Part shown: positions 1 through 62,251 of the stretch, piece after piece
Layout of the letters: every line of letters starts with the position of its first letter
Numbering within the stretch: position 1 is the stretch's first letter
Origin: a virus
Lineage: Duplodnaviria; Caudoviricetes
IMG/VR virus record: IMGVR_UViG_3300047409_000596
Coordinates: 1-62,251 of that record
DNA length: 62,251 nucleotides
Direction: 5' to 3' (one strand)
Notes under the pieces: generated by a model
What the model was told of the DNA's origin: nothing
Databases searched by the model: none
What the model saw: only the letters and a program-made list of their open reading frames with translations
Made by a program: the position numbers and the translations under genes

Positions 1-60
1 GTTGGGGGGGGGGGGGGGGGCCCCCCCCCCGCGGGCCGGGGGGGCCCCGCCGGGCCCGCT
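1..60. other. Low-complexity G/C homopolymer runs, probably a contig-end artefact
   Basis: Long G and C runs unlike the rest of the window. Confidence 0.6.
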
Positions 61-111
61 CTCGGCCTCGTTCTGTGGCCTGGACGACGGCATGACGCAT
101 CAGTCCCCCCT

Positions 112-462
112 TCATTTCGTCCTGTCGTCCGTCTGCTGCCTCTGTTCTTCGACCATGATTTTCGTCTGAACGACTGCGGTCGAGGCAACTTTTTTGAGCA
201 GGTTAGTCTGCTCCGTCAACTCGTTCGCCTGCCTCGACTGGATCTCAACCACCCGTTGTAGCATGTCCGCCTGTTCCCGCCCCGTCTTGTCCCGGCTCTC
301 CTGGGAGCGCTCCATCGCGTCGATGAACTCAAGGTGACGCTTGGCGATGGGCTGGAGGATTTGCGTCGTCAAGTAGGTCAGCGCCTTCCAGGCCGCGAAC
401 CCCAGGACGACCAGGCAGGCCCCCGGGAAGCCGACCGTCTGGACAGCCTGTGCGAAATCCAT
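112..462 (-). CDS. Membrane protein with coiled coil, holin-like
   Basis: N-terminal TM segment (VGFPGACLVVLGFAAW) then coiled coil; GAGGGGGAG RBS; end of tail operon. Confidence 0.55.
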   Translation of the reverse strand: MDFAQAVQTVGFPGACLVVLGFAAWKALTYLTTQILQPIAKRHLEFIDAMERSQESRDKTGREQADMLQRVVEIQSRQANELTEQTNLLKKVASTAVVQTKIMVEEQRQQTDDRTK

Positions 463-553
463 TACTCCCCCTCGGTCAAGAGACGCCAGGGCGCTCCGGC
501 GTCCGCACCAGCAGTTTATCTGCCGGGCGGCAGCGCGTGCAAACGCGGCAGGG

Positions 554-1543
554 TCAGGGTCGCGTCGTGTTGCCGATCAGCAGCCGCCCCTGTGCCAGGG
601 CTGTCTCATCGCCCGCGTCCGTCCGCCAGACGTCGAAATAATAGGAACCCACCGCCTGCTTCGTGTTGGTGCTCGACAGGTCGATGGTCCAGACACCGTT
701 GACCGCGTCAACCAGTGTAATCCCGGACCCGGACGTCTTGGTCACGATGACGGCGGGCGGGTCGGACCCCTGATCTTTCTTGAGCCAGAACCCGAGCGTC
801 CAGCCGGACACGCCGCTGGCGGGGGCCTCGTCCATCGTCAGGGTGATCTCGACGGCCTCGCCGTAGACGCAGCCGAGGGGTTGAAGAAGGCTACTCACGT
901 CGAGGCTCCCCACCAGGGACAGGGCGATTTCGACCCGGCCGGTCAAGAGCAGGGCGGTTTCGTCGTGGCCAGCCAGGGCAAGGGCGGTTTCGACACGGCC
1001 GGCCAGAGACAGCTTGCGGACCGGAATGACAACGACGGGCGGGGCCGGAACCTGAACGCTGTACAGCCAGCCGCCAGTGCCTCGCCCCAGCAATACGTCC
1101 CGCCAGGGTGCTTCGCCGCGGGTGCGTGCCAGCCAGGGAAGAGAATCAACCGCGGGGGGCACAACCGGAACGGTCCCCGGGTTCCAGACGAGGGGACGCG
1201 CTTCGCCCGGAGCGTCTGCCGGAACGGGACGAAGGACCCTTCGCCAGGACAGCTGCTCGGCGGCCGTAACGCCGCCCGCGCCCGGGTTCCAGCGCGACGG
1301 CGTTACGGCCGCTTCCGGTTGTGCCGCCGGAACCGCTGGCCGGCGTTGCCAGGGCAGGCCCGTGTCGACGGGGAACGGGGGCAGCCGTTTCGCGGCTGGG
1401 GGTTCTCCCGGTAGTTCCGCCGCAACCTGTTGCCGCTTGAGCCACGGCAGCTGCTCGACGGGCGGTGGCACCGCGGCCGTCATCCCGGTGTGCCAGCGCG
1501 AACGCGGGCGGACGACGATAGTCGTTTGGCGGAGGATCGCCAC
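554..1543 (-). CDS. Virion/tail protein, Pro-rich repeats plus BppU-like C-terminal domain
   Basis: Repeated LPWxxR units; C-terminal ITLVDAVNGVWTIDL...YYFDVWRTD resembles baseplate-upper adaptor domains. Confidence 0.55.
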   Translation of the reverse strand: MAILRQTTIVVRPRSRWHTGMTAAVPPPVEQLPWLKRQQVAAELPGEPPAAKRLPPFPVDTGLPWQRRPAVPAAQPEAAVTPSRWNPGAGGVTAAEQLSWRRVLRPVPADAPGEARPLVWNPGTVPVVPPAVDSLPWLARTRGEAPWRDVLLGRGTGGWLYSVQVPAPPVVVIPVRKLSLAGRVETALALAGHDETALLLTGRVEIALSLVGSLDVSSLLQPLGCVYGEAVEITLTMDEAPASGVSGWTLGFWLKKDQGSDPPAVIVTKTSGSGITLVDAVNGVWTIDLSSTNTKQAVGSYYFDVWRTDAGDETALAQGRLLIGNTTRP

Positions 1544-1546
1544 GGC

Positions 1547-2017
1547 TTACGACCCGCTTTCCTCGAACTCGATCCCGCCGGAAAACGCACACGTCCCCGT
1601 TACGGTCGAAAGCAGTTCAAAGGTAAACTGCTCGTTGAGCCCGATCACGGGCGGGTTGGGGAAGCTATAGTCTAATCCGGCGTAGTTGTGAACACCCTGG
1701 GCCATGAGTACGACCGCCGTCCCCGAGGTCGTGGATGGCGTGGTGTCATTGACGCGCGCCGTCGCCGCTGCCGCTGCGTCCCCCGGGTCGAGAGGAACCG
1801 GCGTCGGTGCCGTGCCGCCTAAACCGTTGGTCACAGTGGCCGGCAGATACCGGCAGCGCAGCCGTAGGCTCTGCGCCGTCTGGAGCGTGGTACTGGTCGC
1901 CCCCAGCCAAACGCGTTTGATCCGGCACGTCTTGCCCGTCGACCCCTTCACAACGGCCAGATCCTGCGCCGCCGAAATCGTGACGTTCTCGAACGATACC
2001 GTATAAGCCCGGGCCAT
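1547..2017 (-). CDS. Virion structural protein (beta-rich)
   Basis: GAGG RBS, coding-like composition, in tail operon. Confidence 0.65.
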   Translation of the reverse strand: MARAYTVSFENVTISAAQDLAVVKGSTGKTCRIKRVWLGATSTTLQTAQSLRLRCRYLPATVTNGLGGTAPTPVPLDPGDAAAAATARVNDTTPSTTSGTAVVLMAQGVHNYAGLDYSFPNPPVIGLNEQFTFELLSTVTGTCAFSGGIEFEESGS

Positions 2018-2026
2018 GATTACCTC

Positions 2027-3433
2027 CTACACGAGTAGTGTTTCGTTGATGTACTGATCACCGGGGCGAAAGAGAACGGCAACCGGCGGGGCGGCAATCT
2101 GCCCGTCCACCAGCAGCCCCATCGCCGGCAGCGAGCTGATCAGGTCGTTACTCCAGTCCGTGGTAGCATTGGCGCGGGCGTAGTACAGATTGCCGCCCCC
2201 CGGCATGGCGGCGCGGAGGTTGGCGTCGGCACCCGTTCCGATGTCCAGGCGCTGGGGGCCACTGGTGACGGCGCCGGAGTAAGTCGCCACGATGCGGTAC
2301 TGCGTCCCGGCCAGGAGGGTGTAGGGCGTGCCGCCCGACGTCAGGCAGCCCAGGCGGTTGGCCGCGGCCCCGTACAGGATGTCTGTGGAAACGTTGCTCG
2401 CCGTCCCGGAAGGTCCATTGCTGCCCGTCCAGATTTCCAGGCCCGAGATGCTGGCGCTGGCAACCGTCCAGACGGCGCCGAAGATTGGTACATTGGCGAC
2501 CAGACCACTCGTTGTGATGACCAGGCCGCGGCGGTTGGTATCACTGGCGGGCGCCGTCCCGCCCGTGATCGGGTTCCCGAAAACGGTGGAGTCAGAGAAC
2601 GTCAGCACCATGTTGCCAACGACCGAGCCGGCTACAGAATTACCGGAGGCAAACCCGCCCGTGGTTGTGACCGAAAGCCACCGGCATAGGTGCTGACTGC
2701 CCGACGTCACGTCCATGAACGCCAGGCGAGTAGCGATGGTCGCGAAATCGGTAGCGCCGCCGTCCGCATCCCCGACGATGAAGTAGACACGAGCCAGGGC
2801 GGAAAGAACACTCGTCCAGCCCGTCGACTTGTTCCAGCCGGTCGTTGACGAGGGATTATACGTTTTGGACTCGGTCAGGGTAGCCGTGTCGGGCGACGCC
2901 GCCCCCGCACTCGCCTCGGGACGCAACTCCAGATTCAGGTCGTCGACATTGGCGGCCGTGCCGGTGAAAGACGAGATGTAAAAGTATACATTGTTGATCG
3001 TTTTACCACCGGGAGGGCACAGGTAGCGGACCGACAGAGCATTGCCGGACGTGCCCGCAACGTAGTTGTTGTTGAGGGCCAGCGTACCCACCGAACCGAG
3101 GGCCGCGTCACGGAGAATCTGAAAGGGGAAGACGTCGGCGCTGCTGAAGAGCGCCGCGACCCGCTCGCAGTCCCGCTCCCGCTTGAGCAGCCGCTCCGCC
3201 AGCCGCCTTTGCCGCCCCCGCGTGGGCTCCGCCTCCACCCGCTCCTTCCAGTGCCGCCACTTCCTTACAGCCTCTCGCTGGTCCTGGGACGGCCTCCACT
3301 CGTCGCGGGCCTCGCCCTTACCCAGGTACGGACGCAGCGCCTTGTCCCTGCGGTCGAGCACAAAGGGAGCGGACAACTCTCCCGTGGGGAGCCACCAGTT
3401 GCGAATCAGGTGGTAGCGGCCAGTAAAGGGCAC
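2027..3433 (-). CDS. Tail-associated protein
   Basis: 468-aa ORF with Thr/Gly/Ser-rich beta content, in tail operon. Confidence 0.6.
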   Translation of the reverse strand: MPFTGRYHLIRNWWLPTGELSAPFVLDRRDKALRPYLGKGEARDEWRPSQDQREAVRKWRHWKERVEAEPTRGRQRRLAERLLKRERDCERVAALFSSADVFPFQILRDAALGSVGTLALNNNYVAGTSGNALSVRYLCPPGGKTINNVYFYISSFTGTAANVDDLNLELRPEASAGAASPDTATLTESKTYNPSSTTGWNKSTGWTSVLSALARVYFIVGDADGGATDFATIATRLAFMDVTSGSQHLCRWLSVTTTGGFASGNSVAGSVVGNMVLTFSDSTVFGNPITGGTAPASDTNRRGLVITTSGLVANVPIFGAVWTVASASISGLEIWTGSNGPSGTASNVSTDILYGAAANRLGCLTSGGTPYTLLAGTQYRIVATYSGAVTSGPQRLDIGTGADANLRAAMPGGGNLYYARANATTDWSNDLISSLPAMGLLVDGQIAAPPVAVLFRPGDQYINETLLV

Positions 3434-3759
3434 TACTTCGACTCCGCGGTTGCCAAATGCGGCCAGGTCGCTTCGTCCAGAGTGAACCGGAGCACCTCAA
3501 AGCCGATACTTCTGACCTGCTCGCCATCAACGGTCGTTGTCACCGAGCGCTCGGGAATCGGGTCGGGTAACGGCTCACACAAGTACCACATGCCGTCCTG
3601 GAACTTCGACCGCCGCACGTCGCTGTAATGCGGGAAGGCCACCTGCGCGTGGGCGACGGCCTTTTCGAGGCTGGAGAACACCCCGAAAACGGCGTCGCTC
3701 TCGTGATCCGCCGATTCGTGCAGGATAAAGACCTCCATCGTAGCTCCTTTGAAAGGCAC
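3433..3759 (-). CDS. Hypothetical protein
   Basis: VFGVFSSLEKAVAHA motif typical of small phage proteins; coupled to the next gene. Confidence 0.55.
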   Translation of the reverse strand: MPFKGATMEVFILHESADHESDAVFGVFSSLEKAVAHAQVAFPHYSDVRRSKFQDGMWYLCEPLPDPIPERSVTTTVDGEQVRSIGFEVLRFTLDEATWPHLATAESK

Positions 3760-3765
3760 GGAACC

Positions 3766-3993
3766 TCAGTACCGGAAGTCGTGGGCCGCTACCGCCGCCT
3801 TGGCGTCTTCTGTCAGGGTCGAGTAGCCCGCTTCACGCAGGAACGTGCCGATGTTGTTGATGACGGAGATGCTCGAATCATCGGGCGGCGTGAAGAGAGC
3901 GTCGACCGTGGTCCCGTAGCCGTAAGGCCCCATCTGGATCGTGACGTTGCCGCTTTCGTCGGGGCCGACGATGACGACGTTCTGGACGGCCAT
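3766..3993 (-). CDS. Hypothetical virion-region protein
   Basis: ATG at 3993 with GAGG RBS. Confidence 0.6.
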   Translation of the reverse strand: MAVQNVVIVGPDESGNVTIQMGPYGYGTTVDALFTPPDDSSISVINNIGTFLREAGYSTLTEDAKAAVAAHDFRY

Positions 3994-4001
3994 AGATTCC
4001 T

Positions 4002-4280
4002 CTAGGTCAGGGTGACGATGTTCGTTGCCGCATTGAGGTTGATGGTGAGCGTCTTGCCGACGATGTTGGCGATGTTGAGGCCGGGGTCTTTCGCCTTCCA
4101 GACCCGGAACGCCAGGGCGAGGACGTCCTCTTCCGTGAGCGGATGGTCGTCGACCCACTGCGAAAACGCGGCGGCGGAGGCAAAGACGATGCCGCGACTG
4201 GCATCACCGTTGATCGTGTACTTCGCCTCGTAGCCGTTGGCGACGTTCTTCACGCCGGTAATCGAAAACGTAGTGGCCAT
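4002..4280 (-). CDS. Hypothetical virion-region protein
   Basis: TGATG coupling with upstream gene. Confidence 0.65.
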   Translation of the reverse strand: MATTFSITGVKNVANGYEAKYTINGDASRGIVFASAAAFSQWVDDHPLTEEDVLALAFRVWKAKDPGLNIANIVGKTLTINLNAATNIVTLT

Positions 4281-4642
4281 CAGGCAGACTCCGTCCAGTG
4301 TGTCGCCGAGACATACCCTTTTACACTGGATCCGCCTGCGGCAAGGGTAATAATCATGGCCGTGTTCGGACTCCCTTCCTTGGCGGGCGTGAAGTTCAAA
4401 GGGCCAACCCCTGCCGAGGTAACGGGCAACTGAAAGACAACGTTGCCGGCGCCGTCCTCGATCGTGAGTTTGCCTGCGGTCGGCGCTCCGTCGTAACCGA
4501 AAAACAGCTGACCGACGACATGGCCTCGTCCACTCGCGGCCGCATAGGTAACGACGGCGGGCGTATTTGCGGCCGGAGCGGCGACGTCCTCGGGGCCAGC
4601 CACGACGCGGCCCGGAGTGCCGGTGTAGATTGCGGTGCCCAT
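4280..4642 (-). CDS. Small beta-sandwich virion protein
   Basis: ATG at 4642 after AAGGAGG RBS. Confidence 0.65.
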   Translation of the reverse strand: MGTAIYTGTPGRVVAGPEDVAAPAANTPAVVTYAAASGRGHVVGQLFFGYDGAPTAGKLTIEDGAGNVVFQLPVTSAGVGPLNFTPAKEGSPNTAMIITLAAGGSSVKGYVSATHWTESA

Positions 4643-4653
4643 GATGGCCTCCT

Positions 4654-5541
4654 TCACTTCACGAACAAAACCCGGGCGCCAGAAGCCCCCAGAATGATCC
4701 GGTTGACCGCCGACGAATAGACGCACCCACCGGCCACGTTGGCGGGCAAGGTCGCGTTGATGTCTGTCACCGTCTTGTCCGTTTCGATCTTGGTCAACAG
4801 TGCATTGGCACGGCCGATATAAATACGCCCGTCCGCATCGCCGCACGCCTGGTTGTTGACATTCATCACGTTCGTAAAACCCTGTGCTGGACCGGCCCCC
4901 GTCGTGTTGCCGGCAGCCCCGGTCCCCAGGAGGACTTCCATGCGCTGCTGGCGGCGCAGAAACCGGAGCAGAATAGCCCCGCTCTGTCCCACCGACGCCA
5001 GGCCCGTGGCCGTGACGAGCAGGGAATCCGTGTCCCTGTCCACGACCCCCAGGCCAACCGGATTATGAACACTGCTGATATCGTAATAGTAGCTGGCCGT
5101 CACCGTGGGCACGTCGAAGGCGTAAATCTTCTTGGCAACATTGCCCTGGTTGCAAAGAAGCAACCGATTTACGTTGGCCGGGTCGAAAAGCATCGATCGC
5201 CACAGGCCCGTCTGTCCATCGAAATTGTTGACCGTCCCAAGCAGGGTGGCCGCAGGAGAGGCCACGGGGATGGTGTAAATCTGCCCGTTGTCCTGCAAGA
5301 CGTAGAGGGTCAGGTCATCCGGGGAAAGGCAGATCGCGGTGGGGGACGTCAGTCCCGTCACCGGCCAGGAGCCGCCAGAGGCTACCCCGGTGGCCACCGT
5401 GAACTGATAGACCTTACCGGCGCTGTTGGTGCAGTAAGCGAACGTCCCGGTCGAATCAATGCAGACGCCCGCCGTGGTACCGGAGCCGGCATTCACCTGG
5501 GTATTGAAGTCAATCGTCCCCGCGATGGCGCTGGGCATCAC
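4654..5541 (-). CDS. Beta-propeller protein (YncE/NHL-like), candidate receptor-binding protein
   Basis: Repeated blades (GVCIDSTGTFAYCT, PTAICLSPDDLTLYV, PVGLGVVD). Confidence 0.65.
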   Translation of the reverse strand: MMPSAIAGTIDFNTQVNAGSGTTAGVCIDSTGTFAYCTNSAGKVYQFTVATGVASGGSWPVTGLTSPTAICLSPDDLTLYVLQDNGQIYTIPVASPAATLLGTVNNFDGQTGLWRSMLFDPANVNRLLLCNQGNVAKKIYAFDVPTVTASYYYDISSVHNPVGLGVVDRDTDSLLVTATGLASVGQSGAILLRFLRRQQRMEVLLGTGAAGNTTGAGPAQGFTNVMNVNNQACGDADGRIYIGRANALLTKIETDKTVTDINATLPANVAGGCVYSSAVNRIILGASGARVLFVK

Positions 5542-7355
5542 GTCACCGCCTGACTGCAGTTCAGCAACCAGTTGTACAGAGGGCAGCCGTCAATCGACAC
5601 TTCCGGGTCGCTGTCCCTGATATTGCCGCGAGCCGGATGAGAAAAGCTCCCTGCGTTATTGGAGCCGGCCGGGTTCATGCCCCAGCCGTAGTGCAGCACG
5701 AACGTGGACGGCGTCCCGGTGGGTGCCCCCGACAGGCCAACGGTCAGGTCCACCCCCGAGGCGGCAACGGCCACGGACGTCACCGTGACCGCGGCGCCGC
5801 TGTCGTCGAGGAACGTGAAGCCGCACACCCCCGTCGGGGAGACGAACGCCACGGTGGGCAGGCTGGTATAGCCCGTCCCCGCCGCCGTGACGGCGGTCGA
5901 GGTGATCGTGCCGTTGGCGTCCATCGTCGGGGTCGCGGTAGCGCCCGAGCCGGCCCCGCCCGAGAACGTGACCGTGGTTCCCGCGGGATAGGCCACCCCC
6001 CCGGCGGTCACGACGAGGGAGCTCACTCCCCAGGTAATCGTAAACGTGGGAACCCCGGCGCCGACTCCGCTCGTACTGCCCTGACTCACCGGGTTGGAGG
6101 GCAAAACCGTGTAAGTCCCTGCCGTCTGGACGCTGACCGTGGTGATGACACCGGCCGATACGCCCGTCACCAGCAGGACCACCGCCTGGGTGAACGTGCC
6201 TCCCGTGAGCGTCACTGTGTCGTTGACGGCGTACCCGGACGTCCCCCCGGCGACAACGACTGCCGAAACGGCCCCCAGTTTCGAGGCTGCGGTGGCCCCC
6301 GACCCCACAGGAACCGTGTTGGCGTCCAGTACCAGCGTCTTGTCGATCACCAGCGGCGGTGCGGGGACGTTGAGGTTGACCGTGATGGTCGAGCCCGACA
6401 GCGTGGCCTGTCGGATGTGCAGGGGAAACCAGTTTCCCTTGCCGAACAGGGTGCGGTACGCGGCCTTGGCGATCATGGCCCCATGCCAGCGCTGACTGCC
6501 GGGGGCCTGATGGATGCCGTCGCTGCAATACTGGTAGAGATACTGGGGGCCGGTCAGGAACAGCACGCGCCGGTTGGCCTGCCACGCCTGAATTTGCTGG
6601 ACGTCCACCGGCACCACGACCAGCGCTTGCCAGGCCGGCTGATAATACTCCTGCTGTGAAAAGAACGCCAGGACGGGCACCTGTTGCCCCGTGATGGCCT
6701 GGATGTCCTGCTGGAAGTCGATCTGCCACTGAGGAAGATCGGTGACATACGTGGCAGAAAAGACGGCGGCGTCCGTATAACCATGCAGGATCAAAAGATA
6801 GACGCGGTGGGGGATACCGCGCTGCCGGGCGTAATTGTAGCCGGCGGTGACCTGGGACAGGCCATTGCGGTAAGGCTGCGTGCCCTTCTTCATGAGGGCG
6901 TAGGCCGTGCCATCAATTCCACAGTTGGACACCAGGATCGTCTTGCCCCCGGCCCGGCGGGACAGTTCGCCGGCAAACGAGGACGCAATCGTTTCGCCAT
7001 GTCCCGCCGTTCCAGAAACGGACCAGTACCGATCGTCGATCTCACAAAGCGGCACGAACGACGTGATAGGCGGATCGACCGCGGCTTCCGTCCCTGGCAA
7101 GGGCGAAAGGCCGAGGCGCACGCCCTGGCTGGGCATCAGGTGTCGGAGGGATCGCGGGTAGGTCGTGACCGGCTCGGGGTCAGGGTAATTCTGGTAGGTG
7201 TAGGTGCCGTTGCTGTTGCTCTGCCCCAGTACCAAAAACTGGTACAGGGTCGGGTCGTAGCCACTTTTGCCCGCCCGCCGTCCGCGAGGGGCGCGCGGGC
7301 TGGGGCGGCGCAAGACCGGGGCATTACGACGGGGATGATCGAGGCCGGCGGTCAC
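5538..7355 (-). CDS. Tail protein with SGNH/sialate O-acetylesterase-like domain and Gly/Thr-rich fibre repeats
   Basis: GQSN catalytic-Ser motif, DGIH (DxxH) motif, repeated V-x-V-x-x-x-G-x-G-Y units. Confidence 0.7.
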   Translation of the reverse strand: MTAGLDHPRRNAPVLRRPSPRAPRGRRAGKSGYDPTLYQFLVLGQSNSNGTYTYQNYPDPEPVTTYPRSLRHLMPSQGVRLGLSPLPGTEAAVDPPITSFVPLCEIDDRYWSVSGTAGHGETIASSFAGELSRRAGGKTILVSNCGIDGTAYALMKKGTQPYRNGLSQVTAGYNYARQRGIPHRVYLLILHGYTDAAVFSATYVTDLPQWQIDFQQDIQAITGQQVPVLAFFSQQEYYQPAWQALVVVPVDVQQIQAWQANRRVLFLTGPQYLYQYCSDGIHQAPGSQRWHGAMIAKAAYRTLFGKGNWFPLHIRQATLSGSTITVNLNVPAPPLVIDKTLVLDANTVPVGSGATAASKLGAVSAVVVAGGTSGYAVNDTVTLTGGTFTQAVVLLVTGVSAGVITTVSVQTAGTYTVLPSNPVSQGSTSGVGAGVPTFTITWGVSSLVVTAGGVAYPAGTTVTFSGGAGSGATATPTMDANGTITSTAVTAAGTGYTSLPTVAFVSPTGVCGFTFLDDSGAAVTVTSVAVAASGVDLTVGLSGAPTGTPSTFVLHYGWGMNPAGSNNAGSFSHPARGNIRDSDPEVSIDGCPLYNWLLNCSQAVT

Positions 7356-7765
7356 GGTGTCACCTGATTATCAGTACCAAAGAAGAGAAAGTGCAGTTCG
7401 GCGCTTGCCGCAAGCGCCGTGCGTGCCTGCACCTTGAAGGAGGCCGTGCTCGGGATCGTCCAGTCGTCGAAACGCTCCTCGAACTGGAGCACATCCGTGT
7501 TATTCACCATAGGGAAGGCGGCTATTTCATAGTCGGCCGAACCGTCGTTGTACAGAATGGCGACCTTTGTTGTGCCGCCCGGCAGCGTGCCGTTAGACCA
7601 GACGCGGATTCTGTTGAGCCGCGTGCCGGCAGCAGGGGGCGCGAAGGTGACGGCCTTGGCGGTCGTGGTGTCGGTACTGGTTAATTTTGCCACGCCGTTG
7701 CGCGGTGGCCCGTCGAAGACGGGGGCGCTGGCGGCATAGGTCGGTGTGGTGGTTGTTGCGGCCAC
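7352..7765 (-). CDS. Virion structural protein
   Basis: AAGGAG RBS, GTG start, coupled to the next gene. Confidence 0.6.
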   Translation of the reverse strand: MAATTTTPTYAASAPVFDGPPRNGVAKLTSTDTTTAKAVTFAPPAAGTRLNRIRVWSNGTLPGGTTKVAILYNDGSADYEIAAFPMVNNTDVLQFEERFDDWTIPSTASFKVQARTALAASAELHFLFFGTDNQVTP

Positions 7766-7777
7766 TAGCTTGCTCCT

Positions 7778-8320
7778 TTATTTGAAGGCGGCACCCTGGA
7801 CTTCTAGCCACGGTCGCAGCAACACGAGGTCGGCGCCGGCCAGTTGCGGGGTCGTCAGTCCGTTACCGACGTGGCCCGCCAGTAGATAGCGGAAGCCGGC
7901 CAGCGCCTGATAGTCGAAGGTGTCGGCGGGCGGGCCGCCCCCGCCTCCTGTCGTCGTGGCACTCGCCGCCGTGGTAAATGCCGACGAGCCGTCCACGTTG
8001 AACGCCTGGATGCGATACCAGTATTTCGTCCCCGCTGTCAGGCCCGTATCTTGATACGCCAGCGCCGTCGGAGCGATCGTCGGTGCGATCGTGGCCCAGG
8101 TTCCGGGTGAGCCCGCCGAGTCGGGCGCCCGCTGGAGCAGGTAGCCTGTTTGTGTGCCCGGCGAGGTCCACGAGGCGTCGATCTCGGTGTCGGACGCCGC
8201 CACGACGGCGAAATTGCCGGGCGTGCCGGGCGGCGCGGGCGGGGGCGGTGGCGGACCGGCCCCGCTTCCGATCCCCAGCCCGGACAACCCCGACAGTCCG
8301 GACAACCCCGACAGGCTCAT
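7778..8320 (-). CDS. Fibronectin type III domain protein
   Basis: P..P..F.V.A.SDTEI..SW...GYLLQR...YQDTGLTAGTKYWYRIQAFN..GSS; N-terminal (SGL)x4. Confidence 0.85.
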   Translation of the reverse strand: MSLSGLSGLSGLSGLGIGSGAGPPPPPPAPPGTPGNFAVVAASDTEIDASWTSPGTQTGYLLQRAPDSAGSPGTWATIAPTIAPTALAYQDTGLTAGTKYWYRIQAFNVDGSSAFTTAASATTTGGGGGPPADTFDYQALAGFRYLLAGHVGNGLTTPQLAGADLVLLRPWLEVQGAAFK

Positions 8321-8422
8321 ACCGTTTCCTCGTCGGCCGGGTCCGTGGCCAGCCGGTACGCCAGCCAGGAGAAGAAGACGGCCAGCAGCAACTGCACGCA
8401 GACGTCGACCATGCGAGGCATG

Positions 8423-9118
8423 TTACCCGGCGCGGCCCCGTTCGGGCAAACGGGCGCGTTCGGCACGCAGCTGCTCCCTGGCAGGGTCGTGTTCGCCAGC
8501 AGGGCCGACAAACAGCGCCCGCGGCCGGGTCGGAAAGCGCGGGGCCGGTCCGTACCACCAGCAGGCCAGCGTCTTGCGCTGATAACCCGGCGGACAGGTC
8601 AGCGGCCTTGGAACGCCGTGATAGGAGACGTCGGACGTCTCGAACACGACCAGCCGGCCGGGAGCGGGGTGGATATGCACGACGGGGCCGGTTCGCTCAG
8701 CGTCCCAGAACTCCAGGGCGCCGCCCCATTCGGCCGGCCAGTCGTCGAGGAAGAGTACGGCGTTGAGGCGGCGGGACAGGCCACAACCCGGATGGACGTC
8801 AGCGTCCAAATGGAGATCGAGGAAACCGCCCCGGCCCATGTCATGCATGCCACCGCCCCAGAGGTTCATGTCCGGGAGCAGTGGCGGGGTGAACAGGTGG
8901 TCGAGGCGCAATACCAGCATCCGGCGCAGCAAGTCTTTCACGGCCTCGGGGAACATCACCCATTCATTGCAGGTGCGTTTGCGCTCCAGGGGTGTGTCAT
9001 AGCGTGCCCCCCAGCCGGGCCAGTGCTCATCGGGCCAGACGGCGGCGGCGCGGGCACAGAGGACAGGTTCCCAGCCGTCCTCGATCGCGTGCCGGAAGGG
9101 TTCCGCGTACAGCTGCAT
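8423..9118 (-). CDS. 2OG-Fe(II) oxygenase (prolyl-hydroxylase-like)
   Basis: GGGMH..GRGGFLDLHLD (HxD), WGGALEFW, SYHG, RKT motifs. Confidence 0.85.
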   Translation of the reverse strand: MQLYAEPFRHAIEDGWEPVLCARAAAVWPDEHWPGWGARYDTPLERKRTCNEWVMFPEAVKDLLRRMLVLRLDHLFTPPLLPDMNLWGGGMHDMGRGGFLDLHLDADVHPGCGLSRRLNAVLFLDDWPAEWGGALEFWDAERTGPVVHIHPAPGRLVVFETSDVSYHGVPRPLTCPPGYQRKTLACWWYGPAPRFPTRPRALFVGPAGEHDPAREQLRAERARLPERGRAG

Positions 9119-9120
9119 GG

Positions 9121-9705
9121 TCAACTCCTGCGTGCCAGAATTTCGGCCCCCAGCCAGGCGGGGGCCTCGAAGTTCCACGTCCCGCCCGTGTCGTTCACAA
9201 GGGGAACCACCTTGCACAGCCGCAGGTGCCGGGTTGCCACGGCCCACCAGCCGCGGTCCGGAGCGAACAGTTCGCGCAGTGCGTCCGTGGTGAACCGCCA
9301 GTAATCGCCGGGATAGCCATGGACAGGGAACGTCTGCGGGACGTGGACGTAGAGCCACGCGCCCGGACGAAGCACCAGGGCCAGCTGGTCGGCTACCTCC
9401 CACGGCCGGCGGCAGTGTTCCAGGACGTCGACGGCGATTGCGGCATCGAAGTGGGCGCGGGGGAAGCGGCCGGACAGCTGGTGAGCGTCGCAGACAATAC
9501 CCACACCTTCGCCGTCCAGAAGGTCAACGCTCCACCAGTCGGCAAGGGAATTGGCTGTTAGGATCTTCTCACGATGATGCTTCGGCGGATTCCCGTTCCA
9601 GGCGCGCGTTCCCAATTCCAGGACGCTCAGCGCCGGCCCTTCTGCGAGCCGTTCCAGGAACATCGCCAGACAGTCCGGCTCATCAAACATCGTTGGTGAT
9701 GACAT
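9121..9705 (-). CDS. Class I SAM-dependent methyltransferase
   Basis: VLELGT, DAH, VLEH..RPW, LRPG, PVHGYPGDYWRFT. Confidence 0.85.
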   Translation of the reverse strand: MSSPTMFDEPDCLAMFLERLAEGPALSVLELGTRAWNGNPPKHHREKILTANSLADWWSVDLLDGEGVGIVCDAHQLSGRFPRAHFDAAIAVDVLEHCRRPWEVADQLALVLRPGAWLYVHVPQTFPVHGYPGDYWRFTTDALRELFAPDRGWWAVATRHLRLCKVVPLVNDTGGTWNFEAPAWLGAEILARRS

Positions 9706-10231
9706 CGAAGTAGTATCTGCACTCGTGGGCGGCGTTCGGGAACAACTCCATGATTTGCTGATCGGTCGCCCAGCCGATCAGCTCCTTCCACACGGCGAAC
9801 GCCTCGCCGGGAATAAACTCCGTGCGCAGGTGCCGTAGCCGCTTCTTCTGACCGGCCCACCAGTCGGCAATGAAGTCGACGCACCAATGCCGGATCTGCG
9901 TGGGCGGGACGGTGTGAAAGTGCCCCGAGCACATCGCCATCGAGGACAGCCAGTGCGGTGTTCGGATCTCGACCCGGGCGCCGACCCGGCAGACGCGGGC
10001 AATCTCGTGCAAGAGGTGCGAGTAGGCGCGGACGTGTTCCAGCGTGTGGCTGGTGTAGACCTCATCCGCGCTGTCGTCGGGGAAGGGCAACGGGTCGCTC
10101 TCAAAGTTGCAGCGCACCTGGACTTCGGGCGCGTCGAGGTAGTCAACGTTGACAAACCCTTCACCCCGCGGCCGTCTGCCGCCCCCGAGTTCGATCTTCG
10201 GCGCCGCTCCAATCGGTTCGCTCGTGTTCAT
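9683..10231 (-). CDS. Class I SAM-dependent methyltransferase
   Basis: IELGGG...GFVNVD, LPFPDDSADEVYTSHTLEH, EIARVC. Confidence 0.85.
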   Translation of the reverse strand: MNTSEPIGAAPKIELGGGRRPRGEGFVNVDYLDAPEVQVRCNFESDPLPFPDDSADEVYTSHTLEHVRAYSHLLHEIARVCRVGARVEIRTPHWLSSMAMCSGHFHTVPPTQIRHWCVDFIADWWAGQKKRLRHLRTEFIPGEAFAVWKELIGWATDQQIMELFPNAAHECRYYFDVITNDV

Positions 10232-11267
10232 GCTCTCGCTTCCAAGCCTCATAACGGGGCAATACAATCCCACGCAGATAGCCCATTGAGTACAGGTCGA
10301 GGGTCGGCACGACGGACTCGTGAAACAGGCACCCCGCCTCGTCCGCTCCAAAGTGCAGCCCCGGGTAACTCTCCGTCCCCCACCATACCGGATCCACCCG
10401 GCGCCAGTCGCGCCGGAACAGTTCCACGTTCCGGGCCCAGTAGAACGTCCCCGAATAATGCCAACTGCTGTCCGATCCCGCAAACCCGCGGCCCACCTTC
10501 TTGAAGGTGCCGGCCAGAGGAAAACGTGCAAGCGTGCGTTCGACCAATGGCCAGTAGTCCAGGCACGTTTCGTACATCAGGCGCGTCCAGGTGTGAATCG
10601 TCGTGCCGGGGTTGACCGGGCGGGTGACGCCCTTGGCGTGCGCGTAGAAGGTGGCCTCGGACGGATCTTCCGTGCGGACGTGCGACCAGAGCGGCAGAAA
10701 CGTGGCCACCTCCCGGCGGCTGTAGCTGTTGGGCATCACCAGCCAGTCGCTCACCGTGCCGCGGAAGAGGTCTTTCACGGCGTCGGGCGGATCGAGTCCC
10801 GGGCCGGTCGAAATGGCCACGATCCGCTTGCCGTTGAACAGGTCGATTCGTTTCCGCAGCTGCAAGACGTTCCGCTGCCAGGTGCCATTGCCGCTCATCG
10901 GGCAGACGTGGTAGAGCAGGTGTCTTGTCCGAATCATTGGCTGGCGGGGTTTGTCGTCAGGGCGATAGTCGTCGCAAGAGCAGCAGTCGAAGGACGTCTT
11001 GTGGCCGTGCCCCTTGTCGCAGCTGAAGACCTTCAGCTTTTTGGCGCCGCCCCGTCAAGTCGGCGCGGTCCGCATCACGGGGCGGCCGCGTTCGTCCCGG
11101 ACGTCGGCGCCGCGATGGACGCAGGGAAGTTCCCGTTTGGCGGATTTCGGTCCCGCTGACAGAGGGCCGTCCCAGAGCCTGCGATAGGCCGGATCCGACA
11201 GGTAGAGGTAGCAGAGGCGACAGGCAGTGGCGTGGGCCTTCGGGTCCGTATGGCCACAGGGGATCAT
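10161..11267 (-). CDS. Cys-rich domain fused through an in-frame TGA (11057-11055) to a glycosyltransferase-like domain
   Basis: ATG 11267 couples to the upstream stop; the frame stays open across TGA into ORF 10161..10937; FYAHAKGV and HYSGTFYWAR motifs; no RBS before ATG 10937. Confidence 0.65.
11021..11038 (-). promoter_or_regulatory. SECIS-like hairpin downstream of in-frame UGA
   Basis: AGCUGAA-GGUC-UUCAGCU; stem starts 17 nt and loop 24 nt after UGA. Confidence 0.5.
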
Positions 11268-12385
11268 GCGGTGATCCAGAAGGTAATGTTTCCAATGCAG
11301 AACGGCGCGGCGGACAACGCGCCGGTGAACGCCAGGAAGAACGGGTCGCAGCTGCACGCCGGCGAGTCCATCGGCGTGTGGTTAAAGGCGTAGGACGTTC
11401 CCTGGAACAGAAAGCCGCCGCAGCCGTTGCCGGGCGAATTGCAAATCAGGGTCCACTTGCGGCCGTTGTTGTCGAACCCCTCCCAGGCGACGGCGCCCGT
11501 GTTGTAGTTCAGGACAAAATCCGTGATCCCGCAGTTGCCGGTTTCGGCCTGGACGGTGACGTGCAGCGTCGCCGGCACGGGGTTGAAGGGACAGCAAGGG
11601 CTGGTGATCAACTCCCCGTAGCCGGAATAGCCGGATCCGCTGCGTGACGCGCCGGAACCGGAGCCTGATCCACTGCCACTGCCTGAACCGCTGCCGGAGC
11701 CCGATCCGCTGCCACTCCCAGAGCCAGAGCCGGAACCTGACCCGGAGCCGCTTCCGCTGCCACTGCCGGAACCTGACCCGCTTCCCGATCCGGAGCCGCT
11801 GCCGGAGCCCGACCCCGATCCACTGCCCGACCCCGAACCGCTCCCGCTGCCGCTTCCCGAGCCCGACCCGCTACCGCTGCCAGAGCCGCCACTTGCCCCC
11901 GAGCCGGACGCGCCCGACACGCCCGATCCGCTCTGCCCGCTGGCGCCGCTGGCGCCGCTGGCGCCGGAACCGCTGTCGCCGCTCGCCCCACTGCCACTGA
12001 CGCCGTAGCCCGAACCGCTCCCGTAGCCCGAGGGCAGAACGTCCTCGGGGCAGCAGGCGGCCGCGTAGACCTTCTTGCCGTCCGACGCCCTGCCGACCAG
12101 CAGCGAGGCGATAATGCCCTGGTCCGCCGTGCAGCACTCGGCGTTTCCGTACAACTTCTTGCCGTCGACTGCCTTGCCGACCAACAGGCCAAGATGCAGG
12201 CCCGGCGCTGCCGTGACGAAGCCGCGGCAGGCGAGGCCCGACACGCCCGATCCGGAGTCATACCCGTAGCCCGAACCGGAATGCACCGGATCGGCCCGGC
12301 ACAACCCGGCGTAGACCTTCTTCCCGTCGACGGCACGGCCCGCCAGGCAAGAGAGGAATCGCTGGGTCTGTACGGGTGCCGCCAC
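11264..12385 (-). CDS. Cys-rich tail protein with long Gly-Ser repeat
   Basis: Three L(V/A)G(R/K)AxDGKK(V/L)Y repeats, a (GS)n tract and a Cys-rich C-terminal domain. Confidence 0.75.
11620..12030 (-). repeat. Coding Gly-Ser repeat tract
   Basis: Roughly 40 consecutive GS dipeptides with varied synonymous codons, flanked by SGA/SGY variants. Confidence 0.9.
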
Positions 12386-12397
12386 ACGCGCCGTCCC

Positions 12398-12946
12398 TCA
12401 TTGGTTGGCGTCTCTCCACCAACACTCTTCGCCGGGAATCCACACGAGCGTGACCGGGTCGAAGGTCATTTCGCGGGCCGGGTAAAAGCCTTCGGGCGAC
12501 TGTTCGAGGCTGAGGATCTGGATGAACCGCATGATGGGGTATGACCAGAAGGCCACGGCGTTGCCCTGTGCCGTCACCATCGCCAGCGGGTAGCTCTCCA
12601 TGTTCCGCGGGGCCTCGGTTCCCGTCATGGAGATGGCGGGCAAGTTCGAGTCCCCGACCATGCCGTCGGCCGGCACGAAGGGCACGGCGCCGTCGTCGAT
12701 GACCGCCTCTTTCCAGAGATGATAGGTCGGCGGGATCAGCCCTTCGGGGCGCTCCTTGAGACGCACCGTGATCGGCTTGGGGCTGTTCTCCAGCGGCACG
12801 GAAAGGGCCGTGCCGCCCGGCCCACTCGTCTGGTCGGCGCCGCCCCCGCCGGCGGCCTGCTGACGCAAGTCCTCGACTTCGGCCAGCAGGTCGTTCAGCG
12901 CCTCGGCCTGTTCGCGGTTCAGGGTGCCAGGTCGAAAAGGTTTCAT
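12398..12946 (-). CDS. Tail protein
   Basis: ATGA coupling; position after the hub-like gene. Confidence 0.6.
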   Translation of the reverse strand: MKPFRPGTLNREQAEALNDLLAEVEDLRQQAAGGGGADQTSGPGGTALSVPLENSPKPITVRLKERPEGLIPPTYHLWKEAVIDDGAVPFVPADGMVGDSNLPAISMTGTEAPRNMESYPLAMVTAQGNAVAFWSYPIMRFIQILSLEQSPEGFYPAREMTFDPVTLVWIPGEECWWRDANQ

Positions 12947-13875
12947 CGTGAGATCAGGAACAGTTCCTCAAATTCGCTGGTCGGGAACGGCCCGACCGTC
13001 GGATTGTAAACGTAGCCGATCCGCTCCCGCGAGCCGGACGGATCGAGCGTCGTCTGCCAGGTAAACGGATCGTACAGGAAGGTAAACGTCACCTTGTAGA
13101 GCAGGGGCGAGCGCTTGAAATCGTGGTTGAAAAGGGACAGTTCCAGGGGGCTGATCATGGCCAGCTCATCGTCGATGTCGACGTGAGAGAAGTAGAGCCG
13201 CTCGGGCTGGATGCCGGCGAACGCGGTCTTGTTGACCGTCCCCAGACCCGCCATGATCCGTAGCGGCAGACGGTCCTCGTTGAGTAGGTATGTTTCGGGC
13301 ACACGACGCCAGACCCAGACGAACCCGATCCGCCGCAGGGGGATCGACTTCGCCAGCTTGAGCCGGTCGAGACCAGCTACCGCGTAGGCGCCCGTCACGA
13401 ACTTGAACGCGCCCGGCCCGGTGTTGACGTATTCGACCGTGGCCGTGATCTTGCTTCGCTCCGTGTAGCGCTGCCACTCGCTCTCTACAATCCCATCCTC
13501 GACCACGTCGTACTTGGTCGGCTGGTAGAGGACCGTGAAGAGGATGTTTTCGTAGCGGTCGATGAACTGCCCGTTGAAGAGTTGCTCCTTGCCGTTGGGC
13601 GACTCGCCGCGCAGGGAGACGCGCGAGGCCCGCAGCCAGTCATGGGCCGGGTGCCGCGGCGAGGGCTTGCGGGAAATCAATTGCTCGCGCACCGTTTCGG
13701 CGGTGTCGCAGAAATAGAGGACGGCCTCTTCCCGCTCGTCCCACGGCACCCGGAAGGTAAGAACCGCGTTACTGGCGTCCGTCTCGAACGTGGCCTGGGA
13801 CAGGGATTGGGCCGCGTCGTCGACGACGACCGGCCACCTTGAACCGTCCAGCAAGACGACGCCGATTTCCGCCAC
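12943..13875 (-). CDS. Distal tail/baseplate hub-like protein
   Basis: First same-strand gene after the tape measure; GGGAGGG RBS. Confidence 0.55.
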   Translation of the reverse strand: MAEIGVVLLDGSRWPVVVDDAAQSLSQATFETDASNAVLTFRVPWDEREEAVLYFCDTAETVREQLISRKPSPRHPAHDWLRASRVSLRGESPNGKEQLFNGQFIDRYENILFTVLYQPTKYDVVEDGIVESEWQRYTERSKITATVEYVNTGPGAFKFVTGAYAVAGLDRLKLAKSIPLRRIGFVWVWRRVPETYLLNEDRLPLRIMAGLGTVNKTAFAGIQPERLYFSHVDIDDELAMISPLELSLFNHDFKRSPLLYKVTFTFLYDPFTWQTTLDPSGSRERIGYVYNPTVGPFPTSEFEELFLISR

Positions 13876-14009
13876 CCATGCCCTCCCTTTCGGGACGCAT
13901 TATGACGAATACAAAAGCGAAAGGGCAAACGCGCGAGGTCTTGACGCGGCGCTCATCGGCGCGCAAAGTGACGGAGTGCGGCCCCGTACCCTGTCAACGG
14001 AATCACGTC

Positions 14010-14216
14010 ATGCGCACGAACCGCTATCACACCGCCGGCCACCTGTTGCTGATGGCCGGCGGTGTGGTGATCTTCATCACCCTGTTCCTCGACACTTCGG
14101 TCGGCTCGGTCCACAATCTCGGCCTGCTAACGAATCGCATCTGCCTTACCGTCATCGGCGCGGCCCTGGGAGTAATCGGCGCCATCTTTCTGACCGCTCC
14201 CGCCGACCGGGGTTAG
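14010..14216 (+). CDS. Small two-TM membrane protein on the opposite strand (moron)
   Basis: Two hydrophobic helices flanking DTSV..VHNLGLL; convergent with the tape measure gene. Confidence 0.6.
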   Translation: MRTNRYHTAGHLLLMAGGVVIFITLFLDTSVGSVHNLGLLTNRICLTVIGAALGVIGAIFLTAPADRG

Positions 14217-15502
14217 GTGTTCATGGCGTCCCGGGCGTCCCCCTTCGCCTCGGACACCCCGGATTGCGGCTTCAGGCGATCCTTGAGCAGGTTCTTGATG
14301 TCCCCCACGTCATCCGCCGTGCGCTCAGCTGCCGGCTTGCCCCCCGCCGTAAGGCCCGCCTCCAGGATTTTCTTTTGCAGGGCCTCGCCGGAAAGGAAGG
14401 TCGGCGCAATCGGGGCGGCGCCGACGGAACTCTTTGTGCCCGCGGTGGCGGAAGTACCGGTCTTCCCGGAAATCAAGTCCAGCGCATAAGCGACGATGCC
14501 GCCCTGAATTCCGAAGGCACCGGCGCCGGCGCCGACGCGCCCCGCCGTCTTGCTACCCGCTTCTGAACTGTTGCCGAGGATCGAAGAGATTCCTTCAGCG
14601 ACGACACCTATCGTATTCGCCAGGAAGGTCAAGAGCGGTTCCACGGCCTTGAGCACCACTCCGATCAGGCTCGCCACGGCCGACAGCGCCGCCGCCACGC
14701 CTTGCAGAGAGCTACCCAGTGCCCTGAACACGGATTGTGCCAGCCGTGCCAGCACGTTGACGATCGGTTCGACCGCTTTGAACAATGCCCCAAACGCCTG
14801 TCCTACCGCGGCCAGCGATTTGCCCAGACCGGCAAAGGTTGCGCCCCCCTTGCCCTGGGCAATCAACCCCAGCAGGCCCACCACAAGAGCCAGTACGGCC
14901 CCCGCGCCCGTGGCCCCCAGGGCGACGTTGAGGGCGAGCACACCGGCCCTCATTGCCGTCAAGGCGCCCAGCACGGGGCCGGCAATAGTTGCAACCAGCT
15001 TCAGGCCAACGGCAAAGGTGGCGAAGTTCACAATCACCCGCTGTGTCGGCTCGTCCAGGTTCAGGAAGAAATCCGCAACCGATCGAGTCATCTCCGTGAG
15101 TTTTTCCAGGGCCGGAACCAGGGTCTGACCGACGACGGCGGCAAGGTCCGCCGTGGAACGCTGCCACAGCTCGAATTGCGCGGGGGCGCCGACGGAAACG
15201 GTCCGCGTCACACCCGCGGCGATCTGCGCAAACGCCAGTGCGCCAGCCGCACCCACGCCGGCCAGGGCAAGCTTGGCCCTTGCCGATTTCTGGTCGAGGT
15301 CTGCCACCTCCTTGCCCAGCAGATTCGCTTTCATGCCGGCTTCGGCCAGGTCGAGGGCGGTCGCGCGGATCTGTTTGCCCAGTGCGGCGATGTCTGCTGG
15401 GTTTGTTGCCGCTTCCTTGGCACGGCGCAGCGCAAGCATCCCCTCCTGGAGACGCTTGACGTCGTCCTGCGTCTGCTGCAGTTCCTCGCGCTGATCAGCC
15501 AT
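14213..15502 (-). CDS. Tail tape measure protein (short)
   Basis: Ala/Gly/Leu-rich amphipathic helices, central hydrophobic region, follows the chaperone pair. Confidence 0.8.
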   Translation of the reverse strand: MADQREELQQTQDDVKRLQEGMLALRRAKEAATNPADIAALGKQIRATALDLAEAGMKANLLGKEVADLDQKSARAKLALAGVGAAGALAFAQIAAGVTRTVSVGAPAQFELWQRSTADLAAVVGQTLVPALEKLTEMTRSVADFFLNLDEPTQRVIVNFATFAVGLKLVATIAGPVLGALTAMRAGVLALNVALGATGAGAVLALVVGLLGLIAQGKGGATFAGLGKSLAAVGQAFGALFKAVEPIVNVLARLAQSVFRALGSSLQGVAAALSAVASLIGVVLKAVEPLLTFLANTIGVVAEGISSILGNSSEAGSKTAGRVGAGAGAFGIQGGIVAYALDLISGKTGTSATAGTKSSVGAAPIAPTFLSGEALQKKILEAGLTAGGKPAAERTADDVGDIKNLLKDRLKPQSGVSEAKGDARDAMNT

Positions 15503-15809
15503 GCTCCTTCACCTCCCCGCGGGCCACCTTCTCTTTCCACCGTGCCAGGATCTGCTCTTGCGTCCAACCGCGGGACTTCCACACGTCCCAGAACCACTCG
15601 CGGTAGCTGCCGTACTTGCTCGGCGTGGACGTGGGCCGGCGTCTCGCGGCCTTTTTCTCCGGCCGACACAGGATCTCGTTAATCTGGTAGTCCGTCAGGT
15701 CCGCGATCTGGTCGAAGGACAGGTTATACGGCTCGACGATGAGTTTCTGGTAGAGTTCCTCGACGTCCGGGAAAGGATTCAGCTGTCCTTCCCGGCCCCG
15801 GCGTTTGGG
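15495..15809 (-). CDS. Tail assembly chaperone GT extension (-1 frameshift product)
   Basis: Slippery C-CCA-AAC at 15809-15803; the -1 frame is open (PKRRGREGQLNPFPDVEELYQKL...KEHG*) to TGA at 15497-15495, with no ATG. Confidence 0.8.
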   Translation of the reverse strand, partial: PKRRGREGQLNPFPDVEELYQKLIVEPYNLSFDQIADLTDYQINEILCRPEKKAARRRPTSTPSKYGSYREWFWDVWKSRGWTQEQILARWKEKVARGEVKEHG

Positions 15810-16258
15810 TCGCCGTCCTCCTTGTCGAACCAGTCGGGGTGAAGTGCCCGCAAGCCCTCGTTGACCTGTTCGCCCCGTTCGGCCAGCAGCCTTTCCGCCA
15901 GTGCCTGAGTGGCGTCGGCGCCGTGTTTCTTGGCGAGCATCAGCCGTAGCATCTCGACCATGCCCTCGACACTATTGAGCATGGCCTGCACCCGCGGACC
16001 GTACAGGGCGTATTCCCTGCCGGCCAGGGAAGAGGCCATGTCCTCCCGCAGCTGTCGGTATTCGTCGGGAGTGAGGTAGTCCTTTGCCGCGCGAACTTCC
16101 GCCCAGGCGCGCTTGCGTACCCACGCCTCGATGCCGGCCTTGTCACGCTGGGTGAAGGGGAGAAGGGTATACGTCTTGCCGTCCAGCTCGACGTCGTAAC
16201 CCGGGCCGGACGCGCCCAGCGCCTGCGAGACGGTGCCGCCCTGGTTGCCGGTGGCCAC
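15779..16258 (-). CDS. Tail assembly chaperone G
   Basis: Between tail tube and tape measure; VELDGKTYTL motif; ends just after the DPN slippery site. Confidence 0.8.
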   Translation of the reverse strand: MATGNQGGTVSQALGASGPGYDVELDGKTYTLLPFTQRDKAGIEAWVRKRAWAEVRAAKDYLTPDEYRQLREDMASSLAGREYALYGPRVQAMLNSVEGMVEMLRLMLAKKHGADATQALAERLLAERGEQVNEGLRALHPDWFDKEDGDPNAGAGKDS

Positions 16259-16262
16259 GTTG

Positions 16263-16343
16263 GAAACTCCAAATCACAAATCCGAAATCCAAAGGAAGAC
16301 GGCCGTCTTTTTGGATTTCGGATTTGGCTTTTTCTTCTTCCGC
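16263..16343. repeat. Heptamer-based hairpin element (AAATCCG/AAATCAC family), copy 1
   Basis: CAAATCACAAATCCGAAATCCAAA...TTTGGATTTCGGATTTGG; related copy at 45882-45965. Confidence 0.8.
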
Positions 16344-16350
16344 GGAGCGG

Positions 16351-16746
16351 TCACTCTCCGGGTGCGAAATAGTCGTCGTGCGACTTGCCGCGGATCGAAA
16401 AATCAACGCGGCCGTCGACCTCGTCGGACGTCTCGACCTCGTCGATGTTCAGAAAGGGAAAGTTCCAGCAGAGGCCGGACACGCGGTCGATGAACAGCTT
16501 GAAATCGCCCACCCGCGAGCGGGCGCGGAAGTTGGGCGGGTCGGCGGTCGGGGTCAGGTCACGGTCGAAGTATCCGCTCGCCTCGACGTCACAGCCCGCG
16601 AGTCCGTAGATATTCTTCCGCTTGTCGCTCTCGAAATCGTTGGCGGGGACGTTCGTTCCCGACTCGCGGACACGCCACTTTTCGAGGTAGATGATCGTGC
16701 CGTCGCAGGTGATACGCCCTTCGGTTCCGCTGTAAGGATCAGCCAC
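16351..16746 (-). CDS. Major tail tube protein
   Basis: SGTEGRI..., GxxGCDVEASGYFD, VDGRVDFSIRGKS; AGGAGG RBS. Confidence 0.75.
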   Translation of the reverse strand: MADPYSGTEGRITCDGTIIYLEKWRVRESGTNVPANDFESDKRKNIYGLAGCDVEASGYFDRDLTPTADPPNFRARSRVGDFKLFIDRVSGLCWNFPFLNIDEVETSDEVDGRVDFSIRGKSHDDYFAPGE

Positions 16747-16757
16747 CGGAAACCTCC

Positions 16758-17303
16758 TTAGCGGCAGAACAGGGTGATGCGAACGGCGGCGGCGACAGCC
16801 GCGTCGTTGTTGACGATCTTGATCGTGTCGACGGTGCCGTTGGCCACCGTGAGGCCCGCCGAGTGGTCGGAGCCCGCCCGGAAGTCACCGTTGTGGATCG
16901 TATCCGTCGCGGCCGCGCTCATGCCGAACTGGAAGGGCTGCGTGGCGTGGTTGCCAATCGTGATCCCGGAACAGGCCGTGCCGAGCACGTTGCCATTGGC
17001 GTCCTTGTCCGAGGTCGAGAGCAGCTCGACCAGCCAGAGGACGACCTTCGTCACCGGCACGGCCAGGTCGTTGACGACGTTGGTCAGGGCGGTGGCAATG
17101 TCGACGTTGGCCGTTGCCGCGGCAGCGATGGAGACGATGGTCGAAATCATCTCCTGGAACTGATCAGCCGACGAACCCAGAGACAGGGAAACGGTCCGCT
17201 TCACGGAGTCGTTGGAGGGCAGGTTGGGCAGGCCGGACCGTGCCTTGGACACGGTCCACTGCGCCTGCACCGTCAGCTTTCCCTGTGCCGCGCTCAGCGT
17301 CAT
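16758..17303 (-). CDS. Virion structural protein
   Basis: ATG at 17303; beta-rich; between tail terminator and tube. Confidence 0.6.
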   Translation of the reverse strand: MTLSAAQGKLTVQAQWTVSKARSGLPNLPSNDSVKRTVSLSLGSSADQFQEMISTIVSIAAAATANVDIATALTNVVNDLAVPVTKVVLWLVELLSTSDKDANGNVLGTACSGITIGNHATQPFQFGMSAAATDTIHNGDFRAGSDHSAGLTVANGTVDTIKIVNNDAAVAAAVRITLFCR

Positions 17304-17305
17304 AT

Positions 17306-17725
17306 TCAGGCCCCCCTTCGATGCAGTCGCGCGTGAAACACCAGTTCCGTCCGCGTTACCCGCCGCGTCCCGGTGCTGCGAAGCCGGTCCAGGCTCACGC
17401 GGTAGTCGTCGACCCGCATTCGCAGCAGCTGGGCGTTGTCGATGTCCAGCGGCTTCAGGTCGAAGGCCCTCCGGATCAACCCGCCCAGCGTTTCGGCCGA
17501 AGCCGTCCCCTCGAACCACCAGCGGAACGTCCAGGTGGCGTCCACCTGCCGCCCGCCCTCGAAGTCGTCCGGCTTCTCCGGCTGTTCCAGGCTGGCGAGG
17601 ACCACAAAGGTTCCCAGGGGCGTCCCTTCTCGCGGCTCCTCATTGAACAGCGAAACGGCCGCCGTCTGCAAACCGCCGTCGTCGCCCCAGACCTCATGAA
17701 TCGCCCCCAGCAGTGTCGCACTCAT
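17306..17725 (-). CDS. Tail terminator/completion protein
   Basis: Size and synteny; ATGA coupling at 17722-17725. Confidence 0.6.
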   Translation of the reverse strand: MSATLLGAIHEVWGDDGGLQTAAVSLFNEEPREGTPLGTFVVLASLEQPEKPDDFEGGRQVDATWTFRWWFEGTASAETLGGLIRRAFDLKPLDIDNAQLLRMRVDDYRVSLDRLRSTGTRRVTRTELVFHARLHRRGA

Positions 17726-18081
17726 TGCAGCCGGATCTCTTCCCCCAGGATCTCCGTGAACGGCCCGATCCCGCCCCGTCGTCTCACCCGCTTGACCGTG
17801 GCCACGCGCAGGTACGTCGTCACGCCCGCCTCGTCCGTAACCTTCAGTCGCTGGCCGAGTACGATTCCTTCTTGCTCCGTGACCACGCTCCAGTCGACTT
17901 TCTGGCCGGCGATGGCAAAGTCCGCCATGCGGGCGGCGGACAGAGGCGTCAGGACACACGGCACAGCCGTCAGGACCGCCGCCCAGGTTGAATCGTCGAT
18001 GCCCCCGCTCGAGTCGCGAGGCGGGCTGGCGGCAATGGCCTCGACGTCCATCACATGCGTCAGCAGTGAGGCGATGCTCAA
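17722..18081 (-). CDS. Head closure (stopper) protein
   Basis: RDSSGG..STW..VLTAVPCVL motif; follows the adaptor. Confidence 0.65.
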   Translation of the reverse strand: MSIASLLTHVMDVEAIAASPPRDSSGGIDDSTWAAVLTAVPCVLTPLSAARMADFAIAGQKVDWSVVTEQEGIVLGQRLKVTDEAGVTTYLRVATVKRVRRRGGIGPFTEILGEEIRLQ

Positions 18082-18119
18082 CCTACCACCCCCGCGGCCG
18101 TTTCCGCAAACGAGCCCGC

Positions 18120-18851
18120 TCAGGTCCCCGTTCCAACCGCCGGCAAGCGGTAGCGAGCAAGCAGGCTCCTCGTTTCTCCCAGCTCCGGCCTGTTCTGGAG
18201 CCCGGCCAGGGCATACGAATAGCCTGCCAGACTTTCCGAGGTGAGTACCCGCCCGCCCGTCACCGTGTATTTCAAAAACCAACACGCCAACTCGTTGCAG
18301 GCCTGACTGAGGTCCGCCGGCACAGGGTTGAAACCCGCCTTCAAGTTCGTGATCTTGACGTTGCCATAGCCCCTGTACCAGAACGGCGCCTGCCTTGCCG
18401 CCAGCCGGCCGCGACCCCAACTGCCCCACCCCCAGCCGCTGCCATCCAGAAGGCTCAGCGAGGTTACACTGCCGCTGCCCCCTGCGATCCGCCGGAGCAA
18501 CCCGCCCTTGCTGGCCGGCCCGGTCCCGTCGCCGTCCTGGACAATGACCCAGTCGGTGCCCTCGAGGATCTGCGACGAGGCGGGAAAGGCCCCGGCGCGC
18601 TTGCCGAAGTACCCGTTGGAATCCAGGTAGACGGCGTCAATGCTCGTGACGGGGTAGTGGGGCAGGATCAGGTCTTCGATGCCGTTACCGCTCAGGTAGA
18701 GCGTGGCAATGGTCTGTTCGTCCAGGACGTTCCGCATCGTGTACCGGCGGATCGCCTCATCCGCCGCGTCCAGGGCCGCCTGCAGCTGCGGCGTCGTGTA
18801 GGTGGCCAGCCCCGGCACGATCGACAGGGCGCCCGGACTGGATAGCGCCAC
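18120..18851 (-). CDS. Head-tail adaptor (connector) protein
   Basis: AADEAIRRYT.R, L.LP..PV.SI, AGF..VPADL.QAC, SESLAGYSY. Confidence 0.8.
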   Translation of the reverse strand: MALSSPGALSIVPGLATYTTPQLQAALDAADEAIRRYTMRNVLDEQTIATLYLSGNGIEDLILPHYPVTSIDAVYLDSNGYFGKRAGAFPASSQILEGTDWVIVQDGDGTGPASKGGLLRRIAGGSGSVTSLSLLDGSGWGWGSWGRGRLAARQAPFWYRGYGNVKITNLKAGFNPVPADLSQACNELACWFLKYTVTGGRVLTSESLAGYSYALAGLQNRPELGETRSLLARYRLPAVGTGT

Positions 18852-18854
18852 GGT

Positions 18855-19073
18855 TCACGCCCCCTTCCGCTCGTGCGGGTCGAAGTCCTTGCCGCACACG
18901 CCGCACATCACCACCGTCCGGCCCTGGTGGATCCGCACGCACCCCCTGAATCCGGACCGGCGCACGCCTGCCGCGCTGCCTCGATCGTACTGCGCCGCCA
19001 CGGCCCGGCAGTGCGGGCAGTGGATGCCGGTTGCGGCCGGACGCAGCATGCGGTCGTGGTAGGTGCGTGTCAT
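18855..19073 (-). CDS. Small Zn-ribbon protein
   Basis: CPHC...CGVC. Confidence 0.6.
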   Translation of the reverse strand: MTRTYHDRMLRPAATGIHCPHCRAVAAQYDRGSAAGVRRSGFRGCVRIHQGRTVVMCGVCGKDFDPHERKGA

Positions 19074-19076
19074 CCG

Positions 19077-19391
19077 TTACCCCTTCTCCGCCTCCCGGAG
19101 CAATTGCAGCTCCACGGCAGCCGTGGTCGGGTACGACCACGGCAGAGGCGGAATGCGCGTCTGGTAGACGTCCTCTTCCTTCCCCTCCCTGGTCTTCTGC
19201 GTGCCGATCTTCACCTGCTCGGGCGGTCCGTTGCTGCCCAGCGGATCGGACCAGAGGCCGCCTTCCTGGGACCAGCCGGACCAGGCAAGGAACGCTTCCG
19301 GCTCGACCACGGGGTCGGGGCGTCGACCCCGTGGCGAGTCCGTCGTCACGGCGGAGAAGGGTTCCTCAGTCTGTGTTTCGCGGCGTGCCAT
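19077..19391 (-). CDS. Hypothetical protein
   Basis: AAGGA RBS, fills the operon gap. Confidence 0.5.
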   Translation of the reverse strand: MARRETQTEEPFSAVTTDSPRGRRPDPVVEPEAFLAWSGWSQEGGLWSDPLGSNGPPEQVKIGTQKTREGKEEDVYQTRIPPLPWSYPTTAAVELQLLREAEKG

Positions 19392-19410
19392 GATCCAATC
19401 CTTTCGCCAG

Positions 19411-19505
19411 AAGATTAGCCACAGAGATCACAGAGGACTCAGAGGGAAAGCGCGGTCTGGCTTTTCTTCCCCTCGGTGTTCTCTGTGTCCTCTGTGGCTA
19501 ATCTT
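19411..19505. repeat. Palindromic CACAGAG-family element, copy 1
   Basis: Perfect 16-bp terminal IR AAGATTAGCCACAGAG / CTCTGTGGCTAATCTT with 9-bp internal periodicity. Confidence 0.85.
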
Positions 19506-20908
19506 TGTGAGCGATGCCGATACTGATGATCTGCTGGCCGGATCACCGCCAGCGAGCCGATCACCTCGACCAGCGTGGCCCCGTCACTCACCAGCCGGTC
19601 CACAACCGTCGTCACGTCCGGGTCGACCGGCGAGCCGTAGTCGTGGAACACGAGCACGCCACCCTTGCGCAGCACACCAAGGCACAGTTCCACGTCGCTG
19701 GACACGCTCGCCTCGTCGTGGGCGCCGTCGATGAAGCAGAGGTCGAAGCGGTCGCCACGTTCGCGGAACAATGGTAGCAAGGCTCCACTCTCGCCCTGAC
19801 AGACCTTGACCTTGGGACGCACGCCGTACTGATTCAGGTTGTGTTGAAAAATTGCCAGTGTGTTCCGCTTCTCCGCCCCCTCGATGCCGCGGCCGTCGAA
19901 CGTGTCGAAGGCCCAAACACTCGCCGCCGTGCTCGCCAGCCAGAGCGTCGATCGACCGCAGTAGGAGCCGATTTCGAGGCAAATCTTGCCGCTGGCCAGC
20001 CTTGCCAGCGCCCGCCCCTCGCCGTCCGTCAGCCAGCCCTCGACGTCGGGGTATTGCTCGGACAGGGTGCAGGGACGTCGTTGCGCAATCGTTGCGCCGT
20101 TGTTGCGCCACTTGCTGGCCGTGTTTTCGTCCTGCTTGAACTCGCCCCACGGCTCGCTGTTGGGGTAAGGGATCTCGCCCATGTGCTTGAGGGCCACGCG
20201 GCGGGTACACATCACCTTGCCGCCGAGCCTGCCGAGTTGACGGCTGAAGTTCCAGTCCTCGGACATGTTCTGAGCCTGGAAAGTGCCTTCAAGATTGGGG
20301 AAGTTGCCGGCCTCTGCCGGGTCCGTCCACCAGCCGTCCTCGGTCCGGAACATGATCCGGTCGTTGATCTCGAAGTGGACCTTGAACCGCCACGGCTGAT
20401 CGAAACGACACACCCAGCAACCCGTATTGGCCAGCAGCAGCCGGTCGTGGTAGCCGAAGTCCGCCGCGCCGAAGACTTCCGGCAGCGCGTGAACCTCGGT
20501 CATCGTCAGCCGGCGGTAGACGCACCAGGGATCATCGGGATCATCAACGGCGGTGGACGAAAGCCCCCGCGAGTCCTTGAGTGGGGGTACGGCTGCCATG
20601 AGGTCCGCGCCCGACTCGTCGAGATCGTGAAGCAGTTGATCGAGCCACCAGTCGGCGGGAATGATGTCCGCATGGAGCATCGCGAAGTATCGGACGTCGA
20701 CGCCGGATCGCTGGGCGTTCAAACACTCGCACCAGTACGAGTTGAACTGGTTGGCCAGGAGCGAAGAACCGTGCGGCTCCGGATAGATGCGGGGCATGTC
20801 CTTGTACGGGCCCGTGGGATCCGTGGCGCGTGCCCAGAACTGCTTCGCCGATCGCGGGTCGACGAAGTTGTAAGCGGGTTGGCAGCAGAAGACGGCGCCT
20901 TCGGTCAT
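19439..20908 (-). CDS. GT-A glycosyltransferase-like domain fused to a class I methyltransferase (Methyltransf_24-like)
   Basis: YFAMLHADI (DxD-like), SEDWNFSR; C-terminal LEIGSYCGRST, FDLCFIDGAH, GGVLVFHDY. Confidence 0.8.
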   Translation of the reverse strand: MTEGAVFCCQPAYNFVDPRSAKQFWARATDPTGPYKDMPRIYPEPHGSSLLANQFNSYWCECLNAQRSGVDVRYFAMLHADIIPADWWLDQLLHDLDESGADLMAAVPPLKDSRGLSSTAVDDPDDPWCVYRRLTMTEVHALPEVFGAADFGYHDRLLLANTGCWVCRFDQPWRFKVHFEINDRIMFRTEDGWWTDPAEAGNFPNLEGTFQAQNMSEDWNFSRQLGRLGGKVMCTRRVALKHMGEIPYPNSEPWGEFKQDENTASKWRNNGATIAQRRPCTLSEQYPDVEGWLTDGEGRALARLASGKICLEIGSYCGRSTLWLASTAASVWAFDTFDGRGIEGAEKRNTLAIFQHNLNQYGVRPKVKVCQGESGALLPLFRERGDRFDLCFIDGAHDEASVSSDVELCLGVLRKGGVLVFHDYGSPVDPDVTTVVDRLVSDGATLVEVIGSLAVIRPADHQYRHRSQRLATEDTENTEGKKSQTALSL

Positions 20909-21077
20909 GCAATCAATCCCTCATCCGCCAAACGCACCCGGCCGGTCCTGCCCCGGCTTGCCGGCATCTCCAGCCTTGCGGCTGACGTAATCGCGTGCGG
21001 TCGACCTGGCAGTACGCCGCCGGCTTCAGATCCCTCAGCGTGTCATCTCGCCACGCCGCGGGTGCTCTCCCGGCTGC

Positions 21078-21515
21078 TTACGTTACGGCCCTGTTTGCGA
21101 TCAGATTGGCCACGTCGGCACCTGAAGCGGGTTTATTTACGGCTTCGCCGCCGAGCACGATCACGCCGAAGAACGAGGCCCCCGTGTTGACGATGAACAC
21201 CGGCCGCACGTAGCGCGTATTGGCCGGCAGCTGATCCGCCCGGACCTCCATGAACAGGGCGCGATTCGCCACGTTCGCCGTCACGGGAATGGACGCCGCC
21301 ACGTTGGTCACGACGTTCATGTTGGCCTGCGCGCTGGCCTCCCAGTAGCCCTGCACGTTGGCGTTCAAGACGCCAATGCAGCCGATCGCCAGCAGCCGCT
21401 TGAACTTGGAAGCGTCGATGCCGGCGATGGTGTTGTCCGTATTGGCGGCATGGTTCGAGGGCGGAATGTACCCGACCACGGCCAGCGCCTCGGACATCTG
21501 CTCTGTAAAACTCAC
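21078..21515 (-). CDS. Capsid decoration/cement-like protein
   Basis: Follows the capsid genes; ID..F..., RYVRP beta-sandwich pattern. Confidence 0.55.
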   Translation of the reverse strand: MSFTEQMSEALAVVGYIPPSNHAANTDNTIAGIDASKFKRLLAIGCIGVLNANVQGYWEASAQANMNVVTNVAASIPVTANVANRALFMEVRADQLPANTRYVRPVFIVNTGASFFGVIVLGGEAVNKPASGADVANLIANRAVT

Positions 21516-21540
21516 AGTTGAGGTCTCCAGTCAGGAAAAT

Positions 21541-21634
21541 TAGCCACAGAGATCACAGAGAGCACGGAGAGTAAAACCGAAGACAGGTCCCTTGCTTTCC
21601 TTCCCCTCTGAGTCCTCTGTGATCTCTGTGGCTC
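21541..21634. repeat. Palindromic CACAGAG-family element, copy 2
   Basis: AGCCACAGAGATCACAGAG...CTCTGTGATCTCTGTGGCT. Confidence 0.85.
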
Positions 21635-21666
21635 ACTCTGCTGCCTATCGAAGGGCGAGGCCGTGG

Positions 21667-22113
21667 TTAGTGGTGGCTCCGCTTGTGGTGCCGGGTGTGC
21701 GGCTCTTCCGGCTCCTCGGGCGGGGGCTCTGGCGGGGGCGGTTCGGGCGGCGCCGGCACGGCTAGCGTCACCGTCACGGTGCTGCCCGCGTCGACCTCCG
21801 TCCAGATGGACGGCTCCTGACTCGTCACGACGCCCGCCGCGTCGCCGGAGAACGAGGCTTGCAGGCCGGCGTCCGAGAGGGCGGCCGCGGCCTCGTCCCA
21901 CGTCTGGCCGGTCAGGTCCGGCACCGTGACCTTCGCCGCCGGGTTGAGCGTGACGGTGCCCAGCCAGTCGAGGAACGCCGTCGCCTCGTCGCCGGACAGG
22001 GTGAGACAGGCGCCCTTGGTGTCGATCGATACGGTTCCATCGTCGTTGACGTCGACGCCGTGGACGTCATTGACGTTAACGCGGCGAGAACCGACGCGGA
22101 TGAACTCAGCCAT
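21667..22113 (-). CDS. PASTA-domain protein
   Basis: VTVPDLTGQTWDEAAAALSDAGL...GVVTSQEP...VDAGSTVTVTL. Confidence 0.8.
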   Translation of the reverse strand: MAEFIRVGSRRVNVNDVHGVDVNDDGTVSIDTKGACLTLSGDEATAFLDWLGTVTLNPAAKVTVPDLTGQTWDEAAAALSDAGLQASFSGDAAGVVTSQEPSIWTEVDAGSTVTVTLAVPAPPEPPPPEPPPEEPEEPHTRHHKRSHH

Positions 22114-22127
22114 TGTCAGTACCCCTC

Positions 22128-23258
22128 TCAGTTCAGCACGACGGCAGCTGCTGCCGTCGCGGCTCCGTCAGCGAGGACGACCGAAGAGTTGAGCCTCAGC
22201 CGTCCATCGGCCCGGAACGTCACGCGAATGACACTCTGATTCTTGGTGAATGCCGTGGGCTCTTCCCGGGTAATCATGATCTCGACTTCCTGGCGGATGC
22301 CGACCAGGAACAGCTTCGGCACGAAGAGCGCGACATCCCCGCGGGTGCCGAGATTCGACAGCTTCTCGGTCACGTAGATCGGCGAGCCGTTCAAATAGTA
22401 CGCGCCCGGCTCGTCAACCTTGCCGGCTCCGGGCGGCTGGCCAATCTGCCAGCTCGCCAGGGCGAACAGTTTGGCCTGCACCGAAGGATGAATCGCCCAG
22501 CAGGCAGTCGGACCATCGAATGCCCCCGACCCGGCCGGAATCAGCTTCGCCGCCATGTTGGCCAGGTCGGCAACCTGCACGTCTCCGCCAGCCGTCCGGC
22601 TTACGGAAAGGGCGCCGGGCGAGTTGATCAGTCCCAACGGCTTGCCTACTCCATCGCCGCGGAAGCAGGCGAGGTCGAAGTACCAGGCCGCTGCCCGGCC
22701 CAGCAACTCCCGGAGATACTTGCCCAGCGGCCCGTCCTCGACGTCCTCCAGCATCTGATTGGAGATCAGGGCGTATCCGGCCAGCGTGTGGCTCGTTAGC
22801 GACGTCGTGAAGAACGTCGGCTCCGTCTCGTTCAGGGCCGCGCCCTGTCCCGGCTGCCACGAAAAGACAGCCCCGCCGTAGAACGGGGATATGCCCGCCG
22901 CGCCGCCAGTAACGCTGGCGTGCGGGACGTTCGTTTCGCGCGTGGTCAGAGGAACCTGCGTTCCCAGTTGCAAGAAGAACGAGTGTTCCGCAGCCTCGGT
23001 CAGCGCCGCCGCTGCCATGTGGACCGGGACGAGGTAGCCGCCGACCGTTCCGCCCGCTCCTTCGGCAAGGGCTGCCTTGGTCTGGTAGCGCTTCCAGAGG
23101 GTTTCCTGGTCGTTCCGCCAGGCCAGACGCATCCAGTCGCCAAATACAGCGTCCTTGTCTGTCGGATCAGGCCGATGACGCCAATGGGGCGGGATCACGC
23201 CGCCGGTAACGCCGTCGCCGTTGCCCACCTTCGTCACGATGTCTGCCAGTCGACTCAT
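22128..23258 (-). CDS. Major capsid protein, HK97 fold (second copy)
   Basis: GGYLVP, ISNQMLED, GDGVGKPLGLINS, FTKNQSVIRVTFRADG. Confidence 0.9.
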   Translation of the reverse strand: MSRLADIVTKVGNGDGVTGGVIPPHWRHRPDPTDKDAVFGDWMRLAWRNDQETLWKRYQTKAALAEGAGGTVGGYLVPVHMAAAALTEAAEHSFFLQLGTQVPLTTRETNVPHASVTGGAAGISPFYGGAVFSWQPGQGAALNETEPTFFTTSLTSHTLAGYALISNQMLEDVEDGPLGKYLRELLGRAAAWYFDLACFRGDGVGKPLGLINSPGALSVSRTAGGDVQVADLANMAAKLIPAGSGAFDGPTACWAIHPSVQAKLFALASWQIGQPPGAGKVDEPGAYYLNGSPIYVTEKLSNLGTRGDVALFVPKLFLVGIRQEVEIMITREEPTAFTKNQSVIRVTFRADGRLRLNSSVVLADGAATAAAAVVLN

Positions 23259-23440
23259 TTGGTCTCACCGACTCGTTTGGCTTTGGAGTCCCTGTTCCGA
23301 AGAACCGTCTCGATGTAAGCGACCAGTTCCTTGTGGGTGGCGAAAGTCACCACATACTCGTAGTCACCGAGCCGCTCGTGAAAACTGTACGGCGGCAGTG
23401 ATTCACACATCCACAGTCTGTCCTTCGGCTTTTCTTCCAT
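23255..23440 (-). CDS. Small hypothetical protein between the capsid genes
   Basis: ATGA coupling to the second capsid gene. Confidence 0.5.
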   Translation of the reverse strand: MEEKPKDRLWMCESLPPYSFHERLGDYEYVVTFATHKELVAYIETVLRNRDSKAKRVGETK

Positions 23441-23446
23441 TTCAAC

Positions 23447-24826
23447 TCACTGCGTAAGAATCACGAAGGGACTCTGCGTAAACGTCCCGTCACTGAGCGT
23501 CACGGGGTTGTTGAGCCAGCTTCGTCCGTCCATGCGGGCGATGAGGCGCCACATCATTTGATTCGTGGTGAACCGAGGGATCTGGCTGGCCTCGATTTGC
23601 AGTTCCATCCGGTCGCCGATGACGTAGAAGGGGAAGCAGAAGCAGCCGATGCAACCCGTGGTTCCCAGGGCAGGCAGCTTGTCGGTGATGAACAGGGGTC
23701 GGCCGAGCAGCTGGGCGGTGAACTTGTTTTGTACCGGGCCGGACTCGGACGGGGGCGCGGGGTTAAGCCAGACCAGCCGGCCGGCGCCGGAGCCCGCCGA
23801 GTTGTCCGTCATCTGAAGCAGTTGCGGCAGAACGCTCGGATGAGCCAGCCAGATCACGTCCTGCCAGTTGAGGTAGTAGACCTTGCTGAGCATCGTGGCG
23901 ATGTCCGCGAAGCGCACACTCGATGCCGCCGCCCGCGTGACCTGAAGCGTGGCCGGCGAATTGAGCACGCCCAGCGGCATGCTGTTGCCGGCGCCGCGGC
24001 CTTGCAAGAAGGCGTAGTCGCTGAACCAGGCCAGCGCCTGCTTGAACAGCTGCGTCAGAAGGGCGTCGAGGGCCACCCCGTTGTCGGCCAGCAGCTGATT
24101 CGACGCCACGCACAGCATGACGAGGTCCCAGGCGGTCAGCTCCATCTGCCGGAACGTCGGTTCGGATTCGCCGATCGTCGACGCTTCAGGCTGCCACTGG
24201 GCGAAGATGCCGCCGAGCTGGGGTGGCGTGCCCGCAGCCTGCGCCGTGGTCACGTCCAGGGTGGGGATCGTCAGAGTCCGCGTCGTCATCGGCATGACGG
24301 TGGCGTACTGGCGAACGATCGCCTCTTCCACCGCGATACGAAGCAGGTTCTGCGAGAACGCGGGCGGGACGATGTAGCCGCCCGTCACGCCGGAGCCCTC
24401 GGCAAGGGCCGCCTTCGTGACGTGGCCCCAGGCGTTCTTGCGCCCCCCTTCGGGGACGTGCATGGCCGGCGACCAGCCGTCCTTTTCCAGTTTGGCGAAG
24501 TCGGGACGCCCCAGGTTCGGATTGGCCCCCTTGGCGACCTCGCACAGCGCCTCGCCCATGCCGACGCCCTTGAACAGGGGGCGCCGACCAGGAAAGAGCG
24601 GATCGTAACCGCCCGGCAAACTGAACTTGCGGTAGCCGGCGCCGTCGTTGCCGGCCACCGCATGGCCGGTCATCAGCGCCATCACCTGCTCGGGCGAGAG
24701 CATGGTGTTCGAGGCGACGCCGGCCTTGTTGGCCGGCGTCTTGAGGGCAGAGATGGCCTTGTCCATCGCGCCCTGACGTTCGATGATCCGATTGACGGCT
24801 TCCGCCAGTTCGGCGATTTGCGACAT
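23447..24826 (-). CDS. Major capsid protein, HK97 fold, with N-terminal delta/scaffold region
   Basis: GGYIVPP, SNQLLAD, PLGVLNS, FTTNQMMWRLIARMDG. Confidence 0.92.
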   Translation of the reverse strand: MSQIAELAEAVNRIIERQGAMDKAISALKTPANKAGVASNTMLSPEQVMALMTGHAVAGNDGAGYRKFSLPGGYDPLFPGRRPLFKGVGMGEALCEVAKGANPNLGRPDFAKLEKDGWSPAMHVPEGGRKNAWGHVTKAALAEGSGVTGGYIVPPAFSQNLLRIAVEEAIVRQYATVMPMTTRTLTIPTLDVTTAQAAGTPPQLGGIFAQWQPEASTIGESEPTFRQMELTAWDLVMLCVASNQLLADNGVALDALLTQLFKQALAWFSDYAFLQGRGAGNSMPLGVLNSPATLQVTRAAASSVRFADIATMLSKVYYLNWQDVIWLAHPSVLPQLLQMTDNSAGSGAGRLVWLNPAPPSESGPVQNKFTAQLLGRPLFITDKLPALGTTGCIGCFCFPFYVIGDRMELQIEASQIPRFTTNQMMWRLIARMDGRSWLNNPVTLSDGTFTQSPFVILTQ

Positions 24827-24907
24827 GGCAACTCTCTTCTCTGATCGGGTGCGGGTTTCCGAGGCCCGCGCCCTGCCCCCTGCTCTGTTCCAGCCCGCCC
24901 GCAAGAG

Positions 24908-25003
24908 TTAGCCACAGAGGTCACAGAGGACTCAGAGGGTAAAACCGAAGAGAGGCCCCCTGCTTTTCTTCCCCTCTGTGCTCTCTGTGATCTCTGTGGC
25001 TAA
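24908..25003. repeat. Palindromic CACAGAG-family element, copy 3
   Basis: TTAGCCACAGAGGTCACAGAG...CTCTGTGATCTCTGTGGCTAA. Confidence 0.85.
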
Positions 25004-25019
25004 TCTTCTTCTGCCCCGC

Positions 25020-28000
25020 TCAGATCCGCGTTCCCGTCAACTTGAAGAACTCTCCGGCCGTCCGGTCGAACGCCCCGTTAAGCTTCGCCAGGGCGTCAGA
25101 GAGGAGTTTTTCCTCGCGCTCCTTCTCCTTGTCGTCCTCGTCCGGTTTCTCGCCGTCTCCATCCTTGTCCGGCTTGTCACCGTCGCCGTCCTGATCCTGA
25201 CTCTCGCCCTCTTCCTTCGGCCAGCCGAAGTCGTGCTCCCTGTAGTCCGCGCTGGCCTTGCGCCAGACACCGACCGTCTGCTTGATCGCCTTGACAATGG
25301 GCGGATGTTCCTGCATCGGCCCGTGTTCGTCGATCGCTGCCTTGATCGCCTTCGTCATCGTGACCCCGGGCGGACAGCCCTTGTCCTGCTGCGCATCATC
25401 CTTGCCGCTTTGCGGCTTGTCTGTCAAACTGCCGCCCGTGGCCGCCGCTGCTTCGCTGAGGTCTTTCAGGCGGGCCAGGGTCTTTTCGTCGTCACCCACC
25501 TTGCCGAACGCCGTCAGTTGGCGCTGTGCAAGCGTCTCGTGCCTGTCATGCGACTTGATGATGTTCGTGATCTCTTTTCGGGTCGCGCGCTCCACCGCAC
25601 TCTTGACTTTGGCGGGGAGCAAATCGATGAGCGTCGTCACAAACTTCAAGAGTCCGTTCTCTGAAATCGCAGACTTGTCGGCACACCGCGCACACGTTCC
25701 ATTCTTGCCGGCCACGTTCTTCACCTCCCCATTGCTCGCCGCGGGCGGTGCCTCTTCGTTTGGCTTTTCGGATTTGGGATTTGAGGTTTGCGTGCAGTAG
25801 ACCACCTCGCAGCCGTCGTCGAGGGCCTCCCGCCGCGCCGTCTCGGGCTGACAATCGGCCGGCTCGAACTGGATGAATGCCCAGGCGTCGCCGGCGTCCT
25901 CCATGTCCGAGGCGTCGAGGCCAGTCTGCTGGACGTAGGAGGCCGCCTCTTCGGGCGTGGCGTAAGTCGCCTTGGGGCAGAGCACGGCCTGGATGGCTTC
26001 GCCGTTGGCGGGGGCGGGCTGTTGCTCCTGCTGCTGCTGGCCGGGTTGCTGCTGGGCAGCAGGGGGTGATTGCTCGCCTTGCTTTTCGCGTCGCTTCCGG
26101 GCCCGTTCTTCGCGTCGCCGTGCCAGCCCTGCCTTCAATTCCACGGCGCCCATACGCTTCTCCTCTTCTTGTTCCGGAGCTTCGGCGAACGCGGTATCGT
26201 GGGCTTCGTCGAATCGTTCCTGCATCAATCGCGGGAATTCGGCTGCCGCTTCCTGGCAGGCTTCCAGGTTGCTGCGGAACTCATTGATGAGCGAATCCTG
26301 GACTTCATCGTCCTCACCCTCTTCGACCGCGTTGGCATAAGCCAGGAAGCTTTCCCGTGCTTGATTGATCGCATAGTTCAGATCCGAGGCCAGGGCTTGT
26401 GTCATCTCGTGAAAGTCTTCGGCGGCCTGTGGAGCCAGGTCTTCCACGTAATCACCCAGCTCCTCTGTGAGCATGGTCGAGAAGTGCTCATAAAAACCAC
26501 TGGCGTGCTCATTCACGGCGGCTTGCATTGCCTCGAACTGGTGATCGACTTTCTCGGCAGACTCCGAAGCATTGCCAGCGTCCAGGCCGTCGAAGGCCGA
26601 TTCCATCGAGGCAAGAAAGCCAGACGCGACCGAAGCCCCCTTGTCCGGCGAATCGGAGCCGAATGTGGCCTCTTCTTCGGACGGAGCGGAAGCACCTGAT
26701 CCGCTCTCGTCCCCCTGCCCGGACTTCGGCAGTCCTACAATGGGCCGCCCCTCGTCATCCTTGCCCTGTTCAACAAGCCGGCCCGTATTGACCAGGCCGT
26801 CAATCACCTGCTCGGCTTGCGCCCGGTCCACATCCTCGGTGTCCGTGGCGTAAAGCACGGCCGCTTCCCAGTTCAGTTCGCCGTCTGGAGCATCCGCCAC
26901 GCCAGCCAGAACAGCGTCCCGCGCTTCGGGGTAGAAGTCGGCCGGACCGCCGCCGACCCGGTATTCTGTCTCGCCGGACTCGTTGCGCGATTCCTCCAGA
27001 TAGCCATCATGAACAAGTTCCTCGACAATCGTGCCGGCGTCGTCGCGGGACAAATCCTCGTCCGCATCCATCGCCGCTAACACCGCCTGTTCGCGCGAAA
27101 TAGAGTCGTACTCCCGTGCTTGGTCAATGACGGAAACGGCGGAATCGGCCAAACTCGTTGACGACCCGCTGCCACCAGTAGACGGTTTCTCCTTGCCGCT
27201 CCCGCCCTCGTCCCCCTGCCCCGACGGCTTGCAGTGGCCCGCCTCGTCGCGCGGGCATTCACCGAAGTAGCTCTCGCCGCCCTTGCTGATCACGCCCTGT
27301 CGCTTCAGCAGCCGCCACGTCCGACCCTTGGCATAGCTGGCCAATTGATCCGGCAGCGCCCGCCGGCGCAGACCGCTGCCCGCGGACGTCGAGGCAATGA
27401 GCCGTCGTTGCTCCTTCACCTTCTCCAGCGCCTCGACCACGGCCGTAGGGAAGTCCTTGCCCTCTTCCTCGTGGAGCACGCGCGCGAAGTGGCATAGCTC
27501 GTAAACGTGTGCCCCCGAGTAGCCGGCCGTGCCGCTTACGGCCGCGGCGAGGTCACTGCCGGCCAACTCCGGGAGCCACTTCCCTATCATCGCCCTGCGA
27601 ATGGCGTCGTCGGGCAGACCGAAATTGAGGACGTCGTGGAAGCGGCCGGGGCGGTCGATGAGGGCCTCGGGCAGGCGCTCCGGGAAGTTGGTGGTCAGGA
27701 TCGTCCACACGCCCTTGTAGCGGCCGATACCGTCCATCTCTGTCTTGAGCAGGTCGACCGAGTACGAGTCGAGCCAGTGGTCGACGTCCTCGAAGAACAG
27801 CACCGTGGGAGACAGTTCCCGCGCCAGCTCAAAGGCGTAGGAGAAGCCGCCGAACGCCCCGGAGCGGTAAAAGTCCGCTGTGGAAATCCAGACGAACGTG
27901 GCATCCACCTCGTTGCGCAGCACACGACCGCTAAGCGTTTTTCCGGTTCCCGGCGGACCGAGAAAAATGGTCCCGCGGTTGGCGAACTTCTCCTGACGGT

Positions 28001-29357
28001 CGTTCAGTTGCTTCAGCGTCAGCGACAGCTGCCGGGTGATCTTCTCGGGCAGGAAGATGTCCTGCCACGTCTCGCCCGTCTTCGGCAGGAACTCGCCGGA
28101 CAGGGCGAACGCTTCGCCCTTGAGGTAGTTGTGCCGCTCCTTCGTCGCCGTCCAGGTCTTGTCCAGCAAATCAAGACCCCGCTGCCGTTCATCGGCGCGG
28201 GTGTAGAGCGTCAGCCCCAGGCCGTACCAGGACTTCGACAGTTCGGCCACGGCGCGGAAGGGGCCTTCGAGAAAGACCAGGCCGTCGACCAGGAAGTCCC
28301 GCGTCTTCTCGCTGTTGAGTCGGATCACCTCGTAACGGGGCGGCGACTCACTGCCGCTGCCGTTGATGTTGCGGACGTCCGTCTTCTTGAAGGGCGCGGT
28401 TTCTTCTTCCCAGGCCGACAGGAAGCCGCCCAGCTTTGCGGCGGGAACATGGGTGGCCGATTCGTAGACCTCCTTGATCTGCACGCCGAGATGCCGGGCC
28501 ACGAAGTCATAAACCACGCTGGACGGCCGCAAGTCCTGATTGCTGATATCGAAAGCGGGAGAGTCGTCCTCCTGGAACTTCACCGTGGCACCATCCTTCG
28601 CACTATCGCCCGTCTGCCACAGCCTTCTACGCAGCCGGTACGGCTCCATGCCCTTGGCCAGCGGCTCCGCAATTTGCCGGCCTGCCAGGCGGTTCTTGCC
28701 CAGGACCATCGAGACGGTTTCTCGGTTGCAGGGCACGAAACACACAGCCCATTCGACCACTTCCCATTCCGTGAAGTCAAAGCCGGGGAAGTCGAAGGAC
28801 ACCTCATCGCGGCTCATACCGCCCTGTGGCTCCGCAAAGTCGAGCCGACGTGCCAGGTGAGGGATGAATCCCAGACTCGCGCCCTTCAGCACCTTGAGCG
28901 TGACCAACTCAAACGCTTGCTCACTCAGTTCCGTCGACAAGTGGAAATGGGCCGTCGAGGTGATGCGGTCCGCGGCAATATCCCACGAGAGAGGGCCCTC
29001 TCCGGGTCCGGCACTGGCAATAGGCATCTCGACTGCTTGCGTCAGATGGTTGTACGAGATGACGTTGTTGGCCCGGTAGCTGTCCAAGTATTTGCGGCAG
29101 CCGGCGGGCCGGACGACGTCGCCGCTGCGGTCCTGGGAGACGACGCTGACCGTAAACGTCGCTGTTGCCTTGCTCTCGCTGACCGCATCGACGTCGAGTC
29201 CTTCCTCGCGGTTAGGTAAGAGGACCAGGCCATCCGCCTCGCGCTGGCGGGCGAAGCGGGACGCACGGGACAGGGCGGGGTGGGCGAGGTCGCCCGAACG
29301 CAGGACGGCGTCCAGGCGCTTGCGGCGAAGTGCCAGAATGTCGGCGATGGCAGACAT
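25020..29357 (-). CDS. HK97-type prohead protease fused to an AAA+ ATPase and acidic domains
   Basis: DRSGDVV, YNH, GASLGF, EWAVCFVPCN (protease); GPPGTGKT, FFEDVD, TTNFP, RPGRF (AAA+). Confidence 0.85.
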   Translation of the reverse strand: MSAIADILALRRKRLDAVLRSGDLAHPALSRASRFARQREADGLVLLPNREEGLDVDAVSESKATATFTVSVVSQDRSGDVVRPAGCRKYLDSYRANNVISYNHLTQAVEMPIASAGPGEGPLSWDIAADRITSTAHFHLSTELSEQAFELVTLKVLKGASLGFIPHLARRLDFAEPQGGMSRDEVSFDFPGFDFTEWEVVEWAVCFVPCNRETVSMVLGKNRLAGRQIAEPLAKGMEPYRLRRRLWQTGDSAKDGATVKFQEDDSPAFDISNQDLRPSSVVYDFVARHLGVQIKEVYESATHVPAAKLGGFLSAWEEETAPFKKTDVRNINGSGSESPPRYEVIRLNSEKTRDFLVDGLVFLEGPFRAVAELSKSWYGLGLTLYTRADERQRGLDLLDKTWTATKERHNYLKGEAFALSGEFLPKTGETWQDIFLPEKITRQLSLTLKQLNDRQEKFANRGTIFLGPPGTGKTLSGRVLRNEVDATFVWISTADFYRSGAFGGFSYAFELARELSPTVLFFEDVDHWLDSYSVDLLKTEMDGIGRYKGVWTILTTNFPERLPEALIDRPGRFHDVLNFGLPDDAIRRAMIGKWLPELAGSDLAAAVSGTAGYSGAHVYELCHFARVLHEEEGKDFPTAVVEALEKVKEQRRLIASTSAGSGLRRRALPDQLASYAKGRTWRLLKRQGVISKGGESYFGECPRDEAGHCKPSGQGDEGGSGKEKPSTGGSGSSTSLADSAVSVIDQAREYDSISREQAVLAAMDADEDLSRDDAGTIVEELVHDGYLEESRNESGETEYRVGGGPADFYPEARDAVLAGVADAPDGELNWEAAVLYATDTEDVDRAQAEQVIDGLVNTGRLVEQGKDDEGRPIVGLPKSGQGDESGSGASAPSEEEATFGSDSPDKGASVASGFLASMESAFDGLDAGNASESAEKVDHQFEAMQAAVNEHASGFYEHFSTMLTEELGDYVEDLAPQAAEDFHEMTQALASDLNYAINQARESFLAYANAVEEGEDDEVQDSLINEFRSNLEACQEAAAEFPRLMQERFDEAHDTAFAEAPEQEEEKRMGAVELKAGLARRREERARKRREKQGEQSPPAAQQQPGQQQQEQQPAPANGEAIQAVLCPKATYATPEEAASYVQQTGLDASDMEDAGDAWAFIQFEPADCQPETARREALDDGCEVVYCTQTSNPKSEKPNEEAPPAASNGEVKNVAGKNGTCARCADKSAISENGLLKFVTTLIDLLPAKVKSAVERATRKEITNIIKSHDRHETLAQRQLTAFGKVGDDEKTLARLKDLSEAAAATGGSLTDKPQSGKDDAQQDKGCPPGVTMTKAIKAAIDEHGPMQEHPPIVKAIKQTVGVWRKASADYREHDFGWPKEEGESQDQDGDGDKPDKDGDGEKPDEDDKEKEREEKLLSDALAKLNGAFDRTAGEFFKLTGTRI

Positions 29358-29404
29358 GGGAGTACAAGGTAGCGAAGATGCCGCCGGCGTGGCAAACGGA
29401 CGGG

Positions 29405-32400
29405 TCAGTCCTCCGAACCGTTACTGGCCTCGCGCTCCTGCCAGGCCTCGTCCAGCAGTGCCTCTTCCTCCGGAGTCAGGTCGATCTCTTCGCGCTGCTC
29501 TTCCTCGGCCGGACTGTTCATGGCGACCCGACTCTTCTTCCAGTGCTTCTCAGACTTTGCCGCGGAGCCGCGCTTCGCCAGGTACGCTTCCAGTACCTGC
29601 CGTGAACGATGCCCTTCGCGCAGGTCGAAACGCGCGTCCAACAGATCAACGCCCTTCTCCTTCCAGAAGTCGCGGCCCTCCTGTGTCTCCATGATGTCCA
29701 GAACGCTTTTTGCTTTCGGGAACTTCTCGCGGACCTCTCGCATTAGCCCGGCCCCGTTTTCGACTTCCAGGGAATCAAGCGTCTGATCGTAGCCGAGCCG
29801 GGGCCACGTATAGTAGCCGTTGAAGGCGTTGGGATCGTCGTTCTCCGCGCGCGAGGCGTGGCAGCGGATAAAGGCGAAGCCGTTCTCGGCACACTGTTCA
29901 ACCTGACGTGCAAATATTTGAGTGCCCAGTCCGGTGCCGCTGGCGTTGATCTTGATGTACTCGTTTTCGCACACCAGCTCGCCGGCGTCGGTGCGCTTCA
30001 AAACCCGCTGCGCCGTGTAGCCGTTGCCCCTGAACGTGACGCGCAGCGATTCAGGATCAGCGGCTACCACGTTCACGGTTGCATCATCGGGCGCGCCGAC
30101 CAGCGAAGCGAAAGGAACGTCGTCAAGGCGGACGTCCTTGCCGAACACTTCCTTTGCTGCCCTTTCAACCGATTCGCGACGGCCAATCTCCACCTTCGCC
30201 TTGCTCGGTCCCAGCTTGCCCGGCTTCTTTCCGGCGGCCGGCTTGTCCGCAACCGTTGTGCTCCCACCGCCCCCGCCTCCTGACGTGAACTGTCCGCCCC
30301 CCTCGCCCGCGGGCTTGTGCTCGTGGCCGGAAGCATCGGCGGTCTTGCGGCGCGGACGCCGCACGGACTTCTTGCCCCCGGGTCGCTCGAAGCCGGGTGC
30401 GTCGGGCTCGTCGGGGTACTCCGGCTCGTCGGGCTGTTCGGGCTCATCAGGGTAGTCGGGCTCGTCTGGTTCAGCCGGGAAGTCGTAGCGTTCGCCGTCG
30501 TCCTTTTCCGGTTCGGTATCGTCCTGCTCTTCATTCTCGATTCGCTTGTCGAGGCGTTCAATCAGGTCGTCGCTGAACGCCTCTGCCTTTTCCTGGAAAG
30601 ACCCCCAGACCGTCTCACACTTTTCCAAAGCCGTATTCACCTTTTCTTCCACGGCATAGGTTCGCTCTTCCTCCTCCTGATTGCGATCGTACGCCGCATC
30701 GTACCTGGCCTGCCATACCTCCCTTTCCCGGTCGTAGCGAGCCTCGTCTTCGGGGTTGTCATCCTCAAACCCTTCGGGCTCTTCAGCCAGCAGTTGCTGT
30801 TCAGCCTTATCCGCTTTTTCCCACTTCTCCAGGGCCGCGTTGTGCTTTTCAACGGCGGCCAGCCAGCGGACGTTTACTTTTGCGATCGCCTCCGGGGCCC
30901 TGGCCGTGATGCTGTCCAGCTTTACCAGGTCCTCGTCCGTTGCTCCGATGGCGCGAAGTCTATCACCGACCAGGCCAGTAGAACCGAACACAGAGGTAAA
31001 GGCGTTTGGCTCCGACTCGGCATAGGCTTTCGCCTCGGCAAGATAGCGCTCCCGCTCTTCGGTGTTCGACTGCGGATTACTTGTGTCGAAGGGTGCCTTG
31101 GCATCCTGCGCAGTTTGTTCATCCTTGTGCCACGATCTCAATCTCTCGTCCTTGATAAGACCAACCCGCCTGGCGCGGTCCTCATCCCGCTCGTTCCAGG
31201 CGGCAACGTCCGCCTTGAAACGCGCATCAACGACCGCATAGGCTTCTTGCCAGGCGTCGTAATCGTCTGCATAACGAGCCCGCAGCCGCTCCGTGTCCTC
31301 TTCCCAGCGCACGTACTCGCGGTCGTACTCCGCTTTCTCCTTGTCGTACGCAGCCTGGATTTCATCAGTCTCCTTCTCCCAGGCCGCGTGTTCCTCGTCG
31401 TAAGCCTGCCAGTCGGCCGCGCTGTCGTCAGTCTCCTCTTCCTCTTCTTCTTCCTCTTCTTCGGGCTCCGGCGTGTCCTGTTCTTCCTCGTCGTCCTCTT
31501 GCCCACCGCCGCCGCCATCCGACGTGAACTGTCCACCCCCGGGGCCGGCCGGCTTGTGCTCGTGGCCGGAAGCATCAGCGGTCTTCAGCAGGACGGAATC
31601 GATCAGCGAGGCCGCCAGCCGGCCGTTGCCCGACCCCGCGCCGGCTGTGCCGGCTGTAGCCCCGTTAGCGGCGACACGCCCGCCAGGGACACCGTTTGAC
31701 CCGGGCAATGCTACGCGTCCGTTGCTTCCCGGCAACGCTCCGGCAGGTTGCGGGGGAGGCGTGTCGCCCGGAAACACGGCCGGCTGAAGACTGCTCGGGA
31801 TGAGCGGTCGATCACCCCAATCCTCGAACGGCGTCAGACCGCGGCGGCTGCGGATCTCGTTGGGCGTCACGGCGCCGGCCCGAAAGTCCGTGTTGATGTC
31901 CTCGTTGACCTGCTTGGGGTCGTCAGGCGTCGGATCCTCGTGCCAGATCCGAAGGGGCGGGTCGTACAGCACGCCAACGCGCCGAGAGAGCATCGAGCCC
32001 AGCGACTTCAGCCGCGGCGAGATCACAAAACGGCAGAAGAACCGCAGGGGCGCATACCAGCTCAGGTCCGTACCGATCGGCTGCGTACCCGTCAGCTCCT
32101 TGGGCACCCGCAACATGGACAGGACAAACGCCTGCATCTGTTCGGCACTGTCGAAGTACCCCATCTCTTCCGGACTGAAGCTGATCTTCGACACCTTCCC
32201 GCCGTTGCGGGTCACGATCGGCAGGCCATGCTTGTCCACGCCCTCGAAGCGCGCCCGCAGCTTGGCGTAGATACGGTCCATCTCGGCATCGTCCGCAACC
32301 CCTTCGTCCTCGGACAGTTCGATGTGCAGCCCCGGTTGCATTCCGCGGTTGAAGTGACTCCAGCGCGAGGTGTTGATCGCCTCGCTGACGTCGATGATCT

Positions 32401-33097
32401 CGGCGCCAGCCGTCAAGGGACTGTAGCCGTCGACCTTGTGCAGCGGATGCTTCTCGCGGAAATGAATCATCTCCTCGACAGGGATCATATACTCGCCGGT
32501 GCCGCCGGTGATCCCGTAGGGCGCCAGCCAAAAGCCGTCTACCAGCCGATCTTTCCCCGGGACAGCGCGGACCCACTGAGACGGAAGGACCCACATCTCG
32601 CACGGCAGTCCCGCCCCGTTGAACGGAGTCCACAGGTATCCATTGCCAGTGAGGCAGAGGAAGAGTTCCAGCTCGAAGTAGATGTCTTCCAGCGAGTCGT
32701 AAGGGTTAGGGCATTTCAGCAGCTGCACCAGCGGGTGGTCGTTCTCGGCCGGGTGCAGCTCCTCGTGGGGCCGCGGACGATTCACGGCCTTGACGCGGGC
32801 GCGCAGCGTGTGCGCGTTGACGAGGGCCACGCGGGAAGACGATTGCTCGTGGACGTAGTCGACGTGGGGCTCGTGGCGGGCCATCTCATGGGCGCGGGCC
32901 TGGATTCCAGAGTAGACGAATCCGCGATAATGGCGGGCCTGCTCCGAACGGTCTTGCGACCAGTTGCCCAGCCAGCCGTAGGGACTTGCGGAGGACATGC
33001 CGCCGATGAGCCGTTCGCCGCGCGAGCGCCGGGCGGCGAGGCGGGAAGCGGACCGTTTGCGAAGTGCCTCACGGAGGCGAAGGTCGACGATGCCCAT
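29405..33097 (-). CDS. HK97-family portal with long C-terminal extension (acidic coiled coil plus GNAT-like domain)
   Basis: HPLVQLLKCPNP, LTGNGY, EMIHFR, GYSPL, TPNEIR; C-terminal GTGLGTQIF and NGYYTWPRLGYD. Confidence 0.88.
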   Translation of the reverse strand: MGIVDLRLREALRKRSASRLAARRSRGERLIGGMSSASPYGWLGNWSQDRSEQARHYRGFVYSGIQARAHEMARHEPHVDYVHEQSSSRVALVNAHTLRARVKAVNRPRPHEELHPAENDHPLVQLLKCPNPYDSLEDIYFELELFLCLTGNGYLWTPFNGAGLPCEMWVLPSQWVRAVPGKDRLVDGFWLAPYGITGGTGEYMIPVEEMIHFREKHPLHKVDGYSPLTAGAEIIDVSEAINTSRWSHFNRGMQPGLHIELSEDEGVADDAEMDRIYAKLRARFEGVDKHGLPIVTRNGGKVSKISFSPEEMGYFDSAEQMQAFVLSMLRVPKELTGTQPIGTDLSWYAPLRFFCRFVISPRLKSLGSMLSRRVGVLYDPPLRIWHEDPTPDDPKQVNEDINTDFRAGAVTPNEIRSRRGLTPFEDWGDRPLIPSSLQPAVFPGDTPPPQPAGALPGSNGRVALPGSNGVPGGRVAANGATAGTAGAGSGNGRLAASLIDSVLLKTADASGHEHKPAGPGGGQFTSDGGGGGQEDDEEEQDTPEPEEEEEEEEEETDDSAADWQAYDEEHAAWEKETDEIQAAYDKEKAEYDREYVRWEEDTERLRARYADDYDAWQEAYAVVDARFKADVAAWNERDEDRARRVGLIKDERLRSWHKDEQTAQDAKAPFDTSNPQSNTEERERYLAEAKAYAESEPNAFTSVFGSTGLVGDRLRAIGATDEDLVKLDSITARAPEAIAKVNVRWLAAVEKHNAALEKWEKADKAEQQLLAEEPEGFEDDNPEDEARYDREREVWQARYDAAYDRNQEEEERTYAVEEKVNTALEKCETVWGSFQEKAEAFSDDLIERLDKRIENEEQDDTEPEKDDGERYDFPAEPDEPDYPDEPEQPDEPEYPDEPDAPGFERPGGKKSVRRPRRKTADASGHEHKPAGEGGGQFTSGGGGGGSTTVADKPAAGKKPGKLGPSKAKVEIGRRESVERAAKEVFGKDVRLDDVPFASLVGAPDDATVNVVAADPESLRVTFRGNGYTAQRVLKRTDAGELVCENEYIKINASGTGLGTQIFARQVEQCAENGFAFIRCHASRAENDDPNAFNGYYTWPRLGYDQTLDSLEVENGAGLMREVREKFPKAKSVLDIMETQEGRDFWKEKGVDLLDARFDLREGHRSRQVLEAYLAKRGSAAKSEKHWKKSRVAMNSPAEEEQREEIDLTPEEEALLDEAWQEREASNGSED
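30282..31585 (-). repeat. Pair of ~65-bp direct repeats (30282-30346 and 31521-31585) encoding KTADASGHEHKPAGxGGGQFTS
   Basis: Near-identical at both nucleotide and peptide level. Confidence 0.9.
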
Positions 33098-33172
33098 CCC
33101 GGCATTGTGGCCGGAATGGCGGGGGACGGGCAAACGAGGGATCAGAGGACGGGTTGGCTGACGATGTTCATC

Positions 33173-33469
33173 TCAGTTCCTGGCCGGGTGGATCTTCTGC
33201 CAGCAGTCCTCGCACACCACAAAATCACACTCTTCAAGAGACACCGGGCCAAAGTGACTTTCCCTCTCTGTCACGGCGTCTTCGTCCGAGCGGCCCTTCT
33301 CGAAAACACCATGACAGAAGGCACAGGTGAATTCGTTTGGACTCGGAGCAGGTGTCGCCTCGGCCGCAATGACAGGCTGAAGCAGGTTCATTGACCCGCG
33401 CCAGCGGCACAGCGCACTGTGGCCGAACGTTGCGCCACAATGGGGACAGGGTTCGTTCGGTTTGTTCAT
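33173..33469 (-). CDS. Small Cys-rich protein
   Basis: CPHC, CAFC, CEDC motifs. Confidence 0.55.
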   Translation of the reverse strand: MNKPNEPCPHCGATFGHSALCRWRGSMNLLQPVIAAEATPAPSPNEFTCAFCHGVFEKGRSDEDAVTERESHFGPVSLEECDFVVCEDCWQKIHPARN

Positions 33470-33488
33470 ACCCTCATCCTATCCCTTC

Positions 33489-34811
33489 TCAAACCCCGAT
33501 CCATGCCCGCTTCCGGTTTTTCTTCAGCACACTCACGACGTAGCGCATCGCGTCCGCGCAATGAAACGAGTGCGGGTCTTCCAGTTTGTCCGTAGGCTCG
33601 CCTCGTTCGTCCAGTTCATAGCTGTACGTCTCCAGTTCATTCCGCAGCTCGGTCAGATCGTCGAACACCAGGATCTGATTGAGCCGAAACGCCGCGTACA
33701 CGCGGTCAATGCCCGGCTCCACCCGGTCCAGGTCCGGCTCTTTCACCGGCAAGCCCGCGGCTTTGAAGGCGTCCCGCCAGCCCTGTTCGATGCGGGGGGC
33801 TCCCCCCACGGCGGTCGGAATGCCGCGTTCACCCTTGAGCAACTCCTTGACGTGTTCAGCCGAACTGCGGTTGCCGGCGTGGTACTCGCGATAGGCGTAC
33901 ACGCGGCCCGTGGGCAGCTTGGGACCGCCGAGGCCGTCATGGGGTTCGGCCATCTCCTCGGCGAAAAACACGGCGGCCGTGTTGACCGGACCGAAGTCGA
34001 GGCCCACCCAACGGGGCCAGTCAGAGGGCAGGGGGAAGCGAGGGACGACGTGCAGGGCGGAATCGAAGCAGTCGTAGACCAGACCGGGCGGGCGGGTGAA
34101 GAGGCCCTCGTAGGCCATGCTGAACTTCCAAGGGGGCATTGTCTTCTTGGCACGGTCCCACTCCGCGCGGGGAAAGGAGGGGTTGTCAATGGACCGAAAG
34201 TTGATGATGTCGATGTAAGGGTGGTTCTTTTTGGCCTGCTCCCAGAGATCGTAGAGCTTCTGCTTGATCCAGCCCAGATCATAGGGCCGAGTGGTCAACA
34301 GACACCGACCCTCGTTCAGAGAAAGACGGCCCTGAATGGCATCCCAGGAAGCGGCGCGGAACCCCTTCTGACCGGCCTCATCCAGCCAGGCGGCTTTGAG
34401 CGTGGCCGATTCGAGCGAGTCGGGATCGCCAGCATGACCGAGGAACACCTGGACTGGATCCAAAGGGACGTAGCCGAAGAGCCGTTTGCATCCTTTGGGA
34501 CTGAACGTGAAACAGTTCTTGGGGTGGCCGGAGAACTCGCCCAGCTTGAAAACCCGCTTGAAAAGGCGAAGGAACTCGGGCAGCACCTTCTTCTGCATCA
34601 GGGGGTAAGTCGGCGAGGCGATGAGGTAATCGCCGGGGCCACAGGCGCGGATCTCGTTCAGCATCCAGGGGGGGCCGATAACGGTCTTGCCGGATTGCCA
34701 GCCGGCCAGGACGAGGACGAACCGCTTCGTACTCTCCAGGGCCCGCCGCTGGCCGCGGTGAATCGCCATCTCGAAGTAGCCGTCAGGGGCCTGTCGCGTC
34801 TGTTCCAGCAT
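33489..34811 (-). CDS. terL: Terminase large subunit
   Basis: AGWQSGKT Walker A, AWLDEAG Walker B, GLDFG and HCADAMRY nuclease motifs. Confidence 0.93.
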   Translation of the reverse strand: MLEQTRQAPDGYFEMAIHRGQRRALESTKRFVLVLAGWQSGKTVIGPPWMLNEIRACGPGDYLIASPTYPLMQKKVLPEFLRLFKRVFKLGEFSGHPKNCFTFSPKGCKRLFGYVPLDPVQVFLGHAGDPDSLESATLKAAWLDEAGQKGFRAASWDAIQGRLSLNEGRCLLTTRPYDLGWIKQKLYDLWEQAKKNHPYIDIINFRSIDNPSFPRAEWDRAKKTMPPWKFSMAYEGLFTRPPGLVYDCFDSALHVVPRFPLPSDWPRWVGLDFGPVNTAAVFFAEEMAEPHDGLGGPKLPTGRVYAYREYHAGNRSSAEHVKELLKGERGIPTAVGGAPRIEQGWRDAFKAAGLPVKEPDLDRVEPGIDRVYAAFRLNQILVFDDLTELRNELETYSYELDERGEPTDKLEDPHSFHCADAMRYVVSVLKKNRKRAWIGV

Positions 34812-35106
34812 CGTCCGCCGAGGGAAGGGAGTTGACGAAGCGAATGCCCAGGGGGATCTCGCCGCCGTCCGGGCCACTCACGCTGGCTGCACTGAGCCGC
34901 GGGTGGATGTACGGGGCGGCGTCCTTGGCGATGGCGGCCGCGTCGTCGAACCGCTTCTTGTCGTAATGGTCGCGCATCACGGCGAGCATCACTTCGAGAG
35001 GGGTGATGCCCTGTTCGGCGGCGGCACGGGCGAGCTCCCGTTCCTTGCTCGTCTTGCTGCCCGCCTTGCGGCCGGCGCCGTCACGTTTGCCGCCGTGCCC
35101 GTTCAT
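34783..35106 (-). CDS. terS: Terminase small subunit
   Basis: GGKRDGAGRKAGSK, TPLEVML, AKDAAPYIHPRL; upstream of terL. Confidence 0.85.
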   Translation of the reverse strand: MNGHGGKRDGAGRKAGSKTSKERELARAAAEQGITPLEVMLAVMRDHYDKKRFDDAAAIAKDAAPYIHPRLSAASVSGPDGGEIPLGIRFVNSLPSADDAGTDATGP

Positions 35107-35274
35107 GATTTGATTGTAGCTTGGTTAAGAATCAAAGCGGAACGAACGACCCCACCCTCCCCAAGATCGACTTCGCCGCAAGGCGACAGTCAATAGTCTC
35201 CGCGCCTCTCTCCGTAGTAGTCGTACTACGTCCCAAGAGAGTTAACGTATCCGCAGATGTTTTTCGTACAGGAG

Positions 35275-35775
35275 TTACCCGACTGCGGACAGGGCTCCCG
35301 GGGCGAGGACGTAGCGTTTTCGTTGGCCGGCAAGGCCGTGTGATTCGACCAGTCCGAGGCGGCGCAGGCGCCCGAGGTAGTGCCGGCCGTTACTGCGCAG
35401 GTGGCGGACACCCAGCTGTTCGGCCATCTGCGGCCGGGTCAGGGGCCTGCCCTCCTCGCGCAGCAAGGCGAGGATGTCCGACTCGCGGTGTCTCAGGATC
35501 AGGTCCGGCAGCAGGTGGCCGAAGCCCTGGTGCATCTGGTGGACCCGGCGGCGGTGCCAGACGTCCGGTGATTTTAGCGGCACGCACTCGCCGTCCTGGG
35601 CCACGCGATCATCCTCGTGCAGGTGGTAGTGGACCTGCCGGCGGGTGAATGTCTGGCCGGGGTGCATCTGCATCAGCTGCCGGGCGATGGCCGCATGGGA
35701 CAGGCCGCGGGCGGCGAGACGTTCAAGGTCTTGCCGCCAAGGGCCTGCCCGTGCGTAGCTGATGCGTGCCCACAT
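35275..35775 (-). CDS. Putative HTH transcription regulator (late activator candidate)
   Basis: GLSHAAIARQL and LTRPQMAEQLG helices; start uncertain. Confidence 0.5.
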   Translation of the reverse strand: MWARISYARAGPWRQDLERLAARGLSHAAIARQLMQMHPGQTFTRRQVHYHLHEDDRVAQDGECVPLKSPDVWHRRRVHQMHQGFGHLLPDLILRHRESDILALLREEGRPLTRPQMAEQLGVRHLRSNGRHYLGRLRRLGLVESHGLAGQRKRYVLAPGALSAVG

Positions 35776-36010
35776 GCAGGAGATGGTAGCGATCAGTCGG
35801 GCGGGAGGTCTAACGGCGCGTCCCGCTCCCGCGTGAACAGGGCCGGTTCGGACTCCTTCAACACATGCCCCGGCGAGTCGTTCCGCTCTGCCCACAGCCG
35901 GGCCAACTCCTCCTGGCAAAGGCGTTGCAGGGCCTGGAGCGTGGCGATCCGCTCCGCGTCGTCCAGCTGCGGAATCAGCCACAGCAGCAGTTCGGCACGC
36001 TGTTCCGGTG

Positions 36011-36259
36011 TCATCGCTCACCCACCTTCTTCCGCAATTCGAGCACCTCTCGGATCAGGCGCGGGGCCAGTTCTCGCGCGAGAGTGAGCGCGTGGGCGTC
36101 CGCATGAGCCCTTGCCTTGTCGGCCGTTTCGGGACTCAGGCCTGCCTTGAACAGGGAGGCTTCGCCGCGATCGCCGGGCCGTTCCCAGACCACCAGACCG
36201 GCGATCGGGTTCATGGCCTCGATCTGCGTGAGGGCCGCCAGGAGTCCGTCGTTACTCAT
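36011..36259 (-). CDS. Hypothetical protein
   Basis: ATGA coupling with the mom-like gene; LIREVLELR motif. Confidence 0.55.
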   Translation of the reverse strand: MSNDGLLAALTQIEAMNPIAGLVVWERPGDRGEASLFKAGLSPETADKARAHADAHALTLARELAPRLIREVLELRKKVGER

Positions 36260-36852
36260 CGCTCGCTCTCCCCCTCGGCCCGGACGTTGACCGGGATGGC
36301 AGACAGATGTTTCTCCCACCGCTGCTTTACAGCGGCGCTCTGTGAAGGTACACGCTGACGATTCGGGCGCACCCAATCATTTGCCGCCCGGGAAGTTGCG
36401 ATCCAGCCAGCCGCTCGATAGATGGTTCCGGAATGAACCTCGGTATCTTGATAGGACACGAGGACGCGGATTTTCGGAAGCCGTTTCCGTATGTCCCGAA
36501 CCATCCAGCCAAGCATTCTGCTTGCAGTGTTTTTTGGTGCGTCAGGAGCAATGGCAAGGCGCCTCAGTTCCAGCCAGGTATCCTGTGGCAATAGCCTCGC
36601 TATGGGATTCGTCCAAACTGCCGTCGCATAGAACAGTCCCTTGTACTCTGCCACATAGCAGACAGAATGTACGGTTCGCAAGACGTTGGATTTTTTGAGC
36701 ACCGGGAGACGAGAATGCCACAGGCGGTTGAGATCGCAAGCCGTCTGCACTTCCACGGGACGGAAGAACAATTGGAGCGCCGAGGTCGGACTCGAACCGC
36801 CCCCTTCAGCTTGGAATAGCGGATATGCCACCCGTACACCATCGGCGCCCAT
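36256..36852 (-). CDS. mom: Mom-family (GNAT-fold) DNA adenine-modification enzyme
   Basis: LELRRL...PKNTASR...LVSYQD..HSGTIYRAAGW matches the Mom-like motif set. Confidence 0.75.
   Translation of the reverse strand: MGADGVRVAYPLFQAEGGGSSPTSALQLFFRPVEVQTACDLNRLWHSRLPVLKKSNVLRTVHSVCYVAEYKGLFYATAVWTNPIARLLPQDTWLELRRLAIAPDAPKNTASRMLGWMVRDIRKRLPKIRVLVSYQDTEVHSGTIYRAAGWIATSRAANDWVRPNRQRVPSQSAAVKQRWEKHLSAIPVNVRAEGESER
36773..36848 (-). tRNA. tRNA-Gly(UCC)-like cloverleaf inside the 5' end of the mom-like CDS
   Basis: 76 nt: GCGCCGA/UCGGCGC acceptor, U73, CCA, D-arm, UCC in an 8-nt loop, GGCGG-UUCGAGU-CCG(A)CC T-arm. Confidence 0.75.
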
Positions 36853-36865
36853 GATTGCCCTCAGC

Positions 36866-37066
36866 CTAACGTTCGCTAACGTCTTCTTTGATGACGTTCA
36901 CGGGAATTGCACTGAGCCCGCTTCCGCAGCGCTCACACCAACACGCCTCCAGCGGCGCGTCTCCGTGGGCCGGACCGTCGCCGACGTCGAAGCGGCGGAC
37001 GCGGTCACGGCACCCACATCCCGGACAAACCGGGAAGTAAGAAACATCCTCTTCCCGAATAGACAT
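36866..37066 (-). CDS. Small Zn-finger protein
   Basis: CPGC...CERC; AAGGAG RBS. Confidence 0.55.
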   Translation of the reverse strand: MSIREEDVSYFPVCPGCGCRDRVRRFDVGDGPAHGDAPLEACWCERCGSGLSAIPVNVIKEDVSER

Positions 37067-37080
37067 GGCTACTCTCCTTT

Positions 37081-37323
37081 TCAGTGGGAGGACATTGCAT
37101 ATTCCATTTCCGCCAGGCAGTCGTCACAGCGGCCGAAGGGTGCCGTTGGCAGTCTCGGCTTGCCGCACCAGTCACACAGCACTGCCTCGACCGCCGTCGT
37201 CGGAAAGCCGGGGTCGGCGGGACGTATACAGCGACGACAACTGCCAGGATCGGCCGCGTACAGACGCTTGCAATCCTGATTCGAGCACTGGTATGCGATC
37301 ATGATTTCCCTCCCGCATTTCAC
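37081..37323 (-). CDS. Small Cys-rich protein
   Basis: Four CxxC-type motifs. Confidence 0.5.
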   Translation of the reverse strand: MKCGREIMIAYQCSNQDCKRLYAADPGSCRRCIRPADPGFPTTAVEAVLCDWCGKPRLPTAPFGRCDDCLAEMEYAMSSH

Positions 37324-37558
37324 TCCTCATACCCATACTGCCAGCCCCTGCGCGCCGCCGCATGAAGGTCGAGTTGGCGCAACTGCTCCAGTGTGCAGCG
37401 TTTCCCGTCGCGCCTGTCCGGGTCCAGACAGGGGCGGTCCGCCGTGCAGATGCACCTTCCGTCCGGTCCGATGACGAGTGCCGGCAGCTCCGTGAAGGTG
37501 TGCAGGGAAAAGCCGGCCGATGCCAGAGGGCAACGTTCGTACTTGTCGGTTTCGACGA

Positions 37559-37792
37559 TCATGGCTGGCCCTCCGCACGCTCCAGAGCTTCCAGTCGTTG
37601 AATTTCCCGAGCGAGATACCATTGTGCCTTCCGCAGGTCTTCCAAGGCGTTGCCCTTCTTGCCCGCCCGGCAGATGTACTTCAGGGAATTGCCGAGACAG
37701 AACCCCAAGCCCCACGCTTCTATCACGTTGATGGCCTCAAAGGGGTTGCCGTCGCCGCCGTAATGAGCCGGATGATCGACCGTCTCGCTCAC
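37559..37792 (-). CDS. DUF3310-like protein
   Basis: VDHPAHY...EAINVI...GFCLGN.LKYI.RAGKK...EDLRKAQWYL. Confidence 0.85.
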   Translation of the reverse strand: MSETVDHPAHYGGDGNPFEAINVIEAWGLGFCLGNSLKYICRAGKKGNALEDLRKAQWYLAREIQRLEALERAEGQP

Positions 37793-37946
37793 GATTTTCC
37801 TCCCGATCCCCACACCAGGAACACACACCCCGCGGCCAGGAACCACGGCCAGCCCTCGCGCCCCTGGCAGGCGATGGCGCCGGCCAGGCCGAGGCAGAGC
37901 AGGCCGCTGAGCAGCTTTGTGAATCGCCTCATGCTTCACCTCCGTG

Positions 37947-38195
37947 TTACGGATCGGACACCTCGAACTCGAAGGGCTCGACCCCGTATTCGTTGTCGAA
38001 ATCCTGGACGAAAACAGCGGCTTCGTCCGGCAGAACGAACCGGCCCCCGTCGCCGTTCTCCGCCTCCGAGGCGTCGACCTTCCAGGGCCGGCCCGTTTGC
38101 CGCAGCAGGGCCAGGGCGATCGGGCAACGCTCGTTGTCACACGGCACACCCGCGGCGATGTCTTCCGCAGTCACTCGGACCTTCATCACAATCAC
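37947..38195 (-). CDS. Conserved small phage protein
   Basis: VTAEDIAAG...CPIALAL...FD...PFEF. Confidence 0.6.
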   Translation of the reverse strand: MIVMKVRVTAEDIAAGVPCDNERCPIALALLRQTGRPWKVDASEAENGDGGRFVLPDEAAVFVQDFDNEYGVEPFEFEVSDP

Positions 38196-38748
38196 CTCCC
38201 GTTGCAGTCCGTATCTCTACCCATCTCCTTGACCAGCGCCGCCGTCAGCGCTCCCCTGGCCGGTGAGATCCCAACCACGAGCGCCAACCCCATCAACAGG
38301 CACGTCTGCCGCCCCACCCGCCGCGGACACCAGGGCACGTCGCACCGGCACCGGCAGCTCGCCGCCAACTCGTCGAGGAGGCACAGGGCGTTGCCCCGGC
38401 ACACCTCGGCGACCTCGACGTCTCCCGCGGTCAGGGGCCCGCGCAGGACGGCGACGGACCATTGCTCCATCTCGCGACGGACAAGGGCGGCAAGGGGACG
38501 CCAAAAAGCCACGCTGTCGGTGGGCAAGCGCATCAGGGCTCCTTGTTTGTCAGCTATTCGGGTAACTCCTTGTGGGCCCGTTCGGGACAGAGGTCATGCC
38601 CGAAATGCCGCCGGCAGCAATCGGGACAGGCCGGCTTGCCGCAAAGGTCGCACACAAACGCCGCGCTGCGGTCGCAGTGCGAGCATTTCGGTTCAGCCTC
38701 GCGACGATCTCTATCAGGAGCCAGATGGATACTGGACACGATGTGTCC

Positions 38749-39408
38749 TTAAAAGAGAGTGGGCTGTTCGATCCGTTCCCGCTCCAGTTGCTCCAGAAAG
38801 TCCAAGTGCCGTTCCAGGAGCATGTCGGTCCGCCCCTTGGACCGGGCCACAGCCGCGAACCGCGAATAGCCCGACCCGTCGCAACTGTCCGCCCCGAAGT
38901 CGAACGCCGTCCGCAGCCGCCGGAGACTGTTGACCCGCCCAACGTGAACGTGACATCCCCGCCGGCGGGCCTCCGTACACAGGTCGGCACTGACCTGGCT
39001 CAGCTTCCAGCGCGTCGAGCCGCCGACGAAATAGGCGTCCAGGTCGTCAGGCAGCGGAAGCGACTCCTGCCCGTCCTGGCCCACGAAGGCCACCGGCAGG
39101 CCCCGAGCACGGATCAGCACCGACCACCACGGCCACGCCGCCAGGGTGGCCTTCGCGTCCACCACGACGTCGGGAGCCACGACGAAGAGGCAGCCCGGTT
39201 GTCCCTGGCAGCGATCAAGGAGGCGGAGGAATCGAGCTTCGTCGAAACCGCTGAACGCCCCGTTATCCACGGCCCACGGCAGTCCGAGCTTCACGACCGA
39301 GCGCACGCTGTTCCGGTTGGCTGGCGCGAGCAGGATTCCCAGGTTCGCCGCGTAACGACCGGCCAGGGTGCGGACCATTTTCATCGTGCCGGAAACGAGT
39401 AGTCGCAT
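38749..39408 (-). CDS. TGT/DpdA-like TIM-barrel protein, putative nucleic-acid base-exchange enzyme
   Basis: WAVDNGAF, APDVV.D, QDG, FVGGST.WK, HVGRVNS, DSCDGS. Confidence 0.55.
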   Translation of the reverse strand: MRLLVSGTMKMVRTLAGRYAANLGILLAPANRNSVRSVVKLGLPWAVDNGAFSGFDEARFLRLLDRCQGQPGCLFVVAPDVVVDAKATLAAWPWWSVLIRARGLPVAFVGQDGQESLPLPDDLDAYFVGGSTRWKLSQVSADLCTEARRRGCHVHVGRVNSLRRLRTAFDFGADSCDGSGYSRFAAVARSKGRTDMLLERHLDFLEQLERERIEQPTLF

Positions 39409-39803
39409 CAGGGCTCCTCTGCCGCCGCCGCGGCGCGTTCGGCCAGCGACTCGATTGCCGCGACCAGGTCGGAGGGCTCGTCCCACGCCTGCCCCGGCCG
39501 GCCGGTGACGTCAGCGTGGAGCAGTCCCGCCGCGTCCCAGCAGCGCGTGAGCAGGCCGCACAGGCGTTCGACTTCGGACCGCAGGTGTTCGACTTCCTGG
39601 CCAGCCGGCAGCAGCAAGTGTGACTCGGGAGGGGCCATCCGCGTTTCGGTCAGATCCTTGATAGTCTGTGCCTGCACCAGAACCTGCCGGCAGACGACGG
39701 CAAGCGCCTCTTTCCAGTTTGAGCCGATTGGCCATTCTCCGTCCCAACCGCAACGGGCCAGCAGCGCCTGCACTTCGGCGACGGTCAGCATCATATCGCT
39801 CAC
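39408..39803 (-). CDS. Hypothetical protein
   Basis: GGAGG RBS; coupled to neighbours. Confidence 0.55.
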   Translation of the reverse strand: MSDMMLTVAEVQALLARCGWDGEWPIGSNWKEALAVVCRQVLVQAQTIKDLTETRMAPPESHLLLPAGQEVEHLRSEVERLCGLLTRCWDAAGLLHADVTGRPGQAWDEPSDLVAAIESLAERAAAAAEEP

Positions 39804-39999
39804 GGTGCCTCCACGAATGTTCGGGCCGCCTCGCGCAGGACGTCCGGCGGCCGGGTCAAAAGTGCCCGGGCAAGCTTCCGGTAGCGCCGCCTTCTGGTCG
39901 GGCTCAAGTCGTCCCAGGACGTCCAGTCGGCCTCGGACTCCCCGGTCGTGTCGTGCAGCCAGTGGGCCAGCCGTTCGATGGTATCGCCTTTGGCGTCGC

Positions 40000-40371
40000 T
40001 CATTTCAGCAGCCTTTCCAGCCAGGCCAGCGCCCGGCCGTCGTTTAGTTGCTCCGGCGTGAACCGGCCGACACGCCAACCCATTGCCGCAGCCAGGTTGT
40101 ACTTTTCCAGGTCCGACTTCAGACGTTCGATACTGGTGTGGGCACCGACCGCCTTGCGCCCGCACAGCGGACACCGCTTGCCCCTGCCGAACAGTCCGCC
40201 TTCCTGCTCCACGGCTACCCGCTGCGCTTCCCAGGCGAAGTCAAACGCGAAGCGCCGCGGCGGGGCGAAGCGGAACTCGATCACGGGCGCCGGCAGTCCC
40301 ACGGCCTTGCAGACGGCGCCGAAGAGGCTCACGACGTCCTCGCTCTCCTGTGCTTCGAGGCACCGGGGCAT
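40000..40371 (-). CDS. PD-(D/E)xK endonuclease (DUF559/resolvase-like)
   Basis: EFRFAPPRRFAFDFAW...VAVEQEGG...DLEKYN.A...GWRV; start uncertain. Confidence 0.75.
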   Translation of the reverse strand: MPRCLEAQESEDVVSLFGAVCKAVGLPAPVIEFRFAPPRRFAFDFAWEAQRVAVEQEGGLFGRGKRCPLCGRKAVGAHTSIERLKSDLEKYNLAAAMGWRVGRFTPEQLNDGRALAWLERLLK

Positions 40372-40556
40372 GTCGCGAAGTGGCTGACGTGCCGCTTCAC
40401 GGACGGCTCGACCGGCACGACGTAGGCAATCCCGTTGGCTCCGAGGTCAATGTTGCCGCCCTCGACGGGCTCGGGGTCGATCGGTGAGGGCGTGTCGTTG
40501 ATCGTCTTCGCCCAGAGGATTCGCTTGCCGCAGCTCCTGCATTTGCCAACGTTCAC
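40329..40556 (-). CDS. Small Zn-binding phage protein
   Basis: CRSCG..I.W..T...P.DPEP...SHFATCP. Confidence 0.65.
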   Translation of the reverse strand: MNVGKCRSCGKRILWAKTINDTPSPIDPEPVEGGNIDLGANGIAYVVPVEPSVKRHVSHFATCPGASKHRRARTS

Positions 40557-40761
40557 AGCGCCTCTCCTTTGCGTCCGGGTGTCTTCCCCTGTTCCATTAC
40601 CAGCAGGTCGACGAAGCGCTCGCCGGCCGTCACCTCGCGGAGCTTTTCGAGGGCCTCGTCGCGCGTGGCACGGCAGCGGACCAGGCAGCGCCAGCGGCCG
40701 CGCGGCGTGCGCGCCCAGCCGGCGAACAGGGGAGAAGGGGGAACGGGTGCGGGGGTAGCCA

Positions 40762-41316
40762 TCACGTCCCCACCTTTCCCGCCACCTGCTCGGCGAAGAG
40801 GGGTGTCTGGCGTGCCTGCGCGCACGCGGCCGCGAAGGATTCCAAGTCGCCCTTGTAGAGTCCGTGGCGGGCCACAATGTCCCTGAACTCCTCGACGTCG
40901 TGCTGCCGAAGCCGATAACAGAGACGACCCCGCTCGTCGCGCACCGGCGAGCCTTCCTTCTTCGCGACCGCGAAGTGCATCAGCTCGTGATCGACCAGCG
41001 CCTCCCGCTGCGCCGGCGTCAGGTCGAGCCAGGCGTCCTGGTTGAGCAGGATGACGAGGTCGTGGTCACTGAACTCCCGGCTGAGGTCCGACGCCTTGCG
41101 GGCCTCGCCGAGAGTCAGCTTGCCGTCCTTGTCCTCCTTGACGCCCTTCGCCCAGACCAGGGCGATACGGGCCTCGGACAGGTGCGCGTGGTGCGCCTCC
41201 CGCAGCCGATCGAGGATCTCGTAGGGCTCGACGCGGACGTTGTCCTTGCGCGGGCCGATCCACTCGGGAATCAGCTCCACCTTGATCTTCTTTTCGCCCT
41301 TCGCTTTTTTGGCCAT
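40762..41316 (-). CDS. Putative phage metallopeptidase
   Basis: ALVDHELMH (HExxH), HDVEEF..IV.RHG. Confidence 0.8.
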   Translation of the reverse strand: MAKKAKGEKKIKVELIPEWIGPRKDNVRVEPYEILDRLREAHHAHLSEARIALVWAKGVKEDKDGKLTLGEARKASDLSREFSDHDLVILLNQDAWLDLTPAQREALVDHELMHFAVAKKEGSPVRDERGRLCYRLRQHDVEEFRDIVARHGLYKGDLESFAAACAQARQTPLFAEQVAGKVGT

Positions 41317-41332
41317 GAGCTTTCCTTTCGTG

Positions 41333-43030
41333 TCAGTCGGTGAGGTTAACGCACGTCGGCGAAGCCCCGTTGCAGATCACCAGTCCTTCGCGGGCGCGGG
41401 TGAGCATGACGTAGAACAGGCGCACGATCCCGTCATGCCCTTCGGGGTCGATGATCCAGGCTTCCCAGCCCTTCGCCGAGAGGTCCGGGAACACGATCGC
41501 GACGTCTGCCTCGGACCCCTTGAGGGAGTGTCCCGTGCCGATCGTGATAAGCGGCCGGTCGCGCAGGGCCTTGCCGCCGCGCGCCTGTTGTACGCGGGCC
41601 GGATAGGCGTACTTCGACCGCTCCTTGAGCGACACGCGCGACAGCCACCAGCGCAGGGCCAGCGTGCATTCCTTGCGCGAGGAGAAGGGCAAGCGCTCCA
41701 GGTCGTTGAGGATGTCCGGTCGAAAGAGCCCTTCGGCTGTCCCCCAATCAAACGGTCCGGCGTCCCCCTTCAGGAGTTTCAGCTTGCTCTTGGCGCCGTG
41801 CATCAGACAGCCTTTCGTGTCCAGCAGCGAGGCCCAGGCACAGACGTCGCGGCCCTGCCAGAGGCAGGCATCTGCCCCCCACGTCTCGTGATCGGGGCGC
41901 AGGAAGGAAAGCATCCGGTCCACGGGCATGAGGCATGGCGGGTCAGCAGCAGCGCCCGACGTCAGAGGGTTCCAGTCGCCCCGCTTGACCCGCCACGGGT
42001 TGTGGAAAGGCAGGCCGCGCTGACGCAGGAGCGCCTTGAGCGGGCCAAGCATGTAGGAGCAGGCAGCCATCAGCATGACCGACTTGCCTTCCCCGGCGAA
42101 ACGCTCCGCCAAGTCGACCGCCTCGTCGGGCCGCTTGAAGTTGGCCGAGCAGCGCCGCAAGAAGCCTTCCGCGTCACGGGGGTCATACTGCTTGTCTTCG
42201 CGATGATGCAGGCGCTTGACCCAACGACTCGCGACCGCATGGACGGCACGCGGCACGCGGTAGGACTGGCGCAGGTAACGCTTGTCGATGTCCTCGCAGG
42301 GGAAGTCCAGGAACGACTTCGCGTCGGCGCCCGCCCAGAAGTAAATGGCCTGGTCGTCGTCGCCGGCCAGGATAAGCCGCTGCGCGTTCCGTCCCCACTG
42401 CTGAAGGATGTCCGCTTGCAGCTGCGAGGCGTCCTGCGCCTCGTCGAAGAAGATCGCGGCCGGGTTGCCCGGGGCCGACTCGAAATCCGAGAGGCAGGTT
42501 TCCAGGAGGTCGGTGAAGTCGAGGAGTCCGGCATCCTCTTTCCACTTCTCGTAAGCAGCGGCGAAGGGCAAGATACGCGGCGACCACTTCTCACGGGGAA
42601 TACGACGGGCGCGGAGCAAATCCATTTCCGAACGGAGCTTGTCCCCGCGCGTCTCCTTCTTCTGCTCAAAGGGTTCGTCGATCTTGGACTTGCCGGCCTC
42701 TCCGGCGTCGTCGGTCCCCGCGTCCGTCTTCGAGCGCCTGGCGTGCGTCGTGAGCGCGAACGAGGGATGAAGCTTGCCGAACTCGCCTTCGCGGCCCTCC
42801 GTCAGGTCCGGGTAGTCCAGGGCGCGGTAGCAGATCGAATGGAGTGTCCCCACGTTCCGCTTCGGCAGGTCGGGAAGACGCCCCCCGATCTCCGCCGCCG
42901 CCGCCCGGGTGAAGGATGCCACCAGGACATTTCTCGCGCCAAAGTTATACGCGGCACGCTCGACCCAGTTCTTGCAGGTCGTTGTCTTGCCCGTGCCGGG
43001 CGGCCCAAAGAGCAAGTGAACTGTTGCCAT
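41333..43030 (-). CDS. UvrD/Rep-like SF1 helicase
   Basis: GPPGTGKTT, TLHS, DEAQD, GDDDQAIY, QSYR, KGSE, YV.LTRA. Confidence 0.92.
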   Translation of the reverse strand: MATVHLLFGPPGTGKTTTCKNWVERAAYNFGARNVLVASFTRAAAAEIGGRLPDLPKRNVGTLHSICYRALDYPDLTEGREGEFGKLHPSFALTTHARRSKTDAGTDDAGEAGKSKIDEPFEQKKETRGDKLRSEMDLLRARRIPREKWSPRILPFAAAYEKWKEDAGLLDFTDLLETCLSDFESAPGNPAAIFFDEAQDASQLQADILQQWGRNAQRLILAGDDDQAIYFWAGADAKSFLDFPCEDIDKRYLRQSYRVPRAVHAVASRWVKRLHHREDKQYDPRDAEGFLRRCSANFKRPDEAVDLAERFAGEGKSVMLMAACSYMLGPLKALLRQRGLPFHNPWRVKRGDWNPLTSGAAADPPCLMPVDRMLSFLRPDHETWGADACLWQGRDVCAWASLLDTKGCLMHGAKSKLKLLKGDAGPFDWGTAEGLFRPDILNDLERLPFSSRKECTLALRWWLSRVSLKERSKYAYPARVQQARGGKALRDRPLITIGTGHSLKGSEADVAIVFPDLSAKGWEAWIIDPEGHDGIVRLFYVMLTRAREGLVICNGASPTCVNLTD

Positions 43031-43056
43031 AGTTAGTCACCGATGTATAAGTTTCG

Positions 43057-43214
43057 GTTCCTCCAGTTCCTCCACCGTTCCTACACAAAAAACGGAACTG
43101 AAAGGAGGAACGGGAACTGAAAATTTCCAGTCTAATCCGTCCGTTCCTCCAGTTCCTCCGCAATTTCCCGAACGCATTTTTCACCCCCCTCTGTGTTGGA
43201 GGAACTGGAGGAAC
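43057..43214. promoter_or_regulatory. Candidate replication origin (iterons)
   Basis: GTTCCTCCAGTTCCTCC at 43057 and 43143, inverted at 43198, with AT-rich spacers. Confidence 0.6.
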
Positions 43215-43977
43215 CGTCTTCTTCTCCCGTAATGAGGGCAAAATATCCTTTAGGGCTAACCCAGGATCGGCACTGCTTGCGCTGGCCGGCGGAGGTTTCC
43301 CGTCCCGCCGGTTTGTAGTCCATTCGCACGGACTCGAAACCGTCGCGGTGCAGGCGTTGAATCAGATCGTTGCGGGCAATCCGGACCGGACTCAAAGCCA
43401 ACAAAGCGCTTGCAAACTTGGGGAGGGAGAGGTAGACTCTGTCTACCTCGTCCACGGCAATGCCCGCGACGGTAAGAGCGTCGATCAATTCTCCCTTGTC
43501 GGTTGAAGACACCGGGGCGGCACTGGCCCCGGCCCTGTACTCGGCAATCCACTCGTGCAGTTCGGCTTGCTGATCGGAGCCGACGTCGATCACTTCGGCC
43601 AGTTCCAAGAGTGCCGTTGCTACGGGCGTCCATTCCCAATCCTTCATGGGCGGTAGCACCAGGGGCGGGTTGGCGTCCGCCAGGACGGCCCTCGTCTTGC
43701 GGAAGCTCATCACGTCGGTGGCGGGACCGAGCGAGAGCACCTGTCCGTCCTCAAGGTGGAGGTCAAAGACGCCGAGTTTCGTGCCGATCTTTTCGACGCT
43801 CGCCACATTGATCTTGTAACTCTTGAGCAAGTCGAAGGGCCGCTTGTACTTGTCTCCGGCAGCCTGCGCTCCCAGCGGAACGTGCATCCCGTCGGAGCCG
43901 GTTCCGTTGGCGGAGGCGCGCAACTCCTGCTGCCTCTCCTCCTTGACACGACGCCGGGCCTCCTCCAGAGAACTCAT
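43132..43977 (-). CDS. Putative replication protein
   Basis: Between SSAP and helicase; iterons at its 3' end; ATGA coupling. Confidence 0.5.
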   Translation of the reverse strand: MSSLEEARRRVKEERQQELRASANGTGSDGMHVPLGAQAAGDKYKRPFDLLKSYKINVASVEKIGTKLGVFDLHLEDGQVLSLGPATDVMSFRKTRAVLADANPPLVLPPMKDWEWTPVATALLELAEVIDVGSDQQAELHEWIAEYRAGASAAPVSSTDKGELIDALTVAGIAVDEVDRVYLSLPKFASALLALSPVRIARNDLIQRLHRDGFESVRMDYKPAGRETSAGQRKQCRSWVSPKGYFALITGEEDGSSSSSNTEGGEKCVREIAEELEERTD

Positions 43978-44288
43978 TTGCGTTTCTCCAGCCGCGCAAC
44001 GGCCTCGGCGATCGGGTACAGCTCCGCCCGCATCCCCCCCGCCAGCGCCTGACACAACTGCTCCGGCCGGTGCTCCGCCGCGTAGCGGAGCATCAACAGA
44101 AACAGGTCCGCCAGCCCGTCCGCCGCGGCCCAGAAGTCCGCCGCCGCTTCCCGCTTCTCGTCTTCGGCGGCCTTCGCCTGGTCGGGGTCGGACATGGCCT
44201 GTGCCCTCTTGAGTCGCGCATCCGCCGCCTCGAATCGCTCCGTGATGCGGGCGATCTCGGCGCGGACGAGGGAGCGTGTGTCGGTCAT
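43974..44288 (-). CDS. Hypothetical helical protein
   Basis: GGAG RBS; coupled to the next gene. Confidence 0.6.
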   Translation of the reverse strand: MTDTRSLVRAEIARITERFEAADARLKRAQAMSDPDQAKAAEDEKREAAADFWAAADGLADLFLLMLRYAAEHRPEQLCQALAGGMRAELYPIAEAVARLEKRK

Positions 44289-44299
44289 CGTGACTCCGT

Positions 44300-45388
44300 T
44301 CAGGCGTTGACCGTCTCCGGCTGAGCATCGCGTGCCCGGTCCGCTTGCAGTTTCTCCAGCCGGGCAATGAGCTGTTGCGCCTCGTTCTGCGTCAGCCGTC
44401 CCGGCGTGGCGTGGCCGAAGTCCTTCTTCACCTGACCCTCCAGCTGTCTGGCCGTTATGCCGAGGACCTGGCAGAGGTCGCCGATCCGACCGCCCTGCGC
44501 ATCGGAGATCGGTGCCACGTCAGGGGCGGACGGCGTTTGCGCCGGCAGGTTGGCGATGGGTTGTGGCTCGACCGATACCGGCACCGACGCCAGCTCCGTT
44601 TCGTCGAGCCACCCCAGCCCGCACACGCTGAGCGTGGCCCGCCGCTTCGCCTTGGTGAGCGCCTTCATGTGCGCGTTGGCGAGGGCCTCGCCCTTCAGTC
44701 CGGTGACGCTCACACAACCCAGCTCCACGTCGCGCCGACCCTGACCGTCCGTGACGTGGACCTCGACGGTGAGCACCCCTTCCTCAATGCTCCGCTGCAC
44801 GGACGCCACGCTCACGCCGCGCAGCCGCCGCAGCTGGTCGGTGCAATCGCGTTTGGCGTAGAGCCGCATTTTGCCCTGAAACGTGAGGTAGTCGAAGGGG
44901 CTTGTGTGCGGGTTGAGTCCCAGCGATTCGCACACGCGCAGGTAGTGCTCTACCCGCTGCTCCGGGTTGAGGTTGGCTAGGTTGCCCTGCACCAGGGCCT
45001 CCTCAACGGCGCGTGACAACGCCCGTCGTTCCTCGACGTGATTCAGGCCGCGAGCCTCGTTGACAGGCTCGCGGGCGGGTGTTTCGGTTGCTTGCATGAT
45101 CGGTTGTTCCTGATGAGATGGTTTCGGTTCGGTCAGGGCGACTTCGGCCTGCTCGCGCAGGCGTTCCTCTAGTCGGCGGCGAAGGGCGAAGACGTGCTTG
45201 CAACCTCCGTCCGGCTTCCGATACTTGCTGTCCGGACAGTTGCACGTCCACGCCCCGTGGTGGCAGTGGACGTAATAGACGTTGCCTTCGTCGCTCTCCA
45301 GGGTGCCGGTGTAGTGGTTGGCATGGACACGCTCGAAGAGAGAGTAGGTCCGCCCCGCGATGTCGATCTCACTGGTGTCGGGGTGCAT
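44300..45388 (-). CDS. SWIM Zn-finger fused to a single-strand annealing (RecT/Redbeta-like) protein
   Basis: CNCPD...CKH; GNLANL.PEQR...CESLGLNP...LYAKRD.TDQLR...MKA.TKAKRRATLS.CGLG.LDETE. Confidence 0.75.
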   Translation of the reverse strand: MHPDTSEIDIAGRTYSLFERVHANHYTGTLESDEGNVYYVHCHHGAWTCNCPDSKYRKPDGGCKHVFALRRRLEERLREQAEVALTEPKPSHQEQPIMQATETPAREPVNEARGLNHVEERRALSRAVEEALVQGNLANLNPEQRVEHYLRVCESLGLNPHTSPFDYLTFQGKMRLYAKRDCTDQLRRLRGVSVASVQRSIEEGVLTVEVHVTDGQGRRDVELGCVSVTGLKGEALANAHMKALTKAKRRATLSVCGLGWLDETELASVPVSVEPQPIANLPAQTPSAPDVAPISDAQGGRIGDLCQVLGITARQLEGQVKKDFGHATPGRLTQNEAQQLIARLEKLQADRARDAQPETVNA

Positions 45389-45487
45389 GATACTACTCGG
45401 TCGAAGTTCCCCCGCCCGCCCCTGCGCCGGCAACACACCGGCGCAGCCTTGCAATTGACGGGGTAGAGCCTGAGGCGGGCGGGGGAA

Positions 45488-45569
45488 AACCAGGGACGGG
45501 AATCGAACCCGTGTTTTCCGCGCGGATGGGCGTCCGGAGAGCGGCGCTAGCCAACGTAGCTGCCCTGGC
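45488..45569 (-). ncRNA. tRNA-like RNA with an aberrant extended anticodon arm
   Basis: GCCAGGG/CCCUGGU acceptor, GCUA/UAGC D-stem, ACGGG-UUCGAUU-CCCGU T-arm; no 7-nt anticodon loop; no encoded CCA. Confidence 0.7.
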
Positions 45570-45736
45570 TTCCGCGCCCCGGCGCACGCTGCGCCGCCCC
45601 GTCACTCTCGGGGACGCGGACCACTTCTCCGTCACAAGTGACCCGCGTGGGCGTGGTAGAATGCGGCCGGCGACGGTTTCAGCCTCGCGGGTGCAACCAC
45701 GAGTCGCACCCGCGCCCCACGGCGCCGGCCGCAGTT

Positions 45737-45967
45737 TCAGCCGGCCATCCCGGCGCAGTCCCTCGGCAGGACGCGCGGCGTGGCCAGCGAACACACATGG
45801 TTCGCCACGAGGGCGTACTCGACGTTGGTGGCCCGGGCCACGGCGGCGCGGACTTCCGCCAGCGGGTCTTCCGCGGAAGCCACGGAAGAAGAAAGACTCA
45901 AATCCGAAATCCAAACCGGACCGAACGGCCCTGTTTCGGATTTGTGATTTGTGTTTTGAGATTTCAT
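45737..45967 (-). CDS. Hypothetical protein whose N-terminus is a translated hairpin element
   Basis: ATGA coupling; DPLAEVRAAVARA motif shared with the ORF ending at 46362. Confidence 0.45.
   Translation of the reverse strand: MKSQNTNHKSETGPFGPVWISDLSLSSSVASAEDPLAEVRAAVARATNVEYALVANHVCSLATPRVLPRDCAGMAG
45882..45965. repeat. Heptamer-based hairpin element, copy 2
   Basis: CGGAAGAAGAAA..CAAATCCGAAATCCAAA...TTTCGGATTTGTGATTTG matches the reverse complement of 16263-16343. Confidence 0.8.
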
Positions 45968-46365
45968 GAGTGCTCCTTTACTGCGGCCCAGCCCGCGGGC
46001 GTGAGCCTGACATACGTTCGTTCGCGGGCGAACCAGGCGGACAACTTGATCGTGCGGTCGACGCGATTTCGAGTCCATCCCAGGTCTGCCGCCAACCACC
46101 GCCGCGCCGCTCGTCCCTCCCGCGAGGCGCGGTAGGAGGCAACAGCCAGGCGGTCTGCGGACGCTTCCGCCTTGGCACGGGACCGGGCAAACACCTCGGG
46201 GTGGTGGATCAGTTCGGCCTGGACGCGCTCCGTTTCGGCGGCGATTCTGGCCTCATGGCGGGCCAGCCAGGCGGCGGACAGGTCGTCGCGGGAGTAGCTG
46301 CGCGACGGCTCGCCGCGGTATTCCGGCCGGACAGGGCGGTAGGTGCGTTGGGTTGTGTCCGTCAT
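45964..46365 (-). CDS. Winged-helix-like protein
   Basis: AAGGAG RBS; WLAADLGWTRNRVDRTI...VRLTPAG. Confidence 0.55.
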   Translation of the reverse strand: MTDTTQRTYRPVRPEYRGEPSRSYSRDDLSAAWLARHEARIAAETERVQAELIHHPEVFARSRAKAEASADRLAVASYRASREGRAARRWLAADLGWTRNRVDRTIKLSAWFARERTYVRLTPAGWAAVKEHS

Positions 46366-46864
46366 CGCGACTCCTTCCGGGCGAATTCGCCCCGGGCGTA
46401 CACGTTCCGCGCTCGCGCCACGGCGGCGCGGACGCTGGCCAGGGGGTCTGTCACAACCGGCGCCTTGTGGCCCGTCCACTGCCGGTCGCACGCCTTGCAC
46501 TGCCACTGCTGGCCGGAATGGGCCAGGCAGCGGCGCCGGCAGTACGGGCAGGGACTGGACGTCGTCAGCACCTCGCGCCGGTGGTTGGCCTCATTGCGGT
46601 TGAACGGGCCACCGCGCGGCCCTCGGGGTACAGGGATCACCGTCTCACCTCCCTTCTCCGGCGCAGGGCGAGCCTGCGCAGCCGGGCCAGTTCGTCGTAC
46701 ACCCAGTCGACACGGACCTGCCGCACCGGCTTCGGCCGGTTCCGCGGGTAGGGGCTCCGGTCGCGGGGATTCGGTACACGTTGCATGGCATCCTCCCGTG
46801 CATCGGCGCGCAAAACGGACGTTGGCCCGAACGCCGGGCCGTTCCGCGTGTGCCTGGTGGTCAG

Positions 46865-46939
46865 TACCGGGGGTGGGGATCGAACCCACATCAGCCAGAC
46901 GGCGTCCCGCCTGCGCCTCTCCATTTGGGCTACCCCGGC
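46865..46939 (-). ncRNA. tRNA-like RNA with the anticodon loop closed to a tetraloop
   Basis: GCCGGGG/CCCCGGU acceptor, UAGCCC..UGG..GGC D-arm, CAGGCGG-GACG-CCGUCUG arm, GUGGG-UUCGAUC-CCCAC T-arm. Confidence 0.75.
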
Positions 46940-47537
46940 GTGCGGGGGCGGAAGTCACACCGCCCCCGCGAGCATTCTCCAGAGACCGTCTCGAGACCCT
47001 CCGTGCTGGCCAGGGGCGATGAAAAATAGATTACCTGCGCCTACGTGGCGTTACGGCGTGTCACGCTGCCGGATTTTCCGGCACATCCACGGGCGCCAGC
47101 CGCCCCTCGCGGTCGACCTTCAGCCGGCCCTGACCGACCAGCACCAGCACCGTCCCGGCCATGCCGCTGATCGGCGCCGTGCAGTCCTGCGCGACGCGGG
47201 CAATGATCTGGCCGAACGTCCGCGCACCAGCGGCGACGGCGGACAGCACGCGTTCTTGCAGGTCCAGCGAGTTCATGGCTCACCTCTCCAGTTGGAACAC
47301 TGCCCGCGGCGTCTCGACGCGCCGGCCGTTCCGCAGCCGCATCCGTACCGCGTGCCGGCGCTGCATCGGCTTCGTCGACACCGGCAGCGTGGTATCCCGC
47401 GACTTCGATGCCAGGGCGAGCACGGCCACGTCCAACTCCATCCGGTTCGTGCTGCCGTCTCGTTTCCAGGTGCGGATCACCACGGGAAAACTCCCGGTTG
47501 TGCGAGTCGGGCGAAGAAGAAATCCTAACTCGACGTT

Positions 47538-47792
47538 TCAAGTTGACTCGTCGTCCCGGCTATTTGCGTCTTCCTGCGTCTCCCTGCGTCGGACTTCTTG
47601 CTCTTGACGAGCCTCTTCGGCCCGTGCCAGGTAGAGTAAAACGTCGCTTTCCGTGAAGCGGGGTCCGACGCCCGCGTACCCCTTTGGTGCGGCGAGCAGG
47701 CCGCGCTTGACGAGCCGGCGTACCGTGTCGTCCGAACAGTCCAGCCACTCGGCGACGGACGCATACGTGAGTAGCTGTTCGCGCCGAGCCAC
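47538..47792 (-). CDS. HTH_17/excisionase-like DNA-binding protein
   Basis: LLTYASVAEWLDCSDDTVRRLVKRG. Confidence 0.75.
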   Translation of the reverse strand: MARREQLLTYASVAEWLDCSDDTVRRLVKRGLLAAPKGYAGVGPRFTESDVLLYLARAEEARQEQEVRRRETQEDANSRDDEST

Positions 47793-48630
47793 CTGCGGCC
47801 CTCCGTGTCCGGGTCAGGGGTTCGGTTCAGGCGTCGGGCGGTAGCCACTCCAGCCCGGTCAGCAGCTCGGCGAGCATAACCCCTACCGTCCCTAGCGTGT
47901 GCGGGTGCGCACGCACGTTGGACACGGCCGCGAAGATCGCTTCAGGCCGCACGCCCTCGGTCAGCGCGAACGCTAGCAGCGGTCGCAGACGGATCATTTG
48001 CGTGGCGACGATGCGGTCGACCAGCGGGCCGGCGCCCCTGACGCGGAAGCGGGGGATCATGGGGACTCCTTCGGAGACGGGGACTCGTTCGACCAGCCGG
48101 GCAGGCCAGCGGCGATACACTCGGCGACGGTCGCGCAATTCGGGTCCGCGCATTCCACCTCGACAACCTGGAGAGAGGGAGGGCCGCTGTCCCAGATCCC
48201 GTACCACGTCCGCGCCACTTCCGGAGAGCTGAACACACAGACCGTGTCCTGGCCGGCCGGGTCGAGCTTCGTCCAGAATCCCAGCCCCATGAAGGAGCCG
48301 AGGTAGACGCCCCACTCCTCGCTGTAGAGCACATAGCGTTTCACGATGGCTCCTTCGCGGGCGGGGACTCGTTGCAGGTGCGACGGACAGCGGCGCACAG
48401 CCGGTCCATGCTGGGAATGAACGAACGCATTCCCTCGCCGCGCGTCAGGTAGGCGTGATACTCCGCAGTCGCTCCTTCCGCCGCAGCCAGCAGCTCTAGG
48501 ACGTCGATGCACAGCGACGTGCAGCGGCAGAGCACCTCCTCGACCAGGTAGCAGCGGCCGTCGTTGGCGTTGATCGCGTGACCGAGGTCGATTAGCAGGG
48601 CCTCGACGTCGGCGCGGGTGAGGGGCTTGT

Positions 48631-48969
48631 TCACGGGGACTCCTTGTGTTCTCCGATGGCGCGGACGTGCCGGATCAGTACGACGTGTCCGGCGCGGGCA
48701 TCGGCCAGGCTGCTGTAACGCTGCTGTTCATCAGCGAGCGGGTAGCCGTTGGGGGCAAAGACCATGCTTTCCCAGAGGATCGCGGGCCCCTTGCCGCTCC
48801 AGTTGTGGTCGATGCCGAGGAACACGGTGGACACCGTGACGCCGGGAAAGACCTCGTCCTGTGCCACGATTCGCTGACGGCCGCACGCCTCGAACCAGTG
48901 GGCCCAGGCGAGCAGGTCGGGCTCCCGGTGGGGCAGGCCGTCCTCGTCGAGGATGTACTTGTCGAGCAT
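48631..48969 (-). CDS. Conserved phage hypothetical protein
   Basis: VSTVFLGIDH...LWESMVF...RY...A..GH. Confidence 0.7.
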   Translation of the reverse strand: MLDKYILDEDGLPHREPDLLAWAHWFEACGRQRIVAQDEVFPGVTVSTVFLGIDHNWSGKGPAILWESMVFAPNGYPLADEQQRYSSLADARAGHVVLIRHVRAIGEHKESP

Positions 48970-49070
48970 CGTCTCACCTTCCTTTCGGCCGTGCGCCCAG
49001 CCAGCCGATGAATCCGGCCAGCAGGGCGAGCGTGGTCACGAGGGTCAGCATGTCCGAAATCCTTTCGTGT

Positions 49071-49361
49071 TCAGAATGGCAACTCTTCATCATCCGGCCC
49101 CGGCACCTCGCCGAGGGCCGCGCGTTCGGCCTCAAGCTGGGCGTCTAGTTCGTCGGCGAACGCGGCTGTGAGGCCCGCCAGCAGTAGTCGGGATTCGTCG
49201 AGGGCCAACCAGGATGCGCAGGGGTCATCCTGCCGATAGGCCCAGCCCGAGTTGCGCAGCTCGGAGAGGAGACTCTCCAGCCACGCGATTCTGTGCTCCG
49301 CCCAGCCCGCGTCGAGGGCGAGGGCCTTGCGAATGGCGTCGAGGCGTTCGCGGTCGGTCAT
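49071..49361 (-). CDS. Hypothetical protein
   Basis: Coding-like; DEELPF C-terminal tail. Confidence 0.5.
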   Translation of the reverse strand: MTDRERLDAIRKALALDAGWAEHRIAWLESLLSELRNSGWAYRQDDPCASWLALDESRLLLAGLTAAFADELDAQLEAERAALGEVPGPDDEELPF

Positions 49362-49375
49362 ATGAGGAGTTTCCT

Positions 49376-49777
49376 TTAATTTGATGAGCCGTGGCCGTAG
49401 CCGTCGCCGGAGCCGTCGCCGTGGCCGTAGCCGTCGCCGTCGCCGGAGCCGTCGCCGGAGCCGTCGCCGTGGCCGTAGCCGTCGCCGTAGCCGTAGCCGG
49501 AGCCGTAGCCGTAGCCGTCGCCGTAGCCGTAGCCGTCGCCGTAGCCGTAGCCGGAGCCGTAGCCGTAGCCGTCGCCGTCGCCGTAGCCGTAGCCGGAGCC
49601 GTCGCCGTAGCCGGAGCCGTCGCCGTAGCCGGCCAAGAAATAGGGGGGTGGCGAGTAGATGCCCGCCCGGAATGCGGCGGCAGTAACAGGATGATCCGAT
49701 TCCTCCAGGAAGTCAGCGGCGATCTTCCAGGTGTCTCCCGAAGAAGCCGTCAGGCCGAATCGTGTGAAAATGTCCAC
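49376..49777 (-). CDS. Gly-rich repeat protein (G-Y/D/S/H-G)n
   Basis: AGGAG RBS, GTG at 49777; AADFLEE motif then ~80 aa of Gx repeats. Confidence 0.75.
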   Translation of the reverse strand: MDIFTRFGLTASSGDTWKIAADFLEESDHPVTAAAFRAGIYSPPPYFLAGYGDGSGYGDGSGYGYGDGDGYGYGSGYGYGDGYGYGDGYGYGSGYGYGDGYGHGDGSGDGSGDGDGYGHGDGSGDGYGHGSSN

Positions 49778-49781
49778 AAAA

Positions 49782-50066
49782 TTACTCCTTGCCCCAGCGT
49801 GACTGTTCCAGGTTCGCACGCGCCGCCGCGGTGCATGGGATCACCTCAATCGCCTCTGTCAAAAGAATGCGCGGTACGGGCTCTGAAATCCGCGTCCATT
49901 TCATGTCGGCCCCGTGCAGGGCCAGTTCGTGAATGCTGTTGGCGCCGCGCCATCGCCAGATTCGCCGGGCGTCTGTTAGCAGGATGGCCGTCCCGGCTGA
50001 CTCGGCGAGCACGCCGCAATGGATGCCGGCTGAGCGGGTGCGGCAAAGCACAAATTCATTTATCAC
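49782..50066 (-). CDS. DUF6948-like small protein
   Basis: VLCRT.SAGIH.G.L...L.DARRIWRW.GA.S..ELA..G...EAIEVIP. Confidence 0.75.
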   Translation of the reverse strand: MINEFVLCRTRSAGIHCGVLAESAGTAILLTDARRIWRWRGANSIHELALHGADMKWTRISEPVPRILLTEAIEVIPCTAAARANLEQSRWGKE

Positions 50067-50653
50067 TTGACATGCCTCCAGGTTTTGCGATTGATAACGT
50101 CACATATGCATGGGTGTGTTACGTTGAATCGCGTTGCGAGCTTCCGTTGTGTCCAACCTTCTTCCGCAAGTCGGCGAATTTCCCTGACCTCGATTTCTGT
50201 GAGGCGTGCAGATCCTTTGCGTTCTCCACGGGGAACAAGTTCGGGCCTTCGCCTTGACCAGTGATTGTCTCCCCGCGGAGGATTCATCGCTTCTGGGTGA
50301 GTCCTCCAACCGTGTCGCTCTCCGCTCGCACACTGCTTTTTGACGGCTCGATCCCGGCCGTTCTCGACTTGTGTCCCCAGGTAGAGATGAGCCGGATTGA
50401 CGCATCGCTTGTTGTCTCCGTCAGGGCAATTGTGAAGGACGTGCATCCCCTTCGGAATAGGTCCATGATGGATCATCCAGGAAACCCGCGAGGCACTCTT
50501 AGTCTTGCGGTCGATGGCAAAGGACCCATAACCGCCCGATTTGAGACTTCCAATCCACAGCCAACATTCGTGAGTTTCTCTTTTCTGAACCTTTTTCCAG
50601 AAGTTGCAGACGGTTCGCTCAGGATCTTTTCCCAGCACAAATTCTCCTACCAT
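50063..50653 (-). CDS. HNH homing endonuclease with C-terminal HTH
   Basis: CWLWIG...GYG, VLHNC..DNKRCVNPAHL..GT...N. Confidence 0.9.
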   Translation of the reverse strand: MVGEFVLGKDPERTVCNFWKKVQKRETHECWLWIGSLKSGGYGSFAIDRKTKSASRVSWMIHHGPIPKGMHVLHNCPDGDNKRCVNPAHLYLGTQVENGRDRAVKKQCASGERHGWRTHPEAMNPPRGDNHWSRRRPELVPRGERKGSARLTEIEVREIRRLAEEGWTQRKLATRFNVTHPCICDVINRKTWRHVK

Positions 50654-50994
50654 CGTTCGCTCTCTTTCGGGCGAGGGGCCGGCCCAGGGGGCGAGGCCCC
50701 GTGCCTCGAATCACTCCCCACACGCTCTACACTGGACTCCGTCCGAGTCGAGGTCGCCCGCGGCCGGACCGCCGTTGCCGAGGCAGACTGGACAGACCGG
50801 CGCGAGGCGATCCGGCGCGAGGCGGTAGTAGTAGCGCCGCGCGGCGATGATCGGCTCCGGCGGGCCAGCGTCCAGTCCCCAGGATTTCAGACGCTCGTGT
50901 CTCTGGACTCGCCGGAGCCAGCGAACCACGATCGATGGCGGCACCGTCCGGACGTCCTGCCAGGGTTGGGCGAGGTTGGTTGTGCGCTGCCACA

Positions 50995-51360
50995 TCACTT
51001 GGCCTCCGCGTGGATGTTCGGCAACTTGCCGGCCGCGGTCAGGGCCTGAAGCCCCTGAAGGTGTTTGCAACGGCCCCACCTTGAGCAGCCCTTGCAATCA
51101 CAGCTCGATCCGAAGTCGCTGTCGAGCACGACGTGATACGTCTTGCCGAGCGACTGCTGAGAGGTCGGGCTGGCGATTTGCTGGACGATCCAGCAAGGGG
51201 CCGTGCCGCCCGCGCACGTGCCGGGTGTGAGATCGTAGTAGTACGCCTCGCCGTCCTGCGTGATGCGGACGGTGTAGATCAGGACGTCGGCCGCACGCTT
51301 CAGCAACTGGATGCTGCGCGTCGGGCGGTTCGCGGTGCGGGGCTTGCGGGTCTTCTGCAT
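50995..51360 (-). CDS. SWIM Zn-finger protein
   Basis: YHV...CDCKG.....CKH. Confidence 0.75.
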   Translation of the reverse strand: MQKTRKPRTANRPTRSIQLLKRAADVLIYTVRITQDGEAYYYDLTPGTCAGGTAPCWIVQQIASPTSQQSLGKTYHVVLDSDFGSSCDCKGCSRWGRCKHLQGLQALTAAGKLPNIHAEAK

Positions 51361-51372
51361 GGTCGTGTCTCC

Positions 51373-51558
51373 TCAGCCAGCCGTCCGCACTTCCAGCACC
51401 CCGTCCCACTCCACCCCGAGCCGGCCACCCATCTCGTCCGCCGCATCCACCGCGGCCTTCTCACTGGCGAACCCCTCGGCCAGCACCTCGCACACCCGGT
51501 CGCCGTCCTCGTCCGTCCACTTCCCCACCACCACCCACTCTTGCGTCTGAGTTGCCAT
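51373..51558 (-). CDS. First gene of the leftward early operon, hypothetical
   Basis: ATG at 51558 with AAGGGA RBS, downstream of the promoter. Confidence 0.55.
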   Translation of the reverse strand: MATQTQEWVVVGKWTDEDGDRVCEVLAEGFASEKAAVDAADEMGGRLGVEWDGVLEVRTAG

Positions 51559-51584
51559 CGTTGTGTTCCCTTGTATATCGTCCC

Positions 51585-51633
51585 TTGACTTTACCTCTAT
51601 AAGTATGGTATCATAGTTATGGGATGATGTCAA
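51585..51633. promoter_or_regulatory. Overlapping bidirectional sigma70-type promoters (genetic switch)
   Basis: Minus strand TTGACA-17-TACCAT (51633-51605); plus strand TTGACT-18-TATCAT (51585-51614); both with an extended TG. Confidence 0.75.
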
Positions 51634-51690
51634 GCATCCTTTTTCGGCTTGCTCTAGAATTTCTGCTTATTCCTCTGGTAGCATGTACCT

Positions 51691-51948
51691 ATGACTACAA
51701 CCGTGGCCGCCGGAGGAAGGGACTCTGTGACCGGCAAGCAACGATCAACCTTGGCTCGCCGCCTCCGCGACCTGCGCGAGGCGAAGGATCTCACCCGACA
51801 GGCGCTTGCAACGACCGCCGGGCTGAGCATGTCTGTTGTCGCTGCGATCGAACAGGGTCGAATTCCAGACCCGAGAAGTAGCACGCTTCGCGCGCTCGCT
51901 ACTGCATTGGGAGTCGCCCTTGACGAACTGTTGCCTGCCCCCGAGTAG
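51691..51948 (+). CDS. Xre-family HTH repressor
   Basis: LRDLREAKDLTRQALA...IEQGR..DPR.STL..LA.ALGV.LDELL. Confidence 0.88.
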   Translation: MTTTVAAGGRDSVTGKQRSTLARRLRDLREAKDLTRQALATTAGLSMSVVAAIEQGRIPDPRSSTLRALATALGVALDELLPAPE

Positions 51949-52041
51949 GAGCCCGATTACGCCGCGGCCGCTGGCACGCCCGTCCTCGCACGGGAGGGCC
52001 GTGCCGGCGCCGCGGCAACCTTGTCCCCCGAGTGACCCGCC

Positions 52042-52260
52042 GTGACTGAAGCCGATCTCGCCGAAGCTGCCGACTGGACGCGGGGAGAACACCCCGACGC
52101 ACGCCGTCACATTCTCGCCCTGGTCGCCGAGGTTCGTCGGCTCCGTGCGGCCCTGGCAACCTTCGTACAGCCTACCTGGCGTGACGGTCGTTACGTCGCG
52201 ATCGCTATTCAGGACCAGTGGGCCGCCGCCGTGGCCGCCGCGGAAAAAGCCCTCTCCTGA
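52042..52260 (+). CDS. Ead/Ea22-like small protein (cassette 1)
   Basis: MTEADL...LVAEVRRLR. Confidence 0.65.
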   Translation: MTEADLAEAADWTRGEHPDARRHILALVAEVRRLRAALATFVQPTWRDGRYVAIAIQDQWAAAVAAAEKALS

Positions 52261-52292
52261 CGCCCGCCCTCGACAACAAGGAGTGATCCGCC

Positions 52293-52472
52293 GTGGACGA
52301 CTACTCTCGCTGGTGCGTTGAACACGGCTGTTCCCACGGACATTGTCCCCTCTCTTGCGAGCACCCGCAGCCGGCCCTGGCGGACGGCGTCCTCGTGTGC
52401 GGGCGCTGCTTGGTGATCGACAACATCGTGTCGCCGATGGTCCCCTGTACGCCCGCCACCTGCCAGGAGTGA
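52293..52472 (+). CDS. Small Cys/His-rich protein (cassette 2)
   Basis: AAGGAG RBS, GTG start; C..HGC..HCP..C.HP...CGRC. Confidence 0.55.
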   Translation: MDDYSRWCVEHGCSHGHCPLSCEHPQPALADGVLVCGRCLVIDNIVSPMVPCTPATCQE

Positions 52473-52478
52473 GCCACC

Positions 52479-52721
52479 ATGACCGAGGCCGAACTGGAAC
52501 GCATCGAACACGAGATCACATTCGGCACCGACCGGCTGTTCGCCGCCCACATCGTCGCCGGGCTGCTGCTCGAGGTCCGCCGGCTGCGCAAAATCTGCGC
52601 CGACACCCTGCCCGTCATGGAGACAGCCCTGCGCGCCGGACTCGACTTCGACGAGGCCACGACACAAATGATCATCACCAGCCACGCCACGATCAAGGCC
52701 CTTCGCTCCGCCCTTTCCTGA
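52479..52721 (+). CDS. Ead/Ea22-like small protein (cassette 3)
   Basis: MTEAEL...LLEVRRLR. Confidence 0.65.
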   Translation: MTEAELERIEHEITFGTDRLFAAHIVAGLLLEVRRLRKICADTLPVMETALRAGLDFDEATTQMIITSHATIKALRSALS

Positions 52722-52746
52722 CGCCCGCCACCATGGAGTTTCTGTC

Positions 52747-53013
52747 GTGACGGACACCGAACTTTCTGAGTACGAAGCACTAGCTGCCGCAGCGACGCCC
52801 GGCCCCTGGCGGGCTGAACGCGATCACCTCGGACACTGGCGGATCACTTGGCCCCACTCGCAAAACTCCAGCATCTTGCGGAAGCAGAAGGTTTTCAGCG
52901 ACGAGGACGTTGCCTTTATCGCCGCCGCTCGCGAAGCAGTTCCGGCTCTGGTTGCCGAAGTCCGGCGCTTGCGGGAGGCACTGGACGTCGCCTCCGAAAC
53001 CTGCGACCACTGA
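52747..53013 (+). CDS. Ead/Ea22-like protein (cassette 4)
   Basis: AATPGPW...D.AFIAAARE.VP.LVAEVRRLR. Confidence 0.75.
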   Translation: MTDTELSEYEALAAAATPGPWRAERDHLGHWRITWPHSQNSSILRKQKVFSDEDVAFIAAAREAVPALVAEVRRLREALDVASETCDH

Positions 53014-53070
53014 CGCCCGCCACTCTACCCCGGGCCCGGCCAGAGTCGGTATCAGACCCGGTCACACGTC

Positions 53071-53460
53071 TCAGTCAGCGCCTCCCGGCGCGGGCCGGTC
53101 CGCCGGCCAGTAGCGACGGTCCCCGTCGACGATTACCAGTCTTTTCTCTTTTAATTCGGACATGACATCTCGGAAATGAGAGTTGTACTTGAGTCCCGCG
53201 CGGGTGGCCACGGTACAGCCCTTCATGGGTCGTTCAGCCTTTGCGAGGACGGCCAGCACCGCCTTTTCCCGGTCACTCAGTGGGGGCTTGACCGGCTCAC
53301 CTTTCGCGTCTGGCCCAGCCGCGGGCATCATGCCGTCCAGGCTGTACGTGTCGATCTTCCCGTCCGGCCAAAGCAGTTGCAGGAATGCCGGACGCCGGCC
53401 CTGGCTTTTGGCCAGCGCGATGCGGAACGCTTCCAGGGCGGCAGCGGCCTGCGGGTCCAT
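53071..53460 (-). CDS. Winged-helix DNA-binding protein
   Basis: LSDREKAVLAVL...VATRAG...RDVMSELKEKRLV. Confidence 0.6.
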   Translation of the reverse strand: MDPQAAAALEAFRIALAKSQGRRPAFLQLLWPDGKIDTYSLDGMMPAAGPDAKGEPVKPPLSDREKAVLAVLAKAERPMKGCTVATRAGLKYNSHFRDVMSELKEKRLVIVDGDRRYWPADRPAPGGAD

Positions 53461-53645
53461 CTTCGGACCTCACACGGATTACCGGACTCTTGAGGCTAAG
53501 TGTACCGAAATTCAGTATACGGAATCAGTCAACTGACGGGGCAGAAGTTACTATACCCCAGAGACGTTCACGAGATTTACACTAATCAATTTTCACGACT
53601 TTCTCGCCCCGGCAATAATTCGCGTTGCGAGAGGAAAACAGAACC

Positions 53646-53939
53646 GTGGCACCCAAACGCACGACTTCATCCGACTTCGACCGACTTCACCCGACTTCGC
53701 CCCACGTCGTCGTGCCCACGGCGGTCTACACCGCGGAGCAGGTGCAGCGGCTGCTCGGTCTGAAGCCGTCGAGCCTGCGCACGGCGAAGCGTGAGAGTGG
53801 CCTGGTCTGTATTCGTCGCGTGAACCGCGACTGGTATCTCGGCGAGGACTTGCTGGCCTGGCTGCGTGCGGGTCGCTCTTCGCGCGGCGGCAACGGCAGG
53901 GTAGAAGGGGCGCCGTCGCCCGAAGTCAAGGAGGACTGA
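53646..53939 (+). CDS. Excisionase-like HTH protein
   Basis: YTAEQVQRLLGLKPSSLR...YLGEDLLAWL; directly upstream of the integrase; start uncertain. Confidence 0.7.
   Translation: MAPKRTTSSDFDRLHPTSPHVVVPTAVYTAEQVQRLLGLKPSSLRTAKRESGLVCIRRVNRDWYLGEDLLAWLRAGRSSRGGNGRVEGAPSPEVKED
53661..53700 (+). repeat. Four tandem 10-bp repeats with core CGACTTC
   Basis: acgacttcat ccgacttcga ccgacttcac ccgacttcgc. Confidence 0.85.
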
Positions 53940-53940
53940 C

Positions 53941-55026
53941 ATGGGACAGGAGCGCATCGAGGTCAAGGTGATCCCGTTCGCGGATCGGCCGGCGTTACAA
54001 CTGCAATGGTACTGTCCACAAACCGGGTTGCGGAAAACCCGCTCGGCGAAGACGGCGGACCCGGACGAGGCGGAGCGAGCACGGGCGGACCTGGAGTACG
54101 AGTTATCGCACGGCCTTCACGCCTCCAGCGTCCGCACGGGCTGGGCACGATTCCGCGAGCTGTTCGAGGACGAGTACCTGCCGGGCGTCCGGCCGCGCAC
54201 GGCGAAGCAGTTCGGTGTTGTGCTCGACCACTTCGAGCGGATCTGCCGGCCGGTAACGATGGAGGGAGTTTCGGCGCGGACGCTTTCCCAGTTCCTGGCT
54301 GGCCTGCGACAGGTTCCCGGCCGCGGGCCCGCCGGTCGGAACGGAATGCAGCCCTCGACGCTGGCCGTTCGCCTGGAGTACCTCCGCTCGGCGCTGTCGT
54401 GGGCGCAGCGGCAGGGAATGCTGACCGCGGTCCCGTCCTTCCCGGAAGTGAAACTGCCGAAGCGGCGACCGCAACCCGTGGCCACCGATCTCTTCGAGAG
54501 GCTCTTTCTCGCAGCCCAGACGCCCGAGTTGCGGGCCTACCTGGCGTGCGGCTGGCTCGACGGCCTGCGCCTCGGCGAGGCCCAGCAGCTGCGCTGGGAG
54601 TCGTCCGACGAGGCCCCGTGGCTCGACCTAGCCCGGGACCGGATCTGGCTGCCCGCCGCGGCGGTCAAGGGTGTCGAGGACCAGTGGCTGCCCCTGGCGC
54701 CCGAACTGCGACAGCTATTGGCCGGCCTACCGAGGAAAGGCCCCCATGTCTTTCCCTGGCACGACTACAGTCAGGGCGGCATGTCGAACGTGATCCGCCG
54801 GCTGGCCGCCCGTGCCGACGTGCCGCTGACGATGCGGAGCCTGCGCCGCGGCTTCGGCTGCCGCTACGCCGGGATCGTGCCGGCTCAGACGCTGCAACGT
54901 CTCATGCGTCACGCCGACATCCGCACGACTCTCGGCTACTACGTTTCGCTCGACCAGGCTGCCGAGGACGCTGTTCTCCGCAACACTTCTGCAACACCCG
55001 GTCTGCCGAAGCCTAGCAATCCCTGA
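53941..55026 (+). CDS. int: Tyrosine recombinase (integrase)
   Basis: GLRLGE (Arg I), K, SLRR, LMRHADIRTT..YY. Confidence 0.92.
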   Translation: MGQERIEVKVIPFADRPALQLQWYCPQTGLRKTRSAKTADPDEAERARADLEYELSHGLHASSVRTGWARFRELFEDEYLPGVRPRTAKQFGVVLDHFERICRPVTMEGVSARTLSQFLAGLRQVPGRGPAGRNGMQPSTLAVRLEYLRSALSWAQRQGMLTAVPSFPEVKLPKRRPQPVATDLFERLFLAAQTPELRAYLACGWLDGLRLGEAQQLRWESSDEAPWLDLARDRIWLPAAAVKGVEDQWLPLAPELRQLLAGLPRKGPHVFPWHDYSQGGMSNVIRRLAARADVPLTMRSLRRGFGCRYAGIVPAQTLQRLMRHADIRTTLGYYVSLDQAAEDAVLRNTSATPGLPKPSNP

Positions 55027-55212
55027 AAAAATCAGTCATTCTGACACATTGAAATAGTTGAGCGTGTAGTACGCTTCGTCAACGCGGGTGCAATCTAACT
55101 CAAGCTGGGGTGGAAAAACGGGCTGGGCAGGCGCCGAACGCCGGCCCAGTTCCCCCGACCGTTCCAGTCGGTCCGGTGAACGGATGTCTGTTGCAACAGA
55201 CGCAACAACACC
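54980..55212. other. Candidate attP
   Basis: GCAACA arm-like pairs at 54980/54991 and 55193/55202 flank an AT-rich intergenic segment. Confidence 0.5.
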
Positions 55213-55284
55213 CCGACTACTGGCCTTGCCTTTGCCTTGGCAAGTCGATAGGATGGATCGTTGCCCCTTCTCATGGAGACGATC

Positions 55285-55512
55285 ATGCCATCCATCCGCC
55301 GCGAGGGCAAGGTTACGACGGCCTTCGACTTCGACCTCATTCTGCGCGACCGCTTGCTCGCCTTTGCTGGCGAGCGAGGAACCACCCTCACGCATGAGCT
55401 ACACGAGGCGGTTCGGCGTCATCTCGCCTACCCGCCGCCCGCGTCTGTGCCGGCCCCGCTGGACGACGCGCCGCGCCCGCGAGCACGCAAGAAGGTGGCC
55501 AAGAAATCTTGA
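55285..55512 (+). CDS. Ribbon-helix-helix DNA-binding protein
   Basis: VTTAFDFD..LRDRL..FA.ERG.TL..EL.EAVRRHL. Confidence 0.6.
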   Translation: MPSIRREGKVTTAFDFDLILRDRLLAFAGERGTTLTHELHEAVRRHLAYPPPASVPAPLDDAPRPRARKKVAKKS

Positions 55513-55763
55513 ACAATCTTCCCGGATTGCCTTGACAATGCCAAGGCATGTGGTAGATAGAGGTGTAAGGACGTCCGATCCTTACGCGACACCAAATGGG
55601 AGACGAACGATGCAACGAATCATCAGACTGTGGCGGTGCTGGGTATGCGGGACTGAAAACCCCGGCACCCAGAATGCCTGCCAGTGCGGCAAGTCACGCT
55701 AACCCCCCCCCGGCCCCGCCGCGCTCTCACCCGGGCGGGGCCGATTTCGGGCAGGAGAGGAGC

Positions 55764-56525
55764 ATGAACACGACCGCCGAGGCTGGCCTGCTGCATGCGA
55801 TCATTGACGAGCGCGCGGACGACGGGTTGCGGCTCTTCCTGGCCGATCTCCTGGAAGAGCGGGGCGACCCGCGCGGCACGTTCATCCGGACACAGGTCGA
55901 GCTGGCAAAGGCACCAGCTTGCCTGGGCCTCCGACGGGCAGGACATCAGCGACCATGCCGCTTGTGCCAGCCCTTCGAGGCCCTCCGCCGTCGCGAGCGG
56001 GAGTTGGAAACGAACATCGCCGGACTAGGCCAGCCGATCCCCGGCTACATCTCGGCCCTGTCGTTGGAGGGCGAGCATGTTCTCTTCGACATGCGTGGCA
56101 AAGAGGTGGGGCGGTTCGTCTTCCGCCGCGGTTTTGTCGCCGAGATCACCTGCACGTTGGAGGGCTGGTGCGGGACGGAGTGCCCCAACTGTGGCAATGG
56201 CAGGTGGATCGCGACAGCCAGGTGCCCTCGCTGCCACGGCGCCGGCCGCGTCAACGCCCACGGCCCGGCCCTCGTGCAGCACTGTCCGCTGGAGTGCGTG
56301 ACGTTGACGGACAAAAAGCCGCACTGCCACACGTCGCCGGGCCATGTTTTCTTTCGCTACTACATCGGCGACGAGGGTGTCGATGAACTGCCTGAAGATC
56401 TGTGGCACCTGATGCACGACGGCCGTAGCGACTGGCACCAGCCAACGGCTGAAGCACTCAATGTCCAGCTCTCCTCTGCCCTGCTCGCCTGGGCGCGGGC
56501 CCAGCCCGTCCCCGCTCTCGCCTGA
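55764..56525 (+). CDS. TIGR02996 (repeat-companion) domain protein with Zn-finger inserts
   Basis: LLHAIIDERADDGLRLFLADLLEERGDPRGTFIRTQVEL; FRRGFV; GGAG RBS. Confidence 0.85.
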   Translation: MNTTAEAGLLHAIIDERADDGLRLFLADLLEERGDPRGTFIRTQVELAKAPACLGLRRAGHQRPCRLCQPFEALRRRERELETNIAGLGQPIPGYISALSLEGEHVLFDMRGKEVGRFVFRRGFVAEITCTLEGWCGTECPNCGNGRWIATARCPRCHGAGRVNAHGPALVQHCPLECVTLTDKKPHCHTSPGHVFFRYYIGDEGVDELPEDLWHLMHDGRSDWHQPTAEALNVQLSSALLAWARAQPVPALA

Positions 56526-56656
56526 TCTCTCCTTCTTTGCCCCGCAAAGCTTGCCCCCGCCGCGCAAACAAACCGGGGCCGGCCCGCCAGGGATGGACTG
56601 GCGAGACACGGCCCCGGCGGCAACCGACGCTCTTACGGTCGGTGCCCCTCGATCTG

Positions 56657-56902
56657 CTACGGTTTCCGCTTCGGCGCGGCGGACGGCATCGGGCCGGGCG
56701 GGATCGGATTGGCGGGGTCGCTGGCGATCCCCTCCAGCCGCGTGGCCACGGCGTCCAGCGAACCCTTCACGGCGTCGACGTCGGCCTGGCTCATGCCGGT
56801 GCCGATCTGGTCGCGGAGACTCTTGACGACACCGGCCAGGGCGGTCGTGTCGTCGTCGATCTTCTTCAGGGCGTCAGTCAATGCTTGTGGAACGGCCATC
56901 AT
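56657..56902 (-). CDS. Small coiled-coil protein
   Basis: GAGG RBS; last gene of the leftward operon. Confidence 0.6.
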   Translation of the reverse strand: MMAVPQALTDALKKIDDDTTALAGVVKSLRDQIGTGMSQADVDAVKGSLDAVATRLEGIASDPANPIPPGPMPSAAPKRKP

Positions 56903-57307
56903 TCACCTCTCTGTTGATGTGAGCGAAATCATGCGGGCGGCTTAGCCGATTCCTTCCAGTTTGACGGCGTGGTCTTGCAGCTGCTTCGTGACCGCGGCGA
57001 GGTCCGCGGACGTGGCGCCGCTGCCGCGGAAGCGGGAGAGCACGTCAAGCAGCTCTTCCGCTCGTTGCTCGCGGATAACGTGTGCCGTCCGTTCGGCGGC
57101 AAGGGCGGTCTTGAACGCTTCCAGGGCCGCCAGCACGTCGTCCAGGGTCGGATTACTCAAGAGACACCCCCTCTCGGAAACGGCCAAAGGCTAAGTTGTC
57201 GCGCCGCTCGGAGTACCCTCCTCTCCGATTCACCGTCTAACCCCGTGGGATTCGCAGCCCGTGGTGTCGGGCCCGCGGGAGACCACGGCGCGGCACTCGC
57301 GCCCGTT

Positions 57308-57637
57308 TCACGGCTGGCTGAGAGAAGCCACCAGTCCCGGCAGGCCGGTCCCGGCAGCCGGCGCCGGCACCGCCGCGGCCGGAGACTGCGGGCTGCCCCA
57401 GGACGGGTCCTGAAGCGCCGCCAGCAGGGCCGCGTAGAAAATCTTGTGCGCTCCCCACTGGACCGCGACCAGGGCGGCAAGCTGAGCGTCCTTGAAAGTC
57501 GGATCGAGTGACGACGTCGGCAGCGAAAACGCCTGTACGATCCCGGCGGCCAGCGTGGCGGCGGCCAGATGCAGGGACTCGCGGGCCGGCAGGTCGGCAT
57601 TACTCGGGGCCGGTGGAACCGCTGGAGTCGGAGCCAT
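57308..57637 (-). CDS. Hypothetical protein
   Basis: GAGGTG RBS. Confidence 0.55.
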   Translation of the reverse strand: MAPTPAVPPAPSNADLPARESLHLAAATLAAGIVQAFSLPTSSLDPTFKDAQLAALVAVQWGAHKIFYAALLAALQDPSWGSPQSPAAAVPAPAAGTGLPGLVASLSQP

Positions 57638-57641
57638 TGAA

Positions 57642-58328
57642 TCACCTCTTGGTTATTGGACGAAGATAGACGACCGGAACATAGACTCGGACATATCGAG
57701 TCAGGCGCGGGTGCCAGACGGCGTACTGCTGATAGCCGGTGGGTGGCAGGCTCGCGGCGGGCGGCATGATCGGGGGAGCGGACCCGCCAGGCAGGGTGAT
57801 GGGGGGAGCCGATCCTTTCGGCAGTGTGATCGGCGGTGCGGACCCGCCGGGAAGTGTGATCGGGGGGGCACTGCCCGGTGGCAAGACGATCGGCGGCGCG
57901 GACCCGCCGGGAATTACCGGCGGCGTATTGGGATCTATCCCCCCCCCACCGTCGATGATGATCGGTGGCCCCGGCGGACAGCCAGGCGCAGGCGGCGCCA
58001 CCTGGAGAGCGTGCAGCCTGTCGATGATGAGCTTCTGGTTGGCGAGTATGTTCTGCAACATCGCCACGATCGCCGGGTCAGGGCCGACAGGCGCGGCAGG
58101 TGCCTGGAAAATCTGCGGCGAGGGCTGAACAACGATCGGTGCAGGCGCAGGTGCCGGGCGGACGACGATAACGCGACACGTCGGGACGACACCAGTCTTG
58201 CCCTGAATCCACGCGACCTCCTCGCCCACCGCCGGGCGTCGCGCCGGCGGCTGCGCCGGGAACACCAGGGACGGCAGGGCCAACGTGGCAGTCACCACGA
58301 CCAGCAGCAGACAGTTTCCATATTTCAT
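57642..58328 (-). CDS. Secreted Pro-rich repeat protein
   Basis: Signal-peptide-like N-terminus; about five PPIxLPxGSA repeats; GGGAGG RBS. Confidence 0.7.
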   Translation of the reverse strand: MKYGNCLLLVVVTATLALPSLVFPAQPPARRPAVGEEVAWIQGKTGVVPTCRVIVVRPAPAPAPIVVQPSPQIFQAPAAPVGPDPAIVAMLQNILANQKLIIDRLHALQVAPPAPGCPPGPPIIIDGGGGIDPNTPPVIPGGSAPPIVLPPGSAPPITLPGGSAPPITLPKGSAPPITLPGGSAPPIMPPAASLPPTGYQQYAVWHPRLTRYVRVYVPVVYLRPITKR

Positions 58329-58340
58329 TGCTGACCTCCC

Positions 58341-58359
58341 CGGCTCCACACTGGAGCCG
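58341..58359 (-). promoter_or_regulatory. SECIS-like hairpin after UGA-CGC-UAA
   Basis: CGGCUCCA-GUG-UGGAGCCG; loop G lies 21 nt after UGA. Confidence 0.45.
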
Positions 58360-58371
58360 TGTTTGTTAGCG

Positions 58372-59043
58372 TCATGTTCCGCCCGGAGCGCATCCGGGCG
58401 GTGCCGAATACCTGGGTTGTGGCGACGGGGTGTATTGTTGCGGCGGCGGAGTCCTGATAAAGGACAGAATGGCGTCGTGTGAGACATACATACCGCGCTG
58501 CTGGTCGTTTACCTCGTATCCCTGTACTACCCCGATCAACTGCCCCTGTTCGTCAATCAGGCCCCCCCCGCTGCGCCCGTGCCACGGTTTTTCGGCCGTG
58601 TAGATGGTTTTGCCCTGGATACTCACGATAGTTGCCATCTTCATTTTTGGGGGTAATTCCATGTCGTCATATCCCACCGACAAGCAACGCCTGGAGTGCA
58701 GGCTGCTCGGTGGGGCAATCGGGCACACGTAAGGAAGCGGTCCCGCGCTGATGTGGATGAGCGCCAGGTCAAGCCGGTAATCCACCGCTACCACGGTCGG
58801 CTGCACCCTCTGCACATGCACGGTCGGTGCCACGGTGGGTACGTCCAGTCTGATCGGCTTGTGTCTGTTTCCGCCCTCGAATGCGTGCGCGCAGGTGAGG
58901 ATGTAGGTGCTGCCAGCAGCGGTCTGCACGACAGTCCCACTAGCCCCGTGTGACTTGATGCGCAGGACTGCGTGCTGCGCGTACTGCGCCTGGCACGGAG
59001 CGGCGAACAACAACGCCAGAAAACCGACCAGCAACCTCAGCAT
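58372..59043 (-). CDS. Secreted trypsin-like serine protease
   Basis: Signal peptide; LTCAH, DLALI, GRSGGGL catalytic triad. Confidence 0.9.
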   Translation of the reverse strand: MLRLLVGFLALLFAAPCQAQYAQHAVLRIKSHGASGTVVQTAAGSTYILTCAHAFEGGNRHKPIRLDVPTVAPTVHVQRVQPTVVAVDYRLDLALIHISAGPLPYVCPIAPPSSLHSRRCLSVGYDDMELPPKMKMATIVSIQGKTIYTAEKPWHGRSGGGLIDEQGQLIGVVQGYEVNDQQRGMYVSHDAILSFIRTPPPQQYTPSPQPRYSAPPGCAPGGT

Positions 59044-59550
59044 CTATTTGACCCCTTTGAGCAGGTGTTCGGCTACCCTGGCCGACGCCTTGTGACCGTA
59101 GAGCGTGCCTGTGTGGAGCGGCCCGCCGATGTCCGAGACGGCGTGAATGCAGTTGAGTGCCCACGGTCGCGAGGCACCGTCCAGTACCTTGTACATCACG
59201 TATCCGCTGTCGAGAATCGCAGCCTGACTCCTGGCGACCTTGAACGTCTCGGCGTCGATCGCATACGGCCCGTAGGTCGTCACGGTCGCCCCCTGGCGCC
59301 GTGCTTCGTCCAGCGTCTCGGCCTCCCCCCGGTTGCGACCCGGTACGGCGCCGCCGAACAGTCGCCACCTGTCCCTCGGTCCCCAGCTAATACAGATTCT
59401 CTGGCCGGGGCCAGCGAAGACGGCCCAGGTGTGCGAGTGTCCCGGCCGGTGCTCGCCCTTCTGGTAGCCGTACACGGTCATCGTGTAGGCTTGCGCCCGC
59501 GCGACGGCGGGAACCAATGCTATGCCAGCCAACAGGAGTATTGATCTCAT
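59044..59550 (-). CDS. Secreted protein, possible permuted papain-like/NlpC-type hydrolase
   Basis: Signal peptide; SHTWA...ISW...Y...NCIHAV (His...Cys order). Confidence 0.5.
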   Translation of the reverse strand: MRSILLLAGIALVPAVARAQAYTMTVYGYQKGEHRPGHSHTWAVFAGPGQRICISWGPRDRWRLFGGAVPGRNRGEAETLDEARRQGATVTTYGPYAIDAETFKVARSQAAILDSGYVMYKVLDGASRPWALNCIHAVSDIGGPLHTGTLYGHKASARVAEHLLKGVK

Positions 59551-59693
59551 GTCCTTACTCCGGGCGATGGTCGATTTGTAAAAGTCGCCGCACCGCTCAA
59601 CCGACTCGCACGGTTGATACACCTCTGTCCCGCGGGATTCGCAGCCCCGGTGGTATCAGGCCTGCGGGAGGCCACGGCGCGGCCGTTCCTCGC

Positions 59694-60824
59694 TCAGTCC
59701 AGGGGCGATTCGTCAAGGGCGGCCTCCCCGGTCGAATTCGCCGGGGCGTACACGTCAAGCTTACTCCCGAGCGGAATGTCCACGGGGGCGGCGAACGACA
59801 CCGTGCTGCCCCTCCTGACCGCCCTGATAAACGTCTTCTCGGGAAACAGTGGGGTGAGAGGAAGCGGACCCACGTCAGCGACGCATTTCTGCTGCCCGAC
59901 GTCCCAGTGCTGGCCCGCGGGGCAGACGGGAAGCGGAGGGTCGATCGGAGGGACGGTCCCTCCCCCCACCTTCTGGAGGTCCGCCCGGAGCGTCGCGACG
60001 TCGACCCCCGAAGGCGCCAGCTTGTCGGACCCGTACCAGTCGGGGGCGAGAAGGGCGTAGCACTCCTCCAGCCACTCCGTCGACTGGAACGCCGCCCAAG
60101 TGATCGTGTAAATGCGACCCCAGGAACTGATCTGCACGCCCTGTGCGTTGTAACCGACGCCGAATACCAGATGCCCCCCGACGATCTGCGTGTTGGTCAC
60201 GTCCCAGACCGCGGCCGACGTCCAGGCGTTGGGCAAATTGATGCCAATTTCCAGACCGCCGAACAGGTAGATCGACGCCTGGACCAGTGTCTTGTTGCGC
60301 CAGTTGCAGTTGATGTACCCGTCGATCTTGTGGGGCACCCCACCGAACGGCAAGCCATTGGCCCGCATGTAGTCGAGTACGTCGGTGATAACGCAGCCGT
60401 TGTCGCCCGGCCCGCAGATCGTCTGGTAAGAGGAGTAGACCTCGCTGTCGGAACCGAGGACGGGACTCCCGGCGTCGTTGCCGGACCACAGCCCTACCGC
60501 GTGGTACTTGCCGGCGATGACGCAATCGCCGTACTGGTCGTTGAGATACATCCTCGACAGGGCCGCCATCGCCTTGGCGGCGTAGTCCACCGAGGGCGGT
60601 GGCGGTGAGGCGGCAAGAGCCTCGGCGCTGAGGTAGTTGGACAGGGCCAGGGCGAGCGGGCGGGCCTTGGGGCGGATGCGCCCCAGCCTCACCGTCTCGG
60701 GCAGGGAGGGCAACAGTCCGGCGGACAGGAGGTGCGGGGCAATCCCGGTCAGGGCGGATCCGGTCAAGGTGATGGTTGGGACGCTCACTGGGGTGTAGCC
60801 TCTTTCCAGGGCGATGACAGACAC
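59694..60824 (-). CDS. Papain-like cysteine peptidase (endolysin candidate)
   Basis: NDQYGDCV (Cys), GGH..F.VGY (His), SWG. Confidence 0.75.
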   Translation of the reverse strand: MSVIALERGYTPVSVPTITLTGSALTGIAPHLLSAGLLPSLPETVRLGRIRPKARPLALALSNYLSAEALAASPPPPSVDYAAKAMAALSRMYLNDQYGDCVIAGKYHAVGLWSGNDAGSPVLGSDSEVYSSYQTICGPGDNGCVITDVLDYMRANGLPFGGVPHKIDGYINCNWRNKTLVQASIYLFGGLEIGINLPNAWTSAAVWDVTNTQIVGGHLVFGVGYNAQGVQISSWGRIYTITWAAFQSTEWLEECYALLAPDWYGSDKLAPSGVDVATLRADLQKVGGGTVPPIDPPLPVCPAGQHWDVGQQKCVADVGPLPLTPLFPEKTFIRAVRRGSTVSFAAPVDIPLGSKLDVYAPANSTGEAALDESPLD

Positions 60825-60974
60825 TCAGAAGCCGATGGGGACGTGCCCAAGGACGACGAGCACGATGATGAGCACCAGTCCCAGAATGCTGACGGGACCG
60901 TTGCCCCAGCTCTCTCGCTGGGAGAAGCCGCCGCACAGGAGCAGGATCAGGAGGATGAGGAGAATCAGGCCCAT
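60825..60974 (-). CDS. DUF3309-like small membrane protein
   Basis: MGLILLILLILLLCGG...WG.GP...LGLVLIIVLV (49 aa, below the ORF-track cutoff). Confidence 0.7.
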   Translation of the reverse strand: MGLILLILLILLLCGGFSQRESWGNGPVSILGLVLIIVLVVLGHVPIGF

Positions 60975-60978
60975 GAGA

Positions 60979-61185
60979 TCACCTCGGGTTGACGATGATG
61001 GGCGCCGGACCCGGAGAAAGGGCGCCGAACACGAACAGTCCGAGAATCAGAACGGCGAGCCACGGAATCAGGCAGTAGGTTCCGAACCACACCGGATTGG
61101 CGTTGGGGCCGCTGTACGTCGCATAGCCTCCTCCGAAGATCCAGAATAGCATTAAAAATACCCAAACTACCAGCCATACGCTCAT
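60979..61185 (-). CDS. Small two-TM membrane protein
   Basis: GAGG RBS; two hydrophobic helices. Confidence 0.65.
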   Translation of the reverse strand: MSVWLVVWVFLMLFWIFGGGYATYSGPNANPVWFGTYCLIPWLAVLILGLFVFGALSPGPAPIIVNPR

Positions 61186-61291
61186 CACACACCTCTCTAC
61201 TTGTTCCGTCTCCGCCACACCAGCCACAACGCCACGGACACCGCGACCACCTCCAGCGAGCACACCACCAGGGCAAACGCGACGGGGAAGC

Positions 61292-61588
61292 TCATGGACT
61301 CGTCTTGCTCTCCGATGCCGACACGTCTCCAACCCGAATGCTGGACGAGTCGGCGCTTTTGGAGGGTGCCATGATTGCCGCGGCTTTGAGCTGAGTACGG
61401 CTTTTGAGGTAATGAACCACCACCAGGGCGTTGGCGATCAGGGCCCCGAGGGCCGTCGCTCCCTTCGTCAGGGCGTCCTGCGCCGGCTCACTGCCGCTGC
61501 CCGCGTTGGCGAACAGGAACACGGAGACGAACTGCACGAGCAGCGTTACCCAGAATTCTGTCGACCGGGCGCCGCTCTTGACTTCCAT
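61292..61588 (-). CDS. Holin-like protein
   Basis: KSGARSTEFW motif, two TM segments, Y..SR..LK. Confidence 0.65.
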   Translation of the reverse strand: MEVKSGARSTEFWVTLLVQFVSVFLFANAGSGSEPAQDALTKGATALGALIANALVVVHYLKSRTQLKAAAIMAPSKSADSSSIRVGDVSASESKTSP

Positions 61589-61597
61589 CTGTGGACC

Positions 61598-62251
61598 TCA
61601 GTGAGCCTTGATGGCGATCGTAACGACGATGGCGGCAATGGCTACCAGAAGGCCAACCGCCCCGATACAGGCTGCGATGATGGACACGACATGCGTGCTC
61701 GATTCCTGGCCCCGCTTCTCGCTCGTGTCCCTGCCCAGTCCCATCGCCTCCATCCGCGTCAATCGCTCCTTGGTGTCGTTGAACTTGTCGCCGAGGCCCC
61801 GCGTTTCGGTCTGGATCAGCTGACCCATCGCTTCGATCTGCTTATTGAAGCCGTCCTCCGCTTTCGCGGTCGCGGCGCCAAACGCCTCGTTCTGCTTTTG
61901 CACCGCTTTTTCAGCAGCTTGCAGGGCCGCGTCCACGGCGACCTTGGTAGCGATGGCGGTTTCCTTGACCCGGTCATCCCGCAGCGAAAACTCCGTCTGA
62001 ACCGCGTCAAACTTCACCTGGAGTGTCTTGAAGGTTTCGTACACCAGTTCCTTGAGGAGGGCTATCTGCTTCGCGGTATTCTCGGGAAAGTGGTCAATGA
62101 TCTTCTCGAACAGCAAGTGCAGTTTGTCCACGCCGTCCAAGCGAGATTCGATCTTCTCCTGAGAAGCTTTCAGCTCGCGCCGCAGCATCTCCACCGCAGC
62201 CGCAACAGCCTGATTGGTCAGGGTCGTTGGGTCGGGTACGGGTCGCCAACC
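61598..62251 (-). CDS. Coiled-coil protein with C-terminal TM anchor (5' end runs off the window)
   Basis: AVDAAL.AAEKAV.K..EA...A..KAE heptads; frame open to the window end. Confidence 0.7.
   Translation of the reverse strand, partial: GWRPVPDPTTLTNQAVAAAVEMLRRELKASQEKIESRLDGVDKLHLLFEKIIDHFPENTAKQIALLKELVYETFKTLQVKFDAVQTEFSLRDDRVKETAIATKVAVDAALQAAEKAVQKQNEAFGAATAKAEDGFNKQIEAMGQLIQTETRGLGDKFNDTKERLTRMEAMGLGRDTSEKRGQESSTHVVSIIAACIGAVGLLVAIAAIVVTIAIKAH

What the first reader, a model, noticed from the sequence alone, without database searches (positions are those of the whole stretch)
10161..11267. In-frame UGA with a SECIS-like hairpin: candidate phage selenoprotein joining a Cys-rich domain to a glycosyltransferase-like domain
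Seen: ...CVHRG...RTAPT-UGA-RGGAKKLKVFSCDKGHG...CCSCDDY... continues in frame into ORF 10161..10937. The 39 codons after UGA are Cys-rich and coding-like, and ATG 10937 has no RBS. A perfect hairpin AGCUGAA-GGUC-UUCAGCU has its loop 24 nt after UGA. Established: bacterial SECIS elements are hairpins just 3' of UGA with an apical G, and the E. coli fdhF apex is GCA-GGUC-UGC. Inference: UGA is read as Sec at a Cys-equivalent position by host SelAB/tRNA-Sec, which would make full-length enzyme synthesis selenium-dependent. I know of no characterised phage virion-operon selenoproteins.
Basis: partly seen in the sequence, partly recalled or inferred. Interest (0 to 1): 0.85.

Follow-up and report, generated by a model that had tools for sequence, protein, structure and literature searches.

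The report
Candidate selenocysteine codon in phage enzyme
A soil phage gene is interrupted by a UGA codon at a spot where relatives have an invariant cysteine, and related phage genes keep the same UGA followed by an RNA hairpin, so it is probably read as selenocysteine, which has not been described for a phage.

Summary
In detail: on the minus strand, ATG 11267 … TGA 11057-11055 … runs in frame into ORF 10937-10161, and a perfect 7-bp hairpin with a GGUC loop lies at 11038-11021.

The TGA is not a random lesion. It sits at a Cys that is invariant in 97 of 97 homologs carrying that column. Two phage-like contigs of a Gemmatimonadales MAG carry the same Cys-rich N-domain, each interrupted by TGA in the same knuckle. 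Each has a 7-8-bp hairpin 17-18 nt downstream, built with rare codons (synonymous null 0.0008 and 0.0043).

That MAG has tRNA-Sec, SelB, a SelA fragment, and a Sec-containing selD whose hairpin has the same G-GUC-C apex. Eleven further database proteins of this N-domain also end inside the knuckle. In the window, the 39 codons after TGA have no canonical start yet are as conserved as in a typical family member.

My best reading is SelB/SECIS-dependent selenocysteine insertion, at about 0.62.

Weak points:
- The window's own hairpin is only mildly unusual (8.7% under a synonymous null).
- Its neighbouring Cys is Ala.
- Its host is unknown.
- The stop codon is known for only 3 lineages.

The C-domain is DUF8361-like, not a shown glycosyltransferase.

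The parts
10161..11267 (-). Whole candidate gene: 368 codons if UGA is decoded. Cys/His-rich N-domain plus a DUF8361-like C-domain.
   Evidence: Full-length homologs of 330-390 aa cover 90-95% of the read-through product.
11058..11267 (-). N-piece, 70 codons, up to the UGA. Its ATG overlaps the upstream gene's TGA as ATGA. It carries C4, H6, C16, C19, C49 and H51.
   Evidence: It is 71% identical to the 69-aa protein P0123, which ends one codon later.
11055..11057 (-). In-frame TGA, the candidate selenocysteine codon. It occupies the column of the second Cys of the family's CxxC knuckle.
   Evidence: Cys in 97 homologs, gap in 22, any other residue in 0, out of 119; unchanged in a second assembly.
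11021..11038 (-). SECIS-like hairpin AGCUGAA-GGUC-UUCAGCU: 7 perfect base pairs, with the loop starting 24 nt after UGA.
   Evidence: The apex resembles that of the selD hairpin of G001.
10938..11054 (-). 39 codons after the UGA with no ATG, GTG or TTG. They form the second half of the Cys-rich module (LKVFSC, GHG, CCSCDDY).
   Evidence: GC3 is 0.85, and 71 of 99 family members are less conserved than the window over this stretch.
10161..10937 (-). C-domain ORF (258 aa, DUF8361-like), ending in TGA at 10163-10161. Its last 71 nt overlap the next gene.
   Evidence: The gene caller's product P0002 starts at Met124 (245 aa).
9683..10231 (-). Neighbouring SAM methyltransferase (Methyltransf_11/23), part of the same cassette.
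9121..9705 (-). Second methyltransferase of the cassette.
8423..9403 (-). 2OG-Fe(II) oxygenase of the cassette. The same pairing follows the TGA gene on G001 contig C12.

Best explanation
The gene at 11267-10161 (minus strand) is a single gene, and its in-frame UGA (11057-11055) is decoded as selenocysteine by the host's SelB/tRNA-Sec.

The proposed mechanism is that the hairpin at 11038-11021, lying in the coding sequence just 3' of the UGA, acts as a bacterial-type SECIS. Sec takes the place of the second Cys of a CxxC knuckle in a Cys/His-rich N-terminal module. In other phages that module heads glycosyltransferases, methyltransferases and DUF8361 enzymes.

Ribosomes that fail to insert Sec would release a 70-aa N-piece. 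Those that succeed would make the 368-aa enzyme. Full-length synthesis would then depend on host selenium supply and SelB.

Shown here:
- The anatomy of the gene.
- The Cys at this column in homologs.
- The conserved stop in many lineages.
- TGA plus selected hairpins in two relatives.
- Sec machinery in the genome bin that holds those relatives.

Inferred:
- That the window's hairpin binds SelB.
- That the window's host decodes Sec.
- That Sec is actually inserted.
For: 1. **Fused architecture is the norm.** 394 homologs were found at E<=1e-3, and the 120 best listed are mostly 330-390 aa covering 90-95% of the read-through product.
2. **TGA column.** It is Cys in 97 of 119 homologs and a gap in 22; no homolog has another residue.
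3. **No decay after the stop.** The 39 codons have GC3 0.85. Their mean identity to the family (0.333) exceeds that of 71 of 99 members. They contain no canonical start.
4. **The stop is conserved.**
   - L082 (CLEPG-TGA-GKKL) and L146 (CLAPD-TGA-QKKL) are two paralogs on phage-like contigs of MAG G001 with different C-terminal enzymes: DUF8361, and Mannosyl_trans3 at 5.8e-36.
   - Database N-pieces ending inside the knuckle are P0123 and P0129 and 10 of the 86 proteins under 170 aa among the best 150 of 565 profile hits. Their endings are CGLG, CGGG, CGVG, CGPG, CGLK, CADAPG, KGFG, KGEG, SGMG and KQTVV.
5. **Hairpins in the relatives are under selection.**
   - UUCAGUC-CGUGC-GACUGAA (L082) and UUCAGUCG-GUC-CGACUGAA (L146) lie 17-18 nt after TGA.
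   - The arms are identical between paralogs that differ at dS about 0.8. They use rare codons (CTT 5%, CGA 7%), and the synonymous differences fall in the loop.
   - The probability of a stem of 7 bp or more under a synonymous null is 0.0008 and 0.0043.
   - The arms are made by different codons from those in the window, so this is an independent solution.
6. **No start for the second half in L146.** Its first canonical start after TGA is 40 codons downstream.
7. **Sec machinery in G001.** It has tRNA-Sec (70.7 bits against a gathering score of 47), SelB (289 bits, 315 with its neighbour), a SelA fragment at a contig end, and SelD (385 bits) with an in-frame TGA. The selD hairpin GGCGCAG-GUC-CUGCGCC has the same G-GUC-C apex as L146; the window's loop is GGUC.
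8. **TGA is otherwise a normal stop.** It ends 17 of 23 high-GC3 ORFs, and the long structural genes are uninterrupted, so there is no global recoding.
Against: - **The window's own hairpin is weak evidence.** It appears in 8.7% of synonymous recodings, and a stem of 5 bp or more in 30%. Fold z-scores are -0.82 and +0.15. K-V-F in preferred codons already gives GAA-GGUC-UUC.
- **Missing partner cysteines.** The first Cys of the knuckle is Ala in the window (Cys in 84 of 119 homologs). The Cys of the consensus HGxC is Lys (alignment A1).
- **No fixed geometry.** Spacing from the first Cys to the stop varies (3, 4 or 5 residues, or no Cys at all), and spacing from UGA to the loop varies (17-23 nt here, 32-33 nt in selD).
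- **Stop codon identity is known for only 3 lineages.** TGA is the commonest stop anyway, so three out of three has a probability of about 0.4 by chance.
- **No Sec components on the phage.** No tRNA-Sec or other Sec gene was found on the 74%-complete phage record, and the host is unknown.
- **The G001 link is weak.** The contigs are phage-like and tied to the MAG only by binning. SelB passes its cut-off in 119 of 151 Gemmatimonadota genomes sampled (118 of 149 without the unpublished G058 and G098), so its presence shows compatibility and is not a test.
- **No Rfam SECIS family matches**.
- **L082's fold.** The MFE of the 50-nt stretch prefers another fold.
- **Only moderate constraint between the paralogs.** dN/dS is about 0.5 on both sides, over just 30 codons downstream.
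Confidence: 0.62

Rival explanations
1. Conserved split gene. UGA is a true stop, so the phage makes a 70-aa N-piece and, separately, the C-domain from ATG 10937 or ATG 10898. The hairpin and the 39 codons in between are a remnant, or are translated from a non-canonical start.
For: - C-domain-only relatives exist: 22 of 119 homologs lack the N-domain.
- P0003 (77% identical) starts at the same Met as ATG 10937.
- Stand-alone N-domains of about 100 aa are common.
- The gene caller itself called two proteins, P0122 and P0002.
- TGA is the phage's usual stop.
Against: - A split in the middle of a Cys module, at the same knuckle in about 14 sequences, is not what domain shuffling gives.
- The second half-module has no canonical start in the window (39 codons) or in L146 (40 codons), yet it stays conserved.
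- The GTG that NCBI used as the start in L082 is GTC in L146.
- The hairpins in L082 and L146 are selected at synonymous sites.
Confidence: 0.16
2. SelB-independent UGA read-through. The UGA-C context is leaky or stimulated by the hairpin, and a near-cognate tRNA inserts Trp, Cys or Arg. This yields a little full-length enzyme beside the N-piece, as with the A1 protein of phage Qbeta (recalled from memory).
For: - It explains the same conservation on both sides of a conserved UGA.
- The window's stop is UGA followed by C. That this is a weak termination context in E. coli is recalled and was not tested here.
- It needs no Sec-competent host.
Against: - It does not explain why the stop always replaces a Cys.
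- It does not explain why the hairpin apex matches the selD SECIS of the same genome bin.
- The base after UGA is not conserved: C in the window and L146, G in L082.
Confidence: 0.12
3. The TGA is an accident: a recent TGC-to-TGA nonsense mutation (a decaying N-domain) or an assembly or sequencing error.
For: - TGC to TGA is a single base change.
- The neighbouring Cys68 is Ala, and the segment before the stop carries a 6-residue insertion and is less conserved than in most members (26 of 97 are lower).
Against: - The same stop position recurs in many diverged lineages and in two paralogs at dS about 0.8.
- There is no decay after the stop.
- A second assembly at depth 12.5 gives the identical sequence.
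Confidence: 0.05

Closest known systems
Bacterial selenoprotein genes with a coding-region SECIS read by SelB. The in-session comparator is selD of MAG G001; E. coli fdhF is recalled from memory.
   Same: - An in-frame UGA sits at a position that is Cys in homologs.
- A hairpin lies 17-33 nt downstream with G and U in a small apical loop: GGUC in the window and G-GUC-C in L146 and G001 selD.
- Coding sequence continues on both sides.

[quoted passage not shown]
   Different: - The gene is carried by a phage.
- The protein family is unnamed: a Cys/His-rich N-module on DUF8361 or glycan-modifying enzymes, not a known redox enzyme.
- The partner Cys is absent in the window.
- No bulged U or lower stem was examined.
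- No Rfam model matches.
Selenoproteins of eukaryotic viruses (glutathione peroxidase homologs of poxviruses; the examples are recalled from memory).
   Same: A virus gene relies on the host's Sec machinery. The abstract of PMC8310308, seen in the search listing, says that in a few viruses a UGA is redefined to specify selenocysteine.
   Different: Those use a eukaryotic 3'-UTR SECIS and are captured host genes of known function. Here the signal is bacterial in type and lies within the ORF, and the family is phage-typical.
Programmed UGA read-through in phage Qbeta, giving the A1 protein (recalled from memory).
   Same: A phage produces a short and a long product from one ORF interrupted by UGA.
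   Different: Qbeta uses tRNA-Trp and the site is not a conserved Cys. Here the column is Cys in homologs and the hairpin resembles a SECIS.
Stop-codon-recoded phages, with TAG or TGA reassigned in late genes through suppressor tRNAs (recalled from memory).
   Same: An in-frame stop codon lies within a gene of the phage's late, structural region.
   Different: Recoded phages have many in-frame stops per late gene. Here there is one, TGA ends 17 of 23 ORFs, the capsid and tail-fibre genes are uninterrupted, and no tRNA with a UCA anticodon was seen.
DUF8361 (PF27674), a phage domain of unknown function.
   Same: The ESM Atlas places the C-domain among viral clusters of which 34-75% of members carry PF27674: feature score 0.98, TM-score by query 0.69-0.85.
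   Different: This is only a lead. The local Pfam copy has no such model and gave 0 hits. The function is unknown.

Membership tests
Bacterial SelB/SECIS-dependent selenoprotein gene | In-frame UGA with coding sequence continuing in the same frame on both sides. | tested here: met
   GC3 is 0.77, 0.85 and 0.80 across the three parts, and the post-UGA segment is as conserved as in a typical member.
Bacterial SelB/SECIS-dependent selenoprotein gene | Homologs carry Cys (or Sec) at the aligned position. | tested here: met
   Cys in 97 of 119 homologs, gap in 22, any other residue in 0.
Bacterial SelB/SECIS-dependent selenoprotein gene | The stop is UGA, never UAA or UAG, in all relatives that share the interruption. 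| tested here: inconclusive
   TGA in 3 of the 3 relatives with DNA: window, L082 and L146. For 12 further N-pieces only the protein is held.
Bacterial SelB/SECIS-dependent selenoprotein gene | A hairpin just 3' of the UGA with G in the apical loop (the loose bSECIS model, recalled from memory: loop 16-37 nt after UGA). | tested here: met
   - Window: 7 bp, GGUC loop, 23 nt after UGA; 2.1% of TGAs in the window and 8.7% of synonymous recodings do as well.
- L082 and L146: 7-8 bp at 17-18 nt, null probabilities 0.0008 and 0.0043.

Binding to SelB was not tested.
Bacterial SelB/SECIS-dependent selenoprotein gene | The host encodes selA, selB, selC (tRNA-Sec) and selD. | not testable with these tools
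   The window's host is unknown, and the phage record itself has none of these. For the relatives' MAG G001, tRNA-Sec, SelB, SelD and a SelA fragment were found.
Bacterial SelB/SECIS-dependent selenoprotein gene | Selenium is actually incorporated (75Se labelling or mass spectrometry). | not testable with these tools
   This needs an experiment.
DUF8361 (PF27674) | A match to the family HMM above its threshold. | not testable with these tools
   The local Pfam copy gave no hit. Only the Atlas cluster labels point to this family.
   - Pfam, PHROGs and NCBIfam gave no family above threshold.
- A profile search of PDB sequences gave 0 hits.
- The same N-domain does head Mannosyl_trans3, GT34 and GT9 enzymes in other proteins.
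Globally stop-recoded phage | Many in-frame stops of one kind in late genes, and a suppressor tRNA. | tested here: not met
   TGA ends 17 of 23 ORFs. The capsid and tail-fibre ORFs are intact. No UCA anticodon was seen.

The most novel reading that the evidence does not exclude
A widespread, so far undescribed family of phage-encoded selenoproteins.

In this reading, a Cys/His-rich N-terminal module sits at the head of phage glycan- and protein-modifying enzymes (DUF8361, mannosyltransferases, methyltransferases). In about one lineage in fifteen it carries selenocysteine in place of a knuckle cysteine, decoded by the host's SelB through a SECIS that each lineage has built from its own codons.

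The UGA would also act as a gate. Most ribosomes would release a 70-aa N-piece, and full-length enzyme would be made only in selenium-replete, Sec-competent hosts. That would tie virion or host-surface modification to host selenium status.
Probability: 0.55. Interest if true: 0.85.

Novelty: new variant of a known kind. Interest (0 to 1): 0.8.

Why it matters
Selenocysteine decoding is known in bacteria, archaea, eukaryotes and a few eukaryotic viruses. I found no report of a phage selenoprotein. The phrases 'phage selenoprotein', 'phage-encoded selenoprotein', 'selenoproteins in phages' and 'bacteriophage selenoprotein' occur 0 times in the searched library, and searches list none.

If true, it would mean several things:
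- Phages exploit the host's SelB/SECIS system.
- There is a new selenoprotein family with Sec in a probable metal-binding or redox knuckle rather than in a classical oxidoreductase.
- Gene callers systematically split such phage genes in two, as in the pairs P0122/P0002 and P0129/P0044.
- It offers a simple test system for whether a virus can make enzyme output depend on host selenium.

It also warns against filing in-frame TGAs in viral metagenome contigs as pseudogenes.

Tried and rejected
The DNA of P0123, P0003, P0004, P0065 and the ten further N-pieces could not be read.

**Searches for closer relatives with DNA**
- Scans of viral contigs with P0123, P0003, the L082 N-domain, P0178, P0196, P0214 and P0145 gave no close relative.
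- The profile A2 was too variable to scan with.
- Metagenome contigs gave one 39%-identical locus.
- Relatives cannot be drawn for a virus record.

**Sequencing runs**
- No RNA holder is listed for the stretch.
- The relative in run X2 covers 10270-10830 and 11106-12400 but not 10831-11105, so it says nothing about the TGA column.

**Family and RNA searches**
- Pfam, PHROGs, NCBIfam and a PDB sequence profile gave no family for the protein.
- Rfam found no SECIS family, only noise at E>0.1.

**Tests that were uninformative or underpowered**
- Cys-bearing homolog loci have no hairpin at the same place, but only 8 loci could be checked.
- A GC3-based screen for other in-frame stops mostly flagged antisense frames and gene junctions and was dropped.
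- Thermodynamic shuffle z-scores have little power here. Even the selD SECIS scores only -1.64.

**Ideas rejected**
- Frameshifting at the A-rich tract after the UGA was rejected, because the tract lies downstream of the stop in the same frame.
- A phage suppressor tRNA was rejected, because neither tRNA-like element has a UCA anticodon.
- The window's capsid and tail-fibre proteins were not found in G001, so the G001 phages are not close kin of this phage.
- P0065 (MTRLKLFQC…) looked like another split member, but its 90% cluster holds P0271 with an intact CPSC, so it is left undecided.
Full report
**Observation**

All coordinates below are on the minus strand. An ATG at 11267 overlaps the upstream gene's TGA as ATGA. 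It opens 70 codons that end at TGA 11057-11055. The frame then continues for 39 codons without any ATG, GTG or TTG into ORF 10937-10161.

The hairpin AGCUGAA-GGUC-UUCAGCU lies at 11038-11021, with its loop starting 24 nt after the UGA. GC3 is 0.77, 0.85 and 0.80 in the three parts, all in one frame. A second assembly of run X1, probably the source sample, is identical over 9600-12400 at depth 12.5.

**Context**

The window is an IMG/VR virus record of 62,251 bp, linear, with a CheckV completeness of 74%. It is a tailed phage, with these genes:
- HK97-type capsid, 23447-24904
- tail fibre, 5538-7355
- fn3 tail protein, 7778-8320
- helicase, 41333-43030

The gene sits in a cassette. In order this is a Gly-Ser-rich protein (12385-11264), this gene, two methyltransferases (10231-9683 and 9705-9121) and a 2OG-Fe(II) oxygenase (9403-8423).

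**The gene is one gene in its relatives**

The read-through product finds 394 proteins at E<=1e-3. Most of the 120 best are 330-390 aa and cover 90-95% of it. In an alignment of the 119 listed homologs, the TGA column is Cys in 97 and a gap in 22 (no N-domain). No homolog has any other residue there. It is the second Cys of a CxxC knuckle in a Cys/His-rich module with the consensus PCxHLGxxTGxxxxCxxCxGxxxLKxFxCxxHGxCT…CCxxCxDY.

**Signs that the window's copy is odd**

The first Cys of that knuckle is Ala in the window (Cys in 84 of 119 homologs). The Cys of HGxC is Lys. A 6-residue insertion precedes the knuckle. The segment 46-70 is less conserved than in most members: only 26 of 97 are lower.

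**There is no decay after the stop**

Residues 72-103 are more conserved against the family than in 71 of 99 members, and the C-domain is more conserved than in 99 of 101.

**How much the window's hairpin is worth**

Of 1522 TGA triplets in the window, 32 (2.1%) have an equally strict hairpin. But the stem is written by the codons K-L-K-V-F-S-C, and LKVF is the family consensus. With the phage's codon usage, a stem of 7 bp or more appears in 8.7% of 20,000 synonymous recodings, and one of 5 bp or more in 30%. The 60-nt MFE is matched by 1.45% of 2,000 recodings. Shuffle z-scores are -0.82 and +0.15. On its own the hairpin is weak evidence.

**The turn: relatives with the same interruption**

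A 110-aa read-through query against short database proteins found P0123, which is 69 aa and 71% identical. It shares the insertion and ends …TRDCGLG-stop, one codon later than the window.

Among the bacterial-genome loci, L082 reads …PTGRTVECLEPG-TGA-GKKLQSVRLKEYTC… in frame into a DUF8361 domain that is 47% identical to the window's. L082 comes from a Gemmatimonadales MAG, handle G001, contig C12. NCBI annotates it as two proteins, P0129 (81 aa) and P0044 (289 aa).

Scanning 401 Gemmatimonadota genomes with the family profile hit only G001, but hit it twice, each time with '1 TGA' inside the match. The second locus, L146 on contig C15, reads …PATGRTVECLAPD-TGA-QKKLQSVRLKEYHC…. It continues into a Mannosyl_trans3 domain (5.8e-36) and a methyltransferase-like region.

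Both contigs are phage-like: Portal_Mu on both and Phage_Mu_F on C12. On C12 the gene is followed by a 2OG-Fe(II) oxygenase and a methyltransferase, the same kinds of enzyme genes as in the window's cassette.

**Selection on the relatives' hairpins**

L082 has UUCAGUC-CGUGC-GACUGAA and L146 has UUCAGUCG-GUC-CGACUGAA, 17-18 nt after the TGA. The two N-domains differ at dS about 0.78-0.80 and dN about 0.40 on both sides of the TGA, over 76 and 30 codons.

In the seven identical residues before the knuckle, 6 codons differ synonymously. The hairpin arms, by contrast, are identical and use rare codons (CTT 5%, CGA 7%, AAA 26%), and the synonymous differences fall in the loop. Under a synonymous null, a stem of 7 bp or more has probability 0.0008 for L082 and 0.0043 for L146.

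The arms are made by codons (LQS/RLK, including an insertion) that do not correspond to the window's (KLK/FSC). The lineages therefore reached a hairpin independently. In L146 the first canonical start after the TGA is 40 codons downstream, and the GTG used as a start in L082 is GTC in L146.

As evidence against, the 50-nt MFE of L082 prefers another fold, and the z-scores are only -1.56 and -1.40. The bona fide selD element described below scores only -1.64 in the same test.

**Sec machinery**

G001 has the following:
- tRNA-Sec, 70.7 bits against a gathering score of 47
- SelB, 289 bits, or 315 with its neighbour
- a SelA fragment at a contig end, 53.7 bits
- SelD, 385 bits, with an in-frame TGA (…SHGAG-U-ACKLG…)

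The selD TGA is followed at 32-33 nt by GGCGCAG-GUC-CUGCGCC. Its apex G-GUC-C equals that of L146, and the window's loop is GGUC.

SelB passes its cut-off in 119 of 151 sampled genomes of the phylum. That count includes two unpublished genomes, G058 and G098; without them it is 118 of 149. This shows compatibility, not a discriminating test, and the phage contigs are tied to the MAG only by binning.

**How widespread the interruption is**

A profile of N-pieces (A2) searched against 1.84 billion representatives gave 565 hits at E<=1e-3. Of the best 150, 140 were new to the session, and 86 of those are shorter than 170 aa.

Ten of these 86 end inside the knuckle:
- P0140, …CGGG
- P0145, …CGLG
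- P0178, …CGVG
- P0196, …CGPG
- P0214, …CGLK
- P0216, …CADAPG
- P0173, …KGFG
- P0187, …KGEG
- P0236, …SGMG
- P0171, …KQTVV, which has no Cys, like the window

Most of the rest are complete stand-alone N-domains of about 95-120 aa. Together with the window, P0123, L082 and L146, that makes about 14 sequences. A random nonsense mutation at TGC would give C-x-x-stop, not this G-x-G-stop pattern recurring in many lineages. The stop codon of these ten, and of P0123, is unknown because their DNA could not be fetched.

**What the module is**

The N-domain heads many enzymes: Mannosyl_trans3, Glyco_transf_34, Glyco_transf_9, GH130, and Methyltransf_24, 11 and 21. It also heads 2OG-oxygenase or methyltransferase fusions of the DUF8361 protein. 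The C-domain has no Pfam, PHROG, NCBIfam or PDB-sequence match. The Atlas places it in viral DUF8361 clusters. Its activity is unknown, so 'glycosyltransferase-like' is not shown.

**Global recoding is excluded**

TGA ends 17 of 23 high-GC3 ORFs (5 end in TAG and 1 in TAA), and the long structural ORFs are uninterrupted. No tRNA-Sec or Rfam hit was found on the phage. The two tRNA-like elements have no UCA anticodon.

**Verdict**

The best reading is a SelB/SECIS-dependent selenocysteine codon, at about 0.62. The rivals are:
- a conserved two-polypeptide split, 0.16
- SelB-independent read-through, 0.12
- an accident or error, 0.05

The mechanism is a known one. What is new is the carrier (a phage) and the protein family. 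Literature searches found no phage selenoprotein. From PMC5029168 I read only the passages found by search, and it does not mention phages. Supplementary files were not consulted.

Noticed in passing
window 46865-46939 (-): A tRNA-like gene. It has a perfect T arm and a 7-bp acceptor stem. Rfam scores it at 34.5 bits on the tRNA model (gathering score 29), but only with lax filters. The anticodon arm is 19 nt rather than 17, and ARAGORN calls it tRNA-??? with a 2-letter anticodon 'ac'.
   Followed up: partly
window 36773-36848 (-): A second ARAGORN 'tRNA-???' (anticodon 'tc'). It has a 7-bp acceptor stem, a UUCGAGU T loop, an encoded CCA end and an 8-nt (or 6-nt) anticodon loop UAUUCCAA. Rfam gives no hit at E<=0.1.
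   Followed up: partly
window 11264-12385 (-): The upstream gene encodes a 373-aa protein with a run of about 100 residues of Gly-Ser dipeptides and a Cys-rich C-terminal part. It has no Pfam or PHROG match. Its stop overlaps the start of the candidate selenoprotein gene.
   Followed up: partly
window 10161-10231 (-): The last 71 nt of the candidate gene overlap the start (ATG 10231) of the next methyltransferase gene. The homologs end earlier, so the window's C-terminal tail is lineage-specific.
   Followed up: no
L146 1402-3100 (G001 contig C15): One long frame joins the TGA-interrupted N-domain to a Mannosyl_trans3 domain and an FkbM-like methyltransferase region. More than 540 codons follow the TGA without another stop.
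   Followed up: partly
L147 1531 (G001 contig C119): The selD gene of the Gemmatimonadales MAG is itself a selenoprotein gene (…SHGAG-TGA-ACKLG…) with a GGCGCAG-GUC-CUGCGCC hairpin 32-33 nt downstream.
   Followed up: yes
proteins P0124, P0125 and about 60 others: The Cys-rich N-domain is very often a stand-alone protein of 95-120 aa. A variant second half (…W..C.H…C.C.GCG..CP.Y, as in P0126, P0167 and P0201) lacks the CxxC knuckle altogether.
   Followed up: no
window 10831-11105: In run X2 a 90-98% identical relative is assembled on both sides, but its contigs stop at 11106 and 10830, flanking the TGA and hairpin. This may be low coverage or local strain variation.
   Followed up: no

Follow-up and report, generated by a model that had tools for sequence, protein, structure and literature searches.

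The product of the minus-strand gene at 29405..33133 is a portal protein extended at its C-terminus by two fused cargo modules – an acidic module of 384 residues and an acyltransferase-like domain of GNAT fold – each of which is introduced by a copy of one short peptide, here called the header. The gene lies in the 62,251-nucleotide stretch of viral DNA that was analysed (the window); its open reading frame, listed with a TTG start, runs uninterrupted for 1242 amino acids in the order portal, Gly/Pro/Ala linker, header 1, acidic module, header 2, GNAT-like domain. Together with this architecture, we regard as very probable a general role for the header as an N-side label of unrelated cargo modules. 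Fusions of cargo to portal and MuF proteins are already known; it seems to be the header grammar alone that goes beyond the literature searched.

The anchor of this polyvalent protein is identified by the match of aa 129-431 (31841..32749, minus strand) to PF04860 (E 9.8e-35), which at 120.7 bits against a curated cut-off of 39.1 places it within that family, and by matches to the portal PHROGs phrog_2662 (E 1.7e-41) and phrog_12. A linker recognised by its composition (G 19%, P 14%, A 14%) occupies aa 432-516 (31586..31840, minus strand) and leads to header 1. The identical fusion is found in a partial homologue of 97% identity from a different assembly (P0003) and in contigs of run X2, from a second study; these contigs (records 11 and 13) span both the portal–header 1 and the acidic–header 2–GNAT junctions. 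In IMG/VR the portal part has a single close relative, a 5.7-kb fragment that covers portal aa 12-119. PF04233, the MuF family, was unmatched at E<=1 in the 1242-residue protein and in six frames of the record, estimated to be 74% complete, which agrees with an earlier note on this DNA in which no separate MuF gene had been seen. The source is an uncultured soil phage.

The header is a peptide of 29 residues (KTADASGHEHKPAGxGGGQFTSxGGGGG) followed by a poly-Gly linker. Repeat and motif searches placed copy 1, KTADASGHEHKPAGPGGGQFTSDGGGGGQ, at aa 517-545 (31499..31585, minus strand) and copy 2, KTADASGHEHKPAGEGGGQFTSGGGGGGS, at aa 930-958 (30260..30346, minus strand), the motif TADASGHEHKPAG[P/E]GGGQFTS[D/G]GGGGG beginning at aa 518 and aa 931 and lysine standing before it in both cases (K517, K930). 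Two observations of the earlier note, that the motif occurs twice after the portal domain and that each copy follows a lysine, are thereby confirmed; its estimate of ~65 bp for the underlying direct repeats was too short, the segments 30263-30346 and 31502-31585 being repeats of 84 nt with 73 of 84 positions identical (87%) and a longest exact run of 26 nt. A loose six-frame regular-expression search of the 62-kb record gave these two as the only convincing copies. In the AF2 model the header is of low confidence and does not pack against the GNAT-like domain.

Similarity between the two copies has sharp limits at both edges of the header, and codon identity reaches 20/26 where 11.9 +/- 2.45 would be expected (z ~3.3), an excess that suggests recent duplication or gene conversion. 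The same codon test at four other loci gave mixed results (z 2.8, 2.0, 0.2 and -1.1), which argues that the header is conserved mainly at the protein level. As to the proposal that the DNA repeats let cassettes be exchanged by recombination, deletion alleles across the header repeats were absent from the contigs of two soil runs; since contigs lose rare variants, that result is silent on rare deletion alleles.

The module behind header 1 (aa 546-929; 30347..31498, minus strand) was delimited by composition and is present in P0003 and in the X2 variant. With 123 Asp and Glu against 53 Lys and Arg it has a net charge of -70 over its 384 residues, in keeping with the highly acidic region noticed earlier after the first motif. 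A repeat with a period of 9 nt (P-D-E-P) forms its end at 30392-30494, a poly-Glu stretch at 31427-31468 is a contig break point in run X2, and the X2 variant carries a natural in-frame deletion of ~30 nt (~10 codons) near 30716-30762. No family or homologue was found for the module, a phmmer search against 201 collected proteins remaining empty when the threshold was relaxed to E<=10 and when the bias filter was switched off, and neither cargo part gave a usable match among Pfam, PHROGs and PDB sequences. Homology to the acidic stretches of two related proteins (P0008 and P0014) was considered and dropped on the empty phmmer result; the likeness to those stretches is therefore one of composition.

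Header 2 is followed by a short basic, Gly-containing linker (aa 959-975; 30209..30259), assigned by composition and by low AF2 pLDDT up to about residue 40 of P0001 (the C-terminal part of this phage's protein), then by the GNAT-like domain itself (aa 976-1194; 29552..30208), defined by alignment, AF2 model and structure searches, and finally by a C-terminal tail (29408..29551), all on the minus strand. The tail contains a conserved acidic helix, EEIDLTPEEEALLDEAW, recognised in the alignment and as helix 290-308 of P0001 in the model, which follows 17 of 222 GNAT-like domain copies. From a single sequence AF2 modelled the C-terminal part poorly (pLDDT 49.9), and a model based on a 30-sequence alignment of the GNAT-like part was used instead (pLDDT 85.1, pTM 0.79). 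With Foldseek against the PDB, nearly all of the 43 matches listed were GNAT or other acetyltransferases (best E 1.4e-3); in a wide VIA-align search 41 of the 50 matches listed were named acetyl- or acyltransferases, the best reaching Z 7.4 with an rmsd of 4.1 over 149 residues and no chain reaching Z>=8, so that the support for GNAT is at the level of the fold. The acetyl-CoA loop Q/R-x-x-G-x-G/A is matched by the family consensus QGxGxG, with both Gly invariant across 30 sequences; in this phage's copy the loop reads SGTGLG, Ser replacing Q/R. Invariant in the family are G-x-G (G137 and G139 of P0001), NGYYTWPRLGYD, GRDFWK and FDL..G.RS. Four homologues match PF00583 within the domain (P0018 at 1.8e-12; P0087, P0032 and P0095 weakly), and this phage's own copy is unmatched by the Pfam GNAT family at E<=10, for which reason we call it GNAT-like and not a member of PF00583. 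At fold level the predicted structure of the last ~310 aa supports a GNAT core and a candidate acyltransferase, and to that extent the GNAT-like enzyme proposed earlier behind the second motif holds.

The family to which this domain belongs has no Pfam model, comprises 2346 clusters at E<=1e-3, and is represented by 222 domain copies across 158 collected proteins. Its partner domains include ART-PolyVal, ADPrib_exo_Tox, DRAT, Zeta_toxin, InPase, 2H, SNF2, MuF, four portal families, C39_2 and Topoisom_I. Of 43 IMG/VR ORFs with the domain, 11 contain MuF as well and 5 a portal domain (16/43 together), L025 being a near-duplicate of L023 and L016 of L015. Ten loci with a short or solo GNAT-like gene were inspected, and in five the gene lies directly 3' of the portal gene. 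The closest relatives (P0004 and P0005, 48-53% identity) sit on Mu-type portals, the former with HPR-flavour headers and the latter with none found. In a cargo tree of 27 rows the anchor labels need 10 changes, compared with a shuffled mean of 11.2; to judge from such comparisons, cargo passes between anchors. When the GNAT-like part was searched by tblastn, 50,697 phage records gave nothing at 1e-5, so no studied phage with this part is at hand; plasmids gave seven weak matches, and the one locus inspected is a hypothetical gene that stands alone in surroundings not those of a phage.

The case for the header as a general label rests on its occurrence in other phages. Its flavours include [WF]DExxHPR..G[QKR][FW], GHxHK..GGGQF and Cys variants (C..GHCKP..G), and a search of 203 related proteins with strict patterns found 132 copies, distributed over 70 of them, where 20 shuffles predict ~2.3. 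Position is polar: 21 copies lie in the first 60 residues of their protein, one in the last 60 and 110 internally, and the 12 residues after the header contain 26.5% Gly against a background of 9.2%. The commonest flavour, HPR/QPR, has one His or none. P is retained in 95/101 copies and R in 98/101. Headers are more alike within proteins (0.57) than between them (0.34), within exceeding between in 25 of 29 proteins; on this comparison flavour tends to go with the protein rather than with the cargo. Mixed flavours in several proteins (P0008, P0013, P0014 and P0165) weaken the idea of one reader per phage.

What stands behind the header varies widely, as the earlier note had supposed. Besides the acidic and GNAT-like modules of this phage, the GHEHK...GGGQF flavour precedes two ADP-ribosyltransferase modules in P0163 and, behind a lambda-type portal, a ~170-aa domain in P0166; related flavours precede InPase (pyrophosphatase), ART, PI3/4K/HipA-like kinase, NUDIX and C39-like peptidase modules. 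The settings are three: proteins anchored by a portal, MuF or protease; adjoining head-module genes whose domains are kinase-like or NUDIX; and GNAT-like genes that stand alone, in several loci directly 3' of the portal gene. The header is not obligatory, given that among 207 domain copies whose N-terminus was matched, 101 have none recognised within 130 aa upstream. In the solo proteins P0045 and P0063 it stands a few residues from the N-terminus, so its role cannot be merely to release modules from an anchor. That the header is the N-terminal part of the GNAT-like domain was also considered and dropped, 81 of 164 copies found with a looser pattern having no such domain after them.

The TerL, portal, protease-like/AAA and MCP genes form one block on the minus strand. 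Directly upstream is the large terminase (33489..34877; phrog_2, E 1.1e-27), and downstream a 1445-residue head protein (25020..29357) with an AAA+ ATPase at aa 464-580 (PF00004, E 1.8e-15) and acidic modules after it. The earlier note had spoken of a protease fusion, and here the evidence divides: a collinear homologue (P0162) has PF04586, the S78 prohead protease family, in the equivalent place (E 6.6e-24) together with the AAA domain, and the N-terminal part of phrog_617 matches the 1445-residue protein weakly (E 0.0058), but PF04586 itself was unmatched in the record at E<=1. A further homologue, P0165, matches the N-terminus of the 1445-residue protein (E 3e-20) and P0162 only weakly (E 0.014). 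From these similarities the N-terminal domain is probably related to S78 prohead proteases. Motif searches found a Cys-type header in the same protein at aa 697-721, SYFGECPRDEAGHCKPSGQGDEGGSG (27195..27269, minus strand), partly repeated at aa 879-888 (26694-26723), and in P0165 Cys-type, HxHK-type and HPR-type headers occupy places equivalent to those of the 1445-residue protein.

The HK97-type major capsid protein (23447..24904, minus strand; PF05065 at aa 175-461, E 1.3e-33) has a propeptide-like N-terminal region of ~164 aa. At aa 164-170 (24395-24415), 11 residues ahead of the start of PF05065 at aa 175, it reads KAALAEG, so the capsid junction TK/AALAEG to which the header lysines had been compared is indeed present. 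The shared pattern K.A.A.G, chosen post hoc, occurs three times in four head proteins (both headers and the capsid junction) against 0.175 expected, the two header copies not being independent. The position of the lysine before the header varies among relatives. PMC12991175, consulted on protease specificity, proved to have no bearing on S78.

The C-terminus of the portal in portal rings faces the capsid interior, and by analogy twelve copies of the extension would therefore be expected inside the head. We favour, as somewhat better than an even prospect, the explanation that header-tagged cargo is loaded or processed in the head and delivered with the DNA. Some head component would read the header as an address and/or a processing signal, in the manner of the T4 capsid targeting sequence; that the header is read during head assembly has about an even chance. 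The neighbouring S78-like protease may then cut at or near the header; K517 and K930, where the sequence is similar to the capsid junction K164/AALAEG, are possible points of cutting. Actual cutting by a head protease is a possibility that we rate rather below even. Modules so released would be free in the head and would exit with the DNA, and at an early stage of infection the GNAT-like module might acylate some target, of the host or of the phage.

The T4 capsid targeting sequence, reportedly described by Mullaney and Black in 1996, is said to be a short N-terminal peptide by which unrelated proteins are directed to the prohead, whose protease then removes the peptide. As a functional analogue it is the model that would best fit the N-side position of the header; T4, however, relies on a scaffolding core and on a protease of another family, whereas the header here is also internal, repeated and followed by poly-Gly. 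More tentatively, the header family could be a portable address label of tailed phages, with a head component that loads and trims any protein behind it, and the capsid propeptide, the portal or the protease may be put forward, no less tentatively, as candidate readers. If true, thousands of uncultured phages would possess in the header an equivalent of the T4 sequence and of the cargo-loading peptides of encapsulins; sequence alone would reveal which proteins a phage injects, and capsids could be loaded with proteins of choice. Injected proteins carried in the head are a phage's first move against host defences, and outside a few model phages they are not recognisable from sequence. A header marking cargo across portal-, MuF- and protease-anchored proteins and solo genes would supply such a rule, and would also mark a large acyltransferase-like family as probable head cargo.

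Other explanations of the header must be set beside loading and processing in the head. It could be an uncleaved docking tether to the capsid interior, the capsid propeptide or the portal, with the Gly run as a leash, so that cargo stays attached to the portal until ejection; cargo-loading peptides dock in encapsulins, and the C-terminal tail of the HK97 protease does likewise. Such a tether would account for the general pattern of a header followed by a Gly-rich leash, for solo proteins with the header at the extreme N-terminus, where cutting would release nothing, and for flavours that tend to be specific to a protein or phage, as a co-evolving receptor would predict. We nonetheless think it unlikely: in fused proteins the anchor already secures incorporation and every module is still headed, and only 1 of 132 headers is C-terminal, though a free docking peptide could use either end. 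Less likely again is action after injection, the header being a site for a host factor (a host protease, for example) or a metal- or nucleic-acid-binding knuckle on each module. That the commonest flavour, HPR/QPR, has one His or none fits poorly with the resemblance of the His-x-His and Cys...His-Cys flavours to metal ligands, and header-bearing genes cluster closely with portal, MuF and protease genes, even if the solo GNAT-like gene on a plasmid has no visible head module and polyvalent proteins must, according to the available text of PMC5512222, be split into units in the target cell.

On another reading the header does no more than keep domains apart and provide homology for module shuffling, whether as a passive, recently duplicated linker or as the scar of recombination; in its favour are the codon excess (20/26 against 11.9), the similarity that breaks off at the header edges and the cargo shuffled among anchors. 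This we judge improbable. Specific His, Pro, Arg and Phe residues would not persist in plain linkers, yet the header is conserved at the protein level in hundreds of divergent proteins, with P and R near invariant; moreover, the DNA-level excess is not general across loci, the longest exact run is only 26 nt and no deletion alleles were seen in the contigs. Scarcely credible, finally, is that the extension is absent from the virion, having been removed before assembly, or that the long reading frame is an artefact of assembly or annotation. Apart from the poly-Glu stretch that breaks X2 contigs nothing specific favours this, and against it stand the uninterrupted reading frame, the recurrence of the fusion in P0003, the X2 contigs that span the junctions and the portal or MuF fusions of the GNAT-like domain in 16 of 43 IMG/VR ORFs.

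The protein is a phage-type polyvalent protein, a known class (Iyer, Burroughs, Anand, de Souza and Aravind 2017, J Bacteriol, PMC5512222), and the modular head-delivered effector system of the earlier note corresponds, as far as the available text goes, to that published concept in essence. Like the members of the class it joins unrelated modules in one polypeptide encoded in the head module: there are two beyond the anchor, one of these cargo modules having a recognisable fold; the gene lies in the head block of a portal-terminase phage; and the modules of its relatives are those shared and shuffled in the class (ART-PolyVal, InPase, 2H, SNF2, Zeta toxin, MuF and portals). The available part of PMC5512222 describes portal fusions, two GNAT families and GNAT beside ART domains and proposes zincin-like MPTase domains as a processing device, whereas no MPTase was seen in this phage's protein. 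The terms linker, glycine and interdomain do not appear in that part, which describes neither the header peptide nor its flavours nor its position on the N side of modules; nor was a description of the peptide found in the other literature searched.

A second comparison is with the MuF polymorphic toxins of temperate phages (Jamet et al. 2017, BMC Biol, PMC5576092). These share with the present protein a head-internal anchor, encoded after the portal gene, and variable C-terminal effectors, and the GNAT-like domain is itself fused to MuF in 11 of 43 ORFs or encoded in the post-portal slot; they differ in that the anchor here is the portal itself, with no MuF domain found. The terms motif, linker, cleav and acetyltransferase do not appear in PMC5576092.

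As to the cargo, the modelled GNAT-like domain resembles AcrVA5, TacT and AtaT (PDB 6iuf, 6g96, 7ak7 and 6gtp), with VIA-align Z of 6.1 for AcrVA5, 6.1 for TacT3, 5.9 for TacT2 and 5.7 for AtaT and with the G-x-G of the acetyl-CoA loop in common. It departs from them in sequence (7-12% identity), in its extra N- and C-terminal helices and in its own motifs, NGYYTWPRLGYD and GRDFWK.

As judged from sequence patterns, the repeated header peptide is not peculiar to the window phage. Of 203 related proteins, 70 contain matches to three strict patterns (HPR/QPR, HxHK and RxPAG types), 132 copies in all, where shuffled sequences yield about 2.3; the N-terminal 60 residues hold 21 of these copies and the C-terminal 60 a single one, the other 110 being internal. 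Glycine makes up 26.5% of the 12 residues that follow a header (background 9.2%). The consensus is [WF]-[DFY]-[ED]-[PS]-[DK]-[HQ]-P-R-x(2-9)-G-[QKR]-[FW], and the flavour carried by the window reads [KL]-D-A-[ST]-G-H-E-H-K-x-x-G-x-G-G-G-Q-F.

In the window the header belongs to a 1242-aa protein (29405-33133, minus strand) whose portal domain (PF04860, aa 129-431, E 9.8e-35) leads into a Gly/Pro/Ala-rich linker (aa 432-516) and then two header copies at aa 517-545 and 930-958, which read KTADASGHEHKPAG[P/E]GGGQFTS[D/G]GGGGG. Between the headers lies an acidic module of 384 aa (123 D+E versus 53 K+R); C-terminal to the second are a globular domain of about 220 aa and a short acidic helix. Neither cargo part matched Pfam, PHROGs or PDB sequences. 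The earlier note had described the headers' DNA as a direct repeat of about 65 bp: its presence and layout stand, the description being otherwise accurate, but the length was too low, the repeat spanning 84 nt (73 identical; longest exact run 26 nt).

The head module, all on the minus strand, further comprises the large terminase (33489-34877), a 1445-aa ORF (25020-29357) between the portal and capsid genes, and an HK97-type major capsid protein (23447-24904). Between terminase and portal genes a 98-aa Cys-rich ORF (33173-33469, minus strand; CxxC...CxxC...CxxC) could, from its sequence, encode a small zinc-finger protein. The window is the entire IMG/VR virus record – 62,251 bp, linear, with a completeness estimate of 74% – and, just as the earlier note saw no separate MuF gene, this 74% complete record holds no MuF match. 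Elsewhere, ARAGORN reports two tRNA-like genes (36773-36848 and 46864-46939, minus strand) with two-base 'anticodons' and the amino acid undetermined.

The C-terminal module is GNAT-like by predicted fold and distant sequence signal, a label chosen because in the window's copy Ser stands where the acetyl-CoA loop has Q/R, and that copy has no match in Pfam. The family consensus in a 30-sequence alignment, QGxGxG, agrees with the GNAT acetyl-CoA loop, and PF00583 matches inside the domain of some homologues (1.8e-12 in one, P0018). AlphaFold on that alignment gave a model of pLDDT 85.1 and pTM 0.79, for which Foldseek against the PDB returned nothing at E<=0.001; among the matches listed (best 1.4e-3) almost all are GNATs or other acetyltransferases. 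VIA-align, which is independent of Foldseek, gave 65 chains scoring Z>=5, of which none reached 8; named acetyl- or acyltransferases account for 41 of 50 among the matches listed, headed by 3tcv_B (Z 7.4), with AcrVA5 and TacT3 at 6.1, TacT2 at 5.9 and AtaT at 5.7. The last 311 aa, used as query in an exhaustive HMMER search, matched 2346 cluster representatives at E<=1e-3 (1416 at E<=1e-10) in proteins of 164 to 3902 aa; the domain is therefore a large family for which Pfam has no dedicated model.

Relatives of this domain reside in giant multi-domain phage proteins, where its partners are ART-PolyVal, ADPrib_exo_Tox, DRAT, Zeta toxin, InPase, 2H phosphoesterase, SNF2 helicase, C39-like peptidase, type IB topoisomerase, MuF and portal domains of four Pfam families. 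IMG/VR holds 45 loci encoding it; among 43 host ORFs scanned (two loci being near-duplicates of others) MuF stands beside it in 11 and a portal domain in five. Short or solo GNAT-like genes directly follow the portal gene in five of 10 loci, a slot usually occupied by MuF. Mapped onto a tree of 27 domain copies, the anchor label (MuF or any of the four portal families) switches 10 times, where shuffling gives a mean of 11.2; cargo has therefore passed freely between anchors. The window's copy clusters with copies on Mu-type portals (SH-aLRT 93; branch not starred). In its partners and portal fusion the 1242-aa protein agrees with the class of phage-type polyvalent proteins defined by Iyer et al. 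2017 (PMC5512222), who explicitly mention portal fusions and GNAT domains beside ART domains. The portal fusion gene is a new member of an already published class. No description of the header was found in the text of that paper or of Jamet et al. 2017 (PMC5576092), though the supplements of both may hold alignments showing it; full-text literature searches with header motif strings, and with capsid-targeting terms among the papers listed, found no description either.

A search with the header alone located the window flavour in three other proteins: before two ADP-ribosyltransferase modules (P0163), after a lambda-type portal and before a domain of no assigned family (P0166), and in a relative of the 1445-aa protein (P0165). 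Because the last also carries Cys-type (SYF.EC.RD..GHCKP.GQG) and HPR-type headers, it ties the flavours together. Other IMG/VR loci combine a Mu-type portal with header, InPase, header and ART (L023), or a header with NUDIX (L034); a third (L041:2191-12237) has four consecutive genes each with a header, the first three bearing N-terminal KYSANQPRHPxGSxxGGQF and a PI3/4K/HipA-like kinase domain and the fourth encoding a GNAT-like polyvalent protein in which the header occurs four times. Header identity is 0.57 within proteins and 0.34 between them (higher within in 25 of 29 proteins), and P0004, one of the two GNAT-like relatives nearest to the window's copy, has HPR-flavour headers, while in the other, P0005, no header copy was found; flavour thus tends to go with the protein or phage rather than with the cargo. 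The header is not obligatory, since none of the recognised motifs lies upstream of 101 of 207 domain copies. Other short peptides precede the domain in P0006, P0016, P0055, P0062, P0025, P0028 and L008 – FCPTGxGGGxDPTC, NCGxGxGGFxPGNxC, GGPGSGNxGHxGRPGxVGGS, KHLPGRHDQxSHGR and W(V/I)TxxG...GP – and may be further header classes.

What might the header do? That it is a passive linker or recombination scar is unlikely, given that specific residues are conserved at the protein level across very divergent proteins. Portal rings turn their C-terminal end towards the capsid interior, so the head should contain the 725-aa extension in twelve copies. The strict N-side position of the header, its Gly leash and its presence on solo proteins encoded beside portal genes suggest that it works as a unit recognised while the head is assembled, a reading on which we are evenly balanced; by analogy, its role would resemble that of the T4 capsid-targeting sequence, which directs proteins into the prohead before being cut off.

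One hint that the header would likewise be cut comes from the 1445-aa protein, encoded downstream of the portal gene, whose N-terminal domain is probably, on homology, a divergent S78 prohead protease. The domain has a weak PHROG match, and a collinear 747-aa homologue, P0162, matches PF04586 (E 6.6e-24) with the same protease and AAA layout; PF04586 itself was not detected in the window record. An AAA+ ATPase (PF00004, aa 464-580), a Cys-type header and long acidic modules follow; a protease-AAA+ fusion is unusual in a head module. A second hint is K.A.A.G, a pattern chosen after the data were seen, which occurs exactly three times in the four head proteins, in both headers – duplicates of each other – and at K164/AALAEG, the presumed junction for capsid maturation; the Lys of the header is not fixed in position among relatives. 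For these reasons we regard cleavage of the headers by the head protease as rather less likely than not, and less probable than their being read in head assembly. The header could instead be a docking tag that stays uncut, or a signal recognised in the host once injected.

That modules have been exchanged over evolutionary time is clear from the tree of domain copies; the 84-nt repeat would be a candidate site of this exchange. The two header copies use the same codon at 20 of 26 identical residues (codon usage of the head genes predicts 11.9 +/- 2.45), which suggests a more recent origin or stronger homogenisation than selection on the protein alone would produce; the same test at four other loci gave z of 2.8, 2.0, 0.2 and -1.1. 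Soil metagenome runs contain DNA near-identical to the window, and contigs of two of them keep both copies in place. The deletion alleles between the repeats that the earlier note envisaged did not appear there, no contig joining the two copies, with rare variants invisible in contigs.

No relatives of the acidic module were detected among 201 collected proteins. It tolerates length changes, since natural variants – a 97% identical partial homologue (P0003) and one soil run – have lost about 30 nt (about 10 codons) in frame at 30716-30762. After the GNAT-like domain comes the conserved acidic helix EEIxLxxEEExALxxAW (29408-29551, minus strand), present after 17 of 222 domain copies and predicted to be helical (pLDDT about 84-92). 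At the end of the acidic module a 9-nt-periodic direct repeat (30392-30494, 7 copies) encodes PDEP-type tripeptide repeats.

Follow-up and report, generated by a model that had tools for sequence, protein, structure and literature searches.

The DNA-modifying enzyme Mom of phage Mu uses Gly-tRNAGly as its donor. The passages of PMC13219725 that bear on the matter say so, thereby confirming what the preliminary description of the locus considered here had put forward, and they report besides that Gly-tRNAAla is rejected and that any of the three host isoacceptors will serve; so far as those passages go, there is no tRNA gene at mom. Their authors speculate that Mom reads mainly the acceptor end of the tRNA. 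Mu mom is toxic and tightly controlled, according to the part of PMC3378877 that treats it. The available portions of PMC13219725, of a 2023 preprint and of PMC7824862 hold no passage on a tRNA gene linked to mom, and full-text literature searches turned up no description of a Mom-linked tRNA element. I describe here a Mom gene that carries a tRNA-like element within its own reading frame.

There is a precedent for tRNAGly that serves something other than the ribosome. The non-proteogenic tRNAGly species of S. aureus bind EF-Tu weakly, and EF-Tu sequesters the substrate of FmhB, as related in sections of PMC7826273; T-stem pair 51:63 figures in EF-Tu specificity, as passages of that paper and of PMC6097841 have it. 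The element described below would likewise, judging by its sequence, accept glycine and be set aside for a non-ribosomal tRNA-dependent transferase, and like the tRNAs of the Fem/FmhB system (PMC7826273, in the same sections) it departs from the norm in parts that matter to EF-Tu and the ribosome while keeping U73. The consumer in S. aureus is a cell-wall enzyme, whereas here it would be a DNA-modifying GNAT protein of a phage, and the RNA is physically joined to that enzyme's gene or lies beside it, unlike the staphylococcal tRNAGly. The hallmark differs as well: base-pair substitutions in S. aureus, a bulged T-stem nucleotide here. Weak binding to EF-Tu was measured for the staphylococcal tRNAs; for the element I only infer it.

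Viral tRNA mimics that keep the identity elements of a synthetase are known too. The tRNA-like structures (TLS) of plant positive-strand RNA viruses form the 3' terminus of an RNA genome, can be charged without being cut, and serve replication and translation, to follow the passages of PMC10870377 on the subject. By contrast, the element belongs to a DNA phage and lies inside an mRNA, where, in the clade of the window, it occupies the 5' end of the ORF; a reading frame runs across it, and the enzyme to which it is linked consumes aminoacyl-tRNA.

Transcripts that yield both a tRNA and an mRNA by endonucleolytic release are familiar from bacterial tRNA-tufB operons and from the tRNA punctuation of mitochondria. 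In those cases the tRNA stands between or beside the reading frames. Here ribosomes read through an entire cloverleaf that forms part of the frame, and release and translation therefore exclude each other. The leader of E. coli thrS offers a different comparison, an autogenous operator near the start codon that mimics tRNA in the gene of a tRNA-binding protein. Operators of that type mimic a single arm, lie in an untranslated leader and are not known to stand free, whereas the element has every arm of the cloverleaf, the acceptor end and CCA included, and exists also as a separate gene.

The Mom-family ORF of the window (the whole 62,251-nt stretch of viral DNA that was analysed) matches Pfam PF25680 (Mom) in a profile search with E 9.5e-17 and 61.8 bits against a cut-off of 27.1, over profile positions 63-155 of 202 only, and PHROG 1384 ('Mom-like DNA modification protein') with E 3.2e-19. 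The product of Mom is N6-carbamoylmethyl-dA. Mu Mom belongs to the same family, PF25680, and the donor of the two is presumably the same, glycyl-tRNAGly. The window protein, with 198 aa against 232 in the Mu Mom PDB chain, aligns with PDB 8bv8 over residues 92-150, that is, in the core only. R98, invariant in all 30 aligned Mom sequences, lines up with R102 of chain 8bv8_A, and S111 with A115. On the assumption that the chain numbering is offset by 9, these positions are presumably those of the catalytic R111 and S124 in Mu, A115 being S124A, and both residues are kept here. The C-terminal third has no alignment to the PDB chain; in Mu, an HTH-like insertion (residues ~175-209) is needed for activity. 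The AF2 model of the window protein has a mean pLDDT of 82.1, with 50-56 for residues 1-20.

Mu-type com-mom loci have a small zinc-finger Com just upstream of mom and overlapping it, and Mu mom is controlled via Com and other factors. The window locus has no such arrangement, nor is there a conserved Com-like partner in its clade. The upstream ORF, with its CxxC motifs, was tried as a Com analogue and rejected: it matches no Pfam or PHROG family, and it is not kept in relatives, whose 71 distinct upstream ORFs include just 9 with at least two CxxC motifs, those nine being mutually unrelated proteins. Neighbours besides Mom differ among related loci, and no integrase lies beside the element in the window. 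Both sequencing runs listed with the stretch are of soil-metagenome DNA, neither of RNA, and one of the two may be its source. The upstream ORF resembles Mom C-terminally (SAIPVNV...SER), a likeness that goes with no detectable DNA repeat.

Table. Features of the Mom locus in the window, with tRNA positions given for the parts of the element
Feature	Coordinates	Strand	Remarks
Mom-family ORF, 198 aa	36256..36852	(-)	codons 2-27 are the tRNA-like element, followed by the GNAT/Mom core
SD-like GAGGG (36858-36862) and ATG (36850-36852)	36850..36862	(-)	read from sequence
Upstream 66-aa CxxC...CxxC ORF	36866..37066	(-)	context only, not itself conserved as a partner
Downstream 82-aa ORF	36011..36259	(-)	ATG overlaps Mom stop codon (ATGA); no Pfam/PHROG family
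tRNA-Gly(UCC)-like element, 76 nt, in frame	36773..36848	(-)	ARAGORN, own covariance model R1, covariation
Acceptor stem, 5' strand, positions 1-7	36842..36848	(-)	pairs with 36777-36783
Acceptor stem, 3' strand (66-72), discriminator U73 and encoded CCA (36773-36775)	36773..36783	(-)	
D arm, stem 10-13/21-24, 7-nt loop	36825..36839	(-)	
Anticodon arm, stem 26-30/39-43, C28-U41 mismatch, 8-nt loop UAUUCCAA	36806..36823	(-)	
Anticodon UCC, positions 34-36	36813..36815	(-)	
T arm, stem 48-52/60-62+64-65, loop UUCGAGU	36784..36801	(-)	
Bulged A63, 3' strand of T stem, beside pair 51:63	36786..36786	(-)	

The element starts 4 nt after the A of the Mom ATG, with G1 (36848) as the second base of codon 2, and encodes GADGVRVAYPLFQAEGGGSSPTSALQ. 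Its acceptor stem, GCGCCGA/UCGGCGC, pairs at 7 of 7 positions. The preliminary description had read off this stem, U73, the CCA, the UCC, the T-loop, the 8-nt loop, the mismatch and the bulge, and every item is borne out on the sequence. Programs that look at one sequence at a time make little of the window copy. ARAGORN puts a tRNA on precisely these letters, 36773-36848(-), yet types it as 'tRNA-???' and gives it an anticodon of 2 nt. Rfam has no match in the window at gathering threshold (29 bits for RF00005, which this copy does not reach), and in E-value mode the sole match in the window is to tRNA-Sec, at 20 bits and E 0.16. A search of the whole record with RF00005 found two other tRNAs and missed the element. 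The cloverleaf is not the MFE fold (-20.6 vs -29.8 kcal/mol; z = -0.63); single-sequence thermodynamics is uninformative here, not contrary. Covariance model R1 gives the window copy 89.4 bits, the model itself including that copy. Generic single-sequence detectors are weak in this case, and it is comparison that establishes the element as more than chance.

The comparison covers 113 related loci, 89 of which have the same element in the same place and frame. These and the window reduce, on collapsing identical elements, to 72 distinct copies (71 and the window), which come from two collections. Among the 24 loci counted as element-less, 15 were dropped on a tblastn match starting after residue 13 (L089, L090, L091, L098, L100, L101, L103, L105, L106, L107, L108, L109, L111, L112, L113), L103 and L105 being cut at the contig start so that they cannot be judged, and nine were judged by eye (L047, L050, L052, L055, L060, L065, L079, L080, L102). 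The element-less relatives keep the frame and a residual peptide and are scattered within the clade. Repeated loss may be the explanation, on a parsimony reading of a quick IQ-TREE tree that has SH-aLRT values only, a midpoint root and several long branches. The Mom proteins of carriers (in the alignment sample) are 54-69% identical to that of the window, and the carrier contigs were binned with Planctomycetota, Verrucomicrobiota, Bacteroidota, Actinomycetota, Pseudomonadota, Bacillota and a Woesebacteria MAG.

The copies fall into two registers, within each of which 98-100% of cells are paired, a level reached by 0 of 500 shuffles and by none of the slid controls (34-51%). Register 1 (47 sequences) is 98.2% paired, with double changes in 16 of 21 pairs and slid controls of 37-49%; register 2 (23 sequences) is 99.8% paired, with double changes in 10 of 21. 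If one structure is imposed on all 72, pairing is 88.7% vs 75.2% in shuffles. (L025 and L033, which have 3-nt insertions, were excluded from alignment A3.) The acceptor stem is paired in 99.6% of cells over the 72 sequences; its pairs 4:69 and 5:68 vary freely, with 5-6 pair types each. In the 47 sequences of register 1, the D arm is 97.3% paired, with double changes in 3 of 4 pairs, and the anticodon arm 95.3%, with double changes in 5 of 5. The T arm is paired in 100% of cells if the bulge is allowed, and there are compensatory changes at 49:64 and 50:62. RNAalifold arrives independently at the acceptor stem and at the T stem with its bulge. Chance does not account for an element that covaries and that 89 of the 113 loci keep in position and in frame. 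The preliminary description had looked to covariation of the cloverleaf despite peptide divergence as support, and to its absence, or that of glycine identity, in homologs as a sign of chance capture; the covariation extends over all four helices in the 72 copies, and glycine identity is retained.

What is conserved is not a textbook tRNA, with a regular 5-bp T stem and a 7-nt anticodon loop. The bulged A63 is invariant (72/72). The anticodon loop has 8 nt in 49 of the 72 copies and the canonical 7 nt, in a shifted register, in 23; one member, L033, has a 3-nt insertion in this loop. At the elbow, where a tRNA would have G18 G19 and U54 U55 C56, T-loops are mostly of the UUCGA/UUCAA type, with UGCAAUU in 7 copies, UGAAAUU in 2 and further variants, and D-loops are often without GG, for example AAGAGAUA in 14 copies. 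RF00005 exceeds its gathering threshold in 11 of 20 relatives' loci tested (29.6-47.2 bits), and ARAGORN finds a tRNA at the ORF start in 34 of the 113 loci, 12 of them as tRNA-Gly(tcc).

Then there is the association with Mom outside the in-frame form. The bulged T-arm signature is matched by 118 viral loci, a count that, like that of 80 given below, includes many IMG/VR near-duplicates from one metagenome, not collapsed. An abutting Mom domain on the same strand is found at 108 of them, the element being N-fused in 79, just upstream in 2, free-standing on the 3' side in 17, read through in 9 and partly overlapped in 1. Representative ORFs at these loci are PF25680 in ten cases out of ten (E 2e-29 to 8e-55), with a Mom domain that either starts past the element or is over before the element begins. 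A second Mom subfamily was sampled by protein, and in 50 of its 80 loci the element lies directly 3' of the gene: free-standing, 5-31 nt past the stop codon, in 37; with the ORF stopping inside it in 7; and read through in 6. These 3' elements also have the bulged A63. In 3' copies the frame can differ (L184). The element was undetected in 29 of the 80 loci of the second subfamily and, in the first set, in 24 of 113. Those 113 loci (~2-6.6 kb each) yielded no other tRNA. There are at least three architectures of a Mom-linked tRNA-Gly-like gene, 5' fused, 3' free-standing and 3' read-through, and the association spans at least two Mom subfamilies.

Cultured phages have yielded no carrier, either by tblastn of the protein or by blastn of the element. 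The first search, with the window Mom, gave 52 records, all below 60% identity; among the 30 matches listed, identity is 29-37% and most are partial. With an element as query, blastn gave 3 short matches. The two best covered (L234, L235), which match the 3' part, T arm and acceptor, were rejected, one being without a tRNA and the other an ordinary tRNA-Cys, neither with a Mom. A separate search with residues 1-40, aimed at the number of proteins that have the peptide, gave at least 38 candidates (33 with E <= 0.001), a number set by the word index and no census.

The determinants of bacterial GlyRS are G1:C72, C2:G71, C35, C36 and U73, as listed in passages of PMC10464925, and the window copy has all of them. 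Among the 72 copies, G1:C72, C2:G71 and G3:C70 are each present in 71, C35 and C36 in 72 and U34 in 71; position 73 is U in 61 and A in 11, and CCA is encoded in 56 and missing from 16. The nucleotides of glycine identity, which the preliminary description had read in the window copy, are the most conserved positions of the element. G3:C70, which it had placed in the identity set, is conserved like the rest but absent from the list in the available part of PMC10464925. The A73 copies could reflect hosts with a GlyRS of the alpha2 type, discussed in part of PMC3990555. U73 is near-universal in bacterial tRNAGly and shields Gly-tRNAGly from DTD, a protection that matters most for species not binding EF-Tu (passages of PMC6097841). 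Elsewhere in those parts of PMC10464925, one bacterial GlyRS is said to need the arms and the overall L-shape, and G18/U55-type variants to be charged normally.

In 72 of 77 distinct contexts an in-frame start codon precedes G1 at a distance of 4-19 nt, unlike the upstream stop, which ranges over 9-297 nt. It is on this account that I take the element to be translated, as a predicted N-terminal extension of Mom of 25-26 residues. A hidden start downstream of the element was considered and rejected: the next codon is start-capable in only 13 of 75 CDS, and in 45 of the 75 there is no start-capable codon within the next 8. Both indels observed in elements are of 3 nt. At the same time the RNA is under selection. 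Mean pS is 0.445 in the 26 element codons vs 0.81-0.90 in every non-overlapping window of the gene (75 distinct CDS, leaving out those below 450 nt, containing N or with indels), that is, synonymous divergence is halved only in the element. C35 falls on the third position of a codon for Phe, written TTC in 72 of 75 CDS and TTT in none, and C36 is fixed while the residue that it helps encode varies among Q, R, H and P. Residue changes at pair 4:69 follow Watson-Crick rules: Ala/Ala, Gly/Pro, Val/Thr. Part of the conservation is nonetheless at the level of the protein, because the 3' part of the element encodes residues 21-30, for which the predicted structure has pLDDT ~90.

Could the protein account for everything, its N-terminal motif PLF...GGS.PTSAL resembling a tRNA by chance? 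All 29 aligned homologs keep the peptide, the model is confident for residues 21-30, and PLF and P.SPL are retained in element-less relatives. The idea is scarcely believable all the same, contradicted as it is by residues that covary as Watson and Crick would have them, by the constraint on synonymous sites, by untranslated free-standing copies that keep the same RNA, and by the different frame of 3' copies (L184). A relic in decay and now without a function, left by a captured tRNA or an attP core, would suit a copy that fails Rfam and that ARAGORN cannot type, and a structure that has been lost in some lineages. It is asking a great deal of a relic, however, that it should show double changes in 16-18 of 21 pairs and remain 98-100% paired while the Moms have diverged to 54-69% identity with that of the window, that synonymous constraint should be confined to it, and that its odd features (the bulged A, UUCC) should be invariant, with U34 in 71 of 72. 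No integrase adjoins the element in the window, and covariation over 72 distinct sequences contradicts a relic, making it very improbable. tRNA genes are common in phages, and one might suppose an ordinary elongator tRNA-Gly, supplying a codon or replacing host tRNA cut by defence nucleases, whose in-frame overlap is an accident of a compact genome. The copies of register 2 do have a canonical 7-nt loop, with RF00005 scores up to 47.2 bits, and there are two further tRNA genes in the record. But an elongator should not have a bulge in the T stem in 72 of 72 copies, an anticodon loop of 8 nt in 49 of 72 and T and D loops that are often non-canonical, nor should it abut Mom at 108 of 118 signature loci, with no other tRNA in the 113 loci and with neighbours other than Mom that vary. 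I regard this as quite improbable.

The element might instead work only in cis, as an operator that throttles initiation or that binds Mom or GlyRS in autogenous repression, its RNA never being released or charged. In 72 of 77 contexts no more than 4-19 nt separate the start codon from the cloverleaf, which puts it within or at the edge of the footprint of the initiating ribosome. Mu mom is toxic and tightly controlled (PMC3378877, in the part cited), and no conserved Com-like partner is found here, so that some other control would be needed; Mom, which tells tRNAGly from tRNAAla in the passages of PMC13219725, could bind a mimic. The free-standing 3' copies (37 of 80), however, cannot be 5' translational operators, and those at the 3' end of ORFs cannot gate initiation. 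Moreover, the invariant C35 and C36 and the mostly kept CCA and U73 are features that matter for GlyRS and a free 3' end, and Mom, so the authors of PMC13219725 speculate, reads mainly the acceptor end. An operator and nothing else is unlikely. The preliminary description had left the choice between a dedicated donor and a cis decoy; the free-standing copies favour the former over the latter.

I propose, as a reading somewhat better than even, that the element is a functional tRNA-Gly-like RNA gene, kept by selection and coupled genetically to Mom-family genes for DNA aminoacyl-transferases, dual-coded in the clade of the window, that would furnish Mom with a private donor. It is probably a non-ribosomal glycyl-tRNA, dedicated to Mom. 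According to this model, the com-less single-gene transcript would have two mutually exclusive fates. Ribosomes that start 4-19 nt upstream would unwind the cloverleaf and make Mom. Alternatively, the cloverleaf would fold, and RNase P together with 3' processing would excise the element, severing the SD and AUG from the ORF. The released RNA, of ~76 nt, would be glycylated via the kept GlyRS determinants (G1:C72, C2:G71, C35, C36 and usually U73). The invariant bulged A beside T-stem pair 51:63, judging by its position between nucleotides 63 and 64, would keep the RNA off EF-Tu and the ribosome, an avoidance to which the 8-nt anticodon loop of most copies and the eroded D/T elbow of many would add, and U73 would spare the glycylated element from DTD. 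The outcome would be a private pool of Gly-tRNA for Mom, limiting the output of a toxic enzyme and supplying its co-substrate from the same transcript.

In its boldest form, which I consider possible but put at a little under an even chance, the model has a single frame specify the enzyme together with an orthogonal co-substrate of its own: 26 codons at the start of the gene would double as a glycine-accepting tRNA that is excised, charged by host GlyRS, kept off EF-Tu and the ribosome by its bulge and consumed by Mom made from sister transcripts, with the contest between ribosome entry and RNase P cleavage setting the ratio of enzyme to donor in a toxic system of DNA hypermodification. Against the proposal is the cost of excision from the 5' fusion, which destroys the message, along with the 16 of 72 copies without CCA, the 11 of 72 with A73 and the non-canonical T- and D-loops of many. 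The RNA is also dispensable for some Mom enzymes, because element-less loci exist and Mu Mom works with host tRNAs.

If the model is true, this would be the first phage-encoded tRNA dedicated to DNA modification and not to translation, and, to my knowledge, the first whole selected tRNA to share the reading frame of its own consumer enzyme. Element and Mom would be a natural orthogonal pair of tRNA and transferase, whose chemistry might be diversified by G3:U70 variants, such as the L117-type copies, or other NCC anticodons. The model opens to test the competition of Mom with EF-Tu for Gly-tRNA, the control of mom toxicity in phages without Com, and what it is that Mom recognises in a tRNA. 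There is also a warning for annotation. tRNA finders mostly miss the element, at 79 of the 113 loci, and gene callers either swallow the tRNA, as in most homologs, or truncate the ORF: the record's own call for the window gene is 171 aa.

The window's ORF encodes a Mom-family GNAT, matching Pfam PF25680 (E 9.5e-17) and PHROG 1384, 'Mom-like DNA modification protein' (E 3.2e-19). Its core aligns to the solved chain of Mu Mom, 8bv8, with R98 and S111 opposite chain residues R102 and A115, which I take, by an inferred offset in numbering, to be Mu R111 and the S124A of the crystallised variant. According to passages of PMC13219725, Mu Mom moves glycine from Gly-tRNAGly onto N6 of adenine in double-stranded DNA, and, as passages of a 2023 preprint also have it, all three E. 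coli tRNAGly isoacceptors serve and glycine on tRNAAla is rejected. The preliminary description had named Gly-tRNAGly as the donor, pending verification, and these passages confirm it. The passages searched of PMC13219725 mention no tRNA gene at mom.

The 5' part of the gene can be read as a tRNA-like cloverleaf, the element. It has an acceptor stem with seven of seven pairs (GCGCCGA/UCGGCGC), a D stem GUGU/GCAU, an anticodon stem of five pairs including one C-U mismatch, an 8-nt anticodon loop (UAUUCCAA) with UCC inside, a variable region of 4 nt, a T stem GGCGG/CCG-A-CC with a bulged A, a T-loop UUCGAGU, and U73 followed by an encoded CCA. The features first described from the sequence alone all match. 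Taken by itself the window copy is a marginal tRNA, since ARAGORN calls it at exactly 36773-36848(-) with no assignable type, it falls below threshold in Rfam searches, and its minimum-free-energy fold differs from the cloverleaf.

Features of the Mom locus and of two further tRNA-like genes
Feature	Coordinates	Strand	Remark
Mom-family ORF, 198 aa	36256-36852	-	ATG at 36850-36852
GAGGG 5' of ORF start	36858-36862	-	sequence reading
76-nt cloverleaf	36848 to 36773	-	read as RNA
tRNA-like gene	46862-46939	-	RF00005 34.5 or 34.6 bits; ARAGORN 'tRNA-???', 2-nt anticodon
tRNA-like gene	45485-45569	-	RF00005 34.5 or 34.6 bits; missed by ARAGORN

A protein search with the window's Mom gave 2543 relatives among 2736 candidates, and PF25680 is present in all 120 relatives listed of the 2543. 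When the window protein is aligned with 29 homologs, all 29 keep the peptide that the cloverleaf encodes at the N-terminus, and L12, F13, G19, P22, T23, S24 and L28 are invariant in the 30 rows. DNA was obtained for 80 viral loci (from 289 relatives among 343 pattern matches) and 33 genome loci; the genome contigs with Mom relatives belong to bins from many phyla. Of these 113 loci, 89 carry the element at the corresponding position and in the frame seen in the window (72/80 viral, 17/33 genomic), and two of the 24 loci without a detected element are truncated at the contig start. In 34 loci ARAGORN reports a tRNA where the ORF begins (12 tRNA-Gly tcc, 21 untypable 'tc', one 'atcc'), and it calls no further tRNA in any of the 113. 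Of 20 loci scored with the Rfam tRNA model, 11 pass its gathering cut-off (29.6-47.2 bits).

The window's copy and 71 other distinct copies align nearly free of gaps (both indels are of 3 nt), with G1, G6, C35, C36, G52, C60, the bulged A63 and C67 invariant. Covariation in homologs, the check proposed in the preliminary description, is found in all four helices. The copies use two registers: register 1, in 49, has a D-loop of 7 nt and an anticodon loop of 8 nt; register 2, in 23, has a D-loop of 8 nt and the canonical 7-nt anticodon loop. Register 1 (n=47, after exclusion of the two copies that carry 3-nt insertions) has 98.2% of cells paired and double changes at 16 of 21 pairs; register 2 (n=23) has 99.8% and 10 of 21. 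When all 72 copies are put on one structure, pairing is lower (88.7% vs 75.2% shuffled, double changes at 18 of 21 pairs), because the D and anticodon arms occur in two registers. None of 500 shuffles was as high in any of these alignments, and slid controls gave 37-49%, 34-51% and 36-51%, respectively. Over the 72 copies the acceptor stem is 99.6% paired, with 1:72, 2:71 and 3:70 fixed in 71, and the T stem is 100% paired if the bulge is permitted; RNAalifold found both stems independently. Pair 4:69 is CG in 43, GC in 26, and AU, UA and UG in one each; pair 5:68 is AU in 27, CG in 25, UA in 13, GC in 4, and others. The compensatory changes carry through to the protein, where residues shift in step with Watson-Crick pairing (for example Ala/Ala, Gly/Pro and Val/Thr at 4:69).

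In 75 distinct coding sequences the mean synonymous difference is 0.445 over the 26 codons of the element vs 0.81-0.90 in all non-overlapping windows, and the non-synonymous difference is unremarkable (0.288 vs 0.25-0.43). The Phe codon that ends in C35 is TTC in 72 of the 75 and TTT in none; relatives without the structure use TTT. The codon that opens with C36 varies, encoding Gln, Arg, His or Pro. Judged by its reading frames, the element is translated in the window's clade. Counting back from G1, the first in-frame start codon (ATG, GTG or TTG) comes at 4-19 nt in 72 of 77 distinct contexts, with 32 at 10 nt and 24 at 13 nt, and the nearest upstream stop varies over 9-297 nt. The record's own gene call, 171 aa from a TTG after the CCA, is unlikely to be right, because the codon directly 3' of the element is start-capable in only 13/75 and the next eight codons offer no start in 45/75. 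Since in other fused proteins the Pfam Mom domain begins directly after the element, and AlphaFold2 pLDDT in the window's Mom is 50-56 at residues 1-20 and about 90 at 21-30, leading into the first strand, the peptide is modelled as an appended extension, partly packed. Relatives without the element retain the frame together with a remnant of the peptide. On a quick, midpoint-rooted tree their rows are interspersed with those that bear the element, and well-supported branches force at least five changes, a pattern that fits repeated loss.

Viral contigs were also scanned for the bulged T-arm signature, giving at least 118 loci, which were classified with my own Mom profile. Among the 118 matches listed, 79 are in-frame fusions to the Mom domain and 2 lie directly upstream of it with the ORF discontinuous; 17 are free-standing directly 3' of the gene, 9 form a C-terminal tail by read-through, and 1 is partly overlapped by the ORF end. 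One has Mom on the opposite strand, 2 are at contig ends, and in 7 Mom was not found (2 chance matches, 2 with the T-arm only). A same-strand Mom gene adjoins the signature in 108 of the 118 listed, and 10 of 10 representative ORFs match PF25680 strongly (E 2e-29 to 8e-55). Because the signature biases this sample, a protein-based one was taken from a second Mom subfamily (594 relatives, 80 loci) and searched with a covariance model of the element. Here the element is directly 3' of the gene in 50 of 80 loci: 37 free-standing (gaps 5-31 nt, one 204 nt), 7 with the ORF stop inside and 6 read through. The search detected none in 29, and one further locus ends too early. In the 3' copies the acceptor ends remain GCG...CGC and the anticodon NCC (UCC, CCC or ACC), and the A is still bulged. 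Four fused loci (L123, L179, L185, L194) have an in-frame stop 3-6 nt before G1, which leaves an ATG inside the D arm (at +14 in L123) as the sole start available; frame and RNA therefore stand in no fixed relation across the family. To judge from these loci, the RNA and its place beside Mom are constant, and the coding arrangement is not.

Some placements differ. In L115 Mom is on the strand opposite the element; at L244:2268-2341(-) the element lies just after the gene, on the opposite strand; at L276:106-180(+) it is about 1.2 kb upstream of Mom. At L136:5407-6644(+) a 329-aa open frame comes after it, then a separate 84-aa frame with the C-terminal Mom motifs, and this Mom gene may be frameshifted or split.

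These comparisons show the element to be a tRNA-like RNA under selection, linked to the genes of an enzyme whose substrate is Gly-tRNAGly. I propose, with somewhat more belief than doubt, that it is excised, glycylated and kept from translation, supplying Mom. RNase P and 3' processing would free the RNA and host GlyRS would glycylate it. The element keeps the bacterial GlyRS determinants named in passages of PMC10464925: G1:C72, C2:G71, C35, C36 and U73. U73 is present in 61 of 72 copies, and CCA is encoded in 56, kept even through a Leu-to-His change that creates A73. The invariant bulge beside pair 51:63, with the 8-nt anticodon loop, would bar the RNA from translation; the region of this pair governs EF-Tu affinity, according to parts of PMC7826273 and PMC6097841. 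Staphylococcal non-proteogenic tRNAGly likewise stand outside translation, EF-Tu otherwise sequestering their substrate pool (passages of PMC7826273), an exclusion the element would share. U73 is a known shield of Gly-tRNAGly against DTD, above all in species unbound by EF-Tu (PMC6097841, in part). In the 5' fusion, a cut at G1 would separate SD and AUG from the ORF, so that one transcript would give enzyme or donor. The choice could plausibly serve as a brake on a toxic enzyme in phages without a conserved partner like Com, the Mu translational regulator; none was found by Pfam on the window or among upstream ORFs of relatives.

Against this proposal, excision from the 5' fusion is costly, many copies have eroded T and D loops, 11/72 have A73 and 16/72 lack CCA, one copy has an anticodon-loop insertion, many Mom genes have no element, and part of the peptide is probably structural. 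A purely cis-regulatory role, in which the element would act only on the gene it adjoins, is unlikely, set beside the GlyRS determinants and the free-standing 3' copies. That it is an ordinary elongator tRNA is more doubtful still; the bulge is invariant. A relic, or a motif of the protein only, deserves little credence; the peptide is kept in homologs, and so are the pairing and the silent sites.

Neither tblastn of the protein nor blastn of an element turned up a cultured phage that carries it, and a literature search gave nothing connecting a tRNA gene to mom. The proposed function would resemble a known kind, that of tRNA isoacceptors reserved for an aminoacyl-transferase. A phage tRNA devoted to modifying DNA has no precedent known to me, and neither has a complete, selected tRNA that lies in frame within the gene of the enzyme consuming it.

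Free-standing 3' elements in L117, L131, L149, L152, L158-L161 and L236-L256 combine G3:U70 with U73 and a UCC anticodon. G3:U70 is the alanine identity pair. An inverted repeat made by their flanks would lengthen the acceptor helix. AlaRS might charge such copies, or DTD might act on them more readily (compare passages of PMC6097841), and they raise the question whether their Mom transfers something besides glycine.

The window is a whole IMG/VR virus record and is linear (62251 nt, CheckV completeness 74%), its DNA is also present in soil-metagenome runs, and the genes around mom have no known function by PHROG. At ATGA, 36256-36259(-), the Mom stop overlaps the ATG of an 82-aa ORF with no family match in Pfam or PHROG, which suggests translational coupling. 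The C-terminus of the upstream 66-aa ORF, ...SAIPVNVIKEDVSER (36866-36920(-)), is echoed at the peptide level by that of the Mom ORF, ...SAIPVNVRAEGESER (36256-36310(-)), with no DNA repeat detected between the two stretches; the echo suggests that the end of the upstream gene is where a tRNA+mom unit was inserted or recombined.

With the covariance model of the Mom element, the record's two other tRNA-like genes, 46862-46939(-) and 45485-45569(-), reach no more than 18.8 and 14.8 bits and are therefore of a different kind. Both have acceptor ends of the GCCNGGG...CCCNGGU type, in which position 1 would pair with U. Their anticodon regions are irregular or too large, with unaligned inserts of 19 and 16 nt. 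A G+C-rich hairpin lies 5' of the first.
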